Shown one piece after another: positions 1 through 64,000 of a stretch of DNA of 64,000 bases. The stretch's first letter is position 1, and the number at the start of each line of letters is the position of its first letter. The position numbers and the translations under genes were made by a program. The stretch is from a candidate division WOR-3 bacterium (GTDB taxonomy: Bacteria; Hydrothermota; Tepidihabitantia; Tepidihabitantales; Tepidihabitantaceae), in the NCBI GenBank assembly GCA_965649295.1, contig CBFGKH010000006.1:117488-181487 (forward strand), given 5' to 3'. The notes under the pieces are model-generated. The model was not told the DNA's origin. It searched no databases and worked only from the letters and a program-made list of their open reading frames with translations.

Positions 1-420
1 CTGAGCACTCGCACGGTCAGACCGGCAATATGTTTATCTTGGCCCAGCCGCCGCGCCGGCGATTCCTTTCCCGGCCGCAGAACCTTGCAGACCATTTATG
101 AAGACCGGTCGGGCAGAGCCCTGGCCGCGGCCGGTCGGCCAACTGCCCAGCCGGCTCGTTCAAGCTACTCTCAGCAATTATGACGCCCTAACCCGGTTCG
201 CAGTTGTCAGAGTAGAAAGCGGCAGTTCCAACTGCTCACTAGCCCAGCAGCCTGGGACAGGAGTCGGTTGCTCCCCGGGCAGACGGCTCGCTGCCCGCGG
301 CTAGGGCAGCAGACTGGTGACGAAATGCGCTATGACAGGATAGTATTCAGCTCCCATTGTCTCGGGCCGGTTGTAGTGCTCCACGCGTCCTCTTCAGTAT
401 CAGGCCAAGCCAGAAGTTGG

Positions 421-1863
421 CTACCGCTGCAAGACCACCTTCTGCGTGGCCCGGTAGTTGCCAGCCGCAAAGCGCACAAGATACACGCCCGGCGGCAGTA
501 GCCGGCCGGTCGCATCACGACCGTCCCACCACGTATTCGGCGCGCATAGCAACCGCACCAGCCGGCCCGTACCATCGTACACCCCAATCGCACCGGCCTG
601 ACTTGGGGTCGAGATGTGGAACGACCCGCGGCCGACGCCGGGACGAACCGAGATACGCTCCGCTGCCACCGACTGCTCCCCACCAAGCGCAACCGGATAC
701 GGCGCGTTCCACCAGCACCCGTTCAACCCTGCTCCAACAAAGACGCAGCCCGCACCGGTAAACGGCCCACCCGGCAAATAGCAAAGCTTTGGCCGCACCT
801 CGGAGCCGGTTCCGACGCTGCCTTGATTGATGAGCAGAGTATCCGACCATTGGGTCGGGCTGGCCGCGTGAACGAAACGACGGTGAACACGCCGGACTAT
901 GTCATCATCAACGATGTAGGAGGCGTTGACGTATTGGTTGCCGGGACTCGTGTAGTTCCGCAAGTCAGGAAAGCATTCATCGTACGCTGCCGTGCCGGCC
1001 AGAAAGGCCGGCGCAGACCAGGCAATACCGCCGTTCGTTGAGAAGCTGTACTTGATGTCCCAGTCGCCCGAGTTCTGGTAGTCTTGTGACCAGAGCATCC
1101 AGACCGTGGCGGCTGATTCGGGCTGCGTGAACGCGGCCGCGACGACCGGGTCTGCCACCTCATCCGAGTCGGTAGTCACGAGGCCGTACTCCCACGCACT
1201 CGCGTTCAGATACTGGCGGTTCGTCCAGATGTGAACCGCACCGCCCTGCCAGCGGCTGTGCGCTGCAAAGTAGATACGCGAACCCGCGCCAGCCGCGAGG
1301 TATGGGTCACGGACTTGAACCGCATAGCTGTCAACGAATGCCCAGCTGCTGCCGTAGTCAACCGATCGCAGGAACCGAAGCGCCCGGTATCCACCCACTG
1401 CCTGCGGGTTAGTAACTGCCGCATAGAGCCAGTAGTCCGAACCGGTATAGTCACGGCAGAATGCGAAGTCGGTAATAGTGTCGGGCCCGACCGCCACCGG
1501 CGACTGCACCGGCATACCGCCTTCGTTGTAGCGAATCTGCCACAGGTCGCCTCCCTGGTAGTTGATGAGGTAGAACAAGTGAATCGCGCCGGAGTCGCCC
1601 TCACCAACCACGAGCTGCAGCTTGTCGAAGAGGTCGCCGGCCCGCCGCAGCGAGAAACGCGCTTCCCACGCTCTTCCGTATCCGAGCGACTTGTACAGGT
1701 AGGTTGTGCTGTCCTCGAGCACGGTGAATGCAACCCACATCGTGCCGTCCATTTCGTAGTCAGCAGCCGTGGCCACGACGGTCCCGCTGTGTATCAGTAC
1801 ATCAGGTTCCGGCCAGGCAGCAGCCGGCGTGAACAACAGAAACGCAAGCAGTAGCTGCTTCAC
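421..1863 (-). CDS. Secreted BNR/Asp-box repeat (sialidase-like beta-propeller) protein with C-terminal FlgD-Ig/T9SS-like sorting domain
   Basis: Signal peptide (KQLLLAFLLFTPAAA); Asp-box motifs YKSLGYGRAW, LRSVDYGSSW, FSTNGGIAW; C-terminal WDGRDATGRLLPPGVYLVR. GTG at 1863 chosen because SD GGAGG lies about 5 nt upstream. Confidence 0.8.
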   Translation of the reverse strand: MKQLLLAFLLFTPAAAWPEPDVLIHSGTVVATAADYEMDGTMWVAFTVLEDSTTYLYKSLGYGRAWEARFSLRRAGDLFDKLQLVVGEGDSGAIHLFYLINYQGGDLWQIRYNEGGMPVQSPVAVGPDTITDFAFCRDYTGSDYWLYAAVTNPQAVGGYRALRFLRSVDYGSSWAFVDSYAVQVRDPYLAAGAGSRIYFAAHSRWQGGAVHIWTNRQYLNASAWEYGLVTTDSDEVADPVVAAAFTQPESAATVWMLWSQDYQNSGDWDIKYSFSTNGGIAWSAPAFLAGTAAYDECFPDLRNYTSPGNQYVNASYIVDDDIVRRVHRRFVHAASPTQWSDTLLINQGSVGTGSEVRPKLCYLPGGPFTGAGCVFVGAGLNGCWWNAPYPVALGGEQSVAAERISVRPGVGRGSFHISTPSQAGAIGVYDGTGRLVRLLCAPNTWWDGRDATGRLLPPGVYLVRFAAGNYRATQKVVLQR

Positions 1864-1875
1864 TTGCACCTCCCC

Positions 1876-2418
1876 TCAGCGCTGCAGAACTATCTTCTGG
1901 GTCGCGCGGTAGTCGCCGGCAGAGAACCGCACGAGATACACGCCGGCCGGCAGTAGCCGGCCGCACCCATCGCTGCCGTCCCAGGCAACACTGTGCGAGC
2001 CACGCCTGACACTCGACGCCAGAAGCTGACGGACGACGCGACCGATCAGGTCGTGTACGGCCAAGAGGACCGGACCATCGCCGGCCAGCGAGTAGCGGAT
2101 GACCGCCTGACTCCGGGTCGGATTCGGCGCGACCGTCTCCAGCCGCGTGACCAGCACCGCTCCGCCCGCTCTAACCTCGCCCGGTTCTTGAATGCCAACA
2201 CCGTAGTCCGGCAACCAGAACCCGGCAAAGACCGCAAGGCCCGATGCAGTCGAGAGACCAACTGCAGTCTGGCCAGCGGTCGAGCCGGACTTATATGCGC
2301 TCGAACTCATCTCGCCGCCGGCAATCCCGTTCACGGCCCAATCACAGCGATAGGACTGGGCGAGACAAACAGCAGCGAAGACTGTGACGAGCACCATCGA
2401 AACCAGCTTTGACTTCAC
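1876..2418 (-). CDS. Small secreted protein: Gly/Ser-rich N-terminal module (DWAVNGIAGG..GSTAGQ..AGFW) plus FlgD-Ig/T9SS-like C-terminal domain
   Basis: Signal peptide; PNP..IRYSL..WDGSDGCGRLLPAGVYLVR C-terminal domain; GTG at 2418 follows SD GGAGGT. Confidence 0.8.
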   Translation of the reverse strand: MKSKLVSMVLVTVFAAVCLAQSYRCDWAVNGIAGGEMSSSAYKSGSTAGQTAVGLSTASGLAVFAGFWLPDYGVGIQEPGEVRAGGAVLVTRLETVAPNPTRSQAVIRYSLAGDGPVLLAVHDLIGRVVRQLLASSVRRGSHSVAWDGSDGCGRLLPAGVYLVRFSAGDYRATQKIVLQR

Positions 2419-2444
2419 TGTTACCTCCATCGGGTCACTTCCCG

Positions 2445-4463
2445 CTATCTCTCTATCGGCTCCGGCAGCGGTAGCTGCTCAGTTGTGCCGGTAACCGACG
2501 CCGGAGTCGCGGCGGTTGCCGTTTCAAGCGGCCCTGGCGCTTCGGGCAAACGGAGACCCTCGTTGCCCTTCCATTTGGCGAGCACCCGCCAGGAGAATCG
2601 GGCATCGCTCTGCCCGCCCTGTAGCTCATAGACGTCGAACCCGGTCGCGTTCTTTTTCACATAGACGCCTCGGCAGTCATCTTCGAGCTGAACAAAGACC
2701 TTGAGCGGATGCTCGTCATTGACAGTAATGCAGTCAACGAAGACCGGTTCGAGATTGATGCGGCAGTGGCCGTTGACCAGTTGTCCCACACCGGCGTCCT
2801 CGAAGTAGGGTTCAGGCATCTCCGGCGCAAACAGGGTCTTGCGGCCATCCCGCGTCGCCATGATTGTACTCACCGTGCCGTTGCCAAGTATCTTGTAGTT
2901 GGTCGTGCCGTTGTAGTAGCTGACATAGGCATACGCACCGTAGCCGTTTGAGAAGTAGCCACCCTGGCCCACCCCAGTGCTGCTGGCACGGCCGTAGATG
3001 CCACAGCTTGTTCCCACACCAGCCACGCCGCTGCCCGCGGTCAGATACGATCCGGGTGAACCCTGGCCTGTTGCCAATAGCCCGGTACCAGAGGAGTTCT
3101 GGTTGCCGGCAAACAGACCAAAACCGGTCGGGCTGTTGGCCAAGCCGTAGATGCCGTAGCAACCGCCCGAAGTGTTCGTGGCGTAGCCGCAGGCGCCATA
3201 GACAGTGCCGGTAAAGGCACCGCCCGCACCACTGGACGGGTTCTCAAAAAAGCTGACGCCATTGCCAACGCCAATGACGCCGGTGCCGTTTGTCGCGTTG
3301 GCTTTTAGATAGCCGCCCTTACTGCTACCGACAAAGGCGCCGCCGCAGCCGCCAGTCGGCACGCTGATGCTCTGCCCCTGACCAGCGCCGACTATGCCAA
3401 CCCCACTGGCATTGCCATTGTAACCTGCCACACCGTAGCAGCCCGAGGTGTTAGTCTGGCCATAGACACCGTCGGCCACTGTTCCGCCACTGCCATACAC
3501 ACCAGGATAGGACGAGGTCCCCGACTGTCCATACACACCCGCAGCATAGGTTCCGCCATTGCCGTAGATGCCCGGTGCCGCACTCGAATTGGCCACGCCG
3601 TAGAACTGACCTGCCCGGCACGTGCCACTCATCCAGAAATTGCCGGTCTGGGCACTGGCATACTGATTGCGAATATAGCGGTCATCACCCCAGACCGAGT
3701 CAAACCGCACCGTGCCAGTGGTCGTAATTGGGTTGGGCGTGCAGACCACGCCAGCACCCTGACTGACACTAGTAACCGTGCCGCCACCCGACACTCCAAC
3801 GCTGTCGTTTGCCGGAACCCACGCCGAACCACTCCACTTCATCACCTGACCGGTCGAGGCGCCCATCCGCCCAAGGTCAGCAGCCGCAATCGTGCCGTCG
3901 CTAATCATCGCCGATGTCACCGCGCCAGCCTGCCCTTCGTTGACATACCGGCTGTCAAGCGCAGTCGTGTCCTTGCCCTGCAGCAGGTCAGCATTCGCCG
4001 CCCGCTCGCTGAGATACGCATACGCGGCACTAGCGATTTGCAGACGCGGAGCCAATTCTGCGCCACCACCAACCGCCATCCCCAGATAGACCGCTCCTCC
4101 GTCCGGTATCGTACCGATTGGTGTCACTGATCCAAGCAGCACCGAAAAGAGCCCAGCTCGGGTGCGCACACTCTGAGTTTCCTCCCAGAACTGGGTCCCG
4201 CCGCTCGGCTGACTGTACAGCCGGAACCGTATTGAGTAGAGCGTGTCTGCCACCGGCAGGCCCAAGGTGTCGGTCAGCTTGCCTTGATACGACAGCAGCC
4301 GCGGTATCGTGATGGCATCAGTGCCGCCGACAACTGCCGATGACAGACGTTGGGTCTCGTTGTTCTGCCATCTGACTTCTGGCTTCTCGCCTCTGGCTTC
4401 ATTCTGTGCCACAGCCAATACTACAGCCGTCGCCAGCACGAGCATCGTGACTCTCTTCATCAT
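2445..4463 (-). CDS. Secreted tail-fibre-like protein 1 (YQGKL N-terminal domain, Gly-rich GVYG repeats, phage-fibre-like C-terminal domain)
   Basis: Signal peptide; LLSYQGKLTD..YSIRFRLY; ANADLLQG and GQVMKWSGSAW fibre motifs; many GVYG/GIYG repeats; C-terminal PEPYFEDAGVGQLVNG..VFVQLEDDCRGVYV..GFDV..FSWRVLA. SD AGGAG overlaps the upstream stop. Confidence 0.75.
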   Translation of the reverse strand: MMKRVTMLVLATAVVLAVAQNEARGEKPEVRWQNNETQRLSSAVVGGTDAITIPRLLSYQGKLTDTLGLPVADTLYSIRFRLYSQPSGGTQFWEETQSVRTRAGLFSVLLGSVTPIGTIPDGGAVYLGMAVGGGAELAPRLQIASAAYAYLSERAANADLLQGKDTTALDSRYVNEGQAGAVTSAMISDGTIAAADLGRMGASTGQVMKWSGSAWVPANDSVGVSGGGTVTSVSQGAGVVCTPNPITTTGTVRFDSVWGDDRYIRNQYASAQTGNFWMSGTCRAGQFYGVANSSAAPGIYGNGGTYAAGVYGQSGTSSYPGVYGSGGTVADGVYGQTNTSGCYGVAGYNGNASGVGIVGAGQGQSISVPTGGCGGAFVGSSKGGYLKANATNGTGVIGVGNGVSFFENPSSGAGGAFTGTVYGACGYATNTSGGCYGIYGLANSPTGFGLFAGNQNSSGTGLLATGQGSPGSYLTAGSGVAGVGTSCGIYGRASSTGVGQGGYFSNGYGAYAYVSYYNGTTNYKILGNGTVSTIMATRDGRKTLFAPEMPEPYFEDAGVGQLVNGHCRINLEPVFVDCITVNDEHPLKVFVQLEDDCRGVYVKKNATGFDVYELQGGQSDARFSWRVLAKWKGNEGLRLPEAPGPLETATAATPASVTGTTEQLPLPEPIER
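3820..4315. repeat. Dispersed direct repeat copy 1 (coding N-terminal domain of fibre 1)
   Basis: Long stretches match 7310-7802 by eye, e.g. gccgcaatcgtgccgtcgctaatcatcgccgatgtcaccgcgcc. Confidence 0.85.
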
Positions 4464-4469
4464 CTCTCC

Positions 4470-5984
4470 TTACTGCCCAATCAGGGCAAAGCTCTTTGAG
4501 CAAGCAGCGGTCCCGCCGAGTCGGCAGAAGTAGCTACCGGCCGGCACTCTTCTCCGTCCATCATCCGTTCCATCCCACCAGGTCCAGCATTCCTGCCCGG
4601 TGCCGCGCACAGCAAGCCGCCTCACGTTCCGGCCCAAGGCATCGCTGATGAGCAGACTGCCGTCTGCACCAGCCGGGAGTTGCCAGCGCAGCCACGCGCC
4701 GCCGGGTGCCGACCGAACCGCCAGCACGACGTCCGCTGCCAGCGGTGCAGACTCGACGACGCCGGTGCTGTCACCCTCAATCGTCGCGCGCCACGCGAAT
4801 CGCCAGCCACCGGTCTCGACCAGCTGCGTGGCCACCGCCACCAGGACAATCGTGTCATACTGCCATCCCGGAATGACAATCGAACCGGTATCAAGCGAGT
4901 TCGGTAGCAATATGCGGTATTCACGCGGTATCGAGCCAAGTCCCAGCACATAGACGTCCCAGGTGCGGCCATCCTCACCGTCAAAGAAAATTCGCACCCG
5001 ATTCTGACCAAAACCGGTGAACCCGACAAACTTGCAGCCACCGGGAGCTTCTGGCAACCGGTCGGTGGCTGAATCAATGACCGGATACTGGGCGTACCAG
5101 TGATAACACCGACTCGTCTGCCAGTCCTCGGCATCCTGGAAGTGACGGCTGTCGTCGCGGCTGCCCGTGAACCAGCGCCAAATCGCATAGTGCCCCAGCG
5201 CCCGCTCCATTGTTGAGCTGTAGTAGTTGTAGAGCGCAACCCAGGTGCCCCACCAGGTGTTCTCGCCACCCTGCGCGCCGAGTTGCTCCCAGACCCGGCG
5301 CGGACAGACCGGGTCTGCATAGTATTCGTGCAGGAACCTAGGCCAAAGCCAGCCCGGATAGGTGAATCGGCTCAGTCGAAAATGGGTGCTGTCCAACGGA
5401 TGGCGAAAACCGTTAAGCCACCACGCACCGAATCCCCAGCCTTCCATTGTCCAATCGCTCATCCACTCGGCAGTGTTCTCGTAGAACGATGTAATCTCCA
5501 CTCCGCTGTAGCGAGCCTGGCAGGCGTGATTGAACTCATGGGCGATGACCAACCGCAAACCACTCCAGTTCAGACCAGTCCTGATTTGAATAAAACAGGT
5601 CCAGCCATCAGGGTAGGGTTCATCATACTGGTCTTCCGGCGATGTCAGTCCGTCCCAAGCGCTCGTATCCACAAGATAGACGTCGAGCCTGCTGTCCGGC
5701 CCTTGCTGGTCTGGTGCTGGCGCGGCCCATCCCAGGGTATCCACCTGGCGCCACCAAGCGCGAGCGACATACGAGCTGGCTGACTCGGCATAGGCATGCG
5801 TCGTTGCGTGCCGACCAGTCGTGTCATAGTGAACCCAGCAGCTGCCGCTGCCAGTCCGGCACTGACCAACTGCTGGCCGGTGGGCCAAAATGCCGGCGCG
5901 AAACTGGTCAAGCCGCTCCGGTGTTCCGCAGACCAGCCCGCCAGACGGCGCTGCCAGTAACAGAACCGCCAGCAGCGCGCTCAC
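4470..5984 (-). CDS. Secreted zinc metalloprotease (HExxH, MXAN_6640-like) with FlgD-Ig/T9SS-like C-terminal domain
   Basis: IAHEFNHACQ zincin motif and downstream FYENTAEW; C-terminal WDGTDDGRRRVPAGSYF. GTG at 5984 overlaps the upstream TGA (GTGA) and precedes a signal peptide. Confidence 0.8.
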   Translation of the reverse strand: MSALLAVLLLAAPSGGLVCGTPERLDQFRAGILAHRPAVGQCRTGSGSCWVHYDTTGRHATTHAYAESASSYVARAWWRQVDTLGWAAPAPDQQGPDSRLDVYLVDTSAWDGLTSPEDQYDEPYPDGWTCFIQIRTGLNWSGLRLVIAHEFNHACQARYSGVEITSFYENTAEWMSDWTMEGWGFGAWWLNGFRHPLDSTHFRLSRFTYPGWLWPRFLHEYYADPVCPRRVWEQLGAQGGENTWWGTWVALYNYYSSTMERALGHYAIWRWFTGSRDDSRHFQDAEDWQTSRCYHWYAQYPVIDSATDRLPEAPGGCKFVGFTGFGQNRVRIFFDGEDGRTWDVYVLGLGSIPREYRILLPNSLDTGSIVIPGWQYDTIVLVAVATQLVETGGWRFAWRATIEGDSTGVVESAPLAADVVLAVRSAPGGAWLRWQLPAGADGSLLISDALGRNVRRLAVRGTGQECWTWWDGTDDGRRRVPAGSYFCRLGGTAACSKSFALIGQ

Positions 5985-7921
5985 TTCAGCCCCGTAACCG
6001 CTCGTTCTGTCGGAGACGGCGCCGACTGGCAACGCCGACCAACCGCAATCCAGTCGAATGTCACTTCCGCCCCCTCGTCCGACTCGACCCGGAATCCGGC
6101 CACACTCTTGGCCGCCACCCAGACTCCTTTGCAGCGCGATGTCGGTGTGACCGTCACCTGCAGCCCTTCACCTTCCAGCGCCTGACTGAACCCAATCGGG
6201 AACTCCACTTCGGCCCTGCCATCAGCCAGTCGGGCCGAACCCGAGGCCACGACCTGTTGCTCTTGTCCAATCAGCCCATAGCCGGTCACGCCATCTGCCA
6301 GCCAGGTCTGCCAACCACCGGTGGCGTAGCCGTGTCCCTGCACATAGAAGCCGCGAATGCCAGCACCAGTACCGGTGTTGTTATAGGCGGTCAGGGCGTA
6401 GTTGTCGTTGTTGTTGTTCCGAAAGTGGCCGCCCGCACCGTTGTTGCTGTTGGCATAGACACCGTAGCTACCGGCATTGGAGACAAGCACGCCCATCGCA
6501 TTGGCGTTCGGCGTGTACAAGGCGTAGTTGGCATTCGTCACCTGCACGCCGTCGTCTCCCGCACTTGCTATCTGGATGCCGTCAATGCTTGCCGTGCCGA
6601 CGACCACCCCGAACTGCGCTGAATTGATGCGGAAACCCTGATTGGCGGTATCAACCTGCACGCCGGTCGAGTCCGCCTTCAGCACACGCACGCCATCCTT
6701 GCGCGCCCGCTGCACATAGGCGCCGTGAGCATTGGCCCGCGCCACGTGCAGCCCGTGCGCGCCAGCCCGGTCAATCGCGAACCCGGACCAGCCGCAGGAA
6801 TCGGCGTGAAACCCGTGATGCCCGCTGAACCCGGCATCGAAGCCGTTCATAGTGACAGCGGTGTCAACCTGCACGCCGGTCGTCTGCGCTCGCACGACCT
6901 CGATGCCATCGGCACCGGCGCGGCCGACATACACACCTTCCCAGCCAGTGTTCCCTATCCAAATGCCCAACGACTGGGCCGAGTCAATCCGCAAGCCGTT
7001 GCCTTGTGACGCCAGAACCTGGACGCCGTTCTGCGTTGCCCGCTCTACAAACAGCCCGGCCTGGGCACTGTCCACGCGCACGCCGAACAGACCGGCTCGA
7101 TCCACGGTCAGGCCGTTGTAGCTTGAGCGCCAGACCCGCATCCCGTAGTCACCGGCACGAATCACCGCGATTCCGCCGCCCGCGCCGCTGTTGTTCGCCA
7201 GCAGCACCGCGCCGGTTCCGGCCACCGCCGCATCAAGCGTGCAGGGCTTGACAATATCACTGCCGCGCACCGGCCCGGCACCGATCCCGATGCTGTCATT
7301 ACGCGGCTGCCACGCCGAGCCGGTCCACTTCATCACCTGCCCGGTCGCAGCGCCCATCTGCCCAAGGTCACTAGCCGCAATCGTGCCGTCGCTAATCATC
7401 GCCGATGTCACCGCGCCGGCCTGCCCTTCGTTGACATACCGGCTGTCAAGCGCAATCGTGTCCTTGCCCTGGAGCAGGTCGGCATTCGCTGCCCGCTCAC
7501 TCAAGTAGGCATAGGCCGCGCTCGCTATCCGCAGCCTCGGAGCCAGCTCGGCGCCGTTCACCGCCATCCCAAGATAGACCGCACCTGCGTCCGGCACCGT
7601 GCCGATTGGTGTCACCGACCCAAGCAGCACCGAGAATAGCCCGGCTCGGGTGCGCACGGACTGGGTCTCCTCCCAGAACTGGGTACCGCCGCTTGGCTGG
7701 CTGTACAGCCGGAAGCGAACCGAGTAGAGCGTATCTGCCACCGGCACCCCCAAGGTGTCGGTCAGCCTGCCTTGATACGATAGCAATCGGGGAATGGTAA
7801 TATTGTCGGTCGCGAAAGTTACCGCGCCTGCCTGGCGAGACAACCCCGGCTGCTCCAAATGAGCACTAGCCAGCGCCAGCACCCAAAGCGACAGCAGTAT
7901 CAGCACGTTCCGTACGACCAT
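5981..7921 (-). CDS. Secreted tail-fibre-like protein 2 (paralog of 2445-4463) with 10-11-aa beta-repeat shaft
   Basis: ATG at 7921 after SD AGGGAGG; N-terminal domain nearly identical to fibre 1; repeats G-hydrophobic-x-V-x-x-A; C-terminal VVASGSARLADGRAEVEFP..VTVTPTSRCKGVWV..GFRVES..FDWIAVG. Confidence 0.75.
   Translation of the reverse strand: MVVRNVLILLSLWVLALASAHLEQPGLSRQAGAVTFATDNITIPRLLSYQGRLTDTLGVPVADTLYSVRFRLYSQPSGGTQFWEETQSVRTRAGLFSVLLGSVTPIGTVPDAGAVYLGMAVNGAELAPRLRIASAAYAYLSERAANADLLQGKDTIALDSRYVNEGQAGAVTSAMISDGTIAASDLGQMGAATGQVMKWTGSAWQPRNDSIGIGAGPVRGSDIVKPCTLDAAVAGTGAVLLANNSGAGGGIAVIRAGDYGMRVWRSSYNGLTVDRAGLFGVRVDSAQAGLFVERATQNGVQVLASQGNGLRIDSAQSLGIWIGNTGWEGVYVGRAGADGIEVVRAQTTGVQVDTAVTMNGFDAGFSGHHGFHADSCGWSGFAIDRAGAHGLHVARANAHGAYVQRARKDGVRVLKADSTGVQVDTANQGFRINSAQFGVVVGTASIDGIQIASAGDDGVQVTNANYALYTPNANAMGVLVSNAGSYGVYANSNNGAGGHFRNNNNDNYALTAYNNTGTGAGIRGFYVQGHGYATGGWQTWLADGVTGYGLIGQEQQVVASGSARLADGRAEVEFPIGFSQALEGEGLQVTVTPTSRCKGVWVAAKSVAGFRVESDEGAEVTFDWIAVGRRCQSAPSPTERAVTGLK
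7310..7802. repeat. Dispersed direct repeat copy 2 (coding N-terminal domain of fibre 2)
   Basis: See copy 1; differences are mostly synonymous. Confidence 0.85.
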
Positions 7922-8014
7922 GGCGGTTCCTCCCTTGGTCGAACTAGCTCCTGCCTTCCGACACGTCCATGCTGCGGACCGGCCACGGCCCAGACCCGGC
8001 CCGAGTGACAAGCC

Positions 8015-8042
8015 AATCTAAACCAATGACGAGAAAGGTCAA
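8015..8042 (-). promoter_or_regulatory. Sigma70-like promoter of the fibre operon
   Basis: TTGACC-N16-TAGATT on the minus strand, about 90 nt upstream of ATG 7921. Confidence 0.55.
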
Positions 8043-8054
8043 GTAGGAACAGGA

Positions 8055-8083
8055 TTGCCCGGAGCCTGCTCTTTCCGTATAAT
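8055..8083 (+). promoter_or_regulatory. Sigma70-like promoter of the small membrane protein gene
   Basis: TTGCCC-N17-TATAAT, divergent from the fibre operon promoter. Confidence 0.55.
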
Positions 8084-8114
8084 AATTAGCTGGCTAGGTT
8101 GGATAGGAGTGGAT

Positions 8115-8369
8115 ATGTCAAACAACCTCTCAGACCGCTTTGCCTTTGATGCCGAACGGCTGCGCCGCATCCGCGCCATCGAGGAACAGACCGAGCCCGG
8201 CTACCGCCCCAATCGCGATTTCTATTCTTACCTGCGCTTGTTCCTCGTGCTCGTCCTGATTGGGATTGCGGTCGGCTACCTCTACGTCCACCGCGAAAGC
8301 GTCATCGAATGGGTCCGCCAACCAGTGGCAAAGCCACCGGTTGACACCCTGCCGGCCGACGATTTCTAA
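8115..8369 (+). CDS. Small single-pass membrane protein (84 aa)
   Basis: SD AGGAG before ATG 8115; transmembrane segment LFLVLVLIGIAVGYLYV. Confidence 0.7.
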   Translation: MSNNLSDRFAFDAERLRRIRAIEEQTEPGYRPNRDFYSYLRLFLVLVLIGIAVGYLYVHRESVIEWVRQPVAKPPVDTLPADDF

Positions 8370-8384
8370 CGGTAACGGCAGCGG

Positions 8385-8945
8385 CTAGTGCAGCCGCTCC
8401 AGATACTTGCCGGTGGCGACGTCAATCCGAATGCGGTCGCCGTTCTTGATGAACTGCGGCACTAGCACTTCAAGTCCGTTCTCGATTGTCGCCGTCTTCG
8501 GTGCGGCATTGGGATCGCCGTGCAGGGCCGGCCCAGTTGCCGTCACCACCACATCAACTGTCCGCGGCAGAACCGCATCCAGCGGCTCACTGCCCAAAAA
8601 CTCAAACTGCAGTCGGCACCCGTCAGTCACAAACCGCTCGTAGTTGCCAAGCATCTGTCTCGGGATGGCGATATCCTCAAAAGTCTCGGGATGGAGAAAA
8701 TGAAACGTATCGGCATCACGATAAGAGTAGTCCAGCCAGACCGTCTCCACCGCAATGTCCTCAACCTTGGCCTCCGGATGAAGGCGTTGTTCGGTCTGGG
8801 TGTGGGTGCGAAGATTGCGCAGCCGGACATGAACCGAACTCGGCAGCTTGGCCGTCCCGACCTTGAGCTCGGCGTGCAGCACCTTATACAGCTCGCCATC
8901 AATTCGGACACACATCCCATCGCGCAGGTCTGCTGCCTTAATCAT
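8385..8945 (-). CDS. efp: Elongation factor P family protein, divergent loop
   Basis: MIKAADLRDG..IDGELYKV, VRLRNLRT, KTATIENGLEVLVPQFIKNGDRIRIDVATGKYLER. Loop is VGTAKLPS rather than PGKG. Promoter TTGACA-N17-TAGGCT and SD AGGAG. Confidence 0.85.
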   Translation of the reverse strand: MIKAADLRDGMCVRIDGELYKVLHAELKVGTAKLPSSVHVRLRNLRTHTQTEQRLHPEAKVEDIAVETVWLDYSYRDADTFHFLHPETFEDIAIPRQMLGNYERFVTDGCRLQFEFLGSEPLDAVLPRTVDVVVTATGPALHGDPNAAPKTATIENGLEVLVPQFIKNGDRIRIDVATGKYLERLH

Positions 8946-9128
8946 ACACGCTCCTAGTTACCTGACCCAGCCTAGCCGACGCCAGACACGCTGTCAAAGA
9001 GAACTGCCGCCAACTCCGTACGATATCGGTCAATTCTCAGCCCCGCCAACGACCGTGGCTAAGCTCCAACCGTCGCCATAGCTGTGTGCTCAGAAGACCA
9101 TGGCCTGTTCTCGATGTTTCTGGCTGGA

Positions 9129-9480
9129 AACTTCTGCAAGACAATCGGTTAGGTAGAGCCACCAGTCCTCGAGACCCCCTCCCCGTGGACTGTCCCGGGA
9201 GTGGTCCCCAAAGCTACCCGCAACCCCGCTGGCCGCAGCACTCTCGTAGCCCTTCTCCACTGTCCTTGCCCGCGAGCCTCCAAACCGGCCTGCGCAGGCC
9301 CTTTCTATTGGGTGAGCCATAGTCCTTCGGGCAGCCCCTGCAACAGTGCCTCTGGACAAGCCTCGCCTTCCCCTCGCATCGGCCTTCTCGCCGCTCTCTG
9401 GCCACCTCCTAGGACTTACCCTTAGTAAGCGCTCCGAGCAGCCCCTCGTTGCCCACTCACCAGACCGCCTCCTTGCGGTC
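9129..9480 (+). repeat. Degenerate 12-nt-periodic intergenic array, copy A (conserved head plus about 25 units)
   Basis: Parsed as 12-mers from 9181, 24 of 25 units start with two pyrimidines; head matches the reverse complement of 34884-34960. Confidence 0.75.
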
Positions 9481-9541
9481 CCAACCTTGGTTTGCCGAGA
9501 GCCGTTGTTCTCGGCTCACCTGGTTACTGGCCCTCTGGTTT

Positions 9542-9570
9542 TTGACTTCGCGGCCCGACCCTCCTATCAT
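9542..9570 (+). promoter_or_regulatory. Sigma70 promoter, leaderless configuration
   Basis: TTGACT-N17-TATCAT, 8 nt before ATG 9579; no SD. Confidence 0.65.
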
Positions 9571-9578
9571 TGCCAGTT

Positions 9579-10718
9579 ATGCGTCTGCTCGTTGTCAACT
9601 GGCGCTGCATCAAAAACCCGCTGGCCGGTGGTGCTGAAATCTACTTTCAGGAGATCTTTTCGCGCTTGGTCCGGCGCGGTTACGAAGTGACACTGTTGGC
9701 TGAGCGCTTTGCCGGTTCGATGCCCGAAGAGACAATTGACGGGATTCGGATCATCCGCCGGGGTGGCAAGAACACTTTCAACTTCACGGTCTATCGCCAC
9801 ATTGACCGGCTGGCCAAATCGCTCGAAGCCGACCTCGTGATTGACGACCTGAACAAGATTCCCTTCTATTCGCCGTGGTTTACCCGGCGGCCGGTGCTGG
9901 CGATTCTGATGCATCTCTTCCGCGGCGCAATCTTCCACGAGACCCTACCGCCGCTTGCCGCCTATGTCTGGCTGGCAGAGAGCATCATTCCTTTGGCATA
10001 TCGGAACTGCCGGTTCGCCGTGCTCTCCGAAAGCTCAAAGGCCGACACCGTCCGGCTCGGCATCCGGCCCGAGCGCATCACCGTAATTCCGCCCGGCACC
10101 GACTTCGACCGCTTCCGGCCGCCCACTAGCGCACCGGACCGCCTGACCACTGCTGTGCCGGTCGTCCTCCACGTCGGCCGCCTGAAGAAATACAAGGCCA
10201 CCGACCACCTGCTTCAGGCCTCACGCCGGCTGCTCGACAAAGGGGTGAAGCATCGCGTGGTCATAGTCGGCACCGGCGATGACCTGCCGCGGCTGCGCAA
10301 GATTGCCGCCGGTCTCGGTCTGGACCCCACGGTCGAGTTCACCGGCTTTGTCTCAGAAGAAGAGAAAATAGCCTGGTACCGCCGTGCTGCGGTGCTATCT
10401 GAGAACTCGGTGAAAGAAGGTTGGGGACTGATTGTGATGGAGGCGAATGGCTGCGGCCTGCCAGTCGTGGTTGCCGACTCGCCCGGCCTGCGCGACTCCT
10501 CCCGCGACGGCATCAACGGCCTGGTCTATCCTTACGGCGATATTCCGGCCCTGGCCGAACGGCTCGAACGGCTGCTCACCGACGAGGCCCTGCGCCAAAA
10601 GCTTGGCGAGCAGGCCATCAAATGGGCGCACCAGTGGACCTGGGATGCTGCCGCCGACCAGATGGCGGCAGTGATCGAGCAGGCAAAGACCGAAGCCGAA
10701 AAGGTAGGGGGAAGATGA
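9579..10718 (+). CDS. Glycosyltransferase family 4 (GT-B)
   Basis: NP.AGGAE.Y, HVGRLKKYK, EGWGLIVMEANGCGLPVV (Ex7E motif). Confidence 0.92.
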   Translation: MRLLVVNWRCIKNPLAGGAEIYFQEIFSRLVRRGYEVTLLAERFAGSMPEETIDGIRIIRRGGKNTFNFTVYRHIDRLAKSLEADLVIDDLNKIPFYSPWFTRRPVLAILMHLFRGAIFHETLPPLAAYVWLAESIIPLAYRNCRFAVLSESSKADTVRLGIRPERITVIPPGTDFDRFRPPTSAPDRLTTAVPVVLHVGRLKKYKATDHLLQASRRLLDKGVKHRVVIVGTGDDLPRLRKIAAGLGLDPTVEFTGFVSEEEKIAWYRRAAVLSENSVKEGWGLIVMEANGCGLPVVVADSPGLRDSSRDGINGLVYPYGDIPALAERLERLLTDEALRQKLGEQAIKWAHQWTWDAAADQMAAVIEQAKTEAEKVGGR

Positions 10719-11056
10719 CCATTGTTCGTGATGGAATCACCTTGGCCGAGCTCAAGCAGCTAGCCGCTGCCCGGTTTGGCGATTATGTGAAAGCGGTTGT
10801 TGATATTGAGCGCCGCGTGATGGCAATCAGCGGTGAGCTACACTCCGATGAAGAAGATTTGCTGCTCAACGACGGCTCGCGCCAGCAGGACCTCTGGGGT
10901 ATCAATCTCTACCCCGACGCCGACCCGGCTGGCTGGATCGAGTTCGATTCGATGATCAACCTGCGGCCCTCACAGGGCAATCGCAGTCGCGGGGTTGACG
11001 ATGCCCAGACCCGGGCACGGATTATCGAAGTTGTCAGCTCGCTAGTGCGACGATGA
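10715..11056 (+). CDS. DUF5674-like protein
   Basis: VKAVVDIERRVMAISGELHSDEE.LL..GS.Q.DLWGINLYP..IEFDSMINLRPSQGNRSR; ATGA overlap with the GT4 stop. Confidence 0.75.
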   Translation: MTIVRDGITLAELKQLAAARFGDYVKAVVDIERRVMAISGELHSDEEDLLLNDGSRQQDLWGINLYPDADPAGWIEFDSMINLRPSQGNRSRGVDDAQTRARIIEVVSSLVRR

Positions 11057-11409
11057 ACTGGCAGCACCAGGACCTTGCCGCTGGCCGGTGGTTTGAACTC
11101 GACCTCATCGAGCAACTGGCGAACGTCGGTTCGGAAGTCGAACGGGCCATCAGTTGGCGCGAGAAAGGTGATGCCGAACGAAGCTGGCGCTCGTTTGAGC
11201 GGGCACTCGAACTACTAGACCTGACCATCGCCGACCCCAAGAACCGCGGTCGGCGCCGCGAGCCCTGCCGCTGCCGTGAACTGCTCGTTGACTACTTTGC
11301 CGGCGACAATCAGTACGGTTCCTCGGACGAACTCTGGCGCCGGTACTTCCTCGGCTTCGCCTGGGCCACCCAACTCCGCCGCACTGCCCGCCGCGCGCCT
11401 CGCCCCTAG
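11053..11409 (+). CDS. Conserved hypothetical helical protein, partner of DUF5674
   Basis: GRWFEL..EQLANVGSEVERA..FERALELLDLTIAD; ATGA overlap with the upstream gene. Confidence 0.75.
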   Translation: MNWQHQDLAAGRWFELDLIEQLANVGSEVERAISWREKGDAERSWRSFERALELLDLTIADPKNRGRRREPCRCRELLVDYFAGDNQYGSSDELWRRYFLGFAWATQLRRTARRAPRP

Positions 11410-11437
11410 CAACGCTGGCTTGAAATAGCCCGATTCC

Positions 11438-11466
11438 TTGACCCGCCCTTGATTCGGCCATAAGAT
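11438..11466 (+). promoter_or_regulatory. Sigma70 promoter, leaderless configuration
   Basis: TTGACC-N17-TAAGAT, 8 nt before ATG 11475. Confidence 0.65.
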
Positions 11467-11474
11467 TCGCCGCT

Positions 11475-12488
11475 ATGAATGAAACTCCCGCGCTGCTGTG
11501 CCGCGATGTCGTCAAGAACTTCCGTCGCGGTCGTGGCCTGAAGAAGAAGATTACCTGCGCGGTTGACCACGCGAACCTGGAGATTCGTCAGGGTGAGCTC
11601 TTCGGCCTCTTGGGCCCCAACGGCGCGGGTAAGACCACGCTCGTCCGCTGCATCGCGACGCTGCTCATTCCCGACGCAGGCACAATCAGCCTGTTCGGCC
11701 ACGACGTGTTCCGCGACTCGCTCTGGTGCCGCCAGCGCATCGGACTTTTGACATCGGGCGAACGCACGCTCTACTGGAAGCTCTCGGCCCGCGCCAACCT
11801 GAACTTCTTTGCCGCGCTCTACGGCCTTTCGGGCAAGGCACGGGACAAGCGCATTGACTACCTGATTGAACTGCTCGGCCTGAAAGATGTCGAGCACGAG
11901 CGGCTCGAACGCTACTCGTCCGGAATGAAGCAGAAGGTGTCGGTCGCCCGCGCCATTCTTCACGACCCGGACCTGATTCTGCTGGACGAACCGTCGCTCG
12001 GACTCGACCCGCAGTTTGCCCGGTTCATCCGCCAGTTCATCAAGGAAGAGCTGAACGGACGCCTGGGCAAGACGATTCTCATCACCACCCATTACATGGA
12101 CGAGGCCGACGAACTCTGCAACCGCATCGCGTTCATCAGCAAAGGCAAGATTGTTGACTGCAAGACCCCGGCCGAGTACAAACGTGACATCCCGCACACC
12201 GAAATGCTGCACATCCGGCTGCAGGGCCGGCCTGACACATCCGGGCTTGAGCGCCTGCCCACGGTCGAGCGCGTCGCTGCCGAGCACAACGACGGCGTGA
12301 CGAGCGTCCGGGTTGTCGCCCCGCGGGTCGAGACCGTGTTGGCCGACGCCATCGAGCTGCTGCGGCCCCAGGCCAAGATTCTCGGCATCGAGGTGAAACA
12401 GCCCACGCTCGAAGACGTCTTTCTCTACGTCACCGGCACGTCACTCGGCGCTGACACGAGCGAGGGCAAGCCCGAAGCGCAGCGCTAG
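11475..12488 (+). CDS. ABC transporter ATP-binding protein (ABC-2/DrrA-like exporter)
   Basis: Walker A GPNGAGKTT, signature YSSGMKQK, Walker B ILLDEP, H-loop TTHYM. Confidence 0.95.
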   Translation: MNETPALLCRDVVKNFRRGRGLKKKITCAVDHANLEIRQGELFGLLGPNGAGKTTLVRCIATLLIPDAGTISLFGHDVFRDSLWCRQRIGLLTSGERTLYWKLSARANLNFFAALYGLSGKARDKRIDYLIELLGLKDVEHERLERYSSGMKQKVSVARAILHDPDLILLDEPSLGLDPQFARFIRQFIKEELNGRLGKTILITTHYMDEADELCNRIAFISKGKIVDCKTPAEYKRDIPHTEMLHIRLQGRPDTSGLERLPTVERVAAEHNDGVTSVRVVAPRVETVLADAIELLRPQAKILGIEVKQPTLEDVFLYVTGTSLGADTSEGKPEAQR

Positions 12489-12497
12489 CCTGCTGCA

Positions 12498-13328
12498 ATG
12501 TCCTTCGCGGCAACCCTCAATGTCATCCGGGCCGAGATTGAGAAGACCTTTCGCATCTACCTGTCCTATCCGATCATCCTCGCCTTCTGGGCCATCTTTC
12601 CGCTGCTCTGGGTTTTCCCGTTCGTGTTTCAGGGCCGGGCGCTCGTCGGCGCAGCTTCGAGCGAATCGTTCCGCCAGCTCACCGGTTCGGGCAACTACAT
12701 GGCGTTCGTGCTCATCGGCGCGATGGTCTCTAACTTCGTCTTCTCCGGACTCTGGGGTGTGGGCAACTCCCTCCGCGAGGAGACCTACTGGGGCACAATG
12801 GAATACATCATCGCCTCGCCCACCCATCCACTCGTGATTCTCATCGGCAAGACCCTGGCCGAAGCCATCTCGACGCTGATTATCGTCACCTTGCAGGCAG
12901 TCGTCATCAGCCTGCTCCCGTTTGGCATCTCGTTCAGCCTTGCCAAGGTCGTGCCGGTCCTGCTGATTGTCGGCCTGCTGATGATTGGGTTCTACGGCTT
13001 CACCATTGCCTTTGCCGGCTTCACTCTGCTCATCAAGGAGGCCCACGGCTGGATTCACACCCTCGAATGGGTCTTCTTTCTCTTCTCACCCATCCGTTAC
13101 CCGGTGCAGGTCAATCCCATCACGCAGGTCGTCTCGACCCTGATACCATTGACCTGGGCGCTCGTTGCCATCCGCGGCATCATCATGCTCAACCGCAACG
13201 AGGTCAGTCTTGGTAAAACAGTCGCCATCCTGCTCGTAATGGACGCAGTCCTGCTCGTATCCGGCTGGCTCATCTTCCGCTGGCTCGAACGCAAGACCCG
13301 TAAGGACGGAACCGTCGGGATGCACTAG
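12498..13328 (+). CDS. ABC-2 type transporter permease
   Basis: Six hydrophobic segments; EETYWGTMEYIIASP; follows the ATPase. Confidence 0.88.
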   Translation: MSFAATLNVIRAEIEKTFRIYLSYPIILAFWAIFPLLWVFPFVFQGRALVGAASSESFRQLTGSGNYMAFVLIGAMVSNFVFSGLWGVGNSLREETYWGTMEYIIASPTHPLVILIGKTLAEAISTLIIVTLQAVVISLLPFGISFSLAKVVPVLLIVGLLMIGFYGFTIAFAGFTLLIKEAHGWIHTLEWVFFLFSPIRYPVQVNPITQVVSTLIPLTWALVAIRGIIMLNRNEVSLGKTVAILLVMDAVLLVSGWLIFRWLERKTRKDGTVGMH

Positions 13329-14243
13329 ATGAATACGGATTCACAGAGTCAAGGGGTCAGGGATTCCGGTCCGGTCGCCGGACTCCTTGCATCCTCGAAT
13401 CCTGGTCTCCTTCTTCGGTTGCGCCATTACGCGAGCGCGGTCTGGGCCGAGAATATCAAAGAGTGGCGGCTCGAACTCACCTACCCAGCCGACTTCGCCC
13501 GCTCGCTCATTGACCCGGTTGTCTATCTCTTGCCGTATCTTCTTTATGGTGTAGCCCTGGTCGGCGGCCGCCAGTCCGAGAACCTGGCAAAGCTCGTCGG
13601 CACATCCGACCTCGTCTCGTTTGTCACGCTCGGCTACATCTTCATCGGCTTCATGAACATGGCCCTCTGGGCGATGGGCTTCTCGCTGCGCAAGGAGCAG
13701 ATGTACGGCACGCTCGAATCGGTCTTTGCCGCGCCGGTGCCGCGTTGGGTCTTCACCATGGGAATGGCGATGCACTCAATCCTGCACCAACTACTGATGA
13801 TTGCAGTGCAGATACTCTTCATCGTCCTCGTCTTCAGCATCCATATCAACCCGCTCGGGCTGCTGCCATCGCTCGCCATTATCGGCCTAATGATGGTCGC
13901 GCTCTATGGCATCGGCATGGTGATGGCTTCAACCACGCTCATCTTCAAGCAGGGCTGGCTCATCTCCGAAGCCCTGGCCAGCATCCTGATGGTAATTACC
14001 CCGATTGCCTACCCGCTGGCAGTACTACCCATCTTTCTCCAGCAGGCAGCCTTGGCCGTGCCCACGACCTACGGCATTCTCACCGCTCGCCATTTCCTCC
14101 TCGGCGAGCAGATGAGTTTCACTATTGCCGATGCGTTCCTTCGCCTCGGCATCCTGTCGGTTATCTGGGTAGCATTCGGCCTTACGGTCTTCACCCTCAT
14201 TGACAGATACACCCGCCGCTCTGGCACCCTCAGTCACTACTAA
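13329..14243 (+). CDS. ABC-2 type transporter permease (second)
   Basis: KEQMYGTLESVFAAP; multiple transmembrane segments; paralog of the upstream permease. Confidence 0.88.
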   Translation: MNTDSQSQGVRDSGPVAGLLASSNPGLLLRLRHYASAVWAENIKEWRLELTYPADFARSLIDPVVYLLPYLLYGVALVGGRQSENLAKLVGTSDLVSFVTLGYIFIGFMNMALWAMGFSLRKEQMYGTLESVFAAPVPRWVFTMGMAMHSILHQLLMIAVQILFIVLVFSIHINPLGLLPSLAIIGLMMVALYGIGMVMASTTLIFKQGWLISEALASILMVITPIAYPLAVLPIFLQQAALAVPTTYGILTARHFLLGEQMSFTIADAFLRLGILSVIWVAFGLTVFTLIDRYTRRSGTLSHY

Positions 14244-14261
14244 TACTATGGCGAGCCGGAC

Positions 14262-15176
14262 ATGAAGAGGATAGCACTAATCGGCGTAACAATGGGCGAC
14301 CCAGCCGGCATCGGGCCTGAGATTCTGCTCAAGGCACTGGCCGCAATGCCCAGGTTCAGGCCGGTCATCTTCGGCTCGCGCGCGGTGCTAGAGAAGGAGC
14401 AGCGCCGACTTGGCACGAGCGTTGACCTGTCACTCGTCCAAGACTGCGCACCCCGACTTGGCCGCTACCAGCTAGGCCGACCACAGAAGAACTGTGGCGA
14501 AGCAGCGTTCGCTTGCCTCGAAGCCGGCGTTACCGCGCTCCGGCAACGCACGATAGCTGCGCTGGTCACTGCCCCAGTATCAAAAGAAGCTCTGCGCCTG
14601 GCCGGGTTTCGCTGGCCAGGCCAGACCGAGTTCCTTGCTGACCGGCTTGGTGCGCGCCACACCGCGATGCTGGCTTGGACCCCGCGGTTCAAGGCGGTCT
14701 TTGTCACAATTCATTTGCCCCTGACCCAGGTCAGCCGTCATCTCACCACCGACGCCGTTGCCGAGAAAGCCCGCCTCCTTCACGAGTTTCTCCAAGCCGA
14801 ACTCGGTCGCAAGCCGCGCATCTGCTGCCTTGCGTTCAATCCCCACGGCTACGAGTTCACCCGGGGCGAAGAGAAGCGAATTGCCGCTGGCGTGAACCTA
14901 GCGCGCCAGGCCGGCATTGATGCTGTTGGCCCGATTCCAGCCGATGCTGCGATCGCCTCCCTTGCCTACGATGGTTTTGTCGCCATGTACCACGAGCAGG
15001 CGATGATTCCGGCCAAGCTGCTGGCCCATGGTCAGGGTGTCAATGTAACACTCGGGCTTGGCCGTATCCGCACTTCGCCCCTGCACGGCACTGCCTTTGA
15101 CATCGCTGGACAAGGCATTGCCAGCCCCAGCTCAATGCTGGCAGCTATTCGCCTGGCCCGGCGCCTCGCTCGCTAG
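14262..15176 (+). CDS. pdxA: 4-hydroxythreonine-4-phosphate dehydrogenase family
   Basis: ITMGDPAGIGPE-like start, TAPVSKE, IHLPL, AMYHEQ, RTSPLHGTAFDIAG. Confidence 0.88.
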   Translation: MKRIALIGVTMGDPAGIGPEILLKALAAMPRFRPVIFGSRAVLEKEQRRLGTSVDLSLVQDCAPRLGRYQLGRPQKNCGEAAFACLEAGVTALRQRTIAALVTAPVSKEALRLAGFRWPGQTEFLADRLGARHTAMLAWTPRFKAVFVTIHLPLTQVSRHLTTDAVAEKARLLHEFLQAELGRKPRICCLAFNPHGYEFTRGEEKRIAAGVNLARQAGIDAVGPIPADAAIASLAYDGFVAMYHEQAMIPAKLLAHGQGVNVTLGLGRIRTSPLHGTAFDIAGQGIASPSSMLAAIRLARRLAR

Positions 15177-15204
15177 TTCAGAAAATACAACCTAGGAAAA
15201 CCGG

Positions 15205-15340
15205 CCGGCAAAGAGGCGGGCGACGGCGTGGGGTCAGGCGGGTGGGATGATGTTGGTCCAGCGAGATGGGCCTCACCAGACCCTGTGGAGGTTGAGATGC
15301 TCTGCCGCCTGAGGCCGCCGCCCTGCCTCACCAATCGCAA
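15205..15340 (-). ncRNA. Candidate 6S-like rod-shaped RNA (long closing stem, open central bubble, apical hairpin)
   Basis: On the minus strand gaggc/gcctc, gggcggcggc/gccgtcgccc and tcaggcgg/ccgcctga close a 22+13-nt A/C-rich bubble, followed by ggtctggtgag/ctcgctggacc. Non-Watson-Crick pairs are G-U only on this strand. TTGACA at 15367-15372 upstream. Confidence 0.45.
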
Positions 15341-15409
15341 CTTATATTTAGTCTGGAACAAGCCGCTGTCAAGTATTATTGCAACTGGCCAGAAATTCGC
15401 TGGTTAGGT

Positions 15410-16579
15410 CTAGTGGTGGAACAGCCTTAGCCCGGTGAAGACCATCACCATGCCATATTCGTCAGCAGCACGGATAATCCCATCGTCACGGGTCGAACCG
15501 CCGGTCTGAATGATGTAGCGCACTCCGGTGCGCGCGGCCCGGTCAATATTGTCGCGGAACGGAATGAAAGCGTCTGAGCCAAGGCAGATGCTGTCAAACC
15601 GACTGAGCCATTCATCCTTTTCCTGCCGCGACAGCCGTTCCGGTACCGCGCTGAAGTTGAGCTTCCAGGCAGCAAGCTCGGCCTCGGTCACATCCTCTTC
15701 GAGATAGAGGTCAATAGCCGTTGCCTTCTCTGACCGACTAACCCCGCGCTTGAACGGCAGGCCCCGCACCTTTGGGTGCAAGCGCAGTAGCCACTTCTCG
15801 GCTTTCTGGCAGGCCAGGCGCGTGCAGTGAATCCGCGACTGCTGGCCGGCACCGACGCCGATCACCTGTCCGTCCCAGACCAAGCAGATTGAGTTCGACT
15901 GCGTGTACTTCAGCACCAGTTCGGCAATCAGTAGGTCGGTGGCCACCGCCGCCGGAATCTGCTTCTTGACCGTAACGACCTTGTCAAGGAGGGCCGCACT
16001 GATGACCGCGCTGTTGCGGGCCTGCTCGAGGGTGATGCCGAACACGGTCCGCTGCTCCAGTTCCGGTGGCACAAAGTTTGGGTCAATCAACAGAATCGGA
16101 AACCGACCCGACTTCTTCTTGCGCAGCAGTTCGAGCGCGGCCGGCTCATAACCGGGCGCGATACAGCCGTCCGAAACCTCCCGGTCGAGAATCGCCGCTG
16201 TCGGTTCATCAACCGGTTCTGAGAATGCGGCCCAGTCACCAAACGACGACATCCGGTCAGCACCGCGGGCCCGCACGTAGGCGGTTGCCAACGGCGAAAG
16301 CTCGGCCTTGCCGACAAAGAGCGACTCGGCCAGCTCTGGTGATAGCGGCCGGGCAATCGCCGCGCCAGCCGGGCTCGTATGCTTGAACGAAGCTGCTGCT
16401 GGCTGGCCGGTTAGCTGGCCCAGCTCCCGCACTAACTGCCACGAGTTCAACGCATCAAGCAGATTGATGTAGCTGGGTGCGCCGTTGAGGACTCGTAGCG
16501 GCAGGGTGCCTTCGGTCACAAATGCCCGCGCCGGCACCTGGTGCGGGTTGATCCCATAACGGAGTTTCAGTTCATCCAT
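15410..16579 (-). CDS. purH: AICAR transformylase, stand-alone (lacks the IMP cyclohydrolase domain)
   Basis: Begins directly at ELKLRYGINPHQ; SFKHTSPAG, KYTQSNS, GAGQQSRIHC, SDAFIPFRDN, GLRLFHH; 389 aa. Confidence 0.88.
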   Translation of the reverse strand: MDELKLRYGINPHQVPARAFVTEGTLPLRVLNGAPSYINLLDALNSWQLVRELGQLTGQPAAASFKHTSPAGAAIARPLSPELAESLFVGKAELSPLATAYVRARGADRMSSFGDWAAFSEPVDEPTAAILDREVSDGCIAPGYEPAALELLRKKKSGRFPILLIDPNFVPPELEQRTVFGITLEQARNSAVISAALLDKVVTVKKQIPAAVATDLLIAELVLKYTQSNSICLVWDGQVIGVGAGQQSRIHCTRLACQKAEKWLLRLHPKVRGLPFKRGVSRSEKATAIDLYLEEDVTEAELAAWKLNFSAVPERLSRQEKDEWLSRFDSICLGSDAFIPFRDNIDRAARTGVRYIIQTGGSTRDDGIIRAADEYGMVMVFTGLRLFHH

Positions 16580-16611
16580 AGGCAGTCTTGATCACGACCT
16601 TCGCTCCAACC

Positions 16612-16648
16612 GTCATTCCGCGGCCGCGGTGCGGCCGCGGAATCGCCG
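16612..16648. repeat. REP/dRS3-like palindrome, copy 1 (GTCATTCCG...GGAATCGCCG)
   Basis: 13-bp perfect stem attccgcggccgc/gcggccgcggaat; same termini as 34567-34603. Confidence 0.65.
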
Positions 16649-16721
16649 CTCGCACCGGCGGAACTAACTTCTTGCTGTCTTTGTGCTCTTTGTGGTGAAA
16701 TCTGGTGCTGGTCCCGCATGC

Positions 16722-18545
16722 TCACTCCACCGTCACGCTCTTGGCTAGGTTGCGCGGCTTGTCCACATCGCAGCCGCGGAGAACCGCAGCGTGATACGCA
16801 AGTAGTTGCAGCGGCAGCGCAACGAGAATTGGCGATAGATACTCTGGTGTCGGCGGCAGGTAGAAGACGTCTTCAGCCAACTCAGCCAAGGCCCGGTCGC
16901 CGACCGTCCCCACGGCGATTATCCGCCCCTTGCGCGCTTTGGCCTCGGCCAGATTGGAGATCATCTTATCGTACACCGAACCCTGCGGCGCGATACCAAT
17001 GACCGGCACGCCATCGGTAATGAGTGATATTGGGCCGTGCTTCATCTCGCCAGCCGGATAACCAGTAGCATGGACGTAGGCGACCTCTTTCAACTTCAGT
17101 GCACCCTCAAGGGCTGAAGGATAGTTGATGCCCCGGCCGAGGAATATGAAGTCGTGCTCTTTGACCAGCTTCGCGGCCGTCTCCCGCACCCGGGCATCAA
17201 GCCCAAGACAGGCCCGAAGCTGCTCGGGCAGCCGGCGCACCGCCCGGCGAATCTCGGCGTATTTCTCATCGGGCAGGCTATGACGCACCCGGGCAAAATA
17301 GAGCGCCACTGCCAATAGCGTCAGGATTTGAGCTGTGTAGGCTTTGGTCGAGGCGACGCCAATCTCAGGCCCGGCATGGATATAGACCGACGAATCTGCC
17401 TCACGGTCAATGGAGGAACGCCGGGTATTGAGAATCGCCAGTGACTTGATGTCGCGGCACTGGGCCTCGCGCAGAGCTGCCAGCGTGTCGGCCGTCTCAC
17501 CCGACTGGCTAATCGGCAGCATCAGGGTCCGACCATCGTAGATGAACTCGGAGGTGCGCAGCTCCGACGAAATCTCCACCGACACCGGTATCCGGCAGAA
17601 TTTCTCGAAGTAGTAGCGGCCGATCAGACCGGCGTGATAGGAGGTACCGCAGGCCTGAATCACAATCCGCTCGACCCGTTCGACCTCGTCCGGATAGAGC
17701 AGAAACTCTGGGTCCAGCGCGATGCGGTCAGCGTGGAATCGGCGCTCGACATTTTCTTCTATTACCCGCGGCTGCTCGAAAATCTCCTTACGCATGAAGT
17801 GCGGATAGCGGCCGCGCGTCACCGCCTTCGCCTTCAGCTCCAGCGCCGAGAAGCTGCGCCGTACCGGTCGCCCCTGCAGGTCGGTAAGCTGTACTCGCTC
17901 CCGGGTAATGATGGCAATCTCGCCGTCCTGCATTGGCAGCATCTTGCGGGCGACCCCGGCCAGCGCCGTGGCGTCAGAAGCCAGAATCGTCTCACCCTTG
18001 CCCAGCCCGATAATCAACGGCGAGCCGGTTTTCACCGCATAAAGCCGGTCCGGCTCGCGGGTTGAGACCACCGCAATCGCATAAGCGCCCCGCAGCCGGG
18101 CCGCTGCCCGGCGCAGGGCCAAGGCCAGGTCGCGCTTGTAGTAGCTCTCAATCAGGTGCACAATAACCTCGGTGTCGGTTGTCGAGACAAACTTGTGGCC
18201 CTGCTTTAGTAGTTGCTCGCGCAGCTCGCGGTAGTTCTCAATAATGCCGTTGTGCACCAGGGCAATCGTCCCGGTGCAGTCGGCAAACGGGTGGGCGTTC
18301 TCATCGGTCACGCGACCGTGCGTTGCCCAGCGAGTGTGGCCGACACCGAGCGAACCAGGCAGACTCTCCTGGGCGAGCAGTTCTTTCAGCTTGGCCAGCC
18401 GGCCCGCGGTCTTGCGAATGTGCAGACCGTCATCAACCGTGGCGATGCCACAGGAGTCGTAGCCGCGGTATTCCAGCCGCTCCAGCCCGACCAAGATGAC
18501 CGTCGCGACGTTTCTTGGCCCGACGTAACCAACGATACCACACAT
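16722..18545 (-). CDS. glmS: Glutamine-fructose-6-phosphate transaminase (isomerizing)
   Basis: MCGIVG N-terminal nucleophile, LEYRGYDS, GHTRWATHG, SQSGETAD, PRNLAKSVTVE. Confidence 0.98.
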   Translation of the reverse strand: MCGIVGYVGPRNVATVILVGLERLEYRGYDSCGIATVDDGLHIRKTAGRLAKLKELLAQESLPGSLGVGHTRWATHGRVTDENAHPFADCTGTIALVHNGIIENYRELREQLLKQGHKFVSTTDTEVIVHLIESYYKRDLALALRRAAARLRGAYAIAVVSTREPDRLYAVKTGSPLIIGLGKGETILASDATALAGVARKMLPMQDGEIAIITRERVQLTDLQGRPVRRSFSALELKAKAVTRGRYPHFMRKEIFEQPRVIEENVERRFHADRIALDPEFLLYPDEVERVERIVIQACGTSYHAGLIGRYYFEKFCRIPVSVEISSELRTSEFIYDGRTLMLPISQSGETADTLAALREAQCRDIKSLAILNTRRSSIDREADSSVYIHAGPEIGVASTKAYTAQILTLLAVALYFARVRHSLPDEKYAEIRRAVRRLPEQLRACLGLDARVRETAAKLVKEHDFIFLGRGINYPSALEGALKLKEVAYVHATGYPAGEMKHGPISLITDGVPVIGIAPQGSVYDKMISNLAEAKARKGRIIAVGTVGDRALAELAEDVFYLPPTPEYLSPILVALPLQLLAYHAAVLRGCDVDKPRNLAKSVTVE

Positions 18546-18553
18546 CGCCGGCG

Positions 18554-19945
18554 CTACTCCTTTGTTCCGGCCAGCAGCGTTCGCGCCTGCTCGACCACTG
18601 CCTCGGCCCGTTCGCGCGTCCTGGCCTCGGCGATTATCCTCAAGAGCGGCTCGGTATTCGACGGCCGCACATGCAGCCAGTAGTCGCTGCCCGCAATGCG
18701 CAGCCCGTCCTGAGTGTCCACGGCGGCGTCAGCGAACCCGGCCAGCAGTTGCGGCGTTCGTTCGGCGAACTCCTCACGCGAGACCGCTAGTGTCGTCTTC
18801 ACCATTTCGTAGTGCGGCAGCCGCTGCCGGATGGCTGACAGCCTCACGTTCGGCTGGCTGAGCAACGCCAGCACTGTCGCGGCTGCGACCAGCCCGTCGC
18901 GAGTCGGGTTGACACTCGGCACAATCACACCACCGTTCCCCTCGCCGCCCAGCACCGCGCCGGTCTCAAGCATTCGCTCCAGCACCGACACTTCGCCGAC
19001 CGGCGTCCGAACCACCTCGGCTCCCAGTGTCCGGCAGACATCTTCGACGGCCCGTGTCGTCGAAAGGTTGACAACCACCTTGGCGCTTTGGCTCTTGGTT
19101 TTTGGCTTTTGGCTTTCGCCTTGGGCTCCGAGTAGGCTCAGGCATGCGAGGCATATCGTCGCTTCTTCTCCCAATGGCGTCCCGGTCTCATCCACGCAAC
19201 TGAAGCGGTCACCGTCCGGGTCGAACGCCAATCCGGCATCCAGCCCCTGCTCCCGCACCACGGTGCAGAGCGTACCCAGGTGCGCTGCCATCGGTTCGGG
19301 TCGGCGCGGAAAACCGTGCTTCATTGTCGCCGGTGACGGATCGCAGTAGATGCACGTCACCTCGTGCCCAAACCTCTCGACCAGTCGCTTCGCCGCCACT
19401 GCCGCTGCCCCATTGGCCGCGTCAATCCCAATGCGCCGCCGCGCGCCGGCTTGCGGACAGATGCCGCTGGCGACAATCGCCGCCACATGCTCGTCAACTG
19501 CCCCACCGTCTGCCTGAACCGGCTGCAGCCCCAGCCAGTCAGTCCGCCGCACCGGCCCACTAGCCCGGGAGCGCAGTTCCTCAATCTCGGCCGGCCGCAG
19601 AAAGGTGCCATCGCTGCGGCAGAACTTCATTCCATTCCAACGGTCGGGGTTGTGGCTGGCAGTGATTACAATACCGCCGGCCAGGTTGTGAGTACGGGTG
19701 TAATACAAAACGGTCGGCGTCGGAACGATACCAAGGTCAACAACCTCACAGCCAACCGAAGCCAGGCCGGCAACTGCCGCGGCCGCAAGCATCTCACCTG
19801 ACAACCGTGAGTCACGTCCCAGCGCCACCCGCTGGCCGACGCGCGTTGACCCGAACGCCGCCGCGAACCGGGTCACTGTTTCGGGAAGCAGGTCATCGCC
19901 GACGACACCACGCAGACCAGAGATGCTGAGAATGGGATGCTGCAC
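18554..19945 (-). CDS. glmM: Phosphoglucosamine mutase / alpha-D-phosphohexomutase
   Basis: ISGLRG, ITASHNP, FDPDGDR, GGEGNGG, VRPSNTEP; adjacent to glmS. Start GTG 19945 lies 7 nt after TTGACC-N17-TATAAT. Confidence 0.85.
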   Translation of the reverse strand: MQHPILSISGLRGVVGDDLLPETVTRFAAAFGSTRVGQRVALGRDSRLSGEMLAAAAVAGLASVGCEVVDLGIVPTPTVLYYTRTHNLAGGIVITASHNPDRWNGMKFCRSDGTFLRPAEIEELRSRASGPVRRTDWLGLQPVQADGGAVDEHVAAIVASGICPQAGARRRIGIDAANGAAAVAAKRLVERFGHEVTCIYCDPSPATMKHGFPRRPEPMAAHLGTLCTVVREQGLDAGLAFDPDGDRFSCVDETGTPLGEEATICLACLSLLGAQGESQKPKTKSQSAKVVVNLSTTRAVEDVCRTLGAEVVRTPVGEVSVLERMLETGAVLGGEGNGGVIVPSVNPTRDGLVAAATVLALLSQPNVRLSAIRQRLPHYEMVKTTLAVSREEFAERTPQLLAGFADAAVDTQDGLRIAGSDYWLHVRPSNTEPLLRIIAEARTRERAEAVVEQARTLLAGTKE

Positions 19946-19952
19946 TGGGGCG

Positions 19953-19981
19953 ATTATAGTCCCAGTGCCGCAAGGGGTCAA
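19953..19981 (-). promoter_or_regulatory. Sigma70 promoter of glmM-glmS, leaderless configuration
   Basis: TTGACC-N17-TATAAT then 7 nt to GTG. Confidence 0.7.
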
Positions 19982-20124
19982 ACTGCCAGAGGCTGTCATT
20001 TTGCGGCGGCAACGCGGCCGAGGAACCGTCGGGCTGGTTGCGACTGTGTGCCAACCCGCATCGCCGCTTTGACTTCTGCCCGCTGCTCTGCTAACTTCTG
20101 ACCAAGACGCAGCGGTGAACCCCG

Positions 20125-21261
20125 ATGAAACGACTTGCGCTGTCCCTCTTTGTCCTGACATTTCTTGTCGCCGGCTGCGGCCAGCAGCCGGTGGTCTGGC
20201 AGTACCGGATTGACAGAAACAACGATGAGATGGCGAAGGCCATAACGACCGACGGCACGAACCTCTATGTCGGCGCGACCGTGGTAAGGCCGGACGGTTC
20301 GGACCGGGCAATACCGCTCGTCACCAAGCTCTCGCCCGATGGCAAGGAGCTATGGTCGAAGCTGTATCAGTACGCGGTGTACAGCACCTGCGAAGACCTG
20401 GTTGCTGACAGCACTGGCACCTGCTACTTGGTTGGCCGCGTCCGGCCCCAGGAGAAGACCGCCTGCCTGGTTGCCAGCTATGCGCCGGACAGCCGGGTGC
20501 TCTGGCAGAAAGGGCTCGAACTCGGGGACAAGACCTGGGGAATGGGCATCACCAAGGTCGGTGAAGACAAGCTCGCCATCTGCGGCCTTGCCGGCACCGA
20601 GGAGAACAGCGACTACCTGATTGCCCTGCTCAACGCTGGAGACGGCCGTACGATTTGGGCCCGCAACTACGACCTGAGCAAGAGCGACATCGCTTGGCGC
20701 ATCGCCAGCGACCACAAAGGCAATCTGGCAGTTGTCGGCCAACACGGTAACGATGACATCATCGTCATCAAGACAGCGCCGAACGGCGATACCCTCTGGA
20801 CCCGCAGCTATGACTCCGGCGGTGAGGACCGGGCTGGCGACATCGCCTTTGACCCGTTCGGCAACGTGCTTGTCACCGGCACGGCTCAAGTCGGCGATTC
20901 CACCCGCTGCGTCATCCTTGAATACGACCCGGACGGCGGCGTCATTCGCAAGGCCGCCTACGGTGAACAGGCTCAGGCCGAAGGCCGGGGCATCTGCGTC
21001 ACCCCCGCCAGCGACATCTTCATTGCCGGCACGCTGCTCGGTGCGAAGACCGCGACCGGACGCAAGGCCGAACTCCTCGCCTTCGAATACCGACCGAGTG
21101 CGGTGTCAGTTTGGGAGCGGCACTACGCACCATCAGGAGACGAAGCAGCGGGTGTGGACTTGGTCGTAGCCGACAATGTCTATGCCGTCGCCAACGTCAA
21201 CAGTCGAACCCGGGATGCCGTGGTCTGCTGCTTCAGCCGGCCAGTCCCAAAGCGACGTTAG
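20125..21261 (+). CDS. Lipoprotein with SBBP/PQQ-like beta-propeller repeats
   Basis: Lipobox LVAGC; repeats such as KTAPNGDTLWTRSYD and DPFGNVLVTG. Confidence 0.75.
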   Translation: MKRLALSLFVLTFLVAGCGQQPVVWQYRIDRNNDEMAKAITTDGTNLYVGATVVRPDGSDRAIPLVTKLSPDGKELWSKLYQYAVYSTCEDLVADSTGTCYLVGRVRPQEKTACLVASYAPDSRVLWQKGLELGDKTWGMGITKVGEDKLAICGLAGTEENSDYLIALLNAGDGRTIWARNYDLSKSDIAWRIASDHKGNLAVVGQHGNDDIIVIKTAPNGDTLWTRSYDSGGEDRAGDIAFDPFGNVLVTGTAQVGDSTRCVILEYDPDGGVIRKAAYGEQAQAEGRGICVTPASDIFIAGTLLGAKTATGRKAELLAFEYRPSAVSVWERHYAPSGDEAAGVDLVVADNVYAVANVNSRTRDAVVCCFSRPVPKRR

Positions 21262-21783
21262 ATGATCGCTGCTCTTAGCGGCATCCGGCCGGTTATCGCT
21301 CCTGACGCCTATATCGCGCCCAATGCCACAATCATCGGCCGCGTGACGGTCGGTTCGGGTTCGAGCATCTGGTTCAACACCGTCCTGCGCGGCGATATGG
21401 ACGCAATCACGGTCGGCACTGATACGAATATCCAGGACCTCGCAATGGTTCACGTTGACGATAAGACGCCCTGCATTATCGGCAGCCGCGTGACCATCGG
21501 CCACCGCGCCATCGTCCACGGCTGCGTCCTCGAAGACGAATGTCTCGTCGGGATGGGCGCAGTGATTCAGAACCGGGCCCACATCGGCCGCCACTCGCTC
21601 GTTGCCTCCGGTTCGGTGGTGCGCGAGGGCTTTACGGTGCCACCGGGCAAGCTCGTCGTCGGTGTGCCCGCGGTAGTAAAGCGCGACCTGACCGCGGCCG
21701 AGATTGAGCTGATTCTGCACATCAGCCGTAACTACGCGGCCCGGGGACGACAATACCAGACCGGGTTTGTAAGGCTGGACTAA
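21262..21783 (+). CDS. Gamma carbonic anhydrase family (left-handed beta-helix) protein
   Basis: SIWFNTVLRGD, TNIQD..VH, TIGHRAIVHGC (His ligands). Confidence 0.92.
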   Translation: MIAALSGIRPVIAPDAYIAPNATIIGRVTVGSGSSIWFNTVLRGDMDAITVGTDTNIQDLAMVHVDDKTPCIIGSRVTIGHRAIVHGCVLEDECLVGMGAVIQNRAHIGRHSLVASGSVVREGFTVPPGKLVVGVPAVVKRDLTAAEIELILHISRNYAARGRQYQTGFVRLD

Positions 21784-21784
21784 G

Positions 21785-23194
21785 ATGCTGGGGCTGCTGC
21801 TCGGGCTGATTGCATCTCCGCTGTCCGGGCCGGGCGACATCGGCCAGGCCTTCTTCAACCAGTCCTGGTGCCAGCAACCTACCAGCGGCCACTACCAACC
21901 ACCGCTGCCGCGTTCACTCGGCCTCGGCCAGGTTCTCCTTGACTCTGGCCCGATTACCGCCTACAGCGTCTGCACCGACACTAGCGGCACCGTCTGGCTC
22001 GCGCTCGCCCGAGCTGATGATACCCTGCGCCTACTCGCCTCCCACGACCAGGGTCAGACCTGGCAACAACAGCAATGGCTCTATGCTGGAGCGCCGCTCC
22101 GTCAGGTCAGGCTGCTTTCGCCGGTGGCTGGCCCGGTTGTCCTGCTGGCATTCGTTCTGGTCGCGAGTGGTGACGGTGACCTCTGGCTCTGGCGCGTCAA
22201 TCAGGACACCGGCTCGGCGCTGCTGCCGGTTGTTGTTGGCCCGGATACGATTGACGACTTTGCGGTGGCGCTCGACCGCACCACAAACTACTACACCTAC
22301 TGTGTCTATGTCAACGAGCGCCGGGCCGGCCGCACCGGTGGCTTCATCCGCAGTAGCGACCAGGGCCAGACCTGGAGTCCAGAAACCGACTTCTGGAACG
22401 CCCACGACCCCCAGCTTCTCGCCACCAACAGTTCAATGGTGCACGCTGCCTGGCGCTTTGCCATCGGCGGCACCCAGCTTCACTATGCCTACAACCGTCA
22501 CTGCGGAACACCCCGGTACTGGTCAACGGTTCGGACTCTCACCGCCAGCCGCTACCGCCACTCCTCACCGCTGTTGGCTCAGGCTGACACCGGTGGCGGC
22601 TACTGGTCAGCGGTCTGGGCATTCTCGACCGTCTATCGCTACGACACCCTCAGCCGCGAGATTGAGTATGCTTGGAGTCCCACTAACGGCGACTGGTGGT
22701 TCACCGGCAAAGCCTTGGGCAACAGCTTTGTCGAGCAGTGGCCGGTCAGCCTTGCCAGCGACCCGACCGGCCCGGGTGGTTTTGTCGGCCTGCTCTACCT
22801 TTCCGGCCGGATTCTGGCGCTCGACTCACTCCAGCTCTACTGGCGCTGCGCCAACATCTACAGCCCTGAGTTCTGGACCCCGCCGGTGCTGGTCAGCTCC
22901 TCGCCGGTCATCCCCGAACCGGCACCGCAGCTCTGCCATGTTCGGTTTGGCGACTGGCGCGGCCCGCTCGTCTTCTACTGCACCGCCGACTCCGCCCTCA
23001 ACATCGGCGCCGGCTGGCTGCCACCACCAAGCGACACCTCCCCGCGGCCAATCGTTGCCGGCCGCACCCCAAAGCCAACCGCCGCCATCTACGATGCGCT
23101 TGGCCGCCGCGTCAACCCGCAAAACCTTCGGCCCGGCATCTACTTCTACCGTCCGACCACCGGCCCCAGTTGCCGAACTCTCCTCCGACCCTGA
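21785..23194 (+). CDS. Secreted BNR-repeat protein, paralog of 421-1863, with short degenerate sorting tail
   Basis: SHDQGQTW, RSSDQGQTW; shares VGPDTI.DFA motif with 421-1863; tail IYDALGRRV..LRPGIYF. Confidence 0.7.
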   Translation: MLGLLLGLIASPLSGPGDIGQAFFNQSWCQQPTSGHYQPPLPRSLGLGQVLLDSGPITAYSVCTDTSGTVWLALARADDTLRLLASHDQGQTWQQQQWLYAGAPLRQVRLLSPVAGPVVLLAFVLVASGDGDLWLWRVNQDTGSALLPVVVGPDTIDDFAVALDRTTNYYTYCVYVNERRAGRTGGFIRSSDQGQTWSPETDFWNAHDPQLLATNSSMVHAAWRFAIGGTQLHYAYNRHCGTPRYWSTVRTLTASRYRHSSPLLAQADTGGGYWSAVWAFSTVYRYDTLSREIEYAWSPTNGDWWFTGKALGNSFVEQWPVSLASDPTGPGGFVGLLYLSGRILALDSLQLYWRCANIYSPEFWTPPVLVSSSPVIPEPAPQLCHVRFGDWRGPLVFYCTADSALNIGAGWLPPPSDTSPRPIVAGRTPKPTAAIYDALGRRVNPQNLRPGIYFYRPTTGPSCRTLLRP

Positions 23195-24990
23195 AACCAC
23201 TCCAGCCGCCCTTCTGTCCGACCACGGCCGCCGAAATGAAATCACTCGGCTGGGACGAGTGTGACATCATCATCGTCACCGGCGACGCCTACGTTGACCA
23301 TCCTGCCTTTGGAACAGCCATCATCAGTCGGGTGCTGCTCGCTGCCGGCTACCGCGTCGGCATCATCCCCCAACCGCGCTGGCAAAATCCGGTTGACATC
23401 AGCCGGCTCGGCCGGCCCCGGCTCTTCTTCGGCGTCACCGCCGGCAACGTTGACTCGCTTTTGGCCAACCACAGCCCCACCCTCAACCGGCGCCAGCGCG
23501 ACGACTACTCACCAGCCGGCCAGCCGGGCCGACGACCGGACCGGGCAACAATCGTCTATTGCAATCTCCTGCGGCAGGCTTTCCCCGATACCCCCCTCGT
23601 CATCGGCGGCATCGAAGCCAGCCTGCGCCGACTCGCCCACTACGACTACTGGACCGACTCGGTGCGCCGCTCCCTCCTCCTTGACACCCGCGCCGACATC
23701 CTTGCCTACGGCATGGCCGAACGAGCAGTCCTCACCATCGCCGAGCGCCTGAGCTGCCCCAGCCCTGACCTCGCTGGCATTCCCGGCACCGCCATCATCA
23801 GCCGCGACCCGCCCCCTGGCCCGCACGTACTGTTGCCGGCGTTCGAACAGGTAAGCAAAGACAAAGCCGCCTTCAATCAGGCGTTCCGCCGCTGGTATTG
23901 CGAAACCGCCAAGCCGGTTGTCCAACCCCACAGTGACCGGCTCGTAATCCAATACCCGCCCGGCCCACCACTCCCCACCGCCGAACTCGACCGCATCTAC
24001 GAACTCCCCTACTCGCGCCAGCCCCATCCGTCCTACCGGCAGCCAATACCGGCACTGGCCACCGTCCGATTCTCAATCACCTCCCATCGCGGCTGTCTTG
24101 GCACCTGCTCATTCTGCTCACTCGCCGCCCACCAGGGCCGCATAGTCCAGTCCCGCAGCCCCGAATCAATCCTGCGCGAAGCCCAAATCATCACCAAACT
24201 GGCCGACTTTCGCGGCCACATCACCGACATCGGCGGCCCCAGCGCCAACATGTACCAAGCCACCTGCCCGCAACTGCGACGAGGCACCGCCTGCGCCAAC
24301 CGCGAATGCACCCATCCCCAGCCCTGCCCCAATCTCCAACTCGCATTCGAACAACAACTCGAAATGCTCGCGGCAGTGCGAAGACTGCCCGAAGTCAAAA
24401 AAGTCTCGGTCGGCACCGGCATCCGCTTCGACCTCCTCGCCAACCCGGCCGGCACCCGCTACCTCGAACAACTCTGCCGCCACTACCTCTCCGGCCAGTT
24501 GCGCATTGCACCCGAACACGTCTCCGATCGAGTCCTCGCCGCCATGCACAAAGGCCGGCACGAGGCCTACCGCCAGTTCCGCCGCCGCTTCTATGCCATA
24601 AACCGGCAACTGGGGCGAAAACAATACCTGATACCCTACTTCATCTCCGGCCATCCCGGCGCGACAATCGAAGACGCCGTCCGCCTCGCCGAACACCTCG
24701 TGCGAACCGAACGTATCCTCATCCGGCAGGTGCAACAGTTCACCCCGCTGCCCATGACCGCGGCCGCTGCTGCCTGGCACACCGGCCATGACCCCTTCAC
24801 CGGCCAACCCCTGCCGGTTGCCCGCGACCCCAAAGAACAACGGCTCCAACGGGCCCTGCTCCAGCTTCAACAACCCAAAAACTTCAACTACGCTGTCCAA
24901 GAACTGCAGCGCCGCGGCCGACCCGACCTGGCCAAACGGCTCCTCGCCCTGCAGCCGCTGCTCAACCGCCGTCTTGACAGCCGCCAATGA
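23170..24990 (+). CDS. ygiQ: YgiQ family (UPF0313) radical SAM protein
   Basis: IVTGDAYVDHPAFG, GVTAGNVDS, HRGCLGTCSFC (CxxxCxxC), DIGGPSANMY, PYFISGHPG. Confidence 0.9.
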   Translation: MPNSPPTLKPLQPPFCPTTAAEMKSLGWDECDIIIVTGDAYVDHPAFGTAIISRVLLAAGYRVGIIPQPRWQNPVDISRLGRPRLFFGVTAGNVDSLLANHSPTLNRRQRDDYSPAGQPGRRPDRATIVYCNLLRQAFPDTPLVIGGIEASLRRLAHYDYWTDSVRRSLLLDTRADILAYGMAERAVLTIAERLSCPSPDLAGIPGTAIISRDPPPGPHVLLPAFEQVSKDKAAFNQAFRRWYCETAKPVVQPHSDRLVIQYPPGPPLPTAELDRIYELPYSRQPHPSYRQPIPALATVRFSITSHRGCLGTCSFCSLAAHQGRIVQSRSPESILREAQIITKLADFRGHITDIGGPSANMYQATCPQLRRGTACANRECTHPQPCPNLQLAFEQQLEMLAAVRRLPEVKKVSVGTGIRFDLLANPAGTRYLEQLCRHYLSGQLRIAPEHVSDRVLAAMHKGRHEAYRQFRRRFYAINRQLGRKQYLIPYFISGHPGATIEDAVRLAEHLVRTERILIRQVQQFTPLPMTAAAAAWHTGHDPFTGQPLPVARDPKEQRLQRALLQLQQPKNFNYAVQELQRRGRPDLAKRLLALQPLLNRRLDSRQ

Positions 24991-25029
24991 CCAAAGCTAC
25001 ACTTCGCTGAAACTGAAAGGAGATAGGCT

Positions 25030-25647
25030 ATGAGGCACTTGCCGTGGCTGACCCTGCTCCTGCTCAGCGCGGGCTGCAACCCGTTCCAGCAGGACAAAGA
25101 GTTCAAACCCAAAGGAACCCCGTTCACCCTCAATCCGGCAATCACCGTCACCGCCCTCTACGGCTCAGACACCGGCTACAGCCGCCACGGGTTCTTCAAC
25201 CTCGAACTACGCGGCCGGGCCACTACCATTGTCATCGAAACCCTGCCCGGCGGACTCTTCTTCATCCCCAAAAACAAAGAGACCCAGAACCTGATAGTCA
25301 TCAAGCCCCAGGTCTTCTTATTCAGCACCGTCGAGACAACCTATGTCATCGGCGCATTCTGCTGCAACGCCGGCCTCCACGCGCCCGACGCATCAGACGA
25401 CTACACAATAGGCCCGGTTACCGACAATCCTGACCTGCGGAAGATTGTCAACATTTGCGCCGACCGCGACCTCACCTTTCACGGATTCCTGGTCCAGGAA
25501 GCAGTCTGGCAGGTAACCGATGGCGACGGCCTCACCCCGGGCATGGAAGACTCGCTGCGCAACCTGCTACCACCCGACACCTCGCGCCTGCCCGAACCAA
25601 CGTCATTGCCCCTGCGACCACTAAAACCGCAACCCCGAAAATACTAG
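25030..25647 (+). CDS. Lipoprotein with thioester-domain-like motifs (FCCN, QEAVW), paralog 1
   Basis: Lipobox LSAGC; GAFCCN..P..YTIGPVTDNPDLR..VQEAVWQVTD. Confidence 0.75.
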   Translation: MRHLPWLTLLLLSAGCNPFQQDKEFKPKGTPFTLNPAITVTALYGSDTGYSRHGFFNLELRGRATTIVIETLPGGLFFIPKNKETQNLIVIKPQVFLFSTVETTYVIGAFCCNAGLHAPDASDDYTIGPVTDNPDLRKIVNICADRDLTFHGFLVQEAVWQVTDGDGLTPGMEDSLRNLLPPDTSRLPEPTSLPLRPLKPQPRKY

Positions 25648-25650
25648 CCA

Positions 25651-26211
25651 ATGCGCCGGCTGCTACCCGTCCTGCTGCTCCTGCTCCTGGCCGGCTGCGA
25701 CTACCTGGGCACCGGCGAATTTGAGCCAACCGGCACGCCATTCAACCTCAATCCGCAGCTCGACGTTGTCGCCATCACCGGCAGCCCGGAAACCGACCCC
25801 CGCGGCCCAATGACAATGCGAATGACCCTCGCCTCAAACACCGGTAGCCCGGCCAGCGACCTACTGCCCGCCGGACTAACCCTCCGCCGGCGCAACACCA
25901 CTGCCCAGCACATGATACTCCTCAAACCGCATGCCGTCACCGCTCCGGCCACCGGCAGCACCGCCAATCGCCTTGGCGCGTTCTGCTGCAACCGCTGGCG
26001 CCGACCGCCCGAAATCGAAGACGCCTACGACATCGGCCCGATAACCGACGACCCCGGGCTGCGCCAGATTATCGCACTCGTTCGCGACAAAGACATCAGT
26101 GACGGCAGCAACATGTGGATGGTGCAACGCGCAGTCTATATGGTCACCGATTCAACTGGGCTGAATCAGGCTTACATTGACTCGCTCAATTCCTTGCCAC
26201 CGGCTCGTTGA
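25651..26211 (+). CDS. Lipoprotein with thioester-domain-like motifs (FCCN, QRAVY), paralog 2
   Basis: Lipobox LLAGC; GAFCCN..PP..YDIGPITDDPGLR..VQRAVYMVTD. Confidence 0.75.
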   Translation: MRRLLPVLLLLLLAGCDYLGTGEFEPTGTPFNLNPQLDVVAITGSPETDPRGPMTMRMTLASNTGSPASDLLPAGLTLRRRNTTAQHMILLKPHAVTAPATGSTANRLGAFCCNRWRRPPEIEDAYDIGPITDDPGLRQIIALVRDKDISDGSNMWMVQRAVYMVTDSTGLNQAYIDSLNSLPPAR

Positions 26212-26221
26212 AGCGGATGCG

Positions 26222-28336
26222 CTAGGAGCCGAGTAGGGTCAGGGTGATGGTGCTGCTCTCGCCTTCGCCAGCCAGTCGGCAGAAATAGACGCCGGTCGCC
26301 AGTCGGTTCCCGAACTCGTCAAGTCCGTCCCATCCAACCGAATGCTCGCCAGCACCAAGGTAACTGTCGAGGAGCGTGCGCACTGCCCTGCCCGACCGGT
26401 CAAATATCGTCATCCGCACCCGCTGCCCTAGCTGCAGGCCAAACCGAATGGTTGCCCCATAACGAACCGGGTTGGGTTGCACCCAAAGACGCTGGCCGAC
26501 TTGGCTGATTGTTGGGCCGGTCCTTGCCAAGGCCAAGGGTGGAGTTTGGTAGTGCTCAATCGGGTAGCCGGGCTCGAGGTCACGACCATTGAACCCGGGA
26601 AAGTCCGGGGCATAGCGTGTTGCCCGGAAGACACTGCTGCTACTAGTCGGGTCGTCGCCCTGCACCAGCGGTGCGGCGGCGACCGGATTCTGGTAGCGCC
26701 AGACAATCCTGCAGTCGGCGGCGACTTCCCGGAAGTTGCCCTTGCCGCCCTCGCAGATCAGGGTATTGCCGTTTGGCAGTCGGTGCGCTCCTGAGATGTA
26801 GGCCGAGAAAAGACTGGAAGGCGGGTCGGCCCGATAGCTCCAGACCAGTTCGCGCGGGCCGTGCGGAACGCCCGGCAACGGCCGTGGATAGCGGCCGGTG
26901 CTGTCTGCCGGCGGCGTGAACTCATCAACTGTCGAGAAACTGCCGCCCGGCCGGTTCAGGCCGTTGTTGTACACCATCAGGTTGCCGGCGCCGGGCAGGC
27001 CGGGCTCAATCCAACGGACGTCGTGCTGGCCAAAGAAGACCTGGTCCATGGCGGTGCCGGCGCGATAGGCCTGGGGATTGCCCCAGCGGTAAAGGATGTC
27101 GCCGCCCATTCCTTGCCGGCCTCCGGTGTGGCCGCGAGCTTCTTCGGTAGTGGTGCTGTGGTCAATTATCCAAATCTCGTTCAGGTTGCGAACGCTGAGC
27201 GCAATCTGGTCCAGCTCAGGGTTGTAGTCAATCGCATTGATGTGCAGCCAGTCTGGGTAGTTTGTGCCGAAGTTGATGTCAACCAGTTCGGGGTGGTCGG
27301 CGACGACGCCGTAGTTGGCTTTGGTTGAGTCGTAGTCTTGAATGAGGTGGTCCCAGACGTGCCATTCCCAGACGATGCGGTTGGTGGCGGGGTCAACCTC
27401 GATGACGTGGTCGGGCCGGAAGCTGTTGAGTACCAGTCCCGGCCGACGACCGGCTGCCAGGGCTTCGGCCCTTGTTTTTGACTCGTAGGCCACCATCAGC
27501 ACGTGGCCGTTGGGCATTGGTTCGACGTCGTGATGCTGACAGTGGAGCGTGTCGGCACAATTGAACGCCCAGATCAGGTTGCCGTTCCAGTCGTAGCGCT
27601 CAACCCGGCCGCCCGGCGCCGAGAACGGGTTGTTGACGCTGGCTGGCCGCAGCAGGCTGCCGTCGGGCAGAAGATAGGCAGAAAGCCCGGGCGTGTACGC
27701 ACTCTGCCACGACCGAATTAGTCGGCCGCAGTTGTCAATGAGATAGGTCTTGGTGGAAAGGATTGGAGCAAAGAGCGTGTAACCCGGCGACGCGCCGCTG
27801 TCGTTCTGCAGTAGCCCAACTGTCGTCCGCTCGGCCGAAAGCTCAACTGCATAGCTTCCGAGTGAGGAATCAGCGCGAAGGTCGTTCCAAGTCCCGACTC
27901 GCCGGCCAACAGCCTCACCGAGATTGACGGCATTGGCGCCACCGGCATTGTCCGGTTCACCGGCTGTCCAGTCCCGGTAGTTCATCGGCTCGCCGGTAAT
28001 CCAGGTCCAACCGCTGTCCGGCTCTGGCGAACCAGCCGGCTGATACCCACCCAGCCATGGTCCAGCCAATCTGCCGTCTGGCCGTTTTCGCCAGAAACGA
28101 TCGGCGTCGGCCTGTGCGAACAGAAATGAATCCTCGGCCGGCGAGGTCAGCGTGGCGAGATAGCCGCCGCGGGCCACTGCTGAGTCATTGGCCTGATACC
28201 AGTTTATCCCCCTATCAACGTTGATGACGTGATAGTAGTGAATCGTGCCGTCAGGATGAACCCACGGCTCCGGCTGGGCGAAAACCGTTCCGGCAAGAGA
28301 AAGAGCAATAGCAACGAACAGTGACTTTGGTCTCAT
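26222..28336 (-). CDS. Secreted C-type lectin + aryl-sulfate sulfotransferase (ASST) + FlgD-Ig/T9SS-like domain fusion
   Basis: Lectin: GGYLATLTS..WLGG..GEPDN..WNDL. ASST: QHHD, WLHINAIDY, LSVRN, GQHDV. C-terminal PNP..WDGLDEFGNRLATGVYF. Confidence 0.85.
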   Translation of the reverse strand: MRPKSLFVAIALSLAGTVFAQPEPWVHPDGTIHYYHVINVDRGINWYQANDSAVARGGYLATLTSPAEDSFLFAQADADRFWRKRPDGRLAGPWLGGYQPAGSPEPDSGWTWITGEPMNYRDWTAGEPDNAGGANAVNLGEAVGRRVGTWNDLRADSSLGSYAVELSAERTTVGLLQNDSGASPGYTLFAPILSTKTYLIDNCGRLIRSWQSAYTPGLSAYLLPDGSLLRPASVNNPFSAPGGRVERYDWNGNLIWAFNCADTLHCQHHDVEPMPNGHVLMVAYESKTRAEALAAGRRPGLVLNSFRPDHVIEVDPATNRIVWEWHVWDHLIQDYDSTKANYGVVADHPELVDINFGTNYPDWLHINAIDYNPELDQIALSVRNLNEIWIIDHSTTTEEARGHTGGRQGMGGDILYRWGNPQAYRAGTAMDQVFFGQHDVRWIEPGLPGAGNLMVYNNGLNRPGGSFSTVDEFTPPADSTGRYPRPLPGVPHGPRELVWSYRADPPSSLFSAYISGAHRLPNGNTLICEGGKGNFREVAADCRIVWRYQNPVAAAPLVQGDDPTSSSSVFRATRYAPDFPGFNGRDLEPGYPIEHYQTPPLALARTGPTISQVGQRLWVQPNPVRYGATIRFGLQLGQRVRMTIFDRSGRAVRTLLDSYLGAGEHSVGWDGLDEFGNRLATGVYFCRLAGEGESSTITLTLLGS

Positions 28337-28491
28337 GGGCTGCCTCCGTTGTCAACCTTGAAGCCGGCTGACGATAAAGCTCATGCTATTAGACATGGTT
28401 GAGACAGGAATACTGCGGTTGTTAGGGAAAGCACGACCGACGGCCGCGATTGGGCCGTGTTCCGCGGTAACCAACGCGGAGCCACAGTTCG

Positions 28492-28520
28492 AGTCTAGGC
28501 TCCGGCCAAAGCCGTGTCAA
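28492..28520 (-). promoter_or_regulatory. Sigma70 promoter of the lectin-ASST gene with long leader
   Basis: TTGACA-N17-TAGACT about 150 nt upstream of ATG 28336; SD GGAGG. Confidence 0.65.
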
Positions 28521-28555
28521 TCAACTCTGTGCTGGTGGGGCCGGGCTGCTGTCGG

Positions 28556-29506
28556 CTAGCTCTCGACGAGTGCGCCCAAGGGCCGCAGAATGCCGAGCCG
28601 CGTCAGTAGCAGGATAAGCAGGGTGTAGCCGGTGGCTACGAGGAAGCTGAGCAGCAGCCGCTGCGGGCGGGTCTCGCGGCCACGGGCAATGGCGGTCGTG
28701 GTCGCCTGGGCCAGCAACAGGATGCCAACGAGATTGGTCAGCCAGTACCCCACCACCATTGCCGGCAGGAAAAGCCGACGGCTGACGAGACTGACAAGGC
28801 TGGCAAAGAACCAGGCCAGTGGCAGGTTGACAACAGCGTCGTTCCACCACGATAGCGGCGAGAGGAGCCATCCGACTGTCGCGAGGATGCCACGGCGGGT
28901 ACGCGGCCCGAGGTAGCGTCCCACCCGCTGACGATAGGCAGCAAATTCCGGGCCGAACTGCTCGGCAAGAAACCGCTCTTCGCGCAAGGTCTGGGCGTGA
29001 AAGGCGCCGGTCCCGATGATGGCAGCGCCAAGCAGCCAGAACGTCGGGTGGATAAGAGACGCGGCCCAGAACCAGAGGATGAAGAAGAGGTATATCGGAT
29101 TGCGGCTGAAGCCATAGATACCGGTCGTGACCAGTCGCGCTGGTCTGGCCAGACCGATTCGCCAGTTCTCGCCCAGGCTGATTGCGGCAATGACGTTGAG
29201 TCCGGCAGCAGCGATGGTCAGCCCAAGTCCGATTGCCGCGAGCGCGTGGGAACGAAATAGCCGCGGCCCTAGCCAGCCCGGCGAGCCGGACGCAAAGGGT
29301 ATCGCGTGCAGGGCAAGGAGCGTACACCAGCCCAGTACAAAGAGAAAAAGCACGAGCGTGGCGAGCCGTTGTCCTGGCTGAGCTGACTCGAAGTGCCCTT
29401 GCCGGCGACGGCGAACCAGTCGGCCAACAGTCAGGCCGAAAAAGAGGGCCAGGGCTGCAAGTTCGATGACGCGACCGGCAAGACCAACGGCATCAGCGTG
29501 AGTCAT
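28556..29506 (-). CDS. Isoprenylcysteine carboxyl methyltransferase (ICMT/PEMT) family protein with extra C-terminal membrane domain
   Basis: LVTTGIYGFSRNPIY, EERFL..FG.EF.AYRQRV; extension LSPLSWWNDAVVNLPLAW. Confidence 0.85.
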   Translation of the reverse strand: MTHADAVGLAGRVIELAALALFFGLTVGRLVRRRRQGHFESAQPGQRLATLVLFLFVLGWCTLLALHAIPFASGSPGWLGPRLFRSHALAAIGLGLTIAAAGLNVIAAISLGENWRIGLARPARLVTTGIYGFSRNPIYLFFILWFWAASLIHPTFWLLGAAIIGTGAFHAQTLREERFLAEQFGPEFAAYRQRVGRYLGPRTRRGILATVGWLLSPLSWWNDAVVNLPLAWFFASLVSLVSRRLFLPAMVVGYWLTNLVGILLLAQATTTAIARGRETRPQRLLLSFLVATGYTLLILLLTRLGILRPLGALVES

Positions 29507-29723
29507 CTACCGGTGCGGCAGGGTCGGCAAGGTATTGGTGCAGTTGGCTAAACCCGGCCCGGTTGCGCAGTATGACCAAAGCAATTAGCCCGAGCAGCAC
29601 CACTGTCACGAGCACGACAAACCAGGTATAGCCGTGACGGTGGCGCGGCCGGCTTGGGAGCTTGTTCAGGGCGGCAAGAATCTGCTGCGCCCGCCGGTCG
29701 TCTTCGGTTGGTGGCTCTTTCAG
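29493..29723 (-). CDS. Small membrane protein missing from the ORF track, probable CTG start (76 aa)
   Basis: Open frame (M)KEPPTEDDRRAQQILAALNKLPSRPRHRHGYTWFVVLVTVVLLGLIALVILRNRAGFSQLHQYLADPAAPVDDSR; CTG overlaps the cupin TGA (CTGA), with SD GAGGTG 5 nt upstream; fills the cupin-ICMT gap. Confidence 0.6.
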   Translation of the reverse strand: MKEPPTEDDRRAQQILAALNKLPSRPRHRHGYTWFVVLVTVVLLGLIALVILRNRAGFSQLHQYLADPAAPVDDSR

Positions 29724-30082
29724 GGCAACACCTCTTCGTCTGCCGGTTGCCAGGCCGGGTCAACGATACAGGCAAACTCAAGGTCGTTGGCGCCGGTGTT
29801 TTCAATCCACTGGACTGCAGCCGGCGGTATGTAGATTGCGACGCCGGCGCTGACTTGGGCCTGTTCGTCACCGATGTGCATGATGCCGATGCCGCGGATG
29901 ATGTAATAGACTTCGCTCGTCTTAAGCCGGTGGGGCCGTGAGCAGGACCCGGGTCGCAGCCGGGCAACTGCCAGTGAGTAGCGAATCGCTGCCTGGTCTC
30001 GCGCCGGGTGGAGAAGCTCGCGGAGGAGTGTCCCGTCGCCGGCGACTATCTCGCGGCAGTCGGCCAGTCGTTTGCAGAGCAT
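29720..30082 (-). CDS. Cupin domain protein
   Basis: HRLKTSEVYYIIRG.G.M.IG..IYIPP..QWIENTG cupin motifs. Confidence 0.88.
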   Translation of the reverse strand: MLCKRLADCREIVAGDGTLLRELLHPARDQAAIRYSLAVARLRPGSCSRPHRLKTSEVYYIIRGIGIMHIGDEQAQVSAGVAIYIPPAAVQWIENTGANDLEFACIVDPAWQPADEEVLP

Positions 30083-30106
30083 CTGGCCGTGGGGCCCCCG
30101 GTCAAC

Positions 30107-31630
30107 CTATTGCAGCGGGCCGACTGCCTGTTCAACAGCGGCGAGCAGTTCGCCTTGCCGCACCGCCGCAGTGAGACGGTTGATGTCCTCTTGCACCGGT
30201 CGGTCCTCAACCATCATCGCCACATGCTTGCGGATGACATCGTAGGCAACCTGCGTGCCACGGCCCAACCGCAGCGGCTTGCGGAACTCGACTGCCTGGG
30301 CGCCGGCCATCAGCTCGATGGCGACGACATACCAGGCGTTGTTCTGAATCTGGGCCGTCTTCAGGGCGCTAGTGAAGGCCATCGAGACAAAGTCTTCCTG
30401 GTCGGCGGCGGCCGGTATCGAACCGGTGGCGGCGGGCGCGGCAAGAATCCGGTTCTCGCAGCAGAGCATACCTTGGGTGTACTGGGTGAGCATCAGGCCG
30501 GAGAACATACCCGCGCCCTTGGTGAGGAACGCAGGCAGGCCGCAGGAGAGGTTGCGGTTGAGCAGCCGGTTGGTCCGGCGCTCGCTGAGCACGCCAATCA
30601 TCGTGATGCATGAGCCGACGAGGTCGAGCGGCAGCGCAAGCGGCGTGCCCTGGAAATTGGCGCCGGTCAGGTAGGCCTTCTCGTCCGGGAAGAAGAGCGG
30701 GTTGTCGCCGACGCCGTTCAGTTCGGTCTCAAACATCTGCCGCGCCCAGCTCAGGGCATCCTTGGCACTGCCGACCACCTGCGGGGTTGAGCGGAGCGAG
30801 TAGGCGTCCTGCACCTTCTTGCCCGGCTGCTTGAGCAGCTCGGAGTCGGCGGTCAGCTTGCGGATGTTGGCAGCGCAGTTTATTGCGCCGGGATAGCCGC
30901 GCACCCGGTGAATCCGCTCGTCATAGGCAGCCATGTTCGCATTGAGAACCTCAAGGGTCAGGGCCGCGGCGATCTCCGAGACTTTGAAGTAGTGGTCGGC
31001 ATCACAAAGCTGCAGCGCGCCCCAGCCGGCCGTCATGTTCGAGCCGTTGATGCAGGCCAGGCCGTCGCGGGCCTCAAACTGTATCGGCTTGATACCGGCC
31101 GCTTTGAGTGCCTCGGCGCCGCCCAGCCGCCGGCCCTGATAGTAGGCCTCGCCTTCGCCGAGCAGAACCAGCGCCATCTGGCTCATCGGTGAGAGGTCGC
31201 CGCACGCGCCGACCGAACCCTTGTCATAGACGACCGGCGTCACGCCCTTGTTGAGCATCTCGACCATTGTCTCGACAACCTTCAGCCGAATGCCGGAGTG
31301 GCCAATTGCCAGTACGTTGATGCGCGAGCACATGCCGGCCCGCACCACCTCTTCGGGCAGCGGCACGCCGCAACCGGCCGAGTGCGAATAGACGATGTAG
31401 CGCTGGAACTTCTCGGTCTGCTCCGGGGTGAGGATTGTCTCCGACAGCTCGCCGATGCCGGTGGTGATACCGTACATCACTGCCCGCGCCTTCACCTTCT
31501 CCTCGATGAAGCCCCGACAGTGGTTGATCCGTTCCTTGGCTTCGGGCGCGAGCTCAACCGGCTCGCGCTGCCGCGCCACCCGCACAACATCCTCAAGCTT
31601 CAGGCTCTTGCCATTGAGAATAACTGCCAC
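30107..31630 (-). CDS. hutH: Histidine ammonia-lyase (MIO-dependent aromatic amino acid lyase)
   Basis: YGITTGIG, YSHSAG (His-type specificity), GSVGACGDL, QDAYSLRSTPQV, DNP, QEDFVSM. GTG 31630 after SD GGAGG. Confidence 0.88.
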   Translation of the reverse strand: MAVILNGKSLKLEDVVRVARQREPVELAPEAKERINHCRGFIEEKVKARAVMYGITTGIGELSETILTPEQTEKFQRYIVYSHSAGCGVPLPEEVVRAGMCSRINVLAIGHSGIRLKVVETMVEMLNKGVTPVVYDKGSVGACGDLSPMSQMALVLLGEGEAYYQGRRLGGAEALKAAGIKPIQFEARDGLACINGSNMTAGWGALQLCDADHYFKVSEIAAALTLEVLNANMAAYDERIHRVRGYPGAINCAANIRKLTADSELLKQPGKKVQDAYSLRSTPQVVGSAKDALSWARQMFETELNGVGDNPLFFPDEKAYLTGANFQGTPLALPLDLVGSCITMIGVLSERRTNRLLNRNLSCGLPAFLTKGAGMFSGLMLTQYTQGMLCCENRILAAPAATGSIPAAADQEDFVSMAFTSALKTAQIQNNAWYVVAIELMAGAQAVEFRKPLRLGRGTQVAYDVIRKHVAMMVEDRPVQEDINRLTAAVRQGELLAAVEQAVGPLQ

Positions 31631-31673
31631 GTTATTGCCTCCGTATGAGTCGGCGCTGCCACGGCGCCGGGTC

Positions 31674-32438
31674 TTATTCGTTCGGACTCGGGCGCCGGTC
31701 TTCGGGCCGACGCCGGGGCGGAACCGAGCGCCGGACCGGCGGCCGGGTTCGCTTCTCCATGTCCGCCACATGGCTGCCCGGCCAGAATACCTTGCGGCAT
31801 TTCGGACAGCGGCGGAACTCGTAGTGAATCTGATAGACAAAGAACGGCACCTGGGGCCGCGCCTGCTCGCGGGTGATCTTCTCCAGCGGCGTGTTGCACT
31901 CCAGACAGCGGCCAAACTCGGCCGTCGGCTGGATTGGCTCCTCGCGCCGGGGTCGGACCTCGCGGCGGTGCTCATATCGCCGCTGGTCGCTACGACGGTG
32001 CCCGGCTGACTCCGGTTGGGCCGGCAGGGGCAGGGCAGCCAGCGGTGCTACTGACGGCAGGGACGGAGCCGGAACGGCGGACGGCTGTTCCTTGACCGGC
32101 ACCGGCGGCTTGAGACCACTAGCCAGCGCTGCCTTGACCTCGGCAACCTGCTCTGCCGCTGCCGTGGAGTTGATGAACACAACCCCTGCCAGCTCGCGCA
32201 GCCGATTGGCCCGGGTCAGAAGAATCCGGCCCTGCTGCCGGGCTACCCGATAGGCAGCCATACCGGCAAGGTTGCGCTCGTAGGCTACATCCATCCCCAA
32301 AAGCCGCAGCTCGCGCGCCAGCTTGCCCAGCATCACATCACACAGAAACCCAACCACGGCCGGGTCTTTGGGTGGCGGTACGCGGCGCGAACGGCGGCGG
32401 CTGGGCGACCGCTCCGCGGCCGGAACGTTCTCTGTCAC
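31674..32438 (-). CDS. Mut7-C RNase domain protein (PIN-like fold plus Zn ribbon) with Pro/Arg-rich insertion
   Basis: FLCDVMLGKLARELRLLGMD, ILLTR, RCLECN..CPKCRKVFWPGSH. GTG 32438 lies 8 nt after TTGATT-N16-TACAGT. Confidence 0.85.
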   Translation of the reverse strand: MTENVPAAERSPSRRRSRRVPPPKDPAVVGFLCDVMLGKLARELRLLGMDVAYERNLAGMAAYRVARQQGRILLTRANRLRELAGVVFINSTAAAEQVAEVKAALASGLKPPVPVKEQPSAVPAPSLPSVAPLAALPLPAQPESAGHRRSDQRRYEHRREVRPRREEPIQPTAEFGRCLECNTPLEKITREQARPQVPFFVYQIHYEFRRCPKCRKVFWPGSHVADMEKRTRPPVRRSVPPRRRPEDRRPSPNE

Positions 32439-32584
32439 TGACCGATACTGTAGCACAAACCAGTCCGAAATCAAGCGGCGTGGCCGCAACCGGAAAAACC
32501 GGCAAGCGACCAGACCGATTCCTGCCGCAACTGGCCGGCGCGCTGGGCCGGTTCGCTCACCGCCTCGATTGCTTGACCTCTGCC

Positions 32585-32701
32585 GGTTGCGACGCTAGAT
32601 TATGGCCAAAGACCGTTCCGAGTGACCATGAAAGAGTTGCTCTCCTGGGCTTCTGCCCAGGAGGGTTGCGACGCTAGATTATGGCCAAAGACCGTTCCGA
32701 G
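32585..32701 (+). repeat. Perfect 38-bp direct repeat flanking a 41-bp hairpin-containing spacer
   Basis: ggttgcgacgctagattatggccaaagaccgttccgag at 32585-32622 and 32664-32701; spacer contains ctcctgggc-ttct-gcccaggag. Confidence 0.9.
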
Positions 32702-32708
32702 AGGCACT

Positions 32709-33194
32709 GTGAATACCAAAGAGCGTCTGGTCCGACTTGCCGCGATTGCGGTGCTGACCGCCATCTTCCTCGGTGCCTGTGCGCCGGGCAATGCCCGCTG
32801 GTCAACCGAAACCGGCCGCCCGGCCAACTTCTGGGCCGGTCTCTGGCACGGCCTGATAGTCGTTGTCACCTTCATCGTCAGCCTCTTCACCAAGGAAGTG
32901 AAGATCTACGAGACGAACAATGTCGGCTGGGCCTACAACCTCGGTTTTCTCCTCGGCGCAATGGTCTCCTTGGGCGGCGGTGCCCGCTCGGCCTGCCACC
33001 GGCGACGGCGCGAACCGGACTGGGAGCGCATTGGCGAAAAGATCGCCGGCGCGGTTCGGGCTCAGGTCCTGCGCGACGAGTTCAAGCCCAAGGCCAGTCC
33101 TGACCAGCGCTCCGGCGCTGACGACTGGGACGAGTTCAGCCGCCGCATTGAGGACTGCATCCGCACCGAGTTCAAAAAGAAGTGGGATGACTAG
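32709..33194 (+). CDS. Conserved hypothetical membrane lipoprotein
   Basis: GTG after GAGG; lipobox FLGAC; FWAGLWHG..IYE.NN.GW.Y.LGFLLG. Confidence 0.7.
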   Translation: MNTKERLVRLAAIAVLTAIFLGACAPGNARWSTETGRPANFWAGLWHGLIVVVTFIVSLFTKEVKIYETNNVGWAYNLGFLLGAMVSLGGGARSACHRRRREPDWERIGEKIAGAVRAQVLRDEFKPKASPDQRSGADDWDEFSRRIEDCIRTEFKKKWDD

Positions 33195-33195
33195 C

Positions 33196-34437
33196 ATGGC
33201 TGGCAGCAAGTTTCGCCGTCGGCGGTCATTCTGCTCCCCGTGGTCAGCCCTCTGGACTATCGCCGCTGCTTTCGGCCTGCTGTTCGCCCCGGCTCGCGCT
33301 GCCCGCTTTCTTGGCGAGCAGTCCTACACCCTGCCCGCCAATGAGACCCGCATCGGCGACTTCTACTTTGGCGGCACGATGCTCCGCATCGAGGGCCGCC
33401 TTGACGGCTCCTGTCTAGCCGCTGCCCAGTCTATCACCATCGCTGGCCCGGTCTCCCGCAACCTCTTCCTCGCTGCCCAGACAGTTGACGTCTCCGGTGC
33501 TGCCGGCGGCGATGTTGCCTGTCTGGCAGCGACAGTCAACTTCACTGGCCGCACTCCCGCTGCCTTGCGCGTCGGCGCCGGTTCGGTCTATGTTGACGGC
33601 GCTGTTGGCCAGGACCTGCTGGCGGGTTGCGGCAATCTGACAATCGCCAAAAACTCCGAAATCAAGGGCGACCTTTTGGCAGGCTGTCGGTCACTGGAGA
33701 TCGCCGGCACAATCCGCGGCGACGTCCGCGCCGTGGCCAGAGAGATCACCATCGCCGGCACAATTGACGGCGACGTCGAGGTGACGGTCGCTGACCGGCT
33801 GACTCTGGGGCCAGACGCCCGGGTTTACGGCAACCTGCGCTACCGTTCGAGCAAGAAGCTCGACCTCGGCAACCCCGACCTCGTGTTCGGCAATATCGAA
33901 CACATCCGGCTCGAATCGCCCCGTGACGTCGATGACATCCGCAGCCTGCGGCCGCGGCCGAGCATGTTTGTCACCTTCCTGCTGCCGCTCACCCTCTTCT
34001 CAATTCTCGGCGCCTTGGTCGTTGGCTTTCTGCTCATCGCCATCTGGCAGCACGTCATCGCCCAAGCGCTCGAACGCTCAATAAACCACTGGGTGCGCAC
34101 GTTCGGCTTTGGCCTCATCGGCTTTCTGATTGGGCCAATGAGCATCATTATCGGCCTTGCCCTGATTATCACCATTCCGGCCGCACTGATTGCCGGTGTC
34201 GCCTATCTTGTCTTTCTCTATGTCGGCAAGGTACTGGCCGGCATGTTCCTCGGCAAGCTCCTCTTTCGCATCTTTGGCGCACCCGATGTCTCGCTCTGGG
34301 CCGCCGCGCCGCTGGGCATCGTGATTGTCTGGGCCCTCTGCGCCATCCCTTACGTCGGCATGGTCATCTGGCTCGCAGCCATCGCCTTGGGCTTCGGTGT
34401 CATCGCCGAACTTATCGGCATGTCCCGCCAGCCCTGA
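33196..34437 (+). CDS. Bactofilin-like (polymer-forming) beta-helix repeats plus multi-pass membrane C-terminal domain
   Basis: Repeats I.G.V.GD(L/V)..AA..V.I.G; hydrophobic C-terminal half; ATG 33196 directly after the upstream stop. Confidence 0.75.
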   Translation: MAGSKFRRRRSFCSPWSALWTIAAAFGLLFAPARAARFLGEQSYTLPANETRIGDFYFGGTMLRIEGRLDGSCLAAAQSITIAGPVSRNLFLAAQTVDVSGAAGGDVACLAATVNFTGRTPAALRVGAGSVYVDGAVGQDLLAGCGNLTIAKNSEIKGDLLAGCRSLEIAGTIRGDVRAVAREITIAGTIDGDVEVTVADRLTLGPDARVYGNLRYRSSKKLDLGNPDLVFGNIEHIRLESPRDVDDIRSLRPRPSMFVTFLLPLTLFSILGALVVGFLLIAIWQHVIAQALERSINHWVRTFGFGLIGFLIGPMSIIIGLALIITIPAALIAGVAYLVFLYVGKVLAGMFLGKLLFRIFGAPDVSLWAAAPLGIVIVWALCAIPYVGMVIWLAAIALGFGVIAELIGMSRQP

Positions 34438-34566
34438 GTCCAAGATTTCTCTTGCGTTAGCAGCTCCACTCTCCTTGCCCGCACCCTCCTGTCGTCCCAA
34501 GATGGTGGTTGCTGCGGTGGTGGTGGCGACGGCGATGGTTCCCACTCTCCTTGACCGTACGTTCCT

Positions 34567-34603
34567 GTCATTCCGAGACCGCGCAGCGGTCGAGGAATCG
34601 CCG
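34567..34603. repeat. REP/dRS3-like palindrome, copy 2
   Basis: gtcattccgagaccgcgcagcggtcgaggaatcgccg; same termini as 16612-16648. Confidence 0.65.
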
Positions 34604-34630
34604 GTCCTAGCCTGAGCAAAGCCAGGCCAC

Positions 34631-34960
34631 GAGACTAGCCGGTATCGGCTGAAGCCTATCCTGCCAGCCTGTTGCGAAGAAATCGGCCAGGACTCTCGAT
34701 GGCAGCCTCTCTAGGACAGCTACCGGGAGCTGCGCTGGCCTCTCTGCTAGGCCTCGCGCAAACTCAGCCCGAAGCTCTGCCGCCGGCATTCCCGGAAACC
34801 GGTCTAGTGGCACCATCGTCAGCAGCAGCGGCAACTGGACCAAGAAGCGAGACACTGACCGCCTCGCTGAGGTGCTCGACAGGAGCTGGGGAGACCATTC
34901 CGGGGACAGTAGAGTGGGAGTGGGTCGTATCGAGTCTAGCCGATTGACTGCTCAGAAGTT
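34631..34960 (-). repeat. Degenerate 12-nt-periodic intergenic array, copy B
   Basis: Parsed as 12-mers from 34631 on the plus strand, 23 of 24 units end in two purines; head matches copy A in reverse complement. Confidence 0.75.
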
Positions 34961-35147
34961 AGGCCTCGCGACCGCCGGCAACAGCCGACACCACCGATTC
35001 TCTCTGCTCCGTTTGGCCATTCAGGCAGCATAACAATAATAGGGCCGCGCTCGGGCCACTACCCGCTCGCCGCCGAAATCCAGGCCAACCTCGCTATATC
35101 GCTCAGGCCCAGGCCGGTTCCGGCTCCCAGCCGATTGCCGGCACCGC

Positions 35148-35768
35148 CTAGCCCTTGGCCTGACCGAGCCGACCGAAGTAGGCTGCTTTCTCAATCGCCC
35201 GAGCGATGTCAACCTGCTCAACATGAACACCGGGCCGAACCCGCAAGAACACCGGCGCAAAGTTGACGATCGCCCGGACCGAAACCGCTGTCAGGGCATC
35301 GGCCACTGCCTGAGCCCGCTCGGGCGGCACCGCAATCACCCCCAGCCCTGGCCCGAGCTCGACCGCCCGACTCGGCAACTGGGCTACATCCCAGCACGGG
35401 CAACCGGCAAAAGTTCGGCCAATCTTGGCTGGGTCAATGTCAAAGGCAGCGACAAAGTGAATCTGCGTTTGCGGCCCGCCGAAATGCTCAAGCAGGGCCC
35501 GGCCGATGTTGCCGACACCGACGAGCACTGCCGGCACGCCCGCCGGCGCATCGAGAATCCTGGCAAAATTGTCAAGCAGGTAGCTCGTCCGGTAGCCACT
35601 GCCCGGACTTCCCTTGATGCCGGCCACCATCAGGTCGCGCCGCACCTGGGCTGGCGACACTCGGGCCAGGGCCGCGAGCTGGTGCGAAAAAACATAGGCC
35701 GGCCGAAAATCACCGAGCACCCGGCGATAGAGGATCAGCCGCTCAACTGTCCGGCTGGGAATAGTCAT
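35148..35768 (-). CDS. rex: Redox-sensing transcriptional repressor Rex
   Basis: IP..TVERL.LY.R.L, QVRRDL, G..G.GY, Rossmann GVGNIG, FDIDPAKIG, IVNFAP. Alternative start GTG 35777. Confidence 0.88.
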   Translation of the reverse strand: MTIPSRTVERLILYRRVLGDFRPAYVFSHQLAALARVSPAQVRRDLMVAGIKGSPGSGYRTSYLLDNFARILDAPAGVPAVLVGVGNIGRALLEHFGGPQTQIHFVAAFDIDPAKIGRTFAGCPCWDVAQLPSRAVELGPGLGVIAVPPERAQAVADALTAVSVRAIVNFAPVFLRVRPGVHVEQVDIARAIEKAAYFGRLGQAKG

Positions 35769-35881
35769 ATTGCTCACGCCGATTATAACCGCCTCCTGCC
35801 GGCGGCTGTCAAGTCGCGCCCGCACTCCTGCCCATTGACGAACTGGCCGCTGGGTGTATCTTAGAACCTTGCCCTACGGCC

Positions 35882-37210
35882 ATGAGCGAATCAGAAACTC
35901 ACATCCAGGAAGACATTGACAGCGGCCTGCCCAGCGCTGCTGTCCAGATGGTGCTCGACGACCTAAAGCAACTCTGGCTGTCCGGCAAATCACTCTTCGA
36001 GGTCCTTGACGTCGTCTATGAGACAATGCGGCACATCATCCCGTTCGACCGCCTCTCGGCCGCATTCTACAACGAGGAGACCGGTCTTGTTGTCTCCCGC
36101 TGGGTACGCAGCAGCCTGCCCGTCCAACACGTCGGCAAAGGCTACTGGGCCGAACTGAAAGGCTCGTCGCTTGAGCCGATTCTGCGCACCGGCCAGCCGC
36201 GCATCATCAATGACCTCGAAAAGTACCTAATCGAGCATCCCGATTCCCGCGCCACTCAAGACATCCTCAAGGACGGCATTCGCTCCAACCTCACCTGTCC
36301 GCTTACTGCCGGCGGCCGGCCCATCGGCTTCCTCTTCTTTGCCTCGACGCGACCGGCAACCTACCGCCGCGAGCATATCGAGACATTCCAGGCCGTTGCC
36401 GAATCGCTCTCGCTGGCCGTGGAGAAGGTCAAATACATTGACGACCTTGAACAGGCCAAACGCAACTACGCCCAGCTCCTCTTCTTTGTCGCCCACGAAC
36501 TTAAGTCCCCGCTCTCCGCCATCGTCACGCTCGGCGACACGCTGCTGGGCGGCTATCTCGGCCAGCTCACCCCGGCCCAAGCCGACAAGGTTCGCCGGAT
36601 GGTCGCCAACTCCAACTACCTCATCAACCTTGTCCGCGACTACCTTGACCTGGCCCAGATTGAAGCCGGCGAGATGAGCTACCATCCACAGCCGGCCGTT
36701 GACCTGGTCGAGGACGTCTTCCGACCCGTGCTCGACATCCAGGCGCCGTCGGCCCAACAGCGCCGGATGCGCATCGAGACCGACCTCGAATACCTCACTG
36801 CGCCCTGCGACCCCCAGCTTATCAAGGTCGTCGCCAACAACCTGCTCAGCAACGCCATCAAGTATGGTCGCGAGGGCGGCACCATCACCGTTCGGCTGGT
36901 GCGCCGGGCCTACTCCGACTTCACCGCTGCCGGCCGCGTCGAACGGGCTTGGTGGGCGGTTTTCTCGGTACGCAACGATGGTGTCGGCTTCACCCCAGAA
37001 CAGAAACAGCAACTCTTTGCCCGGTTCCGCCGCCTCCACAACCCTGAGCACAAAGGCGTTGCCGGCTCCGGTCTCGGCCTCTATATCTCGCGCCAAATAA
37101 TAGTCAAGCACGGCGGCGAGATTACCGCCGACTCCGAACCCGGCGAGTGGGCCGAGTTCCGCTTCCGCATCCCGCTCCGGCAGGAATCGCCGGCCAGCCC
37201 AATTACCTAG
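35882..37210 (+). CDS. Soluble GAF-HisKA-HATPase sensor histidine kinase
   Basis: GAF (CPL..GG..IGFL.F.S), H-box AHELKSPL, N-box NLLSNAIKY, G-boxes DGVG and GSGLGL; no transmembrane segment. Confidence 0.92.
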   Translation: MSESETHIQEDIDSGLPSAAVQMVLDDLKQLWLSGKSLFEVLDVVYETMRHIIPFDRLSAAFYNEETGLVVSRWVRSSLPVQHVGKGYWAELKGSSLEPILRTGQPRIINDLEKYLIEHPDSRATQDILKDGIRSNLTCPLTAGGRPIGFLFFASTRPATYRREHIETFQAVAESLSLAVEKVKYIDDLEQAKRNYAQLLFFVAHELKSPLSAIVTLGDTLLGGYLGQLTPAQADKVRRMVANSNYLINLVRDYLDLAQIEAGEMSYHPQPAVDLVEDVFRPVLDIQAPSAQQRRMRIETDLEYLTAPCDPQLIKVVANNLLSNAIKYGREGGTITVRLVRRAYSDFTAAGRVERAWWAVFSVRNDGVGFTPEQKQQLFARFRRLHNPEHKGVAGSGLGLYISRQIIVKHGGEITADSEPGEWAEFRFRIPLRQESPASPIT

Positions 37211-37225
37211 TCAGTCGCGCCGCAC

Positions 37226-37254
37226 TTGACTGCTGCCCGCTCCAACCGTAACCT
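37226..37254 (+). promoter_or_regulatory. Sigma70 promoter, leaderless configuration
   Basis: TTGACT-N17-TAACCT, 8 nt before ATG 37263. Confidence 0.6.
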
Positions 37255-37262
37255 GAAACACT

Positions 37263-37649
37263 ATGGCCAAGGCGAAGATTCTGGTTGTTGACGACGAGCC
37301 GCCGCTGCGCCTGCTCGTCCAGAAGATTCTTGAGCTCGACGGCTACGCCGTCAAGACGGCGGCCAGCGGCATGGACGCACTAAAGGAAGTCCGCCGTGAG
37401 CAGCCCGACCTGGTCATTCTCGACCTCTCCATGCCCGGCATTGACGGCTTCGCCACCTGCTCGATGCTCAAACGCGACTCCAACTTCCGCGCCCCGGTCA
37501 TTGTTCTTTCGGCCCGCATCGGCGAGCGGGACATCCTCCAGGCCAAAGAGGCTGGCTGCGATGCCTTCATCCATAAGCCAGTCAAACGCGAAGAACTGCT
37601 CGCCAAGGTCGCCGAGCTCTTGGCCGCCAAACCGACCCCGGCCGAATAG
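37263..37649 (+). CDS. Single-domain response regulator (CheY-like receiver)
   Basis: ILVVDDE, DLVILDLSMPGIDG, LSA, KP; no output domain. Confidence 0.93.
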   Translation: MAKAKILVVDDEPPLRLLVQKILELDGYAVKTAASGMDALKEVRREQPDLVILDLSMPGIDGFATCSMLKRDSNFRAPVIVLSARIGERDILQAKEAGCDAFIHKPVKREELLAKVAELLAAKPTPAE

Positions 37650-37653
37650 CCGC

Positions 37654-38223
37654 CTAGGCCTGGTCTCGCAGTCGCTTTGCTAGTTCCCGGCCGTAGGCCA
37701 AGGCCTGTTCGCGAATGAGTCGGTTCTTACGCAGCGCCGGCAGATTCGGACAGTTGGCCACCACGTGCTGGCCTAAGTAATCCACCCCGACAAACCGGGC
37801 CGTGGCCGCGAACATGTGAACTGCCAGGTCAGCACCGTCAAAGTGGTCACCGCCGGCGGTCAGCACCAAGGCCCACTTACTACCGCGCAACAGCCCTTCA
37901 CCGGTCATCAGGGCAAACGTGCGGTCGAGCACGGTCTTGGTCTGAGCAGTGACGTTCCAGCAGAAAATCGGGCTCGCCCAGATGACGAGGTCAGCGTCCA
38001 CGAGCTTGTCGTAAAGCTCGACCATATCATCTTCCTGGGCACAGCCAGCCGCCTGCTTCGACTTGGTGCAAGTGAGACACTCAACACAACCGTTGATATT
38101 AAGCTCACAAATACGGACCCGTTCGGCCCGTATCCCGCGACCCATGCCGGCAATCACCCAGTCCAGCACCGTGGCGGTGTTGCCCTGCCGCGGGCTGCCT
38201 TCGAGTACCAGTACCTTCTTCAT
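37654..38223 (-). CDS. Flavodoxin-like NADPH-dependent FMN reductase / iron-sulfur flavoprotein
   Basis: GSPRQGNT, CVECLTC..C cluster motif, ASPIF. Confidence 0.88.
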   Translation of the reverse strand: MKKVLVLEGSPRQGNTATVLDWVIAGMGRGIRAERVRICELNINGCVECLTCTKSKQAAGCAQEDDMVELYDKLVDADLVIWASPIFCWNVTAQTKTVLDRTFALMTGEGLLRGSKWALVLTAGGDHFDGADLAVHMFAATARFVGVDYLGQHVVANCPNLPALRKNRLIREQALAYGRELAKRLRDQA

Positions 38224-38328
38224 TTGGCTGCTCCTCTCGGTTCTGGTTCAATCATCCTGCCGCCTTGGGCCAAGTCAATCGCTGCCGGCGCGAATTGACT
38301 AGCCAGTCCGAACCGCTATATCTCTTGC

Positions 38329-39081
38329 GTGCCCGCTGCCAAGCGACCACTCATCCTACTGACCAACGACGACGGCATCGAGGCCCCTGGCCTCCGCGAC
38401 CTCTATGCCGGCCTGCGCAACCTGGGTCGGGTCTGGGTCGTGGCTCCGGCTGTCAACCAGTCCGCTTCCAGCCATTCCTTCAGCCTCCGTAAGCCGATTC
38501 GGGTCTGGCGCCTCCGGCCGCGCTGGCTGGCAGTCCACGGCACCCCCACCGACTGTCTCTTGATATCCCATCACGGCATCCTCCGGCGAGAGATTGACCT
38601 AGTCTTCTCCGGCATCAACGACAGCCCCAATCTCGGTGACGACGTCCTCTACTCCGGGACGGTCGCCGCTGCCATCGAAGGCACAATGCTCGGTATGCCG
38701 TCGGTCGCGGTCTCCTATGTCAACGCCGGCAGCAACCGCGACGTTGCCCTGCGACTGCTGCGCGGCCTGGTACCACTGCTCCTGGACGGCATTCTGCCCA
38801 AGAAATCGCTGCTCAATATCAACATCCCGGCTGAGCCGGTCAAGGGCATCCGGGTCACCCGCCTGGGCAAGCGCATCTACCGCGACATGGCCATCAAGCA
38901 CTCGCTGCCTGACGGCGCGGTCTCTTGGACAATTGACGGCGAGATGGGTTTTGATCACGTGCCCGGCTCGGACTTTGAGGCGGTTTACTCCGGCTTTGTC
39001 TCCATCACCCCGCTCCACCTTGACATGACCCATCACGCCGAAATCGCCCGGCTGCAGAAGGTGTTGGGCCGGCTGCTTTGA
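38329..39081 (+). CDS. surE: 5'/3'-nucleotidase SurE
   Basis: ILLTNDDGI, APAVNQSASS, GTPTDC, SGIN..NLG.DVLYSGTVAAA, ITPL.LDMT. Confidence 0.95.
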   Translation: MPAAKRPLILLTNDDGIEAPGLRDLYAGLRNLGRVWVVAPAVNQSASSHSFSLRKPIRVWRLRPRWLAVHGTPTDCLLISHHGILRREIDLVFSGINDSPNLGDDVLYSGTVAAAIEGTMLGMPSVAVSYVNAGSNRDVALRLLRGLVPLLLDGILPKKSLLNINIPAEPVKGIRVTRLGKRIYRDMAIKHSLPDGAVSWTIDGEMGFDHVPGSDFEAVYSGFVSITPLHLDMTHHAEIARLQKVLGRLL

Positions 39082-39105
39082 CACTCGGCCCGCTGCCTCT
39101 ATAAT
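39078..39105 (+). promoter_or_regulatory. Consensus sigma70 promoter, near-leaderless
   Basis: TTGACA-N16-TATAAT, 9 nt before ATG 39115. Confidence 0.7.
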
Positions 39106-39114
39106 TCCGCCACC

Positions 39115-39660
39115 ATGACACGTCAAGAGGCTTGGGCACTGGTCCAGTCGCGGGTGCAGAACCGCAACCTGCAAAAGCACATGCTCGCAACCGAGGCCTG
39201 CCTGCGCGGTCTTGCCCGCCGCCTGGGCGAGGACGAAGAACTGTGGGGCTTGGCCGGACTCCTCCACGACGTTGACTACGAGGAGACCAAAAACGACACC
39301 TCCCAACACGGCATCCTTGGCGCCGAGTTGCTCCAGTCGCTCGGCATCGAGCCGGCCGTCGTCCATGCCGTCCGCGCCCATGTCGGCAACGTGCCGATTA
39401 CCTCAAAGCTCGATCGGGCACTCTTTGCTGCCGACCCGATAACCGGGTTGATTGTCGCGGCGGCGCTGATGCACCCGACCAAGCGGCTGGCCAACGTTGA
39501 CACTGACTTCGTGCTTCGCCGTTACCAAGAGAAGAAATTCGCGGCCGGGGCCAACCGCGAGCAGATTGCCACCTGCTCCGAACTCGGCTTCAGCCTTGCC
39601 GACTTTACCGCCATCTGCCTCGCGGCGATGCAGACCGTCGCCGCCGACCTGGGACTCTGA
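39115..39660 (+). CDS. HDIG/HD-domain metal-dependent phosphohydrolase
   Basis: KHMLATE, GLLHDVDYE, AHV, FAADP. Confidence 0.88.
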   Translation: MTRQEAWALVQSRVQNRNLQKHMLATEACLRGLARRLGEDEELWGLAGLLHDVDYEETKNDTSQHGILGAELLQSLGIEPAVVHAVRAHVGNVPITSKLDRALFAADPITGLIVAAALMHPTKRLANVDTDFVLRRYQEKKFAAGANREQIATCSELGFSLADFTAICLAAMQTVAADLGL

Positions 39661-39729
39661 TGCCCCGCCTCCAGCTTCGCCTTCTCATTCACCATCTGGC
39701 ATTCTGCAGCTTGCCCTTTGGCCGCTGAC

Positions 39730-40593
39730 ATGGCATCGCTTTCGTTCCAGGACATCATTCTCCGGCTCCAGACCTACTGGGCCGAACGCGGTTGCGCCAT
39801 CCTCGCGCCCTACAACTCCGAGGTCGGCGCCGGCACCTTCAACCCCGCCACCTTCATCCGCGTCCTCGATTCGCAGCCGTGGAACGTCGTCTATTGTGAA
39901 CCGTCCAAGCGACCCCGCGATGGCCGCTATGCCCAGAACCCGCTCCGGGTTCAGCAGTTCTGGCAGTTGCAGGTGATACTCAAGCCGGCACCGGCCGATG
40001 TTCAGGACCAATACTTGCACAGCCTTGCCGCCATCGGCATTGACCTCAAGGCCAACGACATCCGCTTCACTGAGGACGACTGGGAATCACCCACTCTCGG
40101 CGCCTGGGGCCTGGGCTGGCAGGTCGAACTGAACGGCATCGAGATTACCCAGTTCACCTACTTCCAACAGTGCGGCAGTATTGACCTGAGAATAATTCCG
40201 GTCGAAATCACCTACGGTCTGGAGCGGATTGCGATGTTTGTCCAGAACGTTGACTCTATCTTCGCTGTCCGTTGGAACGACAAGCTGACCTGGGGCGACG
40301 TCTATCGGTTGAATGAAGAGGAGTTCTCAAAGTTCAACTTCGAGGAGGCCGATGTTGACCTCTACCGGACAATGTTCGACCGCTTCGAGGCCGAGGCCCA
40401 GCGCCTGCTCAAGCTCGGCCTGGTGATGCCCGGCTACGACCACGTCATCAAGTGCTCCCACTTCTTCAACCTGCTCGAGGCCCGCGGCGCCATCTCGGTC
40501 TCCGAGCGCCGCAACTACATCAACCGGGTCCGGCGCCTGGCCCGCCTCACCGCCACCACCTACCTGCAAAAGGTCGAGCCCGAGAACAAGTAG
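39730..40593 (+). CDS. glyQ: Glycine-tRNA ligase alpha subunit
   Basis: [64 protein letters not shown]. Confidence 0.97.
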
Positions 40594-40676
40594 TTCCGCA
40601 CCTGCCAACCGTCCGGTCCGGCCTGTCCTAGCTCTTCGCCATGCTGACTTGGTGCTGAACCGCCGCCACAAAAGCC

Positions 40677-40705
40677 GATGCCCGCCGACCCAAGCGGCGG
40701 GCATC
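40677..40705. terminator. GC-rich hairpin between convergent glyQ and clpB
   Basis: gatgcccgccg-acccaag-cggcgggcatc, 11-bp stem; no clear U-tract. Confidence 0.5.
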
Positions 40706-40835
40706 CTGACGTTCTGTAACAACTGCCGCTGGGAGAGTTACCATCGTCTCTCCCGGTCATCCCGAAAACCCTGTTCTCGGGAATCTCCTGCTGTCCGACC
40801 TCCCTGAGGCCGGAACTAGCCAGCGGTCAAATGGC

Positions 40836-40901
40836 GTCGGGAGCGGGGAAACAAGGGGGTTATTTTTGGTGGGTTGGGAAGGAGGGATACCCGCTCCCGA
40901 C
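40836..40901. repeat. REP-like inverted pair
   Basis: gtcgggagcggg (40836-40847) and cccgctcccgac (40890-40901) separated by 42 nt. Confidence 0.6.
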
Positions 40902-40906
40902 AAATC

Positions 40907-43474
40907 TTACACTCCCGATTGTGCGCCCGAGGGCGAAAGAACGATCCGGCCATCCTCAACCGACACTCTTACCTCGGTCGGTCGGTCGCGAAGTATCAGC
41001 TCTGCGAGCGGATTCTCCAGCAGCCGTTGGATTGTACGCTTGAGAGGTCGTGCACCGAAATCAGGGTCATAGCCTTCCTTCGCAAGAACGGCCTCAGCGT
41101 CATGACCGATTATAAGGCTCACCCCTTCGGCTGTCAAGCTCGCCTTTAGCCGAGCAAGCTGGATATCAACAATCTTGCGAATGTCATCGCGCGTCAGCGG
41201 ATTGAACACAACAATCTCGTCAATCCGGTTGAGAAACTCCGGCCGGAAGTGCTGACGCAATAGCGGCATGATCTCCTCGCGAGCAACCCGGCCGCCCCGG
41301 GCAAGCTCGGTCCCGATGTTTGAGGTCATGATGATAATCGTATTCTTGAAGTCAACGGTGCGACCATGACCATCGGTCAGCCGACCGTCGTCAAGAATCT
41401 GTAGTAGCACGTTGAAGACATCAGGATGCGCCTTCTCAATCTCATCGAGCAGCACAACCCGATAGGGCCGGCGTCGCACTGCCTCGGTCAGCTGGCCGCC
41501 TTCCTCAAACCCGACGTAGCCCGGTGGCGCGCCAATCAACCGCGAGACTGTGTGCCGTTCGCCGTATTCGGACATATCAATCCGAACCATCGCCTCTTCG
41601 GTATCAAACAGCACCTGGGCAAGAGTTCGAGCCAGCTCGGTCTTGCCCACGCCGGTTGGCCCGAGGAAGATGAACGAGCCAATCGGCCGCTTCGCATCGC
41701 CAATCCCGGCTCGGGCCCGGCGAATCGCGTTGGCCACCGCGCTCACCGCCTCATCCTGGCCAACCACCCGCTTGTGAATCTCCTCCTCCAGCCGCAGTAA
41801 CTTCTGCCGCTCCGATTCAAGCAGGCTCTGCAAGGGAATCCCGGTCCACTTGGCAACAACCTCGGCGATGTCCTCCTCGGTCACCTGCTCGCGCAGCAGG
41901 CGGTTGCCCTTCTCCTTCGCCTTAATCTCGGCCAGCCGCTTGCGCAGCTCGGCCAGTCGGCCGTACTCCAGCTCGGCTGCGCGATTGAGGTCATACTTCC
42001 GCTTGGCGGCCTCGACCTCGTTCGTCACGCGCTCAATCTCCTCCTGCAGCCGCGAAAGCTCCTCAACCTCCCGGCGCTCGGTTTCCCATTGGGCGGTGAG
42101 TCGGCGCTGCTCCTCGCGCAGGTTGCCAATCTCCCTTTCGATTTCGGCCAGCCGCTGCTGCGACGCCTCATCCTTATCGCGTGCTAGCGATAGTTTCTCC
42201 ATCTCCAGTTGCAGCAGCTTGCGGTCAACCTCGTCAAGCTCCACCGGCTTCGAGGTAATCTCCATCTTCAGCTTGGCCATCGCCTCATCAACGAGGTCAA
42301 TCGCCTTGTCCGGCAGGAAGCGGTCAGAGATGTAACGGTTGGAGAGCACCGCGGCCGCCACCAGTGCCGCATCGGTAATCTGGACGCCGTGGTGCACCTC
42401 ATACCGCTCCTTCAGGCCCCGCAGAATCGAAATCGTCTCCTCAACTGTCGGTTGGTCAACAAAGACCGGCTGGAATCGGCGCTCCAGCGCCTTGTCCTTC
42501 TCGATGTACTGCCGATACTCATCGAGCGTTGTCGCGCCGATTGTCCGCAGCTCGCCCCGAGCCAGCATCGGCTTGAGGATGTTGCCGGCGTCAACCGCGC
42601 CCTCGGCCTTGCCCGCTCCGACAACCGTGTGCAGCTCGTCAATAAAGAGGATGATGCGGCCATCCGACGCCGCCACTTCCTTCAACACCGCCTTGAGCCG
42701 ATTCTCAAACTCGCCGCGATACTTGGCCCCGGCAATCAAGGCCCCCATGTCCAGCGCCACGAGCTTCCGGTCCTTCAGGCTCTCCGGCACATCGCCGCGC
42801 ACAATCCGCTGCGCCAGACCCTCGACAATCGCGGTCTTGCCCACTCCGGCCTCGCCGATTAGCACCGGGTTGTTCTTGGTGCGGCGCGAGAGCACCTGAA
42901 TCACTCGCCGGATTTCATCGTCGCGGCCAATCACCGGGTCAAGCTTGCCCTCGCGGGCCAGTTGGGTTACATCGCGACCAAATTTGTCGAGCGGCTGATA
43001 CCGCTCCTCTGCTGCCTGGTCAGTCACCCGCTGACTACCGCGCAGCTCCCGCAGCGCCCCGAGCACCTTATACTCGTCAATGCCAAAGTGCCGCAGAATC
43101 GCTGGCAGGTCACCGTCGTTGATTCCCAGCAACCCGAGCAGCAGATGCTCGGTCGAGACATACTCGTCCTTGAGCTTCTTCGCCGCTTCCTCGGCCGCGG
43201 CGAGCGCCCGCTGGGCTCGGGTTGACAGATAGAGCTGGCCGCTGCCACCAGTTACCCTTGGTCGGCGGCCCAGTGCGGTTTCAAGATGCTCCGCCACCTG
43301 CCGGGGCTGCACCCCAACTCTGGTCAAGAGCTGGGGAATCAAGCCGTCAGTCTGCTCGACGAGCGCGAGCAGGATGTGCTCGGCATCAATCTCGTTGTGC
43401 TGTCGGCGCTGGGCAAGCGCCTGAGCAGAGACCAACGCCTCCTGCGCCTTCTCGGTAAATCGTTCAATGTTCAT
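40907..43474 (-). CDS. clpB: ATP-dependent chaperone ClpB
   Basis: [15 protein letters not shown]-domain coiled coil, [24 protein letters not shown]; no ClpP-binding IGF/LGF loop. Confidence 0.96.
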
Positions 43475-43484
43475 AGTTCATCTA

Positions 43485-43516
43485 TTAGACTGCACTTATC
43501 TATCGGCGTTGCAGTC
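43485..43516 (-). promoter_or_regulatory. Candidate heat-shock promoter/operator upstream of clpB
   Basis: Inverted repeat gactgca-N15-tgcagtc; AAC-N17-GTCTAA; 11 of 13 nt shared with the hsp20 upstream motif. Confidence 0.45.
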
Positions 43517-43719
43517 CCGTCACCCTGACCCCGTCGCGCCGGCAGACATGAACCAGTAATTGCTATTGACAAGCGTCTGGCTGCAACTTACCATCGAGAG
43601 CAGCCTACCGCTATCAGCGGTAAGGGGTGTAAATGTCTTTTCTTTGCCCGGGCCGACCGGTCGCAGCAACCCAAGCTCGGCCGTGGGGGATGACGACGCT
43701 CCGCCCGAAGGGAGGAACT

Positions 43720-45270
43720 ATGCATCGCAACCTGGCAGTCTGCCTGCTGACTGGCCTGATTGCGGTCAGCGCCCAGGCCATTGACACGGTCTGGGTCAGA
43801 ACCTACCACCACTATTCCGAAGACCGACCCTATGCCATGACCGTTGACGGTTCCGGTAATGTCTATCTGGCTGGCTTCCGGGTCGGTCCGGGTACTGGTT
43901 GGGACTTCCTCTGTATCAAATACCGGCCCAATGGCGACACCGCCTGGGTGCGCAGCTACGAGGGCCAGGATGCCAAGTTGTTCGCAGTCGACATTGACCC
44001 AGCTGGCAACGTCTATGCCGGCGGGTTTTCCAATTTTGTCGGCGAGTTTGACTACACCACTGTCAAGTATGACCCCAACGGCAACCAGCTCTGGTTGCGT
44101 CGCTACGAGCGTCAACCCCAAAGTAACGACCATCTTTGGGCACTTTGCGTTGACGACTCCGGTTATTGCTACGTCACCGGCGACTGCTATAACGGCCCCG
44201 ATCCGGTTGACGGCGCAGTCATCAAGTACAAGCCCAATGGTGACACCGCTTGGGTGCGGCACGGGCCGGGCCCGCGCAATCAGAATGTTGCCATTGCCGT
44301 TGATGATTCCGGCAATGTCTATGTGACCGGGACCTGCATTGTTGACCGCGATCGCCCCTGGACCAGCGGATTCTGGACCGCAAAGTACCGGCCGAACGGC
44401 GACACCGCTTGGGTGCGGCGCTGGTTTGGCCCGCGCAACCGGGCTGGTGCCAATGCGCTGGCCCTGGACAGTTCTGGTGTTGTCGTCGTCGGCTGGTGCT
44501 ACGACGCTAACTACAACTACGACTGGGGAGTCATCAAATACAGCTTGGCCGGCGATTCGCTCTGGGCCGATGTAGTGAACGAGCCCTGGGACAACTATGA
44601 AGAAGGTCGCCGGGTGGCCCTTGACTCGCTGGGCAACGCCTTTGTCACCGGCACCGCTAGCAACGGCCCCAGCTCATTTATCATGACCGCCAAGTATGAC
44701 ACGGTCGGCAATCGGGGATGGCTTGTCATCCACGGTGACACGACCAGCTCTCCCTCTGACATCCCCGCCGACATCGTCACCGACGCAGCGGGCAATTGCT
44801 ACATCTGCGGCCCGAGCGTGAGCAGTGCTCACGGTAGTTCAATCGTCACCTTGAAGTACGGGCCTGACGGCCGCGAGGTCTGGCACGCCTACTACCAACC
44901 GCCCCATGACGGTGCCGATGCCTGTGGCATTAGGCTGGCCGGCCCAAACTACGTCTATGTTGCCGGCGCCGGCCTGTATCCCGGCCGCTACTGGGACTGC
45001 GTGACCATCAAGTATGACCAGACGCTCGGCATCGCCGTGCCCGGCACCGCATTGCCAGCGTCGCATCCTGGGCCAACCGTCTTTCGCCGCAGCCTCAATT
45101 TGCCTCCTGCTGGCTGCCAGCGAGCATCTCGTGTTCCTCTGCTCGACCTATCTGGCCGGCGCGTCCTGACGCTGCGGCCCGGTTCCAACGATGTCAGCCA
45201 GCTTGCTCCCGGCATCTACTTCGTCCGCACCGACCAGTCGCAGTTCTATCGGGTTGTCATAACGAAATAG
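43720..45270 (+). CDS. Secreted SBBP-repeat beta-propeller protein with T9SS-like C-terminal tail
   Basis: ATG after GGAGG; repeats AVD.SGNVYVTG..KY.PNGDTAWVR; tail LLDLSGRRVL..PGIYFVR. Promoter TTGACA-N17-TACCAT upstream. Confidence 0.85.
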   Translation: MHRNLAVCLLTGLIAVSAQAIDTVWVRTYHHYSEDRPYAMTVDGSGNVYLAGFRVGPGTGWDFLCIKYRPNGDTAWVRSYEGQDAKLFAVDIDPAGNVYAGGFSNFVGEFDYTTVKYDPNGNQLWLRRYERQPQSNDHLWALCVDDSGYCYVTGDCYNGPDPVDGAVIKYKPNGDTAWVRHGPGPRNQNVAIAVDDSGNVYVTGTCIVDRDRPWTSGFWTAKYRPNGDTAWVRRWFGPRNRAGANALALDSSGVVVVGWCYDANYNYDWGVIKYSLAGDSLWADVVNEPWDNYEEGRRVALDSLGNAFVTGTASNGPSSFIMTAKYDTVGNRGWLVIHGDTTSSPSDIPADIVTDAAGNCYICGPSVSSAHGSSIVTLKYGPDGREVWHAYYQPPHDGADACGIRLAGPNYVYVAGAGLYPGRYWDCVTIKYDQTLGIAVPGTALPASHPGPTVFRRSLNLPPAGCQRASRVPLLDLSGRRVLTLRPGSNDVSQLAPGIYFVRTDQSQFYRVVITK

Positions 45271-45429
45271 CAGCAGCTTGATTTTGCCGCCGGCCCGCCT
45301 TGACCGGCGTATTACCAGTAATATACTAATTTGTCAGATTTTGGGCTACATCCCGATATCAAGGAACTAGGCCAGTTTGTCGGCGGGTGTGAGCGCACCT
45401 GCCCTAAGGACCTATAGTCTGAGGAGGCT

Positions 45430-48400
45430 GTGATGATGCGACAGATGTCCTTGCTGACTGCCATTATCCTTGTGGGCCTGGCAGCAGCCCAGACAGGTGT
45501 TGACCTTAGCCAGGCCGGCTATCTCCCCGCTGGCACCGAAATAGTCGAACTCCGTACTGCTGACGCCCGCCACTACAGTAATGGCGACGGCACAATAACC
45601 GCCGTCATCGAGGCGCTCAATCCCGGCGGCCCGAACCCGCAGCCTTTCGATGTCACCACGCTCAGCTCCGGCTATACCTGTTTCATCGAGAAGATGACGG
45701 TTCTTTGGATAACCTATTACTCCCGCACGACCGGTGATTTCCACGTCGGCTACTATACTGAAAGCGGCGGCACCATTCAGGAACGGGGCATGGCTGAATG
45801 GCAGCTTGGCTCGATCCCGGACAATGCCACTGTCAGCTCGGTTTCGTGCTCAACACGCTGCTTCAACTCCGGTTACAACTGGCCGACATCAGTGCCGCTG
45901 TATGAGATGACGAACCGCCCATCAACGACCCCAAATGACAACCCTGGCAACACGACGTTGTTCAATGATGCCGGTGACGGCGTGCAATATGCGACCTACA
46001 CTGGGTTTGCTAACGACATCTGGCTACACGCAACCCTGAACGGCGCTGCCCCGCTTGTCCAGTCCCGCCTCACCGGAGGTGACTGGTTCGCCCTCGGCTA
46101 CTCCTACACCGGCTCTGGTTCGGCCTACGAGGCCGGTTTCTACGGTGCTTGGGGAAACTATGCGCCCAAGCTCCGAGTCACCTACACCGTTCCGGCCACT
46201 CATGATGTCGGCGTGACCCAGATTCTTGCCCCAACCGGCACAGTTGATTCTGGTGCTCAGGTCACGCCCTCCTGTATCGTCCAGAACTACACAAGCAGCT
46301 CCGCGAGCTACATTGTGCGGCTCAAGGTCGGTCCCAATGGCAGCTACTACAACGGTACCGCCTCGGTTACTAACCATCCGGGCAACTCAAGCCTCACAGT
46401 AACCGGCTTCTCGCCACCAATGTATGCCAACTGGCCGCGCAACACTGCCATCGCTGTCACCTGCTCAACCGAGCTTACCGGCGACGCCAACAACAATAAC
46501 GACAAAGCTACTACCAGCGTCCAGACTCGTGTCCGTGATGTCCAGCCGACAATCTGGTACCAACCTCCCACAAACGTTGACTCCGGTGTAACCGTCACGC
46601 CGTCGGTGCGTGTCCAAAACAACGGCACAGTGCTGGCAACTTTCAATGTCCGGTTCTGGACAAGCGACGGCTTCTCCAGTACCAAGACCGTGACCAATCT
46701 CTCGGCCAATGGCGGCCAGGACATTGTTGACTTTGACCCCTGGACAATCACCACCCGCGGCACAGTCGCCTGCACCTGCGCCACCCTGCTCAGCGACGAT
46801 ATGATTCGGGCCAACGACAGCATCAGCCGCAACGTGAGCGTTGCCGTGCGTGACGTCCGGGCAGTGGCAATCACCGCACCGGTCGCAGTTGACTCGGGTG
46901 TGCCGGTAACGCCCGAGGCAACGGTCCAGAACCTGGGCACGGCAGCAGCAACCTTCCCAGTGCGCCTGTTCGTGGATGGCGTGCCGCACGGCAGCGACAA
47001 GTGGGTGAACAATCTCGCGCCCGGCCTGCCGCCAGTGGCCGTGACTTTTGACGAATGGACTCCGAACCGTCACGGCAGCTTTGTCCTGCGCTGCTCGACT
47101 ATGCTCGCCAACGATATGGTCCCAATCAATGACACAGTCTCGCGCACCGTGTCGGCAATGGTGCGGGACGTGCGGCCAATGCGCATCAACGTGCCGGCAG
47201 CCGAAATTGACTCTGGCCCGCCGCTGCTACCGAATGTGACGGTTGAGAACGTCGGCCCCAACCCATCCGGCCCGTTTGATGTCAGACTGACCATCGGCGC
47301 GTGGTCCGACCTCTATCACCTCGACAACCTTGCGCCCGGCGAGACTGCCCGTATCGGATTCCACTCCTGGCAGCCGCAGCGCGGGACTTGGCCGATTGAG
47401 CTTGTCACTCTCCTTGCTGGCGACGCCAACCCCGGCAATGACACGATTCGTTCCTCGGTCACGGTAGCTGTCCGCGACATCGGCGTCGGCTCAATACTGG
47501 CACCGGCTGGCAACGTCCGTCGCGGCACAGTCATAACTCCCCGCATTGCCATTACAAACTACGGCAACCAGCCAGCCCTGGCCAACGCCGAACTGGTGAT
47601 CAAGGACGAGTTTGGGACGGTCCTGCATACCGCCCAGGCGCGAGATGTCGCGGTCCCGGTTGCCGGTCTGGATAACCTGCCGCTTGAACCCGACTGGCCA
47701 GCGACCAATCTTGGCCGATTCCAGGCTGTCGCCAGAACCGTCTATGGCGATGACATGCATCCCGAGAACGATACCGACAGCACCTACTTCGACGTTGTTG
47801 CCGGCAGCACTGACATTGGTGTCCAGCGAATTTGGTCGCCAGCCGGAACGATTGACACTGGTACCACCGTTGTGCCAACCGTCTGGATTTACAATCCTGG
47901 CGAGCTGACTGCTGATGGCGACGCATTCTTCACCATAACCCACGCCAGCGAAACTGTATATTCAGCCACCGCCGCGATTGTCGGGCTCGCGCCGGGTGAA
48001 TCAACCGAAATCAGCTTTGACGGCTGGCCCGGCCCCCACCCTGTCGGCAGCTACGTTGGTCGCTGCTCAGTGGCGCTCGCCGGTGACGAGAATCCTGCCA
48101 ACGACACCCTGAGCCGGCCGTTTACCGTTGTTGCTCGCACCAACTGGCCGAGTGGCTGGCAGGAGGTGAGTAACCTGCCGGCTCCACCCTCCAACCGGCA
48201 GGTCAAGGACGGTGGCTGGATTGCAGGCCCGGCTGCCAATGGCCTGCTCTACGCAATCAAGGGCAATAAGGTGCGTGACTTCTATGCCTACGACCCGATT
48301 GCCGATAGCTGGACCCGCAAGGCCGATTTCGGTTCTTCCAGCAGCCGGCTGCCCGGCAAGGGCGGTGCGGCGATTGCTGACGGTGGCCGCTACATCTATG

Positions 48401-49371
48401 CGGTCAAGGGCAACAACAGCCTTGAGTTCTACCGCTACGACGTGACCACTGATAGCTGGCAGGCATTGCGCGAGGTCCCGCCCGGCAACCACAAGATCAA
48501 GGCTGGCGCCGACCTCGCCTATGTGAACTACGGTGACACCGGCTATGTCTATCTCCTCAAAGGCTACCGCAACGAGTTCTACCGCTACAACACCGTAAGC
48601 GGCGAGTGGCAGACCGAAACCCGGGCTCCGGACCGGGCCAGCCCTAAGTACGACAAAGGTTCATTCCTTGTCGGCGACGGCACCGGTGTGCTCTATGTCC
48701 ATCAGGCCAAGTTCCACCGGCTCTACCGTTACGACGTCGCCACCCGCGCCTGGAGTGCCGATACCTTGCGGGGCATGCCGTTCGTCTCCCGTGTCTTCAA
48801 CCGCACCCGCCAGTCCAAAGACGGCGGCTGCGCCGCCTGGTCCAACGGCATCATCTATGCGCTCAAGGGCAACAACACCCAGGAGTACTACCGCTACTTC
48901 CCAGCCCATGACTCCTGGCAGGAACTTGACACAATGCCGCAATGGGGCCGGCTCACCCAACGCAAGCGGAAGGTCAAGTCCGGTGCCGATATCACCAGCT
49001 ACGAGCCAGGCGTTATCTTTGCCCTCAAGGGCAACAAGACCAACGAATGCTGGCGCTGGAAAGACTGGCCAACCGCCTACTCGCTATCGCCCCAGCGCGA
49101 CGGCATTGCCACCAGCTATTTGGCTGGCGACTATCAGTTGACGATTACCCCCAATCCGCTGCGCACTGGCTTCCTCTGCCTGACCACCGGCCCGCTCTAT
49201 GACCGTGCTACGCTCTCTGTCTTCGATCCGCTTGGTCGCCGCGTCCTCACTCGGCCGCTTACACGCTCGTCCGCTCAACTCGACCTGCGTTCCCTGCCGA
49301 GCGGTGTCTATCTCCTCCGCATCGATCTCGGCAGCAGCCGGTTCACCCGCAAACTGGTAATCGAGCACTAA
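45430..49371 (+). CDS. Large secreted multidomain protein: DNRLRE-like domain, six CARDB-like Ig repeats, Kelch-like propeller, T9SS-like C-terminal domain
   Basis: Signal peptide; repeats beginning HDVG/RDV/RDIG/TDIG..P; YAIKGN..FY.YD...W repeats; PNP..FDPLGRRV..LPSGVYLLR. Confidence 0.85.
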   Translation: MMMRQMSLLTAIILVGLAAAQTGVDLSQAGYLPAGTEIVELRTADARHYSNGDGTITAVIEALNPGGPNPQPFDVTTLSSGYTCFIEKMTVLWITYYSRTTGDFHVGYYTESGGTIQERGMAEWQLGSIPDNATVSSVSCSTRCFNSGYNWPTSVPLYEMTNRPSTTPNDNPGNTTLFNDAGDGVQYATYTGFANDIWLHATLNGAAPLVQSRLTGGDWFALGYSYTGSGSAYEAGFYGAWGNYAPKLRVTYTVPATHDVGVTQILAPTGTVDSGAQVTPSCIVQNYTSSSASYIVRLKVGPNGSYYNGTASVTNHPGNSSLTVTGFSPPMYANWPRNTAIAVTCSTELTGDANNNNDKATTSVQTRVRDVQPTIWYQPPTNVDSGVTVTPSVRVQNNGTVLATFNVRFWTSDGFSSTKTVTNLSANGGQDIVDFDPWTITTRGTVACTCATLLSDDMIRANDSISRNVSVAVRDVRAVAITAPVAVDSGVPVTPEATVQNLGTAAATFPVRLFVDGVPHGSDKWVNNLAPGLPPVAVTFDEWTPNRHGSFVLRCSTMLANDMVPINDTVSRTVSAMVRDVRPMRINVPAAEIDSGPPLLPNVTVENVGPNPSGPFDVRLTIGAWSDLYHLDNLAPGETARIGFHSWQPQRGTWPIELVTLLAGDANPGNDTIRSSVTVAVRDIGVGSILAPAGNVRRGTVITPRIAITNYGNQPALANAELVIKDEFGTVLHTAQARDVAVPVAGLDNLPLEPDWPATNLGRFQAVARTVYGDDMHPENDTDSTYFDVVAGSTDIGVQRIWSPAGTIDTGTTVVPTVWIYNPGELTADGDAFFTITHASETVYSATAAIVGLAPGESTEISFDGWPGPHPVGSYVGRCSVALAGDENPANDTLSRPFTVVARTNWPSGWQEVSNLPAPPSNRQVKDGGWIAGPAANGLLYAIKGNKVRDFYAYDPIADSWTRKADFGSSSSRLPGKGGAAIADGGRYIYAVKGNNSLEFYRYDVTTDSWQALREVPPGNHKIKAGADLAYVNYGDTGYVYLLKGYRNEFYRYNTVSGEWQTETRAPDRASPKYDKGSFLVGDGTGVLYVHQAKFHRLYRYDVATRAWSADTLRGMPFVSRVFNRTRQSKDGGCAAWSNGIIYALKGNNTQEYYRYFPAHDSWQELDTMPQWGRLTQRKRKVKSGADITSYEPGVIFALKGNKTNECWRWKDWPTAYSLSPQRDGIATSYLAGDYQLTITPNPLRTGFLCLTTGPLYDRATLSVFDPLGRRVLTRPLTRSSAQLDLRSLPSGVYLLRIDLGSSRFTRKLVIEH

Positions 49372-49389
49372 TCGGCACCCGCCCGAAAA

Positions 49390-49421
49390 TGTCGCGACCC
49401 GCCAGCCGGCGGGTCGCGACA
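49390..49421. terminator. Probable bidirectional terminator hairpin
   Basis: 14-bp perfect stem tgtcgcgacccgcc/ggcgggtcgcgaca between convergent genes. Confidence 0.7.
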
Positions 49422-49436
49422 ACTGTTCGGTCAGGA

Positions 49437-49886
49437 TTAGTCCTTGCTTTCGATGGTGATTTCCCGAGCCTTGACTTTCTCAGCCTTGGGCAGGACCAGT
49501 TCGAGCACGCCGGCCTTATAGCTGGCCGTAGCTTTGTCCCCTTGGATGCTCACTGGCATCACAATCGTCCGCTGGAACGAACCATAGGCGCGCTCGATCC
49601 GGTGGAAGGTCTTGTTCTTCTGTTCGGCCTCATGTCGCCGCTCACCGGAGATTGTCACCGTGTCGTCGGCGACTGTGACCTTGATATCTTCCTTCTTCAT
49701 GCCCGGGATCTCGGCCCGGAGAATCATCGCATCGTTCGTCTCCTCGACGTCTACGGCCGGTGCCCAGAAGCCTTCGGCCCGCTCCCGGGGATAACGGCCG
49801 AGCATCGAGTCGAAGAATCTTTCCATATCTTCCCGCATTGAGGCCATCTCGCGGAAAGGATCCCAAGTCATTAGATTTCGAGCCAT
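49437..49886 (-). CDS. Hsp20/alpha-crystallin small heat shock protein
   Basis: PAVDVEET, AEIPGMKKEDI, ERAYGSFQR, YKAGVLELVLPK; SD AGGAGGTG. Confidence 0.95.
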   Translation of the reverse strand: MARNLMTWDPFREMASMREDMERFFDSMLGRYPRERAEGFWAPAVDVEETNDAMILRAEIPGMKKEDIKVTVADDTVTISGERRHEAEQKNKTFHRIERAYGSFQRTIVMPVSIQGDKATASYKAGVLELVLPKAEKVKAREITIESKD

Positions 49887-49925
49887 AACACCACCTCCTT
49901 TTGGTTTATCTTTGCCTTCACCCGC

Positions 49926-49958
49926 TTAGACTACAGTTGGCGGCAGGACGGTTCAGCC
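49926..49958 (-). promoter_or_regulatory. Candidate heat-shock promoter/operator upstream of hsp20
   Basis: ggctgaac..aactgtagtctaa, similar to clpB gactgcaac..aagtgcagtctaa. Confidence 0.45.
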
Positions 49959-50020
49959 CGACCACCACCGACTATCCCTGTTCGCGCTTGATTATCTACT
50001 GGTCAGACCGATACTCTGCT

Positions 50021-50893
50021 GTGCTCTACCTACTGCTCAAGGTCGCATCAGCGGTCGGCATGGGCCTGATTCTCAAACGGACCGACAAACAGGGCCTGGC
50101 CCGGCTACCGGTCATCCGCATCAACTACGCGGCTGCGGCTGGCTTAGCCTTTCTCGGCTGCCTTGCCGCTGGCCAGCAGCACATCTCGCTACCCACCGCC
50201 CTCCTTGCCATCTTCACCGGCGCTATCTTCGTTGCCGGCATGCTCTGCTGGGCCCAGACCATTCGCACGGCCGGTCTGGCCCTGTCAGTGGTTGCCATGC
50301 GCACCGCCATCGTCATTCCGGTCATTGCCTCAATCCTCATCTGGCACGAAAAGCCAACTGCCATCCAGCTCATTGGTGTCACCACTGCCCTAGTCGCCCT
50401 CAGCCTGGTCCTCAGTGACACGCTCCACCAGACCCAGCCGCGTGACCCGAACCCCGGGCATGGACCCAAAGCACCATTCTGGCTAGCCAGTCTCTTTCTC
50501 ATTGACGGCCTGGTAATGGTTCCGGCCCAAATCTTCCGCAAGGGACTACCCGAAAGCGAGACCCTGCCGTTCCAGACCGTCATCTTCATCGCCGCCTTCT
50601 TCATCACCACCATCATCTACTACCTGCGCCGACCGCGGACTAATGAGCAATCACTCAACTGGGGAGCCCTGCTCGGCGCTGCCAACCTTGGCAACTACCT
50701 GTTTCTCGTCATGGCCCTAACCGTCTTGCCCGGCGTTGTGGTCTATCCGGTCATTGCTGCCGGCGAGGTCGGCCTTCTGGCCCTGGCCGGGGTCTTGGTC
50801 TGGAAAGAGAAAGTTGGCGTGCGAAGCTGGCTTGGCATTGGCCTCGCTGTCTGCGCTCTCATCCTCATCCAGCTCGGCAGGACTGCTAACTAG
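50021..50893 (+). CDS. DMT/EamA family transporter
   Basis: About 10 hydrophobic segments in two EamA-like halves; GTG 50021 just after TTGATT-N16-GATACT. Confidence 0.8.
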   Translation: MLYLLLKVASAVGMGLILKRTDKQGLARLPVIRINYAAAAGLAFLGCLAAGQQHISLPTALLAIFTGAIFVAGMLCWAQTIRTAGLALSVVAMRTAIVIPVIASILIWHEKPTAIQLIGVTTALVALSLVLSDTLHQTQPRDPNPGHGPKAPFWLASLFLIDGLVMVPAQIFRKGLPESETLPFQTVIFIAAFFITTIIYYLRRPRTNEQSLNWGALLGAANLGNYLFLVMALTVLPGVVVYPVIAAGEVGLLALAGVLVWKEKVGVRSWLGIGLAVCALILIQLGRTAN

Positions 50894-50904
50894 GAGGAAG
50901 AAAA

Positions 50905-51411
50905 ATGGACAGTCGTTTGACCGCTATCTTTCGCCGACGGAGTGTGCGGGCGTTCACTGGCGCGACGATTGCCGCGGCCGACCTGCAGGCGTTGCTTGAG
51001 GCCGGAATGGCTGCGCCCAGCGCCCGCAATCTGCAGCCGTGGCACTTTGTGGTTGTGACCGACCGCCGGCAACTAGAGCAACTGGCCGAAATCCATCCCT
51101 ACGGTAAGATGCTCGCCGCTGCCGGCGCCGCAATCGCGGTCTGTGGCGACACAACCGCTAGCCCTGACTTCTGGATTCAGGACTGCTCTGCCGCGACTGA
51201 GAATATCCTGATTGCTGCGGCAATGCTCGGGCTTGGCACCTGCTGGCTGGGGATGCATCCGCGAGCCGAGCGCGTCGCGGCGGTGCGGAAGTTCCTCTCG
51301 ATACCCGAGCAGTTCGGGATTCTCTCACTCATTGCGGTTGGCGTGCCGGCCGAACTGCCTGCACCGCGCACCCAGTACGACGCGTCGCGCGTCCACCACG
51401 GCCGCTGGTAG
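50905..51411 (+). CDS. Nitroreductase family protein
   Basis: RRSVRAF, APSARNLQPW.F, ENILIAA..LGLGTCW. Confidence 0.93.
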   Translation: MDSRLTAIFRRRSVRAFTGATIAAADLQALLEAGMAAPSARNLQPWHFVVVTDRRQLEQLAEIHPYGKMLAAAGAAIAVCGDTTASPDFWIQDCSAATENILIAAAMLGLGTCWLGMHPRAERVAAVRKFLSIPEQFGILSLIAVGVPAELPAPRTQYDASRVHHGRW

Positions 51412-51442
51412 CGGCGCTACCCAACTGGCGATTGCCGGCGGG

Positions 51443-53500
51443 CTAGCTGCTAACTGCTGACTTCGCCTGTTCGGCCTTGGTGTCCTTGGTGGTTGGCCCC
51501 GAGCCGCCAAGCGCGTTGAGCACGGCCTGGCCGATTTGGGAACAGTGGAAGTTGATGCGCTCAATATCGGCAATCATGTCAAGATGCACCGACGATGTGT
51601 CCATCGTCTCCTTCAGCCCTTGACTGAGCCGCCCCAGATGCCGGTCGTGCAGCTCGCGGCGACGCTCGACACCCCAGGCCCGGCGCTCGACCAGTCCGAT
51701 AGCCAGCTTGCGGTCCCAGGTGGCAAGCGCGGCAATTGCCTGCGTCAGGCTCTGTTCTACCTCGGCGTGGAACTGGCCTATCTCGGCTAGCCCCTCGGCC
51801 GAGAATGCCAGGCCTTCCTCCATCTTCTTCCGACAATGGGCCATGATATTCTTGGAAACAACATCGGCGATGTGCTCCAGCTCGTCGGTCACATAAAAGA
51901 GAGCAACGGTGCGCCGCGACAGCGCTGGTGACAGCTCCTCTTGTGAAACCCGGGCAAGAAATCCGGTTATCGCCCCCTCAAGCCGGTCAACCTCGTCGTC
52001 ACCAGCAACAATCCGGCGCCGTCCCTCTTTGTCATTATTGAGGAATACCGGCAGCGCTGCCCGATACAGCTCCAGCACCCTGTCGCCCATCCGCAACACC
52101 TCCCGGCAGGCTTGGGCCACTGCGACTTCGGGTGCTTCGAGTGCAGTCAGGTCAAGATAGCGTGGCCCCAGGGCCTGGCTGGCCCGATCCGGCACCAGCC
52201 GGCGCAGCAGTCGCTCATAGCCGCCGAGGAGCGGCAGAAAGACGACTGCCGCCATCACATTGATGAGAGTATGGGCATTGGCAATCTGCCGGGGGACGGC
52301 ACTCGCAGTCAGGCTGAACAGCCTGACCAGAAACGGTAGAAACGGCATCACCAGCCCGACCGTGACAAGCTTGAAGAGAAGATGGCCGGCAGCAATCCGC
52401 TTTGCCTCGATACCGCCGCGCCAGCTCGCAAGAATCGCATTGAAACAGGTGCCGACATTGGCGCCGAGAATGAACGGCACTGCCGTCTTCAGGTCAACTA
52501 GCCCGGCAAACGAAAGTCCGACGATAATGCCAATCGTTGCTGCCGACGACCTAATCAACCCGGTAAAGAGGACCGCGAAAAGCAGGGCCAGCCACGGCAC
52601 CCTGCCGACCGCGGCCACAACGCTGGCCACCTGGGGCACATAGCGCAGCGGGTCAGCAGCCGTCAGCACTACCTTGAGCGACCAGAAGACCAGTCCGAAC
52701 CCGAAAACCGCCTGGCCGATGTTGCGCAGCCGCCGCCACGAGTTCATCAGCACAAATCCCAGCACCGCCACGATGATGGCATAGTCGAAGAGCCGGAACG
52801 CGAGAATCTGCACTGTCACGGTTGTACCGATATCGGCGCCAAGAATCACTCCCAATGACTGGCCAAGCGAGAGCAGCCCGGCTCGGGCCATTCCCACGAG
52901 CAGAGTGATGGTTGCCGATGACGATTGAAAGATGACTGTCACCCCGATGCCAGACAGCGCGCCAAGGATACGATTGGCGGTGAGCGAGAAAAGTAGCTCG
53001 CGCACCCGGTTGCCAGCGAGCCGGCGCAGCCCTTTCGACCCATAGTAGAGACCGAACAGGAATAGTGTCAGCCCCCCGAGCATCTCGACAATCGTCAGCA
53101 GATACCAGCGCCGCCGCAGGGCCACGATGTCAAAGACGACCTCGTCCTCAGCCGTGGCCGCCCGAATCCGGTAGTCGCCAGCCGTGGCCCCGAGCGAAAG
53201 CCGGGTGCGCGCAAATCCGAGCCGATCGGTCAGCACCAAGGTATCAGCAAGCCGGGCTGGCGTTTTACCGTAGTAGTTATCAAGCGGCTGGGACAGCACG
53301 CTGAAGCGGACCGGCACACCAACCAGCGGCACGCCGTTGCGGGTAACCTGCACCGTCAGCGGCCGCGCCAGCCCCAACCCCGCCTCTCCCACTTGGCGGT
53401 TGCCGGAAACATCCTCACCGTCAAGCTGGCCAAAGCTAATCGTCGCCGCCTGACCGATAGTGGCAATTAGCAACAGTAGGGGAACCAGTCTGCTTAACAC
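51443..53500 (-). CDS. Na/Pi cotransporter (NptA/YjbB-like) with C-terminal PhoU-like domain and extra N-terminal exported Ig-like domain
   Basis: QSSSATI, GADIGTT, GANVGT, ELEHIAD, DIERI..H; N-terminal signal plus TVQVTRNGVPLVGVPVRF..TD..G.A Big_1-like segment. GTG 53500 lies 6 nt after TTGACA-N17-TATGTT. Confidence 0.88.
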   Translation of the reverse strand: MLSRLVPLLLLIATIGQAATISFGQLDGEDVSGNRQVGEAGLGLARPLTVQVTRNGVPLVGVPVRFSVLSQPLDNYYGKTPARLADTLVLTDRLGFARTRLSLGATAGDYRIRAATAEDEVVFDIVALRRRWYLLTIVEMLGGLTLFLFGLYYGSKGLRRLAGNRVRELLFSLTANRILGALSGIGVTVIFQSSSATITLLVGMARAGLLSLGQSLGVILGADIGTTVTVQILAFRLFDYAIIVAVLGFVLMNSWRRLRNIGQAVFGFGLVFWSLKVVLTAADPLRYVPQVASVVAAVGRVPWLALLFAVLFTGLIRSSAATIGIIVGLSFAGLVDLKTAVPFILGANVGTCFNAILASWRGGIEAKRIAAGHLLFKLVTVGLVMPFLPFLVRLFSLTASAVPRQIANAHTLINVMAAVVFLPLLGGYERLLRRLVPDRASQALGPRYLDLTALEAPEVAVAQACREVLRMGDRVLELYRAALPVFLNNDKEGRRRIVAGDDEVDRLEGAITGFLARVSQEELSPALSRRTVALFYVTDELEHIADVVSKNIMAHCRKKMEEGLAFSAEGLAEIGQFHAEVEQSLTQAIAALATWDRKLAIGLVERRAWGVERRRELHDRHLGRLSQGLKETMDTSSVHLDMIADIERINFHCSQIGQAVLNALGGSGPTTKDTKAEQAKSAVSS

Positions 53501-53593
53501 CGCCCTAACATATGCCCAGATTCCCAAGCTGTCAACGGTTAGGACAGAGTTGCAGCACCTTGCTTGGGCCAAACCGCTGGACTAAAATCGCTT

Positions 53594-54091
53594 GTGCCAA
53601 GACCGCGCTCGTTCCTAGTTCGAACTACTACTGCCATTCTTCTCTTCGGTTTGGGCCTAGCACTGATTCTTCGCTCGTTGCCGCGGCGCGGTCACAACCA
53701 AGCACCACCGGCTGACAACTGCCGCTATACCGATTCCGCGGTTCCGGCTCCGGGAGCCACCCCACCCGATTCTGCAACTGTGCTCGCCGCCCTAGCCCGC
53801 GTCTCCGACCCCGAGCTAGGGATAAGCATTGTTGACCTTGGTCTGCCCGAGAGCATTAGCGTTGACGGGAACGGCAATGTCAACGTCGTGCTGGTGCTGA
53901 CCGTGCCCCATTGTCCGCGACGAGGACAGCTCGGCCAGCAGGCGCTCGCCGCCATCACTGCTCTTGCTGGTGTCCGTCGGACAACCGTCCGGCTGGACAC
54001 GACTATTCGCTGGAGCAGGTCGCGACTGACACCGGCTGGCCACAAGTACTGGCGCGAGCGGTTCGGAACTGGGGCCGATTCGGCGCCCTAG
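53594..54091 (+). CDS. DUF59/MIP18 (metal-sulfur cluster assembly factor-like) protein with N-terminal membrane anchor
   Basis: V.DPELGISIVDLGL, LT.PHCP, W...L; transmembrane segment AILLFGLGLALIL. GTG 53594 lies 5 nt after TTGCTT-N17-TAAAAT. Confidence 0.78.
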   Translation: MPRPRSFLVRTTTAILLFGLGLALILRSLPRRGHNQAPPADNCRYTDSAVPAPGATPPDSATVLAALARVSDPELGISIVDLGLPESISVDGNGNVNVVLVLTVPHCPRRGQLGQQALAAITALAGVRRTTVRLDTTIRWSRSRLTPAGHKYWRERFGTGADSAP

Positions 54092-54201
54092 CCCGGGGCA
54101 GCGAATCCGGTCGTGACTTGACTTCCTTCCCGGCCAGGAGAAACTATACTGTTGGCTATTGTTGAGCTGCGGTGCCGGCCGGGCGCCGTGAAGGGAGTGC
54201 G

Positions 54202-56808
54202 ATGTCCAAAGGGTTCTTAGTTGCCATCTGCGGTCTGCTCGCTGCCAGTGCCTTTGCTGGCACTGATATTGACCTATGGGGAAAACCAAGCCCCAGCCAT
54301 CCGCCGCGTTTCTCTGCCGCTGACGGAAACTGGTTTGGCGAGTTCTTGGTTGACACCGCCGTTGTCTGGGCACCAGGCCAGGGCACAATGCCAGCAGTTG
54401 CCTGGGGTGGCGGCAACTGGCTAGCGGTCTGGCACGACAATGTTCGGTCAGCAACCGGCACGGTCTATGCTGCCCGCGTCACGCCGGGGGGCGGGCTCCT
54501 TGACTCGGCGCCCATCTTCCTCGCCAATGGTGCCACCAACCCGGCAGTCGCCTTTGACGGCACCAACTTCCTCGTCGTCTGGGAAAAGGCAACCGGCACC
54601 AATCAGTACGACATCTATGGGGCCCGAATCAGCCCAACCGGCGCGGTGGTTGACACTGGCGGCGGCTTCCCGATTGTCGAGAATCCGACCAGCTCACAGT
54701 CATTTCCGGCCGTCAGTTTTGGCGGTGGTAGCTTCCTCGTTGTCTGGGAAGACGACCGCAACACGGCAACAACCGGCAGCGACATCTATGGCCGGCTGGT
54801 AACACCTGCCGGCACTGTCGGACCGGAGTTTGTCGTCGCCAACTGGCTCCGCGACCAAACCCGACCCCGCGTGGCCTACGGCGACACTATCTTCTGCGTG
54901 GCCTGGCAGGACCAGCGCACTGGCCGGCCAGCACCGTTTGCCGGCCGCGTCACCCGCTCCGGCGTCCTCCTTGACATCTACGGTATCCGGCTCACCGACA
55001 ACAACTCGCAGCAGATTGGCCCGGCAGTCGCGTTCGGCGGCGGCAACTTTCTGGTTGCCTGGGCGCGGTATGACTCGGCTGCCCAGGTGAACCGTCTTCG
55101 CGGCACCAGGGTCACACCCGCCGGCGCTGTGCTCGACTCCGCCGGCTTGGTGCTGGCGATGAGCACCACCGGTGAATGGGGCCCGGCAATTGACTTTGAC
55201 GGCACTAACTTCCTCATCGCCTGGATGAGCCGACCGATGAGCGGCTCCGATGTCTGTGCCTCACGGGTCACAGCTCAGGGCGAACTGATTGACACCGTGG
55301 CGATTGAGGTTGGCCGTGCCCCGAACGTCCAGGAGTTTCCGGCCCTGGCCTTTTCCGGCAGCAGCTATCTTGTCCTCTGGTCCGACATGCGCAGCCCGTC
55401 CTATGCGGTGGCAATCTACGGCTCGCGCGTCACAACCGGTGGCTTGCCTCTTGACTCGGCCGGCATCCGCATCTCCTGGGGCGCCAATGCCCAGGGCATT
55501 CCGGCCGCGGCATCGGACGGCACGAATTACCTGGTTGTCTGGCAGGACTATCGTTCCGACGGTGAGGACTCCGACATCTACGGCATCAGGCTTGACTCGC
55601 TCGGCCGGCAACTGGAGCCGACCGCCTTTCCGATTGTCACCCGCCGCGGCTACCAAGGCGAGGCCCAGGTCGCCTTTGACGGCACCAACTGGCTTGTCGT
55701 CTGGCAGGACAGCCGAACCGCTGGCTCAGCCATCTACGCTGCCCGGGTCTCGCGGGCCGGCACGGTGCTTGACCCTGACGGCCAAGAGCTGTTCCGAACT
55801 GCCGGCGACTATCTGCGACCAGCAGTCGCCTACAACGGCACTAACTATCTTATCGCCTGGGGTGACTACGCCACTGGCGGCCCGCCCAATATCCGCTACG
55901 GCCGGGTGCGGCCCGACCTGACCGTTCTCGACTCCGGCGGCATCCTCGTTCCCTACGACACCATCACCGTCGCCCGCTCTTATTGCAGTATCGGCTCGGA
56001 CGGCACCAACTGGCTACTATGCTGGACCGACGGTCACGACCGCAACTTCTCTGACGTCTATGCCACCCGCATCGGCCCGAACGGCACCGCGCTCGACTCG
56101 GCCGGCTTCCCGGTCAGTCAAGCCCTTTTCTACCAGTATTGCCCGGCTGTTTGCTTCGACGGCACCAACTATCTGGTCGCCTGGACCGACCGCCGCTCCC
56201 AGCAGGATACAGCTATCTATGCGGCCCGCGTCTCGCCCACTGGCACTGTTCTGGAACCCAACGGCATCCCCGTCAGCTCTGGCGCCGACTTCCTGACCCG
56301 GGCAACGAGCCTTGTCTGGAACGGCACCGAATGGGTGCTCGGCTGGGGTCGCCGGGGCCTGATTCGCGGTGCCCGATTGCAGCCCAGCGGCGCGGTTATT
56401 GACACCTTCACGATTATCCGCTGGGGTCAGGCCTACTACCCGGGCTTTGCTGCCCGCAGCCGTGGCCAGGTCTTGCTCTGCTACACTGGCTGGGCTGAGG
56501 AATACCGCGGCCGCCACATCGGCGTCGCCCGCATCTGGGGCAAGTTCGGGCCATTCCCTGGTGTTGCCGAGGAACCCTTAGCAGCCGAGCTAGCCAGCAG
56601 CATCAGGGTCCTGCCCAATCCCACCGCCGGCCCGGCCCTCATCCGCACTGCCCAAGCCCGGCGCGTCGCGGTCTACGATGCTCTTGGCCGACTGGTGCGA
56701 AGGCTCGAACTGCAACAAGGCCAGGCTCAGCTCACCGGCCTTCAACCGGGTGTCTATCTGCTGTTAGCAGAACCAGGCGCGGCCCGAGCCAAGCTGATCG
56801 TCCGCTAG
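54202..56808 (+). CDS. Secreted 14-repeat (probable double beta-propeller) protein with T9SS-like C-terminal domain
   Basis: About 14 copies of PAVAFDGTN(F/Y)LVVW.D.R..DIYG.RV...G.VLD; PNP..YDALGRLVR..PGVYLL; SD GGGAG. Confidence 0.85.
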   Translation: MSKGFLVAICGLLAASAFAGTDIDLWGKPSPSHPPRFSAADGNWFGEFLVDTAVVWAPGQGTMPAVAWGGGNWLAVWHDNVRSATGTVYAARVTPGGGLLDSAPIFLANGATNPAVAFDGTNFLVVWEKATGTNQYDIYGARISPTGAVVDTGGGFPIVENPTSSQSFPAVSFGGGSFLVVWEDDRNTATTGSDIYGRLVTPAGTVGPEFVVANWLRDQTRPRVAYGDTIFCVAWQDQRTGRPAPFAGRVTRSGVLLDIYGIRLTDNNSQQIGPAVAFGGGNFLVAWARYDSAAQVNRLRGTRVTPAGAVLDSAGLVLAMSTTGEWGPAIDFDGTNFLIAWMSRPMSGSDVCASRVTAQGELIDTVAIEVGRAPNVQEFPALAFSGSSYLVLWSDMRSPSYAVAIYGSRVTTGGLPLDSAGIRISWGANAQGIPAAASDGTNYLVVWQDYRSDGEDSDIYGIRLDSLGRQLEPTAFPIVTRRGYQGEAQVAFDGTNWLVVWQDSRTAGSAIYAARVSRAGTVLDPDGQELFRTAGDYLRPAVAYNGTNYLIAWGDYATGGPPNIRYGRVRPDLTVLDSGGILVPYDTITVARSYCSIGSDGTNWLLCWTDGHDRNFSDVYATRIGPNGTALDSAGFPVSQALFYQYCPAVCFDGTNYLVAWTDRRSQQDTAIYAARVSPTGTVLEPNGIPVSSGADFLTRATSLVWNGTEWVLGWGRRGLIRGARLQPSGAVIDTFTIIRWGQAYYPGFAARSRGQVLLCYTGWAEEYRGRHIGVARIWGKFGPFPGVAEEPLAAELASSIRVLPNPTAGPALIRTAQARRVAVYDALGRLVRRLELQQGQAQLTGLQPGVYLLLAEPGAARAKLIVR

Positions 56809-57914
56809 ACGGTAATCTCGCCGGCCCAGTCCTGCTGGAACAGCTGGCCGACACTCGCCCGCTCCCGACTTGGGTCACCCAAAAGCACCATCAGCTTCAC
56901 CAGCGCTGCCTCCGGCGTCATATCCGCGCCCGAAATAACCCCGGCTTCGAGCAACCGGCAACTTGTCTCATAACGCTCCAGCTCAACCCGGCCGCCACCA
57001 CACTGAGTCACCGCCACCGCCACCACTCCCCGCCTGACTGCCGCCGCAATCGCCCCGAGCATCCGCTCATCGCTTGGCACCGTACCTGCCCCATAGGCCA
57101 AAAGCACGATTCCCGCCAGACTCTCATCACCAAGAATGTGCGGCAGCAGCGACCCTTGCTGGATACCAGGAAAGAAACTGACCGCAACGACATTCGTCTC
57201 CAGCCCGGTGCGCAGCCGCAACCGTTTGCCGGAAATTGGCCGCAGCACCCGCCGATCAATAACAATACTCTCACCTGCCCGGCCCAGCGGTGGGTAGTTC
57301 GGCGAAGCAAAGGCCCGAAAACCAGAAGCACTAACCTTGCGACTGCGATTGCCCCGCAGCAGCACATCACCAAAAAAGATACTCACCTCGGGCACGACCG
57401 GCAGCCCCGAATGGGCCGGATTAGCAATCAGCAGCGCTGTCAACAGATTCTGCAACGCGTCGTTACGGACATTGTGCAGATGCGAAAGCTGGGCGCCGGT
57501 CAAAACGACCGGCTTACTCAGGTTTTGGAGCATAAAACTCAGCGCCGAGGCGGTATAAACCATCGTGTCAGTGCCGTGCAACACCACAAACCCCTCGTAG
57601 CGGTCATGATTCTCGGCAATCACCGCCGCCAACTCGCGCCAATACTCTGGCCCGATATTCGCCGAATCGAGCGGCGTCAGGCTGCAGCCATCCACATTGA
57701 ACCCGATATAGCGGGCATTCGGCGAGCCGTCAGCCAGCCGTTCATTCAGCGAACTAGTACGGCGACGATACTCGGCCCAGCTCACCACCGCCAGCGGACT
57801 CTTCGGGTCCTGGGGGTCACGCGGCATCGAACCGATCGTGCCCCCGGTATAGACGACCAACACCCCCTCACCCCGGTTGCCCGGCTCATAGCAATGAGAA
57901 ATCGCAGTCGTCAC
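56805..57914 (-). CDS. ansA: Type I (cytoplasmic) L-asparaginase
   Basis: YTGGTIG, HGTDTM, KPVVLTGAQ, RGNR.RK, DMTPEAALVKL; no signal peptide. Confidence 0.9.
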   Translation of the reverse strand: MTTAISHCYEPGNRGEGVLVVYTGGTIGSMPRDPQDPKSPLAVVSWAEYRRRTSSLNERLADGSPNARYIGFNVDGCSLTPLDSANIGPEYWRELAAVIAENHDRYEGFVVLHGTDTMVYTASALSFMLQNLSKPVVLTGAQLSHLHNVRNDALQNLLTALLIANPAHSGLPVVPEVSIFFGDVLLRGNRSRKVSASGFRAFASPNYPPLGRAGESIVIDRRVLRPISGKRLRLRTGLETNVVAVSFFPGIQQGSLLPHILGDESLAGIVLLAYGAGTVPSDERMLGAIAAAVRRGVVAVAVTQCGGGRVELERYETSCRLLEAGVISGADMTPEAALVKLMVLLGDPSRERASVGQLFQQDWAGEITV

Positions 57915-57916
57915 GG

Positions 57917-58108
57917 CTAGCGAACGTTCAACATCGGCACAAGCTTCTGATCAAACGGCGTGATAACAAACGTGTTATTCTGACTCTCCGCCACCTTCTT
58001 CAACATCTCGACATAATACCAGGTCAGATAACTATTCGTCAGCGAGCCGGCAATCACCCAATCGGCCACCACCGCGGCAATCGCGACGACTACCAGTAGT
58101 CCAAACAT
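57917..58108 (-). CDS. 63-aa membrane protein resembling the N- and C-termini of an SPFH/prohibitin protein (possible internal-deletion remnant)
   Basis: SD AAGGAGG; N-terminal transmembrane segment; SLTNSYLTWYYVEML..SQNNTFVITPFDQKLVPML resembles SPFH C-tails (from recall). Confidence 0.5.
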   Translation of the reverse strand: MFGLLVVVAIAAVVADWVIAGSLTNSYLTWYYVEMLKKVAESQNNTFVITPFDQKLVPMLNVR

Positions 58109-58228
58109 AAAGCCTCCTTGGCCTAGCCATACTCTACCCGGGCCAGACCACAACGCAAGCACCAGCCACTGCCGTTTGACAAAACCAGACCGCAGCGCTA
58201 TCTTTGCCCCACACCAAGGAGGACCTAG

Positions 58229-58846
58229 ATGAAAAAACTGCTGCTCGTCCTGCCGCTGCTGGCCGGCCTCGTGCTCGTCGGCTGCGACACAACACCAGAC
58301 TACTACCCGCTGACTGTCGGTAGTGTCTGGAACTACACCGGCTACACGACGATGACCACGTCGCTGGCTTCAACCGACACGATGGTCAAGCTCGACCAGC
58401 GGGTCCAGATTACAAAGTCCGACACCCTCAACTCTGGACTCCAGGTAGTCGAAGTCATAACGACAATCACTCAGGATATGGCGATGCCGGACACCACCAT
58501 AACCGTCGTTGATACAAGCTACTACCACGAGACCGACTCAAGCATCGTGGTCTATCCCGACAAAGCCGCAACCGCCGGCGAGACGGTAATCCGTCTGCCG
58601 CTCGAAGCCGGCAAGACCTGGACCCAGGCCGGCGCAACAACCACCGTAGTTGAGCAGGAAGACGTGACTGTTCCCGCCGGCACCTACAAAAAAGCCTGGC
58701 GCCTGGAGACATCAGTAACCGGTGTCACAACCGGCAAGGCCTGGTATGCCAACAAGACCGGGCTTGTCAAGTACGCCATGACCTACACCGGCGGTGGCGT
58801 AACCTACAACACCGTCGTTGAACTGAAGTCAGCCACGGTCAAATAG
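58229..58846 (+). CDS. Lipoprotein, beta-rich (TVPAGTY motif, DUF3108/TapB-like)
   Basis: Lipobox LVGC; YYPL.VG..W.Y; VTVPAGTY; WYA..GLVK. Promoter TTGACA-N17-TATCTT; SD AAGGAGG. Confidence 0.8.
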   Translation: MKKLLLVLPLLAGLVLVGCDTTPDYYPLTVGSVWNYTGYTTMTTSLASTDTMVKLDQRVQITKSDTLNSGLQVVEVITTITQDMAMPDTTITVVDTSYYHETDSSIVVYPDKAATAGETVIRLPLEAGKTWTQAGATTTVVEQEDVTVPAGTYKKAWRLETSVTGVTTGKAWYANKTGLVKYAMTYTGGGVTYNTVVELKSATVK

Positions 58847-58872
58847 TCACTAGCTGCTCAGTCCTGATTCGC

Positions 58873-58899
58873 TGGGCCGCGAGCGAAACTCGCGGCCCA
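58873..58899. terminator. Terminator-like hairpin
   Basis: tgggccgcgag-cgaaa-ctcgcggccca, 11-bp stem after the lipoprotein stop. Confidence 0.65.
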
Positions 58900-58999
58900 A
58901 GCATTTCCGAACACTACCTATCCAATTGGCTCGGTCACGGCCCAGCCAAAAACAACGCGCGGCGCGGCGGCCGCCGCTAGAAAGCAGTCCGGGTCAGCC

Positions 59000-61378
59000 C
59001 TAACGCTGTACCACCAGCTTGCGGTTTAGGGTATAACTGCCTGCGGTCAGCCGGCAAAAGTAAACACCCGGCGCCAATCCGGCCAGGTCCAGATTCCACG
59101 TGCCGGTAGTGGCAGCGATTGCTGGCCCCCGCTGGACGAGTCGGCCGGCCTGGTCGTAGAGGCTGAGCTTGACTGTGCTTTGGGTGGGCACCGAGAAGGT
59201 GACCGTCGCTGTCCGCCGGGCTGGGTTCGGCCCAACCCCAAGCGCGACGCGCGGCGCTGGTTCTGGCATTGGGTCGGCGACAACGCCGGTGCCGCCACCA
59301 CTAGTCCAGACCGCGGCATTGTGAATCACCCTCGCCCAGCCACCACTACGCCGACTGTTGCCGTTGACGCCCGGGTAGGAGTTGATGCCCACGACGCGAC
59401 GGTTGGCGCTCGCGGCAACGTAGTATTCGCCGTCGTCCCATTTGGCAACTGAGTCGGCGCCGCTGGCCAGCCCAACATCGCAGATGTAGTAGTCGCCAAC
59501 GGTGCTGACACCGGTCATTACCGGATGGCTGGAGTTATACCAACCGAGCAACCGGTTGTTGAAGCTAAGGCCGCCGGGAACCAAGGTTCCGTAGGCGCCG
59601 GTCATTATCCTGCCTGCCAACTGCCAGCCGCTCGCAAATGAGAAGTTCGTGAGCACCACCCCTTTGCCGGCATCAACATAGTCGGCGAGGACGTTGCCCA
59701 GCGCAACCGGGTCGGCAAAGGCGTAGTTGGAGAAGGCGATGACCCCGTCGTAGGGCAGTAGCTCGGCCAGGGTCGGGGTTGCCGACTGGACCGAACGGTA
59801 TTCGACCGAATCGCCCAGCGCAGTGAGCGCCGCGCCCAGGCTGTCGGGCAGCCCGTCGTCGGAGTAAAGCACCAGTAGCCGCAGCCGCGACGACGGAACA
59901 ACGCACATGAGGCCGCGCGGGTCTAGGGCGATGGTGCCGGAGGCGATGAGGGTGCGGGCTGGACTGAATACTTTGAAGGTGTTGGTGGAGTAGCCGCTGT
60001 GGGCAACGTAGTACTGGCTGCCGTCCCAGGCGACAAATGCTGGGTCACCAGTGCCGCCGCCAATGTCCCAGGTGGCGTCGTGGGTGATTGTGCCGCCATT
60101 GAAGCGGGAGCAGGCATAGCCGTAGAGGAGCGAGCTGGTCCCGCACCAGATGGTGTCACGGGCCAAGGAGAAATTGTAGGGGTGAGGTGAGATGTTTATC
60201 GTCGTCAGATTGATGAAGTTACCAGTCAGGTCATACTTATAGACTCTGTTGCCAAAGGGCACATAGAGGAACTGGCCGTCGGTGCGCACGGCGGTGTTGG
60301 CCGGATTGGCTAGGGTGAAGTCGGTGTATGTGCCGTCGGCAGTCCGGTGGCGGCGCAGGGTGGTGCCGGTGCTGACTTCGTAGATGTATTGGCCGGCCGG
60401 GTCGGCGCCGACGCGCGATTGGCCGCTCTGGAAGTTGAAGGGTGGCCGGCAGTTGCCGGGTGCCGGGTTGGGCACTTGACTTTTGGGGCAGCCGTAGAGG
60501 ATGTTGGTGACGTCGTAGTTTTTGAAGTAGAGCGAGTCGGGGTTGAGGAAGCCGGTGAGCGGCTCGTGCACCCGGAACCGCCAGATCCAGTTGCCGTAGA
60601 AGCAACTGGCATAGACGCAGCCGCCGATTACCGGGTCTGCTTGGAAGCCGATGCCCGAGAGGTAGCTCGGCAGGCCAGTGGGGAAGGTGTCGGTTGGGGT
60701 CCAGGTGTTGGCGACTGTGTCGAAGCGGCAGTACATTACGAGATAGGTCCCGCTTGATGAGTGCGGCATTGACCAGAGCCGGTTTGGGTACGTCCGGTCG
60801 AGCACGAGGTCGCGGGCGGTTGTCGGCAGCACCACTCCGCCCGACTGGGTGAGTGAGCGGAGGACGTTGCCGTTTTGGTCCATCGTGTAGATGGTCAGGT
60901 TGTTGGGGGCCGAGAATGTCGTGGCCCAGAACTTGCTACCGTCCCAGTCGAGGCCGCGCACCTGCCGACCACCGGTCGGAGCGAACTGGCGGACAAAAGT
61001 CCCGCCGAGGGTATAGACCTCACAGTACTCGGGTGAACCGAGCCGCGACACGCAGATTGAGTCTGCAAAGGCGCAGATGGCGATGACGGGATCGCTGCCC
61101 CGGGTCGGAAATGAACCGATGAGTGCGCCGGTCAGCCGGTTCCGGTAGTGGACCGCACTGTCCTGGAGCGCGCAGAAGACGGTGTCGTTGCGAACGTAGA
61201 TGCATTGATAGAGTGTCTGGCTCGGTAGCGAGTCGAGCTTGACCCACATTGAGTCATCGGTCGGTCGTGGTGTTGTCGGCTTGGCCGGGATGGCGGTGCT
61301 AAATGGCTCGGTCGCATCCGGCCCGAGCGCCGCCGCTATGGCAACGACGAGCGCGAGTGATAACAGTGTCTTGGACAA
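59000..61378 (-). CDS. Secreted multidomain protein (beta-propeller-like regions, GATase-like alpha/beta module) with T9SS-like C-terminal domain
   Basis: TTG 61378 after SD AAGGAGG; signal peptide; GLDWDGSKFW; C-terminal PNP..YDQAGRLV..LAPGVYFCRL..KLVVQR. Confidence 0.8.
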   Translation of the reverse strand: MSKTLLSLALVVAIAAALGPDATEPFSTAIPAKPTTPRPTDDSMWVKLDSLPSQTLYQCIYVRNDTVFCALQDSAVHYRNRLTGALIGSFPTRGSDPVIAICAFADSICVSRLGSPEYCEVYTLGGTFVRQFAPTGGRQVRGLDWDGSKFWATTFSAPNNLTIYTMDQNGNVLRSLTQSGGVVLPTTARDLVLDRTYPNRLWSMPHSSSGTYLVMYCRFDTVANTWTPTDTFPTGLPSYLSGIGFQADPVIGGCVYASCFYGNWIWRFRVHEPLTGFLNPDSLYFKNYDVTNILYGCPKSQVPNPAPGNCRPPFNFQSGQSRVGADPAGQYIYEVSTGTTLRRHRTADGTYTDFTLANPANTAVRTDGQFLYVPFGNRVYKYDLTGNFINLTTINISPHPYNFSLARDTIWCGTSSLLYGYACSRFNGGTITHDATWDIGGGTGDPAFVAWDGSQYYVAHSGYSTNTFKVFSPARTLIASGTIALDPRGLMCVVPSSRLRLLVLYSDDGLPDSLGAALTALGDSVEYRSVQSATPTLAELLPYDGVIAFSNYAFADPVALGNVLADYVDAGKGVVLTNFSFASGWQLAGRIMTGAYGTLVPGGLSFNNRLLGWYNSSHPVMTGVSTVGDYYICDVGLASGADSVAKWDDGEYYVAASANRRVVGINSYPGVNGNSRRSGGWARVIHNAAVWTSGGGTGVVADPMPEPAPRVALGVGPNPARRTATVTFSVPTQSTVKLSLYDQAGRLVQRGPAIAATTGTWNLDLAGLAPGVYFCRLTAGSYTLNRKLVVQR

Positions 61379-61444
61379 GGCTACCTCCTTGGTTTGAGTC
61401 CCCAACTACTCTTTGCCACAATCGGCACTGGCAGCAGCCGCACG

Positions 61445-64000
61445 CTAACGAGCCCACCGGCGAACCCGTCGTTCTGGCGGCCGCGGCTTTGTCGGGCGGC
61501 GCCGATTGTTCGCTTTTCGTTTCTCTTCAGCTTGGTGGTAAAGCCGAGCCAGCTCGGCCAGTCGCCGCTGCACCAGACCATTGACCGAGTCGGGCGGGTA
61601 GTTGCCCCGGGCATCAGGCTTGCCGGCTGGCTTACCGGTCAAAAGCTCAATTCCGTCGTCAATCGTCCTTACGGTCCAGATATGGAACTTGCCTTGCCGC
61701 ACCGCCTCGACCACTTCTTCGCGCAGCACCAGGTCGCGCCGATTCGCCTCGGGAATCATCACGCCCTGAGTGCCGGTCAGTCCACGCGCCTGGCAGGTGG
61801 CAAAGAAGCCTTCAATCTTCTGGTTGACCCCGCCAATTGGCTGAATCTCGCCCTGCTGATTGACCGAGCCGGTGACCGCAATGTCCTGCCGCAAGGGCAG
61901 GCCAGCAAGGTCCGAAAGTAGGGCATAGACTTCGGTGGAGCTGGCTGAGTCGCCGTCAATCTGGCCGTAGGACTGCTCAAAGCAGATTGAGGCCGAAAGC
62001 ACGAGTGGCTGCCGCCGCGCATACTTCTGGCGCAGATAGCCGGTGAGAATGAAGACGCCCTTGTCATGGGTCGGGCCGGAGAGCTGGGCCTCGCGTTCAA
62101 TGTTGATGATGCCGGCCGAACCGACGCCGGTCTTGGCGGTAATCCGGGCCGGCTTGCCAAAGGCATACTCGCCGGTCGCATAGACCGCCAGCCCATTGAC
62201 CTGGCCAACCCGGGCGCCAGTCGTGTCAATGAAAATCTGGCCTTGGTCAATCGCTTCCTGCAGTTTCTCCTCAATCAGCCGGGCCCGCTCGCGCCGGGCC
62301 GCAATCGCCTGCCGGACGTGCTCGGCGGTTGTCGTCTTGGCTTTGGCCTTGCCGGCCCAGTAGTCAGCCTCCATCAGCACCTCGTTGATGATGTTGAAGC
62401 GGGTGGAGAGCTTGTCCTGGCGGCCAGCCAGCCGCGCCCCGTATTCGACCACTGCCTGCACTCCGCTCCGGTCCAGCGGCCGCAGCCCCTCCTTGACGCC
62501 GAGGCTCTTGATTACCTGGGTGTACTCGGCGACTGCGGCTGCGTTCTGCGCCATCTCCCAGTCAAAGTCGGCCCGCACCTTGAAAATCTTGCGAAAGTCC
62601 TCGTCGTAGGCCGAAAGCAGGGCATAGACCTCGGGGTCGCCAATCATTATCACCTTGACATTGATTGGCACGGGCTCGGGTTTGAGTGTGGCCGAGCCAA
62701 AGAGCAGCGAGTAGGAATCCTGGGCCGCAATGTCGAGCTGCCGATTGCGCAGGGTGCGTTTGAGCGTCGGCCAGACCCCGGGTTCGAGCAGGGCGTCAAT
62801 CGCATTGATGACAAGAAAGCCGCCGTCGGCCCGCAGTAGCGAGCCGGCCTTGATGCGGGTGAAGTCAACCCGCCACTGCCCAGCCCGGTCCCAGACCCGA
62901 TCAATCCAGCCAAAGATATTCTTATAGCTCGGATTGGTCTCAAAGATTACCGGTACCCGGTCAGCGCCGGCATTGTCAACCAGCACATTGACCCGAAACT
63001 CAAGATAGGGGTCAACATTGGCCGGCTGGTCTGCCGGCTTCTGGCGAAAGAGTTCGAGCCGCTCCAGCACCGCGTTGCGGACATCCCCAAGCCAGGCCCG
63101 GACACAGCCCGGCTTGCTCGGCGCACACTCGGGGTCAAACTTCTCGGTAATGTCGCCAATCCGCTCATCCAGCAGCGGCTGAATCGCCTCACGGTCAAGT
63201 CCAACGAGCGTCTCCCGGGCCAGCTTCTCATACTCCCGAATCTCCTTGAAGATTACCCCCAGCTCGCTCGACAGTTCGGCATAGGCGGCCCGAATCTCGG
63301 CGGCCCGCTCGGCTGTGAGCTTGCCTTCCTCGACCAGCCGGGGCAGGTCGTCAATTCGGACCGGCTGCTTGTCAACAATCGGCGCCAGGTCCGGCCGCAG
63401 AAACGGCGCGGTCTGCACCAGGGCAAACCCGGCTGCCGCAATCTTTTTCTCAAACTCGCGCACCCGGGCCCCGCCCCGCTCCTTGAACCCGTCAATCACC
63501 TCCTGCCGCTGCCGCTGATAGGCCTCGCTCTCATACGCCAAGGGCACCGACTTGACTAAATACTCAATAAACTCATCCATCGTCTGCTTGAACCGGCGGC
63601 CAGCGCCGGGCCGCAGCCGCAATAGACACGGCGAGTCCGGGTCGCGGAAGTTGGCAACATAGAGCTTGTCGTCAAGCTCGACTGGCCGGGTGCGGGTGCT
63701 CTCCAATAGTTGCCGCACCGTCGTTGTCCGACCAGTCCCAACCGGCCCAGAAACAAAGACGTTGTAACCAACCGAGTTTATCTCCAGCCCCAGCATCAGG
63801 GCATTGACTGCCCGCTGCTGACCGACAATCGTTTGGGCCAGCTTGATGTCGTCGGTCGTCGCAAACTTCCAGTCGCTAGTATCGCAGCGCCAGTAAAGCT
63901 CGTCCGGGCCGAGCTCCCGTAGCCCGGCACCGCCGGTCTCGCTCGCTAGCTTGTTCTCTCCTCGTCCCCTCGTGCCCCTTCGGCTTTGCTCTGGCCGAGC
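61445..64000 (-). CDS. Lon-like (S16, LonB/LonC-type) protease, 5' end at or beyond the window edge
   Basis: DGDSAS (catalytic Ser), PIGGVNQKIEGF (Lys), GSLLRADGG, Walker A-like GPVGTGRTT. The frame stays open with homology (CDTSDWKFATT..IVGQQRA) above 63796 and has no ATG/GTG/TTG up to 64000. Confidence 0.88.
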   Translation of the reverse strand, partial: ARPEQSRRGTRGRGENKLASETGGAGLRELGPDELYWRCDTSDWKFATTDDIKLAQTIVGQQRAVNALMLGLEINSVGYNVFVSGPVGTGRTTTVRQLLESTRTRPVELDDKLYVANFRDPDSPCLLRLRPGAGRRFKQTMDEFIEYLVKSVPLAYESEAYQRQRQEVIDGFKERGGARVREFEKKIAAAGFALVQTAPFLRPDLAPIVDKQPVRIDDLPRLVEEGKLTAERAAEIRAAYAELSSELGVIFKEIREYEKLARETLVGLDREAIQPLLDERIGDITEKFDPECAPSKPGCVRAWLGDVRNAVLERLELFRQKPADQPANVDPYLEFRVNVLVDNAGADRVPVIFETNPSYKNIFGWIDRVWDRAGQWRVDFTRIKAGSLLRADGGFLVINAIDALLEPGVWPTLKRTLRNRQLDIAAQDSYSLLFGSATLKPEPVPINVKVIMIGDPEVYALLSAYDEDFRKIFKVRADFDWEMAQNAAAVAEYTQVIKSLGVKEGLRPLDRSGVQAVVEYGARLAGRQDKLSTRFNIINEVLMEADYWAGKAKAKTTTAEHVRQAIAARRERARLIEEKLQEAIDQGQIFIDTTGARVGQVNGLAVYATGEYAFGKPARITAKTGVGSAGIINIEREAQLSGPTHDKGVFILTGYLRQKYARRQPLVLSASICFEQSYGQIDGDSASSTEVYALLSDLAGLPLRQDIAVTGSVNQQGEIQPIGGVNQKIEGFFATCQARGLTGTQGVMIPEANRRDLVLREEVVEAVRQGKFHIWTVRTIDDGIELLTGKPAGKPDARGNYPPDSVNGLVQRRLAELARLYHQAEEKRKANNRRRPTKPRPPERRVRRWAR

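Follow-up and report, generated by a model that had tools for sequence, protein, structure and literature searches.

Two non-coding arrays of 12-nucleotide units that keep their length and register in a candidate division WOR-3 bacterium

The window studied here (the whole stretch of 64,000 nucleotides) carries two non-coding arrays, copy A and copy B, whose bodies follow the same rule every 12 nt without a common sequence. In related hot-spring populations (∼89 to 95% DNA identity), both arrays occupy the same loci with identical unit numbers and the same register, most of their positions drift at a near-neutral rate, one triplet per unit changes more slowly, and the hairpins that follow them are kept by compensatory changes. 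Judged from these comparisons, selection acts on length and register, on a core and the hairpins, and, to a mild degree, on one triplet in each unit, but not on the other nine positions; such a pattern is the signature of a spacing device. Our preferred reading, to which we assign a probability of about 0.45, is that the arrays are ruler-like docking tracks, probably read as the RNA of the pyrimidine strand, for an oligomeric protein that takes up 12 nt per subunit.

The relatives of the EF-P and Rex proteins place the genome in candidate division WOR-3. Orthologous contigs were reached through the cluster mates of these two proteins in two hot-spring samples: L126 and L129 come from the first sample, and L127 (∼91% DNA identity to the window) and L128 (∼89%) come from the second. 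Four runs of hot-spring metagenomes that hold close relatives (X1 to X4) were also included, and the scope of the comparison is two paralogs in three to four related populations.

Two arrays with one 12-nt rule

Copy B is a conserved element of ∼400 bases on the minus strand (34966 to ∼34560), in which positions 34926 to 34627 form 25 contiguous 12-nt units, and copy A lies on the plus strand. The features of the two elements and of their surroundings are the following.

35047 to 35147, unstranded: remnant of the 3′ end of a TPR gene; the convergent TPR gene is intact in the relative L126
34967 to 35046, minus strand: spacer ahead of the copy B head, fast-diverging (71% identity to L127, with indels), with an AT-rich patch, TATTATTGTTATGCT
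34927 to 34966, minus strand: 5′ head box of copy B, beginning TAACTTCTGAGCAGTCAATCGGCTAG, at the sharp 5′ edge of the conserved element
34879 to 34926, minus strand: core head of copy B, 48 nt in four 12-nt units, GACCCACTCCCA CTCTACTGTCCC CGGAATGGTCTC CCCAGCTCCTGT
34627 to 34878, minus strand: array body of copy B, 21 further 12-nt units, with 17.9% divergence from L127 and no indel
34607 to 34855, minus strand: spurious open reading frame of 82 amino acids with a GTG start, in the YYN phase of the array
34600 to 34626, minus strand: first hairpin 3′ of array B, GGCCUGGC...CUCAGGCU, kept in L127, with a G-U pair that forms only on the Y strand
34570 to 34598, unstranded: REP-like palindrome, ATTCC-GA-GACCGC-GCA-GCGGTC-GA-GGAAT, the second closing hairpin of copy B
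34464 to 34578, plus strand: two short core-head-like modules (34466 to 34502 and 34542 to 34578), forming direct repeat D1 on the strand opposite to the array
9137 to 9496, plus strand: copy A, composed of a 5′ box, a core (9173 to 9220), and a body, with 27 units in all
9494 to 9515, plus strand: hairpin directly 3′ of array A, GCCGAGAGC-CGUU-GUUCUCGGC, with a fold z score of −3.3

The only recurring signal in copy B is an S-Y-Y triplet (G or C followed by two pyrimidines) at unit positions 8 to 10, and the remaining nine positions are free. We refer to the strand that bears the pyrimidines as the Y strand, which for copy B is the minus strand. The first-pass annotation had described the same rule from the plus strand as 12-mers, cut from 34631, that end in two purines and begin with C or G, and our recount agrees with it at 23 of 24 units for each property. 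On the Y strand the first pyrimidine is present in 24/24, the second in 23/24, and the preceding S in 23/24 units, and over all 25 units the YY pair is present in 23. The corresponding values in copy A are 27/27, 25/27, and 23/27 units. C and T are used about equally at the Y sites (the second pyrimidine is C or T in a ratio of 13:12 in copy A and 11:12 in copy B), and purines are excluded on one strand only. The information content amounts to ∼3 bits per 12-nt unit.

The two copies share a head. That they could be aligned there had been proposed before, and the alignment is real: the core sequence GACCCnCTCCCnnTnnACTGTCCCnGGAnTGGTC is found only at 9173 to 9206 on the plus strand and at 34893 to 34926 on the minus strand, within the two heads. 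The core makes up the first 4 of the 25 units of copy B and already has the register of the array, and the register between core and array is identical in the two copies. The 5′ head box of copy B aligns with positions 9129 to 9172 of copy A, where it lies 10 nt farther from the core. Two short modules on the opposite strand also resemble the core head of copy B. Between the words CCACTCT and TCCTGTCG, which it has in common with the head, the module at 34466 to 34502 is shorter by 12 nt (by our count), and the sequence CTCCACTnTCCTTGCCCGC of these modules recurs inside array A at 9255.

Outside the heads, the first-pass annotation had noted different sequences with a common phase, and the alignment of the bodies bears this out. 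The in-register identity of the A and B bodies is 33%, within the range of 29 to 36% obtained when one body is shifted by 12 or 24 nt; the period is therefore common to the two copies and the sequence is not. Within each array the mutual identity of the units equals the expectation from column shuffling, and no higher-order repeat is present. A recent tandem repeat was rejected, as adjacent units are no more similar to each other than shuffled units. With bodies that cannot be aligned and no sign of recent tandem duplication, the period is not the leftover of a young repeat.

The two arrays are the strongest 12-nt-periodic regions within the 64-kb window. Their four-base period-12 power is 3.0 to 4.2, compared with a maximum of 1.68 over 409 coding windows of 288 nt. 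A pattern of 13 consecutive SYY-N9 units closed by a further SYY has eight overlapping matches in the window, all of them in copies A and B, and had none in any of 100 dinucleotide-preserving shuffles.

Genomic setting of the arrays

Copy B lies between convergent genes and next to a REP-like palindrome, as had been noticed from the sequence at the outset. The flanking genes encode a bactofilin-domain protein (32920 to 34437, plus strand) and Rex (rex, 35148 to 35825, minus strand), and the palindrome at 34570 to 34598 is a single copy in the 64-kb window. Copy A is flanked by efp (8385 to 8945, minus strand) and by a GT4 glycosyltransferase gene with its own promoter (TTGACT-17-TATCAT). Both arrays are co-directional with a neighboring gene, copy B following rex and copy A preceding the GT4 gene. 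No intrinsic terminator was found in the copy B gap, and no convincing promoter was found ahead of either head. Within the head, neither a sigma-70 nor an ECF-type promoter could be placed with confidence, and the sole promoter-like match near the spacer of the copy B head is on the plus strand (35013 to 35040).

The two copies are inversely oriented and 25 kb apart, with their heads outward and their arrays inward. The DNA between them encodes an ABC transporter, pdxA, purH, glmS, histidine ammonia-lyase, and other housekeeping functions, and no transposase or integrase was found in these 25 kb. Partner protein candidates near either copy were also sought, and the search returned nothing suggestive: no partition gene, no capsid-like gene, and no other candidate DNA-binding gene. 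A replication origin, terminus, or fork barrier was rejected as the role of the arrays, given a GC skew that is negative across the whole window without a switch.

Colinearity with L126 breaks just outside copy B. This contig is 95.0% identical to the window from 35047 to 39987 and then continues as the TPR gene, for which no other match was found in the 64-kb window. The break is most simply explained by loss of the TPR gene in the lineage of the window, with ∼100 nt of its 3′ end kept. In the L126 population, another contig carries a B-like copy together with its spacer.

Conservation of length and register between populations

Contig L127 is colinear with the window from 31172 to 38295 and has array B; L128 has array A, L129 has the first 114 nt of array A, and both arrays are also borne by the X1 to X4 contigs. 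The first-pass annotation had proposed to compare other copies for unit number, indel length, and purifying selection on a reading frame, and it had named indels in steps other than 12 or 3, or an ordinary conserved reading frame, as grounds for refuting a structural constraint. The unit number is identical between orthologs, and the orthologs of B (L127) and A (L128, L129, and X1 to X3) are without any internal indel. Copy B differs from L127 by 50 substitutions over 300 sites and copy A differs from L128 by 59 substitutions over 324 sites, with no indel in either comparison; in X1, copy B shows 39 differences over 289 nt without a gap, and several variants of A, from different strains in X1 and X2, are likewise gap-free.

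In a single global alignment, the elements contribute 791 sites with 140 substitutions and 0 internal indels, the only indel being at the 5′ edge (34966), while other intergenic DNA in the same alignment contributes 1,714 sites with 253 substitutions and 13 indels. The number expected inside the elements is six to seven, compared with the 0 observed (Poisson P, ∼0.001 to 0.003). In substitution rate the bodies match 4-fold degenerate sites: divergence is 17.9% in copy B and 19.9% in copy A, against 17.1% at 4-fold sites (108/630) of five neighboring genes. Most positions of the bodies are therefore free to change, while their length is not.

The S-Y-Y triplet is the exception among these positions, having changed ∼40% less often, at 22 of 156 sites compared with 105 of 468 sites elsewhere in the units, a difference of marginal significance (odds ratio, 0.57; P = 0.029). 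Transversions that break the pattern at the two Y sites (5/104) show no significant deficit relative to those elsewhere (39/520; P = 0.41), which reflects either weak selection on YY or too few data. The YY pair is kept in 23 of 25 units in copy B, 22 of 25 in L127, 25 of 27 in copy A, and 23 of 27 in L128, and the exceptions are mostly T-G.

The remaining parts of the elements are conserved to different extents. The core head of copy B is 89.6% identical to L127, a value exceeded only by that of the 3′ hairpins (94%); the core of copy A is 91.7% identical to L128. The 5′ head box is 82.5% identical to L127 in copy B and is poorly kept in copy A (61% identity to L128), and the spacer ahead of the copy A head has 53% identity between orthologs, with indels. 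The 5′ edge of copy B at 34966 is visible in all four metagenome runs, as homology of the X1, X2, X3, and X4 contigs ends or falls there.

In ∼150 kb of sequence from WOR-3 relatives whose EF-P is 65 to 74% identical, no comparable array was found; the distribution of the element is thus limited to a narrow lineage. Searches with the head returned 0, then 95 and 45 matches among public genome contigs, all of them chance matches in unrelated taxa, together with 3 chance matches in metagenome contigs, which are inside genes, and 13 in viral contigs.

The arrays do not encode a protein

The first-pass annotation had observed a minus-strand frame that is open in copy B and stopped in copy A, and it had preferred a structural constraint to an ordinary open reading frame. 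The frame (34607 to 34855) exists and copy A has 2 to 3 stops in the equivalent phase; the preference for a structural constraint is supported. Alternatively, the arrays could be a gene for a small protein built of four-residue repeats (P/L/S/F-x-x-x), still intact in copy B but decayed in copy A; this reading draws on a frame that is open for 114 codons, on a period-3 power at the median of coding windows, and on a GC content by codon position of 0.69/0.53/0.67 that resembles that of real genes (0.64/0.50/0.73).

With YY at codon positions 1 and 2, the composition itself nearly forbids stops in the phase of the open reading frame. Column-shuffled copy B arrays have no stop with a probability of 0.40, and copy A has 2 stops in the YYN phase compared with 1.2 expected from composition. 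The frame is stopped three times in L127, the stops in A (2) and in L128 (3) fall at different places, and all stops are lineage specific. The period-3 power of copy A is in the lowest 2% of coding windows, and the coding-like power of copy B reflects the internal makeup of the unit. A true tetrapeptide repeat (P-A/V-V-T) does occur in another WOR-3 genome, L118, and is the only strongly 12-periodic stretch in the ∼150 kb of WOR-3 relatives scanned; its period-3 power equals its period-12 power, and it serves as a negative control for a coding 12-nt repeat. The four residues P, L, S, and F have only the YYN form of their codons in common and do not form a chemical class.

The comparison with orthologs is decisive and shows that the arrays are non-coding. 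Substitutions in the arrays fall on the three codon phases as 48/41/38, compared with 8/2/33 in rex, 6/2/57 in the histidine kinase gene, and 5/3/29 in efp, so that changes in the arrays are without codon phase while 77 to 88% of those in the neighboring genes are at third positions. No frame of the arrays is under purifying selection, and an ordinary conserved reading frame fails as the explanation of the period. No start codon opens a frame that covers the array. The 114-codon frame has no relative in 5.8 billion clustered proteins (word-based search) or in 1.84 billion representatives (HMMER), and no match to Pfam or PHROGs was found for it; its codon usage score (−0.10) is near the bottom of that of real genes, and the AlphaFold2 model of the reading frame at 34607 to 34855 is uninformative (pLDDT, 66).

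Hairpins, folding, and strand

RNA folding had also been suggested as a check on the arrays. The body of the array is neither more nor less structured than shuffled sequences (z, −0.85 to +0.76), and a structured RNA was rejected for it on this basis, whereas the 3′ hairpins are stable and compensated. The fold of 34555 to 34632, downstream of copy B, has a z score of −2.3. Each array has a 3′ hairpin with one compensatory change on both sides of the stem between orthologs: in the palindrome at copy B an A:U pair of the window is replaced by G:C in L127, and in the hairpin of array A the stem is kept in L128 by a change from G:C to C:G. The G-U pairs in these hairpins would be A-C mismatches on the opposite strand. 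The head has just one 7-pair stem common to the two copies, without covariation. Rfam covariance models run over the whole window gave nothing at the gathering score, only chance-level matches to eukaryotic long noncoding RNAs (E value, ∼1).

Proposed function and alternatives

We propose that the track is read on one strand, most probably as RNA transcribed from the pyrimidine strand. The RNA of copy B would have the same direction as rex and extend to the hairpins, short of the convergent gene, and that of copy A would run toward the GT4 gene and its separate promoter. The reader would be an oligomeric or filament-forming protein that occupies exactly 12 nt per subunit and accommodates one pyrimidine dinucleotide in a purine-excluding pocket; the conserved core may start the assembly in a fixed register, and the hairpins may terminate the transcript or the assembly. 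We infer all three elements of this proposal, namely, the reading as RNA, the reading by a protein, and the choice of protein. Three indirect points favor a single-stranded reading of the Y strand: the rule holds on one strand, the compensated hairpins contain G-U pairs, and the arrays are co-directional with neighboring genes. A rule of “C or T, never a purine” on one strand would suit a single-stranded pocket better than read-out in a duplex groove.

The observation that A and B obey the same rule without a common sequence is more simply explained by a rule that has been maintained for a long time than by separate generation of the two arrays through a process that imposes it. The weak signal at the YY pair is compatible with such long maintenance, as the same picture would result from nearly neutral selection acting on each of ∼25 redundant sites. 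As a more specific and more doubtful step, hot-spring WOR-3 bacteria may carry a class of stand-alone tracks of ∼300 nt, each with a head and ∼25 units in exact 12-nt register, that template an as yet undescribed assembly, either a nucleoprotein filament or stacked rings, with one subunit per 12 nt. Such an assembly could read almost nothing other than the spacing and one pyrimidine pair, and its protein could be an extended form of Rho or another protein. A literature search for 12-nt periodic arrays in bacteria returned nothing relevant.

The main rival is a docking array of double-stranded DNA, on which a protein would polymerize in 12-bp steps after nucleation at the head. Exact 12-bp steps have precedents in TubR on tubC and in the capsid dimers of filamentous archaeal viruses (12 bp each). 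A head followed by phased units of low information resembles systems that nucleate and spread, and length and register are conserved. The pyrimidine rule fits this reading less well, as the acceptance of any pyrimidine and the exclusion of purines on a fixed strand would be hard to read in the grooves of a duplex, and the compensated hairpins with their G-U pairs point to RNA. The surroundings speak against it too, for neither copy has a partition, capsid-like, or other candidate DNA-binding gene nearby, and the two copies are oppositely oriented, with ordinary housekeeping genes between them and no GC-skew switch. We consider the duplex reading unlikely.

A concrete version of the RNA reading, which we hold to be quite unlikely, is a rut-type super-site for the loading of Rho, in which Y-strand RNA would feed the pockets of the Rho hexamer. 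At gene boundaries without U-tract terminators, the arrays would then cause strong Rho-dependent termination or act as insulators. To our knowledge, Rho is the only well-studied bacterial machine with a pyrimidine-dinucleotide geometry of the 12-nt type. The placement of the arrays agrees with this role, since copy B is downstream of and co-directional with rex, ahead of a convergent gene and in a gap in which no intrinsic terminator was found, and copy A is ahead of a gene with its own promoter. The pockets of Rho bind 5′-YC and accept linkers of 9 to 13 nt between dimers, and 12 to 13 nt per subunit have been estimated from crystal structures (PMC6144790). This geometry and spacing fit the arrays, in which a 10-nt linker separates the pyrimidine pairs, but the preference for YC does not, as C is not more common than T at the second pyrimidine. 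Base composition is similarly split: on the Y strand copy A is rich in C and poor in G (C, 138; G, 73; 27 units), whereas in copy B the two bases are balanced, without C>G skew (C, 91; G, 90; 24 units). Rho tolerates variable spacing, so a strict 300-nt register with zero indels would be unexpected, the conserved core head would have no role in a rut site, and ∼25 sites are four times what one hexamer needs. Given these misfits in skew, C preference, phase, and core, Rho is kept as a sub-hypothesis only, as one candidate partner of the proposed RNA track.

We rank next, as improbable, the possibility that the arrays are functionless relics, made once by expansion, by a templated process, or from a dead repeat gene and now drifting, with the missing indels due to luck or to a scarcity of slippage-prone sites. 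Drift is compatible with a body divergence at the neutral rate, with five YY-breaking changes observed where ∼6.5 would be expected from the transversion rate elsewhere, and with the absence of the elements from more distant relatives. Neutral decay of YY would, on the other hand, make the arrays at most about twice as old as the split between the strains, and the A and B bodies are without a common sequence, so each would need a separate recent generator. The relic reading is further opposed by the 0 internal indels in 791 nt against 13 in neighboring intergenic DNA, by the slower triplet (P = 0.029), by the 90 to 92% conservation of the core, and by the compensation in the adjoining hairpins.

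The last two readings, transposon ends and a coding repeat, are essentially excluded. It is highly improbable that the two copies mark, in inverted orientation, the ends of a mobile element or an invertible segment of 25 kb: their heads point outward and their arrays inward, and the break of synteny with L126 is only 80 nt outside the head of B, but the DNA between them holds housekeeping genes without a transposase or integrase, L127 and L128 have the elements at the same loci, and the break is more simply a loss of the TPR gene, given that a B-like copy with its spacer is also present in the L126 population. The small repeat protein considered above is the least credible of all, given the absence of codon phase and the stops in orthologs.

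Nearly all known non-coding elements are recognized by a conserved sequence or by a base-paired structure, and the arrays keep neither. What they keep is a ruler: the number of units, an exact step of 12 nt, and a single pyrimidine pair at each step. Searches by homology or with covariance models, as commonly run, are blind to a constraint of this type, so elements like these could be widespread and yet have escaped notice. If the track is indeed read by a protein assembly, this would be a new way to measure along a nucleic acid in bacteria, and it would give a handle on the control of gene boundaries in a candidate phylum without cultured members.

Comparison with known systems

Cyanobacterial STRR heptamers, Xanthomonas GGGAATC arrays, and REP/BIME elements are intergenic repeats found at gene ends, sometimes with palindromes, but their units are recognizable and change rapidly in copy number, whereas the units described here are dissimilar and fixed in number between strains. 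The ToxI elements of type III toxin-antitoxin systems are tandem conserved repeats of ∼34 to 45 nt upstream of an endoribonuclease gene; a ToxI-type array was rejected, as the 12-nt units are unrelated in sequence and no endoribonuclease gene adjoins them.

Among RNA targets of multisubunit readers, the (G/U)AG arrays bound by TRAP in the Bacillus trp leader and the CsrB/RsmZ sponges also present many short motifs separated by free spacers. The TRAP arrays have 9 to 11 (G/U)AG triplets with spacers of 2 to 3 nt, whereas the period here is 12 nt and no NAG triplet rule applies; CsrB and RsmZ display GGA in hairpin loops at irregular spacing, whereas the recurring motif here is S-Y-Y and hairpins are not periodic. 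Neither system has an exact 12-nt register over 300 nt or a head.

Filament tracks on DNA offer a further comparison. In TubR-tubC, ParR-parC, and the omega heptads, contiguous phased units serve as the track of a protein filament, and those of TubR-tubC are 12 bp long; copies B and A likewise consist of contiguous units of this length (25 and 27). These iterons differ in having a conserved unit sequence, adjacent partition genes, and duplex read-out, while the arrays keep 3 of 12 positions, have no partition genes (adaptor or NTPase) nearby, and follow a strand-specific rule. The DnaA-trio beside a DnaA box shares with the arrays a nucleation site followed by a single-strand motif of short period and low information that guides a filament. 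The DnaA-trio has a period of 3 nt and belongs to a replication origin, whereas the arrays bear no mark of an origin, such as a GC-skew switch.

The rut sites of Rho are not locked in register, have no conserved head, extend over ∼60 to 80 nt, need a C>G skew, and prefer YC, whereas in the arrays 25 to 27 sites are exactly phased and a core is conserved, copy B is without skew, and the second site shows no preference for C. The two are alike in lying at gene ends or in leaders and in carrying little sequence information, and both would present, on a single-stranded RNA (in the arrays, by our proposal), pyrimidine dinucleotides every ∼11 to 15 nt to the subunits of an oligomer.

Variation and possible exchange within the arrays

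Array A is polymorphic within one hot-spring population but constant in length: assemblies of close relatives (metagenome runs X1 and X2) split it (over 9257-9465) into several overlapping short contigs whose mutual differences are substitutions only. A module is present both inside array A and next to array B, and a promoter follows array A:

9255-9273 (+), module CTCCACTnTCCTTGCCCGC, inside array A
34464-34578 (+), two copies of module CTCCACTnTCCTTGCCCGC, beside array B
9542-9570, near-consensus promoter TTGACT-17-TATCAT, immediately downstream of array A, ahead of the glycosyltransferase (GT4) gene

Both module copies beside array B lie on the strand opposite to it and are similar to its core head (the first four units), and between the words common to both, the first of them falls exactly 12 nt short of the head. 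These observations suggest that pieces are swapped in register. The promoter is kept in L128, the contig of a related population that carries array A, and the GT4 gene behind the array therefore has a promoter of its own.

Surroundings of array B

The following features were recognized on the two sides of array B:

about 32573-32702, direct repeat of ~38 nt (GGTTGCGACGCTAGATTATGGCCAAAGACCGTTCCGAG), two copies ~78 nt apart, 5' of the bactofilin-domain gene
35047-35147, 3'-end remnant of a convergent TPR gene, making up the 100 nt that follow the stop of rex

The remnant was identified by comparison with L126:4858-5367, from a relative with 95% identical DNA in which the TPR gene is intact; colinearity between the two sequences breaks off precisely at 35047, a point 80 nt outside array B's head. 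On the other side, the first GGTTGCGACGCTAGATTATGGCCAAAGACCGTTCCGAG copy is preceded by TTGACC at promoter spacing to TAGATT, and the repeat region (~32573-32702) holds a cluster of 6 of the 13 intergenic indels relative to L127, the related contig colinear with the array B region.

Other features of the window

A simple gene finder called no gene in an 818-nt gap at 18546-19363. The sequence there is coding-like on the minus strand, and the gap may represent a gene that is broken or was missed. Over nearly the whole 64 kb the GC skew is negative (about -0.1), independent of gene orientation, with the exception of two short stretches (26-32 kb and 58-64 kb of the window).

Comparison with a coding 12-nt repeat

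A 12-nt repeat is also found in a more distant WOR-3 genome, UBA2258:

14236-14575 (minus) of L118 (contig DDXO01000086.1), coding tetrapeptide repeat, at least 27 tandem units CCCGCnGTsAYn

Translated, these units give a P-(A/V)-V-(T/S/I/M) repeat at the C terminus of a protein truncated by the contig end. This is a true coding repeat, since the units vary at third positions and period-12 power equals period-3 power. The first five unit positions (YYnSC) are common to this coding repeat and the non-coding arrays A and B.
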